This document shows, piece by piece, positions 1 to 23,176 of a stretch of 23,176 bases of DNA. Where the stretch lies: the NCBI GenBank assembly GCA_016748015.1, contig JAAOMT010000218.1:14811-37986 (forward strand). The letters run 5' to 3'. The stretch comes from Geosiphon pyriformis uo1 (Eukaryota > Fungi > Glomeromycota). Position 1 is the stretch's first letter. Each line of letters opens with the position of its first letter. Position numbers and translations under genes: made by a program. The notes under the pieces are model-generated. The model saw only the letters and a list, made by a program, of their open reading frames with translations, did no database searches and was not told where the DNA came from.

Positions 1-253
1 CTTAATATTGGATTACTTTTGGTTGTGTTTCTATTGCCAGTTTCATTTTTGTAATTATTTTGTCAACAGTGTTTTCTGTTTTTCTCCATGTTTTATTTTA
101 TGTTTTTTTTCTGGTGTTTGTATATCTAATAGTTTGTTGATTGATTGTAATTTCTATTTCTTGTTGTTGTATTAATTGAAAGAATTGTTGTGCTAGTGAG
201 TGAATGCTGTCAGTAATCTCCATATTTCTGCTGTCTTTTGTCATGTATACCAT
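1..253 (-). pseudogene. ORF3 of copy C, 5' part
   Basis: ATG at 253: MVYMTKDSRNMEITDSIHSLAQQFFQLIQQQEIEITINQQ..., colinear with copy B MVDVTEEIRKIEIMDNIYSLAQQIFQLI*HQEMEITINQQ... Confidence 0.72.
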
Positions 254-299
254 GTTTTTATATATTTTTTTGGTTATTCAATTTTATGTGTTTGGTTTA

Positions 300-303
300 A
301 TGA
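300..303. repeat. Target-site duplication ATGA (left copy)
   Basis: ATGA|TGTTAC here and GTAACA|ATGA at 19069..19072. Removing one copy restores colinearity with the uninterrupted homologue at ~1885..1920. Confidence 0.85.
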
Positions 304-845
304 TGTTACAGGTGACTAGTTCTGGTGTTGGATTAGATAACAAACCCATAACTTGGTGCTCAAATCTAGTTGTAGTTGATAATAATCTGAAGATTTGTGT
401 CTGAAAGGTTTGTATCCAAAGAGTTTGGTTGAGTTCTTTGTATAATGGACAGAGATTCAATGGTAATAGTTTTATCTGTAGCTTTCCGAAACCACAGTTT
501 TGTCAATTTCTTTCTTAGCTTGATGGCTGGTATTCCTCCTGGTAAGCTATTCTCAATCAAGTGTTCTATCCTTATTTCTAGGTCTTTTACCAGTCACATT
601 TATTCTGACGTCAGTACTCCGCGTGTTAATCCTCAATAGAGTTAGTAAACAACAATAAAATCAAGGCAAGAAATAAAGAAAAAAAAAAAAAATAAAGAAA
701 GAAAAGAAATAAGCCAAGACAATTTGCAAGTTAGTATTCCATTAATAGCCATGATCAAAAGCTATTGTTCCAATGTGGTTAAGTATCAATTACTATCAAC
801 ATGAAGTGTTGATAATGACAGCAGATTTGAGATAACAAACAGTTA

Positions 846-851
846 TTTATT
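846..851 (-). terminator. Putative polyadenylation signal AATAAA (also 10061..10066, 18755..18760)
   Basis: Conserved in all three LTRs ~70 nt downstream of the TATA motif, although its flanks diverge in LTR B. Confidence 0.45.
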
Positions 852-922
852 TGTGATTTGGAAAGTTGTCTAGATGAAATTTAAACTGAGAGGTCTGTTT
901 TTTTAGCTTCTAATCCTACTGC

Positions 923-930
923 TATATATA
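923..930 (-). promoter_or_regulatory. Putative LTR TATA box (TATATATA; also 10136..10143, 18832..18839)
   Basis: Conserved in all three LTRs, ~230-250 nt from the LTR 5' end, downstream of the repeat array. Confidence 0.6.
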
Positions 931-944
931 CATAATTGAGATTT

Positions 945-1102
945 CTCAATTCCTCAATTCTTCACAACAGAAATTCTGGGATTTCTGAATTCCTGCAATT
1001 CCTTTGAGAGGAATCCTGGAATTCTGGAATTTTGCGATTTCTTGTGAGAATTCTGTAATTCCTGGAATCCTGCAATTCCTCTAAGAGAAATCTTGAAATT
1101 CC
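945..1102. repeat. U3 array of degenerate 9-10-bp units (GGAATCCTG / CAATTCCTG); also ~10165..10318 and ~18850..18992
   Basis: Directly visible in all three LTRs, between the CCAAT and TATA motifs. Confidence 0.8.
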
Positions 1103-1121
1103 ACATTTACTATGTCTATAT

Positions 1122-1130
1122 CTGATTGGC
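1122..1130 (-). promoter_or_regulatory. Putative CCAAT box (GCCAATCAG)
   Basis: Plus-strand CTGATTGG is conserved in all three LTRs (1122, 10338, 19013). Confidence 0.55.
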
Positions 1131-1180
1131 TAATCTCTACTAACTAATAATACTATATTTCTTATATTCTATGAGTAACA

Positions 1181-1195
1181 TTATTCCCTCTTTTT
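1181..1195 (-). promoter_or_regulatory. Polypurine tract (plus-strand primer)
   Basis: Minus strand reads AAAAAGAGGGAATAA immediately before the 3' LTR start TGTTAC. Confidence 0.88.
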
Positions 1196-1853
1196 AATAT
1201 TGAGCTTCATCAAAATCTAATTCCTTTAATTCCTCTTCTTGAATTATTTCTTGAACTTCTTTTTCGAGTATTACTTGTGTTATTTTAGTTTGTAGTTCTT
1301 CAAATTGGGCATTGATTATTTTTCCCAATTGATTACTTATAATTGTATCCATTGCTGTATTGAGTAAGATTTCTGGTCAGTCTTGAAATCCCATATATAG
1401 CTGGTAAATAGCTTGAACTTGTGTGGTTAGATTGTTCTTTCCCACAAATTGTTCCAGTTGTCTCAGTATTGTTGTGTCAAATAACCATTTTGTTTTGTCA
1501 GTGTACAAATTCTGAATATTTACATGTTGTCCCAAGTGAAAATGACAATAGTTTTTTGGAAATTGTTGCATCTACCAAGTCCAAATTTCTCTGATAAGTT
1601 CTTAGTATAATCCAACTATTGGTTGTTCTTTTATAACCAATTTTATCTTGGTCATAATCTTGTCAACAACATTTCCAAGTCTTTTCTGTGCTTTGTTTTG
1701 TGGTATTTTTGCCGTATTTTTGTAACAAATGATTTGTTGATTGATTGTAATTTCCATCTCCTGGTGTTAGATTAATTGAAAAATTTGTTGGGCTAGTGAA
1801 TAGATATTGTCCATAATTTCTATTTTTCTGATCTCTTCTGTCACGTCGACCAT
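1194..1853 (-). pseudogene. ORF3 of copy B: ~219-codon gene of unknown function downstream of integrase
   Basis: ATG at 1853 to TAA at 1194..1196 is 660 nt in one frame, including track ORF 1377..1571. The four internal stops (TAA, TAA, TAG, TGA) are each one C>T from CAA/CAG/CGA. Gap-free homologue at 1..253. Confidence 0.75.
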
Positions 1854-1876
1854 GTTCTTATATATTCTTTTGTCAA

Positions 1877-3259
1877 TCAATTGGATGTGTTGTTGTCAAT
1901 AATAATGATTGGTTCCAGATCTCGTGAAATCTCATCTGGTTGGACTAGTATTTTCTGTACTTCTAATTGTGAAATATTACTGGTAGATGATAATGCTATA
2001 TAGTGATATGGTTTCAGTCAATCTTTATGTGCTGCTTTGGTCAAGATTTTGTTATTTAATCTTAATTTGTAAGCTCCATTTCTTAGAATTTCTTCTATGT
2101 AAAATAGTCCATCCCATTTGAAATCAAATTTTCCATTCTATTGTTTTTCCACTTTGGTACGATATAGTAGTACTTTGTCTCCAATCTTGAATTCAACTGG
2201 TTTATCTGGTAGTTGGTTATTATGTCTTTTTTTTTGTTTCTTTTGTGATCTTTGTATGTTATCAGCTGATCTTTGTTATTTGTTTTCTAATGTTTCCATT
2301 AAGTCATATGTTCTTCTCAACAATGTGTTTTTGAAATTCTTTTCTGTTATTGATTCAGTTGGATATGTGCTGACTTCTATTTCCACTGGTAGTGTTGCTG
2401 TTCTATCATATATTAATTCAAATGGTGTTGCTTGTGTAGTATCTTGCTTCATTGTCCAATAAGCAAATAGTACTGATGATATCAACAAATCCCAATCATT
2501 CTGGTTTTCTTGGCTGAGCTTAGCTATTGCTTCACACAATATTCTGTTGAATCTTTTGATTAATCCATTGGTTTGTGGATAGTATGGTAATAATAGTGGT
2601 CTCTTAATTCCGAATCTTTGGCTCAATTCTGTTAATGTTCTGTTCACAAAATAAGTTCCTTGGTCTGATAATAATTCCTTTGGACATCTGTGTTGACAAA
2701 TTAAATCTTGATGAACGAATTTGGCAACAGATTCTGCATCCGCTCTTTGAATTGCTTTTACCTCTGGCCATTTAGTGAAATAGTTCATGGCTACTGCTAT
2801 GTACCTGTTTCTTCTGCTGGTGATTGTTAATGGTCTGACTAAATCAATTCTAATATGGTCAAATGATTGTCCCACTTTGATTGGTCTTAATGATTCACTG
2901 GGTTTTGTACCTCCTCTTTACTGACAAACATCACAATTTTGAACATATTAGATAATGTCTGAATACATTGATGGCCAATAGTATCTTTTTTTGGTTCTTT
3001 CCATGGTTGCTTCTTTGTGAAAGTGTCCTGCTGTTGGATTTGAGTACATGTTGAATAATATTGTCTCTTTTTTTGGCTCTGTAATTACTCTGGTTGGTTG
3101 CTCTAGATCTCTTCTATTTTTCTAATAAAGTATATTTTGGTGAGTGATAAAATATTTTGATTGTTGTTTAATACTTTTTTGTTTTATTTGAGATAAATTC
3201 TCCTTGAACTGTTGAGTGTTTATATAATGTTGCAGTTGTTGATATTTTTGTATGTTCAT
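1877..3259 (-). pseudogene. Integrase, copy B (separate ORF, 460 codons, premature stops)
   Basis: Starts MNIQKYQQL; has the GHF...YYWP...CDVC Zn-binding region, the IDLV / LLSDQG / PQTNGL rve core, and a WDG(P)F-type C-terminal module; TGA at 1877..1879. No chromodomain seen. Confidence 0.92.
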
Positions 3260-3321
3260 CTTTTGTTATATTTTTCATTGGTATTGTTCTGGTTTTGTTA
3301 TATTTTTGGGTTGAAATGTTC

Positions 3322-4600
3322 TTAAATTTGTCTTATTTGTGACAAATTATCAGCATTTCTGTTGTCTTTTCCTTTTTTATAATGTATAGTATAATTATAT
3401 AGTGTGAGTGCTATTTTCCATCTTAACTGTCTTCCATCTCCAAATTCTTGTTTTTGAAGTGATGTTAATCCTTTGTAATCTGTGTATACTTCAAACTTCT
3501 GGCTCAAGTATTTTTTTCATTTCATAACTGCCCAATAGATTGCTAAATGTTCTAGTTCTGGTGTTCCATAGTTCTTTTCAGCTGGTGTTAAACCTCTGCT
3601 GGCATATGCTATTAGATGTTTTCTGTCATCTGGTTCTTTCTAAGATAGTACCACTCCCAATGCTTGGCTGGATGCATTGATGGTGATGATGAATGATTTG
3701 CTATAATCTAGATAGATCAGTACTGGAGCTTGAATGAGCTTTCTTTTCAGAATATCAAAAGCTTCTTGTTGACTTTCTGTCTATTCATATTTTGTATTTT
3801 TGGTTTGTAGTTGGTTGAGTGGCTGTGCTATTTTGGAAAAGTTCTTGATAAAACATCAATAGTAGCTGGCAAATTCTAAAAATAATTTCAGTTTTGTCAT
3901 ATTGGTCAGCACTGGAAAGTTCTTTACTATCTCTATTTTCTTTGGATCCGTTTTAATGTCATCTTTGCTGACTATGTGTTCCAAAAATTTTAGTTCTGTC
4001 TTGTGAAAAAACACTTTGTTGCATTTAACTTTAGTCCTGCTCTTTTTAGTCTTTCAAATACTTGTTGAAGATGATGAAGATAATTATCAAATGTTTTTGA
4101 GAATACATTGGTGTCGTTCAAGTATACAACTACTGATTTCCACAATAAGCCAGTATAAATGATTTTCATTAGCCATTGGAAAGTTGCTGGGGCATTGGTT
4201 AAGCCAAATGACATTACTTCAAATTCGAAATTTCTTTCCCTTATGGTGAATGCCATTTTCTCTTTGTCAGCTGGATTCATGGTTACTTGTCAGTAACCAC
4301 TATCCAGGTCTAATGTTGAAAACCATTTGTTTCCACCAAAAGTGGATTTTCCTATTCTTTTTCCGGACGAGTACCACTGGTGATAACCATGGGCTTATTG
4401 ATGGCTGAATTAGTCCGTTATTAAGCATTTGGTTTATCTTTTGACAAATAATCTTGTGGCTAGCTGGTGGTACTCTGTATGCTCTTTGTTTAATTGGCAT
4501 TATATCTTCAGTCTTGATGCTGGATGATGTCAGTTCAGCCAAACTTGTTTTCGCTGGCAAAGATGTCATTGAAATTGTTGAGCAACATCTTAAGTTGCAT
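3322..4600 (-). pseudogene. Reverse transcriptase-RNase H, copy B
   Basis: PIKQRAYRVP, SPW.SPVVLVRKK, FGLTNAPATFQ, YLND (from YLDD), YTDYKGL, NADNLS. Has an ~83-bp deletion near 4340 relative to copy A. Confidence 0.93.
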
Positions 4601-5065
4601 ACGTTAAAGTGGATCTAAGTTTCCCATGTTTATTTGTTCCAATTGTTCTGGTTGGAGCAAATAACATTTGTTTTGTCCATATATTATTATTTGTGATGTG
4701 ATATTGACATATCCACAAAGCTATGGAAAGTCCAAAATGGTGCTTGGTGATTGATCTTTTATTTCAGTGCTTAAGTATCTAATGGTGATTCCAGCTGGTA
4801 TTATTATGACATTTCTGGTGTTATTGTAGATGGGAATTTTGATGTGGCTGTAATCTTTGGCTGGTATATGGAAATTGATAAGTCCAATCTCTCCTGATTT
4901 ACAAAGGATTGGTTCTGCTTCAAAAATCTGATTCTGTTCTTTTACCTCCCACTTTATCTCTATCATGTACTGGCCATATGGTGGAATAGAAATTGCTTGA
5001 CCTGTTGAGATAATTTCTCCTTGGTCAACAATTTCTTCTTCTGCCATATTGACTGGTACATCTAT

Positions 5066-5461
5066 TCTACCTGTTGATTCGAATCCCTGTATTTCTTTTA
5101 CTGTTATTCCTAATTCCTCCCTTTTTCCTACTAATACTAACTGAGCTACTCTAACCAGAGGCAGGAATATTGCCTGTGCTATTTTTTCATTGGGCTCTAT
5201 TATATAGGCTTTTTCTGAGTCATTTTGTAGCATAGCAATGATATTTCCTACATATCCCACGTCAATTATTCCTCTTCTTATATTAATCTCTCTTTTCACT
5301 AAACTACTCTTAAATGCTAATTGAACCATTGTTGTTGCCAGAATTTCCAGTGCTATTTTTAAATCAAGACAGATATGTGAATGTAGTTCCAATTTGATGG
5401 CATCTTTTCCTGGATACCTCAAATCAAATCCAGCATCAGTATTATGTACGTGTTCTGGCAT
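5066..5461 (-). pseudogene. dUTPase domain, copy B
   Basis: Motifs DAGFDL, KSSL, GIIDVGYVG, EKIAQAIF, QGFESTG. Confidence 0.92.
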
Positions 5462-6699
5462 GATACCTTTGTTATTATCACTGAACTATTTTAGTTCCAA
5501 TTCTCTGGTCAGGTCAGGGATTGCAATATATTGTTCATATTTTAAAATTATTGTCATTGTTATCGCTATTTTGAACAGGGCTGAAACTGGTGTTTTTGTC
5601 ATCATTATTATCAGAGTTTGAATCATAATTAAAAGTCGATTCCAATTCTGATGCACAGCTGCTAATTGGTTTCTCTTCCTCTGGAATTGTGTAGATCATG
5701 CATGGTGGTGGATTGTAGATGAGGTCACACTCATTGCAATACTGAAAGTCACATGGGATTAAGCAATGTTGACACAATCGAGTGTTCAACTGCTCCAAAC
5801 ATTGCTCTTGTTCTTTCCTAGTAGGTGCCAAATGCTGGTAATGTTCATAAAATTCTTTGGGGTCATCCTCAATGTTGCCAAAAATGTCAACAATTTGAAC
5901 ATATTTGGGTTCAGAAAGTGATAGAAGATTATTTTTTATTTCTAGTAGTTTGCTGGTTGTCACACTTTCTGCTTTTGCATACATCATTCTTCATAGTTCA
6001 TCTTTGTCATGGGGATATCCATCTAATTGTTGCAACGCTCATTTTCAGATGTCATTGATTGGTGTTCCTTTGCTTACCCAATTGTTTATTAGTATGGTGT
6101 ACTGACATGTTTTGTCACATGTTCCTCCATGCCCAGGAATATCACTCCATATTCCTTTATCTGGTAGAATAGTTTCACATACGAGACATGGTTGGTTATC
6201 CCACTTTCCTTGTTGTTTTGGTCATCCAAAGCACTCTATGATGCATGGGCGGCAGTAAAATCTTGTGGCTGTGGAGTATTCTTCATTATCGCCATAGCAT
6301 ATGCCCATTGACAACAATTTCTTGCCGTAATTGATGCATTCCAATTTTGGTTGACAATAATTGGTTGGTGGTGATAAAATGTACACATCTGAATTATAAG
6401 TACTACTGGTGAGAGTGGTTCTTTCTTTTTTCTTCTTTCCCTTTCCTTTATCAGTTTCTTCTCACTCCCAGTTGGCTGGTTCATCTTGGTCGTTATCAGT
6501 TTTCCAGTTTTGGTCAGTTTTCCAGGTAAGTTCTTTGTTTTTCTTACCTTTTCCCTTATCATCCCAAGAAAATATTGGTGGTAGCTTGTTGTGGTCTTCA
6601 TTAGCCCATGAGACTTGGTAGACTTCCCAGATCAGTTTTCTTGTTTCTTTCTCAAACTCAATGAGTGGTTGGGCGTTGCTTGGCTTAAAGTGGCTACAA

Positions 6700-7100
6700 G
6701 TGGCTGGTGTTTAAGTATGCTGACCACCAAAAGTCAATTGTAGTTCTTGAGTGGTCCAATCAAGGGTAGCATGGGTTTTCGACAACCAATTGTTGCCTAC
6801 CAAAGCCTGGTATTGTGTGGCTTCCATCACAAAGACCTTGATGGGTACCATGATGCCATTAATTTCAATAGGTAGATTGTTTATTTTGCCTATTGGAGTT
6901 TTGATTGCTCCATCAGCTGTGATGATCCTTGCACTGGCAGCTCGGTCAACTCAGCGACCTAATTGATCCATGAGTTGCCTTGTTATGATGCTGCCAGCTG
7001 ATTCACTATTCAAGATCAGTTTGATGGTGTGGCCATCAATTTTGGCATTCATATACATGATGGTAATTGGTTTTTCTTCCAGGGCTGCTCCACTGAATAA
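6700..7100 (-). pseudogene. Aspartic protease domain, copy B
   Basis: AKIDGHTIKLILNSESAGSIIT (degenerate LILDSGS), followed by IITADGA.KTPIG and a downstream LVGNNWL. Confidence 0.85.
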
Positions 7101-7439
7101 TGGAATTTCGATCGTTTCTTTCAAGTCGAAAGGAAAGATGACCACAAACAATTTGTCATTGGTAACAGTTGCTGGTAGAATGTTGTTGGCAAGTGCTTGT
7201 TATTGATTGAATCCTGAATTGTTGGTAGTGGTGTCTTCTGGGGTAACCAAGAAACTTAAATAGTTCTGAGAATTCGGGTTTTAGGTGGCACTGGTACCTG
7301 AATTTTGAGAACACAATTCTGATGGTAAGTTGAAAGAACTGGAGATCAGTTGATAGACAACTATCGCTGATCTCCAGTTTTGTGTGATTCTAAGTCTGGG
7401 GTGGTTTGATGTCATATTAACTGAATTTTGGGGTGGTGT

Positions 7440-7580
7440 CTGAATTGATTGGGGTTGATAGATTATTTGTGGCTGCAGTTGATATATTATGGGTGGCTGT
7501 GGTTAATATATTGCTGGTGGCTGTGGTTGATAAACTAGAGTCTGATATACTGGTGCTGGGTAAATTGGCTGCTGTGTTAT
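7440..7580 (-). repeat. Coding tandem repeat, ~21-bp period, (I/V)YQPQPP, between the Gag knuckle and protease (also ~16140..16250)
   Basis: Gag frame reads ...VYQPQPPAIY*PQPPIIYQLQPQIIYQPQ... Confidence 0.7.
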
Positions 7581-7673
7581 TGGCAGGTAAGTGTTTTGAT
7601 ATTGTTCCTAATTTTGTTGATATCTTGGAGTTTGAAATTGGCAATTGGGGTTTCTATATTGATTTCTCAATTG

Positions 7674-8471
7674 CTAGTTGTTATAAGTGTTGCAGTTTGC
7701 TCTGATGTGCTCTTGTTTACCACAGTTGTGGCAGACATGCATCTCTGGCTGCCACTGCTGATTGGCCAATGTTGAGAGATGTGCTTGATTTTGGAAACAA
7801 TTGTAGTTTCCTGAATTGCTGCATCGTTTAGGTGGTTGATAAATTGTGTGATTGTCAGTTAAGTATCCTTCTAATTTCTGATTAATTGAATTACTGAATT
7901 GTTTCAATTTGGAGTCCAATTCAGATGATCTGTTCATCACTAGATTAATGGCTTGGGCATGATTGGCCTTAGACTTAGCTGATTCGAAATCTCTGGCACA
8001 TATGACTGCATTTTGAAGAGTGCCTAAATGCAATGGGCATACATGTTGCAAGATGCTGCTGCGCAGGCCATGGATAAACTGGTTAAGGATCTGTGGCACT
8101 GTGAAATAGTTGGTGTCAATTGCCTGGATCTGACATAAATTTCTATGGAAGTGTCCCAGATAAGTGGTGACTGCTTCAGTTTCTCCTTGCTTCATGGTGG
8201 TGAATGTATTGACTAGGCAGTTGATACTGTTATTGTTGCTAAAGTATCTTAAAAATTCTACTTTAAAGGCATTGAAGTCTTGTGGTTTATTAATTAAGCT
8301 CTGATACCATGAATCAGCAGTATCTTTAAGAAAATAGAGAATGGCTTGCATTGCTTGGATGTCATTCCATCTGTTGGCTGTGATGGCTTTTTCCATATCA
8401 TTCAGCCATACTTGAGCATCATCCTCTTTGCCAGTAAAATTATCCAGTTTTGCGATTGGTATGTAGGCCAT
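7674..8471 (-). pseudogene. gag: Gag core (retrotransposon capsid plus CCHC knuckle), copy B
   Basis: KLDNFTG...WL; MKQGETEAVTTYL..F (major-homology-like); FIHGLR; CHNCGKQEHIRANC. Confidence 0.9.
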
Positions 8472-9456
8472 TGGATTTAAGTTGGGTGGTTGTGATGGCT
8501 ATTGAAGCAGTTGTTGATTTTGGTGAGGTGGTAGTTGAAGTGGCTGCTATATGGATTCGGCTATTGGATCAATTAGTGGTTGATTGATAACAATTACCAA
8601 AGGTAAGTTTGATTGATTAATTAGATCGGAGTTTTGATTATTCTGAGTTGGTGGTGGCTGAATATTCGGAGTTTCAACTTCCAAATTTACTGAATTTAAA
8701 TTTTGCTGGTTCTGAAGATTCGGGGTTTCAAATTCTGGGTTTTCAGTGATCAGGTTCTGGTAAGTGAATTCTTGATTCTTAGTTTTTTCTTCTTTTTTTT
8801 TCTGATTCCATTATCTCCCACGGATCAGAGATTCCAAAATCTGGTAGAGATGGCAGTAATCAAATTTCTGATGGCATTGGTGATCACAATTTAAATCCCT
8901 CAAAATATTCGCCATATGGTCCTAATAACTCTGCTTTCTTTTGTTTACTTTGGAATGGAAATCATCCAAATGTTGATGTCACATTTGGTGTGAACGTGCC
9001 TGTAGATAAAATATTGATAGTGCTTCTGGTTGTGTAATGATATGATGAATATGGTGGGAATTCAATTCTTTGTTTCTTCCAGGTTGGTAGTTGTATCTCT
9101 TTAGGCATTACTGCTGGTGTTTGTAACCTTCCTTTGCCTTTATTTGTATAGGTGATAGGAAATTGTTGTTGAGTGTACCTTTCAATAGTTTGATTGATTT
9201 CTCTGATTATTGGTGTGAAACTATAGTTCCTTGGTAAGTTAGTGTGTTGGAATAATTCTGTGTAAAAGTTTTCTCTTTCTGCTTTAATGTTAACTGTCCC
9301 TCCTAAGCATTCAGTGATTTTGTTGTTGACATAAAAGTTGAAGGCTGATTTGGCTGAGTAATGATTACTGTTTAATCCTAATTGTTGGTTGTATTGTTGA
9401 AACAAGAATTTTGTGAATCCTAAATGGTTTGCTCCTATATTTTCTGATTCTGCCAC
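8472..9456 (-). pseudogene. N-terminal extension of ORF1, copy B (unknown domain plus Pro/Gln/Asn-rich linker)
   Basis: ORF 8962..9456 is homologous to 17581..18153. In copy A this region is in frame with Gag. Confidence 0.75.
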
Positions 9457-9498
9457 TTTTGGTTTTTTCTTGTTGGTGCTAGTTCTCTGTAGGATTAT

Positions 9499-9516
9499 AC
9501 TTCACAGGAAGCACCA
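9499..9516 (-). promoter_or_regulatory. Primer-binding site of copy B
   Basis: LTR end TGTAACA, 2-nt spacer TT, then TGGTGCTTCCTGTGAAGT (TGG is complementary to tRNA CCA). Confidence 0.85.
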
Positions 9517-9518
9517 AA

Positions 9519-10396
9519 TGTTACAGGTGAGTCTTTGGGGTGTCAAGTGAATAACAAACCATAACTTGGTGCTCAAAGTGATTAGTAACAATGATAATCT
9601 AAAGGTATTTTATCTGAAGGTTTTTCAATTGAGTTTTTTGTATAATGGACAGAGATTCACTGGTAACAGTTTATTAGTAGTTTTCTGAAACCATAGTTTT
9701 GTCGATGGCTTGCTCAGCTTGATAGTTGATAATTCTTCTTGTATGATATCCTCTGTAAGTGTATACTAGTGCTGTTTCCTGATGTTAGTTCCTCCATAAG
9801 TTTTCCAAGAGTAAGTATTGTTTAAGCAAATTTATTCCTCCATAAGTCTTCCAAAAGTAAATTCTTTAATCAAGTTAGTAGACAACAAGAAAATAAAGAA
9901 AAGATAAAAGAAAAGATAAAAAATAAGCCAAGGCAATTTACAAGTTAGTATTTCATCAATAGCCATGATCAAGAGCTATTGTTCCAGTATGGTTAAGTAT
10001 CAGTTTCTATTAACATAAAGTGTTGATAGTGAAAAATGAATTTGATATAACAAATAATTATTTATTGAAGATTGTGATAACTAAGCTAAGGATTCTTTGT
10101 GTCAATTCTGTCCTTTCTGCTTTTAATGCTACTGTTATATATACATATTTGAGATTCCTTAATTCCTCAATTTCTTGCGACATGAATCCTGGAATTCCTG
10201 GAATCCTGTGATTTCTGATGAGAGGAATCCTAGAATTTTGGAATCCTGCAATTTCTTGTCAAAGAATTCTGAAATTCTTTGAATCCTGCAATTCCTCTAA
10301 GAAAAATTTTGAAATTCCACATTTACTATGTCTACATCTGATTGGCTAATATTTACTGATTAATAATACTATATTTCCTATATTCTATAAGTAACA
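9519..10396 (-). repeat. 5' LTR of copy B (878 bp)
   Basis: TGTTAC...GTAACA termini; homologous to but diverged from the other two LTRs; followed on the minus strand by a PBS. Confidence 0.93.
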
Positions 10397-10433
10397 TCAT
10401 GTTTACCATGTCTTTATATATTTTTTTAATGGA

Positions 10434-11816
10434 TTAATTTAATGTGTTGTTGTTAATGATGATGATTAGTTCCAGATCTTGTGAAATCTCTTTTGGTTGG
10501 ACTATTATCTTCTGTACTCCTAATTGTGGAATATTACTGGTAGATGGTAGTGTAATGTTGTGGTATAGTTTCAGTCAATCTCCATGTGCTGCTTTGGTTA
10601 AGATTTTGTTATCCAGTTTTAATTTGTAAGCTCTATTCCCTAGAATTTTTTTTATGTGAAATGGTCCATCCTATTTGGAGTCAAATTTTCTACTCTATTG
10701 TTTTTCCACTTTGGTATGATATAAGAATACTTTGTCTCCAATCTTGAATTCAACTGATTTGTTTGGTAGTTGATTATTATGTCTTTCTTTTTGTTTTTCT
10801 TGTGACTTTTGTATGTTATCAGCTGTTCTTTTTCATTTGTTTTCCAATGTTTCCATTAAGTCATATGTTTTTCTTAACAATGTTTCTTGAAAATTCTCTT
10901 CTGTTATTGATTCAGTTGAATATGTGTTAACCTCTATCTCAACTGGTAATATTGCTGTTCTATCGTATATCAATTCAAATGGTGTTGCTTGTGTGGTGTC
11001 TTGCTTCATTGTCCAATAAGCAAATAATACTAATGGTATGGACAAATCTCATTTGTCCTGGTTTTCTTGGCTGAGTTTTGCTATTGCTTTACACAATGTT
11101 CTATTAAATCTTTCAACTAATTCATTGGTTTGTGGATGATATAATGATAATAGTGGTCTCTTAATTTCGAATCTTTGGCTTAGTTCTGCTAATGTTCTAT
11201 TTACAAAATGGGTTTTTTGGTCTGATAATAGTTCTTTTGGACATCTATGTCAACAAATCAGATCTTGATGTATAAATTCAGCAATGGATTCTGCATCTGC
11301 TTTTTGAATTGCTTTGGCCTCTGGCCATTTAGTAAGATAGTCCATAGCTACTGCAATATATCTGTTGCCTCTGCTAGTAATTGTCAATAATCCGACTAAA
11401 TTGATTCCAATATGGTCAAATGGTTGTCCCTCTTTGATTGGTCTCAATGGTTTGCTGGGTTTTGTTTCTCTTCTTCTTTGACAAGCATCACAATTTTGCA
11501 CATATTGAATGATGTCTGAATACATTGATGGCCAATAGTATCTCTTTCTAGTTCTTTCTATGGTTGCTTCTTTATGAAAATGTTCTGCCGTTGGATCTGA
11601 GTACATGTTAAACAGTATTGTCTTCTTTTCTGGTTCTGTAATTACTCTGGTTGGTTGATCTGCATCTTTTCTATTTTTTCGATAAAGTATATTTTGGTGA
11701 GTAATAAAATATTTGAATTGTTGTTTGATCCTCTTTTGTTTCGGTTGAGATAATTTCTCCTTGAACTGTTAAGTATCTATATAATGTTGAAGTTGTTAAT
11801 ATTTTTGTGTGTTCAT
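10434..11816 (-). pseudogene. Integrase, copy A (separate ORF, 460 codons, premature stops)
   Basis: ATG 11816 to TAA 10434..10436 is 1383 nt, the same length as copy B. Track ORFs 11250..11606 and 10833..11045 lie in this frame. Confidence 0.92.
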
Positions 11817-11877
11817 CTTTTGTTATATTTTTGTGAGTATTGTTTTGGTTTTGTTATATTTTTGGTTTGAAATGTTC

Positions 11878-14800
11878 TTAAATATGTCTCATTCGTGACA
11901 AACCATCAGTATTTCTATTGTCTTTTCCTTTTTTATAATGTATGGTATAAGTATATGTCGAAAAAGCCATTTTCTATCTTGACTGTTTTCCATCTCCAAA
12001 TTCTTGTTTTTGGAGTGATGTCAATTCTTTGTAATCTGTGTATACCTCAAACTTTTGGCTCAAGTATTTTTTCCATTTCATAACTGCCTAATAGATTGCT
12101 AAATGTTCTAATTTTGGTGTTCCATAGTTCTTTTCGGCTGGTGTTAAACCTCGGCTGGCGTATGCAACTGGATGTTCTTTTCCATTTGGTCCTCTCTAAG
12201 ATAGTACTGTTCTCAATGCTTGATCTGATGCATCAGTGGTGATAATGAATGATTTATTATAATCTGGATAGATCAATACTAGAGCTTGAATAAGCTTTCT
12301 TCTTAAGATGTCAAATGCTTCTTGCTGGGTTTCAGTCCATTCATACTTTGCATTTTTGGTTTGAAGATTATTGAGTGGTTGTGCTATCTTTAAAAAGTTC
12401 TTTATGAAGTGTCTATAATAGCTTGCAAATTCTAAGAATGATTTTAGCTCAATTATGTTGGTTGGTATTAGAAAGTTCTTTACTATCTTTATTTTCTTCA
12501 GATTTGTTTTTATGCCGTCTTTGCTAACTATGTGTTCCAAGAATTTTAGTTCTGTTTTGCCAAAAAAACACTTTGTTGTATTCAATTTTAATCTTGCTTG
12601 TTGTAATCTTTTAAACACTTGTTGGAGATAACATAGATAATTATCGAATGTTTTTGAGAACACATTGGTGTTATCCAAGTATACAACTACTGATTTCCAC
12701 AATAAGCTGGTATACACAATTTCCATTAGCTGTTGAAATGTAGCTGGAGCATTGGTTAAGCCGAATGGCATAACTTCAAACTCAAAGTTTCCCTCTCTTG
12801 TGGTGAATGCTGTTTTTTTTTTGTTGGCTGAATTCATGGCTACTTGCCAGTAACCACTATCCAAGTCTAATGTTAAGAACCATTTGTTTCCACTGAAAGT
12901 GTCGAATAATTTTTGTATCTGTGGAGTTAGATAGCTGTTTCTACGAGTTACACCATTGAGTTTCCTGTAGTCTACACAAAATCAGATTTTTTCATTCTTC
13001 TTACAGATGAGTACTACTGATGATGACCATGGGCTCATTGATGGCTGAATTAATCTATTGTCAAGCATTTGGTTGATCTCTTGATGGATGATTTTATGGC
13101 TAGCTGGTAGTACCTTATATGCTCACTGTTTGATTGGCATTGTATCTTCAGTCTTGATCTGATGCTGGATAATATCAGTTCTGCCAAATTCGTTTTTACT
13201 GGTGAAAATGTCATTGAAATTATTGAGTAACATCTTTAGTTGCATCTGTTGAAGTAGGTCTAGATTTCCCATGTTCATTTGTTCCAATTGTTCTGGCTGT
13301 AACAGATAACATTTATTTTGTCTGTAGATGGTTTGTGATGTAATGTCCACATATCCACAAAGCTGTAGAAAATTTGAAATGCTGCTTGGTGCTTAATCTT
13401 CAATTTCTGTGGTTAAATATCCGAGAGTGGTTCCTTTCAGTATCTCTACAACATTTTCAGTGTTGTTGTAGATGAGAATTTTGATATAATTATGGCTCTT
13501 GGCTGGTATGTGTAGATTGATAAGTCCAATTTCTCCTGATTCACAAAGAGTTGCTTCTGCTTCAAAAATCTGTTCTTGCTTCTTCTTTCTCCTTTCTATT
13601 GCTAACATGTATCAGCTATATGATAGAATGGAAATTGTTTGACCAGTTGAGATAATTTCTCCTTGGCCAATAATTTCTTTCTCTACCATATTGACTGGTA
13701 CATCTATTCTATCTATTGATCCAAATCCCTGTATTCCTCTTACTGTTATCCCTAATTTTTTCCTATTTCTTATTAAAACTAACTAAGTGATTTTCACCAG
13801 AGGCAGGAATATTGCCTGTGCTATCTTTTCATTTGGCTCTATAACATAGGCCTTTTCTGAGTTATTTTATAGCATAACAATAATATTTCCTACATATCCT
13901 GCATCAATTATTCTTCTTTTGATGTTTATTTCCTTTTTTGCTAAACTACTCTTAGATGCTAATTGAACCATTGTTGTTGCTAGAATTTCCAGTACTATTT
14001 TCAGATCGATGCAAGTGTGCAAATGAGGTTCCAATTTGATGGCATTCTTTCCTGGGTATCTCAGATCAAATTCTGCATTAGTATCATGTGCACGTTTTGG
14101 CATGATACTTTCATCATTATCACTGAACCATTTCAGTTCTTGCTCTTTGGTGAAGTCAGGGAGTGCAATATATTGTTCATAGTTTGAGTTTGAATCTGAG
14201 TTGAAATCATTGTCATAGCTATATTGAATGGAGCTAAAACCCTTATTTTTGTTATTGTCATTGTCAAAATTTAAATCAGGGTTGGAACTTGATTCTAATT
14301 CTGATGTGCAGCTGTTGATTGGTTTTTCTTCTTTAGGAATTGTGTAGATCATGCGTGGTGGTGAATTGTAGATGAGGTCACAATCATCACAGAATTGGAA
14401 GTCACATAGAATTAAACAGTAATCACATAATTGGGTGTTGATTTCTTCCAAGTGTTGCTCTTGTTCTTCTTTCGTGGGTGCTAGATTTTGATAGTGTTCA
14501 TGGAATTCTTTTGGGCTGTTTTTTATGTCAATAAAGACATCTGGGTTGAGAACCAAAACAATGTCTATTGGTTCTAGAGGGTTATTCTTAATCTCCAGAA
14601 TTTCATTGGGTAAAACACCTTCTACTTTGGCATTGATTATTCACCAGATCTCGTTCTTGTCATGTGGATAGCCGTCTAGGCAGAATATAGCTCGGTGCCA
14701 TGCTGCTATAATGGGTGTATTATAACTTACCCAGTTGCTGATGAGGATCATATATTGACATGAAGTGTTGCACATTCCTCCTCAACCAGGAATGTCATTC

Positions 14801-17800
14801 CACATTCCTTCATCGAGTAATTGTTTGCCGTAAGTAAGACATGGTTTGTTGTTCCACTTGCCTTGTCTTTTTAGGTAGCCATATCATTCTCTATGGCAGG
14901 GCTTGCAATAGTAATGAGTTCGCATCTAGTAGTTTTTGTCTGACGCTATCCAAGCTCCCATTAAGGACAGTTTTTTCCCACAGTCCTTGCATTTGAGATA
15001 TATATATGATGGCTTTTTTATTGGTTCACATGAGTATTTCTTTTCCCAGTCACTAGTCATTTTTTCTGCAGTGGTGGTTTCTTCAGGTATGTTTTTTTCC
15101 CTTCTTTTCCCTTTTTTCTTGTTCTTTTCTTCCCAATCTAGAATTGGTAACATCTCACTTTGGTTGTTGTTGGTTCAAGTGTCGATGGTGGCTTCCCAGA
15201 TAGGTTTTTCTCTTTGTTTCTTCTTTCTGTTGTTGTTGTTGTCCTAGGCAAGTATTGGTGGCAGTTCGTTGTAGTTGACATTGGCCCACAAGACTTGGTA
15301 CACTTCTCAGGTGGGTTTTGTTTTTTCTTCCTTGAATTTGATAAGTGGTGTTGATGGCATGGTGATGGGCTTGAAGTGGCTACACGTGGCTGGTATTTAT
15401 GTGTGTTGACCATTCTGGCTAAGCTGGAGCTCTTGGGTGTTTCAATCTAAGGTCACATTGGTTTTGGACAGCCAGTCGTTTCCAACGAGTGCTTGGTATT
15501 GAGTGGCTTCCATAACGAGTACTTTGATTGGTACTATGATGCCATTGACTTCTATGGGGAAATCATCAATCTCTCTAATGGGTGTTTTGGTCGCTCCATC
15601 AGCTATAATAATCCTGGCACTAACAGCACAATCAACTCAGTAACCTAATTGATCCATAAGTTGTCTTGTGATAATGCTGCCAGCTGATCCATTATCTAGA
15701 ATCAGTTTGATAGAGTGACCATCAACTTTTGCATCAGTGTACATCATGGTGATGGATTTTTCCTCAAGTGCTACTCTACTGAACAAAGGTGGATTGATGG
15801 TTTCCTCCAATTCAAAAGGAAAGATGGCTGCGAGAGATTTGTTTTTGGTAATCATTGCTGATGGAATATTGTTGATGAGTGTTGTTTGGAGTGGGTTGGA
15901 TTCTGAGTTGTTGGTGGTGGCATCTTCTGGGGTGACCAAGAGACTTAAATAGTTCTGAGAATTTAGGTTTTGGGTGGAACCAATACTCAGATTCCGCTGT
16001 CGAGAGCTTGATAGTTGGTAAGAGGAGCTGGAGATCAGTTGATGAACAACCATTGCCGATCTCCAGTTTTGAGTGATTCTAGGTCTTGGGTTTCCTGATG
16101 TCATTTGAGTGGGGTTTTGGAGTAGTGTTTGAATTGGTTGTTGGGGCTAATAAATTATTTGGGGCTGTGGCTGATAAATTACTGGTGGCTGCGATTGATA
16201 AATTGGAGGTTGATATACTGGCAGTTGATAGATTGGTTGCTGCATCATTGGCAGGTAAGTGGTTTGATATTGGTCTTGATTTGGGTAGTTATTCTGAGTC
16301 TGAAATCTGCAATTGGAGTTTCAATATTGATTTCCCAATCATGGATTGTTGCTATAAAATTGACAGCTGGCTCTAATGTGATTTTGTTTACTACAATTGT
16401 GGCAAACATGCATTTCTGGCTGCCACAGCTGATTGGGTAATGATGATAACAATGATGTTAATGGATGCGGCTGATTTTGGAAATGATTTATGTTTCCTGA
16501 ATTATTGTGTTGTTGTGGTGATTGATAGATTGCACAATTGTCAGCTAAGTATCCCTCTAGTTTTTGATTGATTGTATTACTAAATTGTTTCAGTTTGGAA
16601 TCCAAGTCAAATGATCCGTTCATTACTAAATTTACAGCTTGGGCATGATTGGCTTCTAGCTCGGCTGCTTCAAAATCTCTGGCATGAATAATGGCAGTTG
16701 GGAGGTCAATTGGATGCATTGGATGTACTCACTGAAAGATGCTACTGTGCAATTCTTTGATGAACTGGTTTAAGATCTGTGGCACTATAAAGTAATCAGC
16801 TTGGATTGCCTAAATTTGGCATAAATTTTTATAGAAGCATCCTAAGTAAGTGGTGACTGCTTTTGTGTTCCCTTGTTTGATAGTAGTGAATGTGTTGGTC
16901 AAGTGATTGATACTATTGTTATTACTAAAGTATCTCAAGAATTCTGTTTTGAACTCATTAAAAGTTTGTGATTTGGCAGCTAGGCTTTGATACTATGAGT
17001 CAGCAGTATCTTTGAGAAAATAGAGGATTGCTTGAAGGGCTTTACCGCTGTTCTATCCATTGGCTACTATGGCTTTTTCAACGTTGTTGAGCCATATTTG
17101 GGCATCATCCTCTTTGCTGGTAAAATTGTCAAGTTTTGTGATTGGTACGTAGGCCATTAGATTTAAGTTAAGTTGTTGTGGTAGTAGTTGAAGTGGTTGT
17201 TGTTGCACGAGTTGTTGGAGTAATAGTTGAAGTGACGGTTGTATGGGTTCAGCTATTGGATTAATTGGTGATTGATTGATAACAATTACTGGAGATAAGT
17301 TTTGTTAATTTATTAAATTGGAGTTTCAATTATCCTGAGTTGGTAGTGTCCAAATGTTCGGAGTTTTGATTTCCAGATTTTCTGGGTTTAGATTTTGCTG
17401 GGTTTGAAAATTCGGGATTTCAAATTCCAGGTTTTCAGTGATTGGGTTCTGGTAAGTGAATTCTTGATCTTCAGTTTCTTTTTCTTCTTTTTTTTCTTCT
17501 GATTCTGTTACTTCCTATGGATCAGAAATTCTGAAATCTGGAGGAGGCAGTGGCAATCGGAGTTCTGATGGCATTAATGATCACGAGTTAAATTCTTCAA
17601 AATACATGCCATATGGTCTTAATAACTCTGCTTTCCTTTGTTTACTTTGGAATAAGAATTGTCCAAATACTGACATTGTGTTTGATGTGGCTGCGCCAGT
17701 AGATGTAATATTAATGGCACTTCCAGGTATATAGTGGTATGATGGATTAGTTGGAGACTCAACTCTTGTTTTCTTCCAAGTAGGTGGTTGTATTTTTTTG

Positions 17801-18153
17801 GGTGTTACTGCTGGTGTTTGCAGTTTTTTTTTGTCTTTGCTTGTGTAAGTAATGGGGTATCTTTGCTGTGTGTGGTGTTTAATTTCTTTGTTGATTTCCA
17901 TAATAATGGAGGCAAAATTGTGGTTTGTTGGCAGATTGGTATTTTGAATTAATTCATTGTAAAAGGCTTTTCTTGTTGATTTAATATTTACTAGTGTTCT
18001 TAATAGATAGGCAATTCTTTTATTGACATAGAAATTGAAAGCTGATTCCGCTAATATGTGGTTGTGATTTAATTCCAAATGTTGACAGTAGTGTTGAAAT
18101 AAGGATTTTGTGAATCCTAGATGGTTTGCTCTTATGTTTTCTGATTCTGCCAC
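11878..18153 (-). pseudogene. ORF1 polyprotein of copy A: N-extension-Gag-PR-Cys-rich-dUTPase-RT-RNase H in one frame (~2090 codons)
   Basis: Homologous track ORFs with first bases at 18153, 16719, 16104, 15153, 14556, 13608, 13350 and 12864, plus the stop at 11878..11880, all share one frame. Motifs: CHNCSKQNHIRASC, LILDNGSAG, IIDAGYVG, MPFGLTNAPATFQ, YLDN, TTDAS. Confidence 0.92.
13710..14103 (-). pseudogene. dUTPase domain, copy A
   Basis: NAEFDL, ASKSSL, IIDAGYVG, EKIAQAIF, RGIQGFGS. Confidence 0.9.
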
Positions 18154-18192
18154 TTTTAAATTTGTGTTGGTGCTGGTTTTCTGTAGGATTAT

Positions 18193-18210
18193 ACCTTACA
18201 GGGAGCACCA
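18193..18210 (-). promoter_or_regulatory. Primer-binding site of copy A
   Basis: TGTAACA-TT-TGGTGCTCCCTGTAAGGT. Confidence 0.85.
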
Positions 18211-18212
18211 AA

Positions 18213-19068
18213 TGTTACAGGTGACTAATTCTGGTGTTGAATTAGATAACAAACCTGTAACTTAGTGTTCAAATCTAGTTGTAGTTGATAGTAATCTGAA
18301 GATTTGTGTCTGAAAGATTTGTATTCAAAGAGTTTGGTTGAGTTTTTTGTATAATGGACAGAGATTCAATGATAATAGTTTTATCCGTAGCTTCCCAAAA
18401 CCACAGTTTTATCAATTTCTTTCTCAGCTTAATGGCCAGTATTCCTCCTGGTAAGCTATTCTCAATTGAGTGTTCTATCCTTATTTCTGGGTCTTTTACC
18501 AGTCATGTTTATCCTGACGTCAGTACTTTGCACATTAATCCTCAATAGAATTAGTAAACAACAATAAAATCAAGGCAAAAAATAAAGAAAAGAAAATAAA
18601 ATAAAGAAAAAAAAGAAATAAGCCAAGGTGATTTACAAGTTAGTATTCCATTAATAGCCATGATCAAGAGCTATTGTTCTAGTATAGTTAAGTATCAATT
18701 ACTATTAACATGAAGTGTTGATAGTGGCAGTGGGTTTGAGATAACAAACAGTTATTTATTTGTGGTTTGGAAAGTTGTTTAGATAAAATCTAAACTGAAA
18801 GGTTTGTTTTTTTAGCTTCTAATCCTACTGCTATATATACATAATTGAGATTCCTTAATTCTTCAATTCTTTACAACAGGAATCCTGCAATTTCTTTGAG
18901 AGGAATTCTAAAATTCTGGAATCCTGCAATTTCTTGTAAGAATCCTGTAATTCCTGGAATCTTGTAATTCTTGAAAGAAATCCTGGAATTCCACATTTTA
19001 CTACGTCTACTTCTGATTGGTTAATAACTATGCTAATATATATATTCCCTATATTTCTATGAGTAACA
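18213..19068 (-). repeat. 5' LTR of copy A (856 bp)
   Basis: TGTTAC...GTAACA termini, adjacent PBS, and target duplication ATGA at 19069..19072. Confidence 0.93.
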
Positions 19069-19072
19069 ATGA
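19069..19072. repeat. Target-site duplication ATGA (right copy)
   Basis: Matches 300..303. Confidence 0.85.
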
Positions 19073-20428
19073 TTATAATTGGTTCTAAATCTTGCAGAAT
19101 CTCATCTGGTTTGACTAGTATTCTCTGTACTCTTAATTGTGGAATATTATTGGTGGATAACAATGCTATATGGTGATATTGTTTCAGTCGATTACTATGT
19201 GCTGCTTTGGTTAAGATTTTGTTGTTCAACTTTAATTTATAAGCTTCATTTTCAAGAATTTCTTCTATGTGAAATGGTCTGTCCCATTTGGGATCAAATT
19301 TTTCACTCCATTGTTTTTCTGTTTTAATATGATGCAGAAGTACTTTGTCTCCAATCTTGAATTCAACTGGTTTCTCTGGTAGTTGGTTATCATGTCTTTT
19401 TTTTTGTTTTTCTTGTGACTTTTGAATGTTATTAGCTGCTCTTCGCTATGTGTTTTCTAATGTCTCCATTAAGTCATATGTTCTTCTTAACAATGTTTTT
19501 AAAAAATTTTTTTCTGTTATTGGTTCTGTTGGATATGTCTTAATTTCTATCTCAATTGGTAATATTGTTATTCTACTGTATATTAATTTGAATGATGTTG
19601 CTTATGTAGTGTCTTGCTTTATTGTCTAATAAGCAAATAATACTGATAATATAATCAAATCTCATTCATCCTGGTTTTTTTGGCTGATTTTGGCAATAGC
19701 TTTACACAATATTCTGTTAAATTTTTCAACTAGTCCATTTGTTTGTGGATGGTATGGTGATAATAATGGGTTTTTTATTCCAAATCTTTGACTCAATTCT
19801 GTTAATGTTCTATTCACAAAGTGAGTTCCTTGATCCAATAACAATTCTTTTGGACATCTGTGTCAACAGATCAAGTCTTAATAAACAAATTCGGCAACAA
19901 ATTCTGCATCTGTTTTTTAAATGGCTTTTGCTTCTGGCCATTTTATGAGATAATTCATGGCTACTGCAATATATCTGTTGCCTCTGTTGGTGATTGTTAA
20001 TGGTCCAACTAAGTCAATTCTAATGTAATCAAATGGTTGTCCTACTTTGATTGGTTTCAATAGTTCACTGAGTTTTGTTCCTTCTTTTTTCTGACAAGCA
20101 TCACAATTTGAGCATATTAAATGATGTTTGGATATATTGATGGCCAATAGTATTTTTTTCTGGTTCTTTTCATTGTTGCTTTTTTATAAAAATGTCCTGC
20201 TGTTGAATTTGAGTACATGTTGAACAATATTGTCTCTTTCTCTGGTTTTGTGATTACTCTGATTGGTTGATTTGGATTCTTTTTGTTTTTCTGGTAAAGT
20301 ATATTTTGGTAATTAATAAAATATTTTAATTGTTGTTTTATGTTGTTTTGTTCTTTTTGAGATAATTTTTTCTTGAACAATTAGGTATTTATATAATATT
20401 AAAGTTGTTAATATTTTTGTATATTCAT
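19073..20428 (-). pseudogene. Integrase, copy C (interrupted ~5 codons before its stop by copy A)
   Basis: ATG 20428; TAGHF, YYWP, CDACQ, IDLVGP, DQG, TNGLVE; ends ...QDLEPIIII at the LTR. Confidence 0.9.
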
Positions 20429-20458
20429 GTTTTGTTATATTTTTGGGTTGAAATGTTT

Positions 20459-21800
20459 TTAGATTTGTTTCATTCATGACAAACTGTCAGCATTTCTATT
20501 GTTTTTTTCCTTTTTATAATGTACTGTAAATATATATGGTAATAATGTTATTTTCTATTTTGTATAATGATCATCTCCAAATTCTTGATTTTAAATTGAA
20601 GTTAATCTCTTGTAATCTGTGTATACATTAAATTTTTGGCTTAAGTATTCTTTCCATTTCATAACTGCCCAATAGATTGCTAAGTATTCCAATGCTGGTG
20701 TTTCATAGTTTTTTTCTGCTGGACTCAAGCTTTGGCTGGCATATACTATTGAATGTTCTCTTTCATTCAGTCCTCTTTGTGATAGTACTGCTTCTAATGC
20801 TTGGCCTGATACATCTGTAGTGATGATAAATAGTTTACTATAGTCTGAATAGATCAGTATTGAAGCTTGAATAAGTTTTTTTCTCAATGTGTTGAACACT
20901 TTTTATTGAGCTTCTGTCTATTTGTACTTCACATTTTTGGTTTGTAAATAATAAAGTGGCTGAGCCAGTTTAGAAAAATTCTTGATAAAGTGATAATAAT
21001 AGTCTGCAAATCCCAAAAATGCTCTTAGTTCCATCAGATTGGTTGGTACTAAAAAGTTCTTTACTATTGCAATCTTATCCAAATCTGTTTTGATGCCATC
21101 TTTGCTCATTACATGTCCTAAAAACTTGAGTTCTGTTTTGCCAAAGAAGCCTTTGTTTGTATTTAATTTCAATTCTGCTTGTCTGAGTCTTTCAAATACT
21201 TGTTGGAGATAATATAAATGATTATCAAATGTTTTGGAGAACACATTGGTGTCATTCAAATATACAACTACTAATTTCTATAGTAGTCTGGTATAGACAA
21301 TTTCCATCAGTTTTTGAAATGTGGCTGGAGCATTCATCAAGCCAAATGGCATGATTTTAAATTCAAAATATTTTTCTTGAGTTGTGAATGCTGTTTTCTT
21401 TTTGTCTTCTGGTTTCATAACTACTTGCCAGTAACCACTGTCTAAATCTAAAGTTGAGAACCATTTTTTTTCTTCAAAAGCATCAAACAGTTCTTGAATC
21501 TTTGGAGTCAGACAGCTATTACTTTTGGTTACTCTATTCAATTTCTAGTAATCTACACAAAAGCATATTTTTTTATTCTTCTTATGAACTAGTACCACTG
21601 ATAACAACCATGGGCTTATTGATGGCTGAATTAATCTATTGTCAAGCATTTGATTGATTTTTTGACAAATGATCTCATGGCTGGCAGGTGATACTCTGTA
21701 TGTTCTTTGTTTGATTGGCATTGCATTTCCAGTCTTGATCTGGTGTTGAATTATATCAGTTCTGCTGAATTTGTTTTCACTGACAAAGATATTATTGAAA
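20459..21800 (-). pseudogene. Reverse transcriptase-RNase H, copy C
   Basis: FCVDY, LDLDSGYWQV, MPFGLMNAPATFQ, FLGH, TTDVS, EKNY...LE; TAA at 20459..20461. Confidence 0.92.
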
Positions 21801-22289
21801 TTGTTGAGTAATATTTTAAGTTGCATACGTTGTATTGAGTTTAGATTTCCCAAGTTCATCTGTTCCAATTGTTTTGGTTGGAGCAGATAACATTCTTTTC
21901 ATCCATATATGATTTGAGATATAATGTCTACATATTCACACAGTTGTGGAAAGTCTGGAATGATATTTGACAATTGGTTTTCTATTTTAGTAGTTAAGTA
22001 TTTAATAATAGTTCCTTCTGGTATCTTGATAATGTTTTTCATATTGTTGTAAATAGAAATTTTAATATGACTATGGTTTTTGGCTGGTATGTGTAGATTG
22101 ACTAATTCAATCTCTCCTGATTCACAAAGTGTTGCTTCTGTCTCAAAAATCTGTACCTAATTCTTTACTTTTTTTTTATAGTTACCATGTACTGGTCATA
22201 TGGTGGAATGGAAATTGATTGACAGGTGGAGATAATTTTTTTCTTGTCAATAATCTCTTCTTCTGCCATATTGACTAGTACATTTATTT

Positions 22290-22683
22290 TATCTGTTGAT
22301 CCGAATCCTTGTATCTCTCTTGCTGTTATTTCTAATTCTTCTTTGTTCCCCACTGATACTAACTAAGCTACTTTAATCAGAGATAAGAATATTGCCTGTG
22401 CTATCTTTTTATTTGGCTCTATAATATAGGTCTTTTCTGAATTATTTTGTAACATAGCAATGATATTTCCTATATATCCTGTGTTAATTATCCCTCCTCT
22501 GATGTTGACTCCTTTGTTTGCTAAGCTACTCTTAGATACTAGTTGAACCATTGTTGTTGTTGGAATTTCCAATGCTACTTTAAGATCAATACATGTGCAC
22601 AAATATGGTTTCAATTTAATGGCATTTTTTTTTAAATATCTCAGATCAAATTTTGTATTAGTATCATGCATGTATTTGGGCAT
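22290..22683 (-). pseudogene. dUTPase domain, copy C
   Basis: KFDLRY, SKSSL, GGIINTGYIG, KIAQAIF, QGFGST. Confidence 0.88.
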
Positions 22684-23176
22684 AATATTTTCACTATTAT
22701 CACTGAACCATTTTAGTTCTTGCTCCTTAGTGAGATCTGGGAGTGTAATATATGTTTCAGGGTTTGAATCTGAGTTTAAATTGTTGTTATTTTTGTTGCT
22801 ATTTTGAGCAGAGCTAAAACTGTTGTTTTTGTTGTCGTCATTGTCGGAGTTTGAATTGGAATTGAAAATTGATTCTAATTCTGATGTGCAGCTGCTGATT
22901 GGTCCTTTCTCTTCCAGGATTGTGTAGATCATGCATAGTGGTGAATTGTAAATGAGATCACAATTATCACAATATTCAAAATCACTGGGAATTAAACAAT
23001 GTTGGCATAGTCTGGTATTTAATTCTTCAGGCCATTGTTTCTATTCTTTTCTTGTTGGCACTAGGTTTTGGTAGTGTTTGTAAAATTTCTCTAGTCCTGC
23101 TTCAATATCAAAAAAAACATCAGGATTTGGAATGAAAACTATTTCTACTGGTTTTGGTAGATTGTTTTTAATTTCT

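Follow-up and report, generated by a model that had tools for sequence, protein, structure and literature searches.

A separate integrase cistron in a fungal-type Ty3/gypsy clade and a shared A-rich leader ahead of the integrase and ORF3 start codons in nested elements of Geosiphon pyriformis

LTR retrotransposons normally cut their integrase (IN) from one Pol polyprotein, which also packages the enzyme. In foamy viruses, Pol has its own AUG and is not fused to Gag, and RT and IN are made together from a spliced mRNA. Within the Ty3/gypsy group (Metaviridae), Bao et al. 2010 described a set of integrases with a YPYY motif that includes Athila/Tat-related groups, Gypsy-1-I_RO and DGLT-A1, and linked it to the Ginger1 transposons (PMC2836005). 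As far as the available parts of the sources describe them, several systems translate a downstream cistron that starts at or shortly after the upstream stop codon, namely the non-LTR elements SART1 and LINE-1 and the RNA viruses CHV1, caliciviruses and influenza B; UAAUG coupling is found in SART1 and in the fungal virus CHV1, while LINE-1 manages a 63-nt spacer (PMC5972666, PMC2699510). In CHV1 the efficiency is below 5%, and a 31-nt insertion at the junction is detrimental (PMC2699510). In yeast, poly(A) tracts ahead of an AUG confer IRES-like activity that uses Pab1 (reviewed in PMC6720308). Literature searches returned no description of a separate IN ORF in LTR elements, though subscription papers, Repbase and supplements may hold one, and the available portions of PMC5751038 and PMC11952901 make no mention of one. 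According to the available portion of PMC11952901, LTR elements make up 41% of the Geosiphon genome, and the split layout described here is thus no rarity in this fungus.

The window analysed here is a stretch of 23,176 nucleotides from Geosiphon pyriformis (contig JAAOMT010000218.1, positions 14,811 to 37,986), and it consists of a nest of three decayed Ty3/gypsy LTR elements, A, B and C, all on the minus strand (Table 1). The unit LTR1-A-LTR2-B-LTR3 interrupts the IN tail of C and has a copy of the TCAT duplication on either side; ORF3 of C picks up again at position 253. The differences between LTR1 and LTR3 are mostly transitions (79 of 84), and the observed/expected CpG ratio is 0.18. Pfam domains in the window comprise gag, protease, dUTPase, RT, RNase H and integrase, and no tRNA genes were found there. 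As in the YPYY group of Ty3/gypsy elements, so far as the available text describes it, the order is Gag-PR-RT-RH-IN with Ty3-type domains, the direct LTRs have TG...CA ends, and a PBS-like TGG, a polypurine tract (PPT) and a short target-site duplication (TSD) are present; by eye, the IN N-terminus also has a Y..P..Y/F..Y pattern like the YPYY motif (PMC2836005). Unlike in that group, IN lies outside Pol, with its own ATG behind a stop codon, a third ORF follows IN in about ten loci, and in the window family a dUTPase lies between PR and RT. The usual single Pol polyprotein releasing IN is thus absent from the window elements.

Table 1. Features of the window and positions of the hairpin in related loci (hairpin positions are approximate).
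Feature	Position	Strand	Remarks
LTR3 (TGTTAC...GTAACA)	304..1180	-	90% identity to LTR1
Polypurine tract ahead of LTR3	1181..1193	-	
ORF3 of B, about 219 codons, 4 decay stops	1194..1853	-	no Pfam family; weak profile likeness to relatives' ORF3
ORF3 leader of B	1854..1869	-	last 16 nt of the 23-nt spacer from IN stop to ORF3 ATG (1854-1876)
IN cistron of B, decayed	1877..3259	-	own ATG 3257-3259; zinc-binding and rve domains; stop TGA 1877-1879
RNase H-IN spacer of B, 62 nt	3260..3321	-	motif copies 3292-3307 and 3260-3275; IN out of frame with RNase H
RNase H stop TAA of B	3322..3324	-	common to A, B and C
Internal region of B, decayed	3325..9518	-	PBS-like TGG 2 nt after LTR2, gag, protease, dUTPase, RT, RNase H
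LTR2	9519..10396	-	begins 10 nt past the ATG of A's ORF3, truncating A's ORF3
ORF3 leader of A	10410..10425	-	24-nt spacer 10410-10433; ATG 10407-10409
IN cistron of A, decayed	10434..11816	-	ATG 11814-11816
RNase H-IN spacer of A, 61 nt	11817..11877	-	motif copies 11848-11863 and 11817-11832
gag-protease-dUTPase-RT-RNase H of A	11878..18212	-	one frame, about 2110 codons, ends at TAA 11878-11880
LTR1, within IN tail of C	18213..19068	-	
TSD TCAT	19069..19072 (left), 300-303 (right)	-	
IN cistron of C	19069..20428	-	ATG 20426-20428; last codons and stop at 278-303
RNase H-IN spacer of C, 30 nt	20429..20458	-	one motif copy 20429-20444; IN in RNase H frame, behind two TAA
ORF3 leader of C	254..269	-	24-nt spacer 254-277; ATG 251-253; ORF3 leaves the window
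Hairpin, L002	4464-4500		
Hairpin, L005	586-623		
Hairpin, L010	491-528		
Hairpin, L011	186-222		
Hairpin, L012	176-213		
Hairpin, L017	9-45		
Hairpin, L024	20-57		
Hairpin, L027	493-529		
Hairpin, L085	162-198		
Hairpin variant, L006	25-60		

Several further features of the elements were observed. Both nested insertions lie within about 50 nt of an ORF3 start, and their sites, TCAT (19069-19072 and 300-303) and ATGA (10397-10400), are reverse complements of each other, which hints, from two events only, at a target preference or a self-insertion hotspot. The gag frame appears open into the LTR and over the PBS (18213-18520 and 9519-9800, minus strand), so that the start of ORF1 may lie within the 5' LTR; an intact gag ATG was not found. 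Between protease and dUTPase, Pol carries a long Cys/His-rich insert and an acidic stretch (14150-15250 and 5500-6600, minus strand), in place of which three related loci (L002, L016 and L084) have extensions of 270-600 aa after RNase H. In the U3 part of the LTRs (930-1100, 10150-10310 and 18840-19000, minus strand), repeated words resembling GCAGGATTCC and GGAATTCC lie ahead of a TATATATA box.

Several features are common to Ginger1 and the present elements, as far as the available text of PMC2836005 goes: a stand-alone gypsy-like IN of about 400 aa in which YPYY, zinc finger, DDE and GPY/F regions are present, TGT ends, and a 4-bp TSD. Unlike in Ginger1, however, IN lies here inside an LTR element, directly behind RT-RNase H (10/10 loci with RNase H in view), no Ulp1 or OTU domain is present, the TSD is TCAT rather than CCGG or CCGT, and the termini are direct LTRs rather than TIRs (PMC2836005). 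The upstream RT-RH, the direct LTRs and the TCAT TSD led to the rejection of the window elements as Ginger1 DNA transposons.

The original prediction, made from the window sequence, was that IN and ORF3 are downstream cistrons of a polycistronic RNA, and their separation is borne out: each has its own ATG, the RNase H stop is common to the three copies, and the IN start is kept across a large clade. The gag-to-RNase H frame of element A contains 32 stops, of which the last alone is common to A, B and C where all three overlap; four more, upstream of C's reach, are common to A and B and look like CpG decay. Owing to the common stop, every ribosome on ORF1 would end 30-62 nt ahead of the IN AUG. 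Furthermore, no one fixed frameshift or readthrough can account for IN, which in C follows two stops and in the other two copies is out of frame. The stop as a decay product (CAA to TAA) of a fused Pol was considered as well and rejected, since it is found in all three copies and also in intact relatives, and since A and B are out of frame. A makes up 57-71% of the spacers, which form no stable structure (MFE 0 to -1.6 kcal/mol), and an out-of-frame AUG is present inside the RNase H-IN spacer of B, with none in that of A. The arrangement is like that of foamy virus Pol in that an enzyme gene has its own AUG, and differs from it in that only IN is split off.

The closest relatives of the window IN (38-47% identity) are mostly proteins of 400-450 aa that start at the same Met. 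As the first search for relatives was length-limited, longer proteins and 50% representatives without a length filter were added, and a FastTree phylogeny was built from 349 IN sequences, namely those proteins covering at least 300 and those loci covering at least 200 profile positions. The window IN falls in a clade of 127 sequences (support 0.97) that comprises 88 stand-alone proteins, 36 loci and 3 fused proteins. Two of the three fused proteins (from Rhizophagus clarus and Cetraspora) were rejected as fusions, their gene models omitting the junction, while P0204 is a true in-frame fusion within the clade. Long fused matches from Rhizophagus and Cetraspora (P0200, P0201, P0206 and P0207) were discounted in general; they are without the end of RNase H and the start of IN, and look like gene models spliced across the junction. 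The named members of the clade are Glomeromycota, and viral contigs gave 3 weak IN matches only. Two contigs of this fungal-type clade, L084 and L085, sit in bacterial MAG records, most likely through binning contamination.

The IN N-terminal region is reached by 27 of the 36 clade loci, and 3 of these begin inside it, leaving 24 that could be scored. An ATG lies exactly at IN profile position 1 in 22 of the 24; the two exceptions are L024, which has a frameshift near the start, and L031, which is without an ATG at that position. An in-frame stop occurs no more than 23 codons upstream of IN in 24/24, and where RNase H is in view, all ten clade loci stop before or on the IN ATG, at distances from the end of the RNase H ORF of -8, -1, 30, 39, 62, 74, 89, 163, 308 and 365 nt. 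Of the loci outside the clade in which RNase H can be seen, most have one frame that continues into IN. The start context in the 22 loci is favourable, with a purine at -3 in 19 and a G at +4 in 20, and it is A-rich at -11, -10 and -4 to -1. The 50 nt upstream of the IN ATG hold 6 AUGs in these loci, against 15.9 expected (P 0.004 under a simple base-frequency model), and beyond 100 nt upstream there is no depletion.

The central element of the original prediction was that the same 16-nt leader precedes the ATG of both downstream cistrons. All six 19-mers are present on the minus strand at the positions and with the letters claimed, and AATATA stands at -13 to -8 in each; the leader at 251-269 indeed belongs to element C, as the IN tail and ORF3 of C flank the A-B insertion with its 4-bp TCAT duplication. 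These six are the only occurrences of AATATA-N7-ATG in the window (6 on the minus strand, 0 on the plus strand), for which 0.55 would be expected by chance, given 31 minus-strand AATATA and about 409 ATG. "Same" is slightly overstated, as 11-14 of 16 positions agree between IN and ORF3 leaders. Nevertheless, 0, 1 and 2 of 403 other minus-strand ATGs equal the three ORF3 leaders in their score against the IN leaders, and when each ORF3 leader is shuffled within its own letters, a likeness as great as that observed arises with P 0.0037, 0.0078 and 0.0127. Two shuffled leaders have a common in-register 6-mer with at least two non-A letters in 1.05% of trials. The likeness thus exceeds composition-matched chance at the level of about 1%, which is not overwhelming, as the three copies are homologous and amount to one comparison of two leader classes, picked post hoc.

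The duplication of the motif in the RNase H-IN spacers of A and B, also part of the prediction, is present. Between the duplicates there is 1 difference in the 16 positions of the motif half, against 6 in the 14 of the other half (Fisher P 0.025, presuming that the whole spacer was duplicated). Among copies of the ORF3 spacer, the last 16 nt vary solely by A/G, while the first 7-8 nt vary widely. The same letters occur in other copies: two Geosiphon gene models translate through the ORF3 leader as (K)KIYKDM and IYKD, and at least 14 contigs continue from the IN leader into the single-copy spacer form with its stop. When DNA contigs were compared with the window, no difference fell in the leaders or the RNase H stop among the best 40 of 511 differences, a sample that cannot prove conservation of the leader. 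Each LTR also starts with two AATATA words 9 nt apart, which resemble the leader core and have no ATG after them (1153-1172, 10370-10388 and 19041-19060, minus strand).

These data bear on whether the leader is a signal at all. IN and ORF3 could be separate cistrons and the 16-mer no more than the A-rich context usual at fungal start codons, or a remnant of some former duplication or template switch, so that the likeness would be unselected. The single post hoc comparison with P near 0.01 fits this explanation, as do the generally A-rich IN start contexts of the clade and the absence of the motif from relatives; moreover, the transition-dominated decay spares A and T letters, so that A-rich stretches look conserved. 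However, the AATATA-to-ATG register is exact in both leader classes and almost no other ATG scores as high, ORF3 copies vary only by A/G within the 16-mer while the preceding nucleotides vary widely, and the 16-mer is the unit preserved in the spacer duplication, if the whole spacer was duplicated. Unselected likeness is therefore judged quite unlikely.

The proposal of a dedicated cis-signal can be retained in so far as the leader likeness is above chance and the motif half was preserved, and it finds no support beyond this Geosiphon family. Outside its own family the motif was not seen, AATATA being found within 40 nt of the IN ATG in none of 22 related loci. Furthermore, in 8 related loci no more than 2-9 of 16 positions agree when the IN leader is compared with the ORF3 leader of its own element, and together these results imply that the leader is not needed clade-wide. 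By sequence comparison, the AATATA 16-mer is family-specific, and one junction type among several.

The other types are diverse. The RNase H-IN junction of L007 is TAATG, and in L015 the IN ATG begins 8 nt before the end of the stop; such overlap occurs in 2 of 10 related loci. The IN/ORF3 junction of L011 is ATGA. Whereas the restart AUG lies 23-62 nt from the upstream stop in the window, the distance in relatives ranges from -8 to 365 nt, and the long spacers contain AUGs (7 in the 365 nt of L003, 12 in the 727 nt of L016). In L007 and L013, pol is in another frame than gag. An in-frame TGA followed by CTA lies between protease and RT in three loci (L003:870-875, L015:1585-1590 and L016:3358-3363); UGA-CUA is a known readthrough context, which suggests programmed readthrough between PR and RT there.

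In a sister subgroup, the junction holds a different element. A 37-nt hairpin motif, located between the upstream stop and the IN AUG, ends 3-37 nt before that AUG in nine loci; L006 has a variant. The motif has 11 predicted pairs; all 99 cells in the nine loci are standard pairs, and 5 pairs show two-sided changes (19 cells), a value that 0 of 500 shuffles reach and that compares with 0-4 cells in slid controls; the structure was predicted from the same nine sequences on which it was tested, and nine is few. Single hairpin sequences are not stabler than shuffles (z -0.38 and 0.65), so the support is from covariation only. The loop, CANNGUGA, and a 5' bulge, GUGAAAGCNNAAG, are conserved. When 10 loci, among them 8 hairpin carriers, were searched with Rfam covariance models, there was no match at E up to 1. 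A search of 89 sources, including the window, with a model of the hairpin recovered the nine training loci and, weakly, L006 (E 0.024), and nothing else; at the window junctions there was no match, the best hit in the window (E 0.27) lying inside IN. Two pattern matches in viral contigs were discarded, as the hairpin model gave them no score. The carriers form one subclade (support 0.87), inside which L084 is without the hairpin. The conserved structure indicates that the RNase H-IN junction can hold a selected cis-element, and it thereby gives independent support for the kind of signal proposed, not for the 16-mer sequence itself.

ORF3 is a less widespread component. All 98 matches to the window ORF3 are from Geosiphon pyriformis, while about ten clade loci have an ORF3 of 143-270 aa after IN (L001, L002, L005, L009, L010, L011, L016, L018 and L084, besides the window at 1194-1853), and several others run from IN straight to the PPT-LTR. 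The Geosiphon ORF3 matches the family of its relatives weakly (hhalign E 0.002, probability 13%), and it has no Pfam family and no Atlas match. The model of a relative's ORF3 is all-helical and confident (pLDDT 88), and comparison with PDB, BFVD and VIA-align gave nothing clear (best Z 4.8). The protein is small and not env-like. As a required trans-activator it is unlikely, since in L003, L022, L025 and L026 IN is followed closely by the PPT-LTR. A gag-like ORF occurs after the 3' LTR in L002 and L084.

A feature of ORF3 bears on whether IN and ORF3 are instead expressed from their own capped RNAs, by splicing or from an internal promoter. A second Met ten codons on is kept in many Geosiphon copies. 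Transcription typically starts 25-30 nt after a TATA box, and this Met lies at a distance fitting a start site 25-30 nt after the TATATAA-like leader, so that the ORF3 leader could serve as the TATA box and translation begin at Met11. The original prediction that the motif is too close to the ATG for a TATA box therefore stands for IN and not strictly for ORF3. TATA-like runs also lie 40-125 nt ahead of ORF3 in L001, L002, L004 and L084, the depletion of upstream AUGs would fit any scanning mRNA, and possible splice signals are present: TAAC-AAAAG, at the end of the IN leaders of A and B, resembles a branch site with an acceptor, and the 3' arm of the hairpin reads GTGAY-NNN-YAG in 9 loci. However, ORF3 Met1 is conserved too, the IN leader makes a poor TATA box (TATAAC), and translation across the clade begins at IN residue 1, for which a start site farther downstream cannot serve. 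Splicing fares no better: the leader of C and the first duplicate end in AAAAC without AG, no YAG occurs in the AUG-free upstream stretch at 4 of 5 window junctions tested, L007, L014 and L015 have no AG at all in that stretch, and L006 keeps the hairpin loop with no YAG after it. Outside the hairpin subgroup, where YAG is present, a conserved 3' splice site before the start was not found. Subgenomic mRNAs are accordingly held to be improbable.

The elements thus have a three-cistron layout, a common RNase H stop and short unstructured spacers, and an IN start in good context that is clade-wide. The explanation preferred for them is termination-reinitiation on the full-length RNA, aided by the family-specific A-rich 16-nt leader, to which a probability of roughly 45% is given on the sequence data. 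IN and ORF3 would be separate genes behind the gag-to-RNase H gene on one long RNA, and ribosomes terminating upstream would re-initiate at the next AUG, with the leader as restart site. The leader would then be under selection, coupling to upstream termination would be the route, and IN would reach the cDNA or particle without being cut from a polyprotein. Re-initiation is favoured because ORF1 is without a frameshift here, both junctions consist of a stop, a short spacer and a start, and relatives have TAATG and ATGA. These overlapping junctions recall SART1 and CHV1, and the window spacers of 23-62 nt match that of LINE-1, as described in the available parts of PMC5972666 and PMC2699510. 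Unlike in those non-LTR elements and in CHV1, caliciviruses and influenza B, which are RNA viruses, the elements here are LTR elements and the same leader stands at two successive junctions.

Several points weigh against re-initiation. The A and B spacers are 61-62 nt long, which could be too far in view of the harm done in CHV1 by a 31-nt insertion, according to the available part of PMC2699510. Only 2 of 10 related RNase H-IN junctions overlap, the spacer of B has its out-of-frame AUG, and no TURBS-like word was found: besides A-rich words, no 5-mer is common to the 100 nt upstream of 12 loci without the hairpin. Relative to the TURBS-type systems, as the available sources describe them, coupling is a candidate only. 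The long, AUG-containing spacers of L003 and L016 would not be crossed by simple re-initiation, and where RT lies behind TGA-CTA (L003, L015 and L016) or pol is off the gag frame (L007 and L013), a coupled IN would be doubly rare.

The same features bear on internal entry, in which the A-rich leader, and the hairpin in the sister subgroup, would recruit ribosomes independently of upstream translation, like a Pab1-type IRES. The spacers are A-rich and unstructured, and the yeast poly(A)-tract IRES offers a precedent, as, like it, the leader is a short unstructured A-rich sequence before a downstream AUG in a fungus (PMC6720308, from the part of the review available). The hairpin lies between the upstream stop and the IN AUG, unlike TURBS elements, which lie upstream of the stop, and both the AUG-containing spacers and the position of RT behind TGA-CTA fit entry independent of ORF1. 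Unlike the yeast tracts, however, the leader is a candidate from sequence with a spaced AATATA motif and no run of at least 12 A, the constant 7 nt between AATATA and ATG speak for positioning and not for a diffuse tract, and the stop-start overlaps in L007, L015 and L011 point to coupling. Internal entry thus appears unlikely, and re-initiation remains the preferred explanation.

A wider interpretation is possible, if doubtful. The clade could be a fungal gypsy lineage with a polycistronic RNA and interchangeable start modules: stop-start overlaps, the A-rich 16-nt leader at both Geosiphon junctions, and, before the IN AUG of the sister subgroup, an undescribed RNA with a covarying stem and its conserved loop and bulge. 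Hairpin and leader would then be dedicated internal-initiation elements, the first for an LTR retrotransposon's IN, and the IN cistron might be the missing step from gypsy to Ginger1.

A large clade that makes IN from its own AUG needs other means both to translate IN and to deliver it. The leader at two successive junctions and the compact covarying hairpin are small candidate re-initiation or internal-entry elements of fungi, with a possible use in polycistronic expression in these organisms. Finally, a stand-alone YPYY-type IN within an LTR element bears on the relationship between Ginger1 and gypsy integrases, which the available text of PMC2836005 leaves open.
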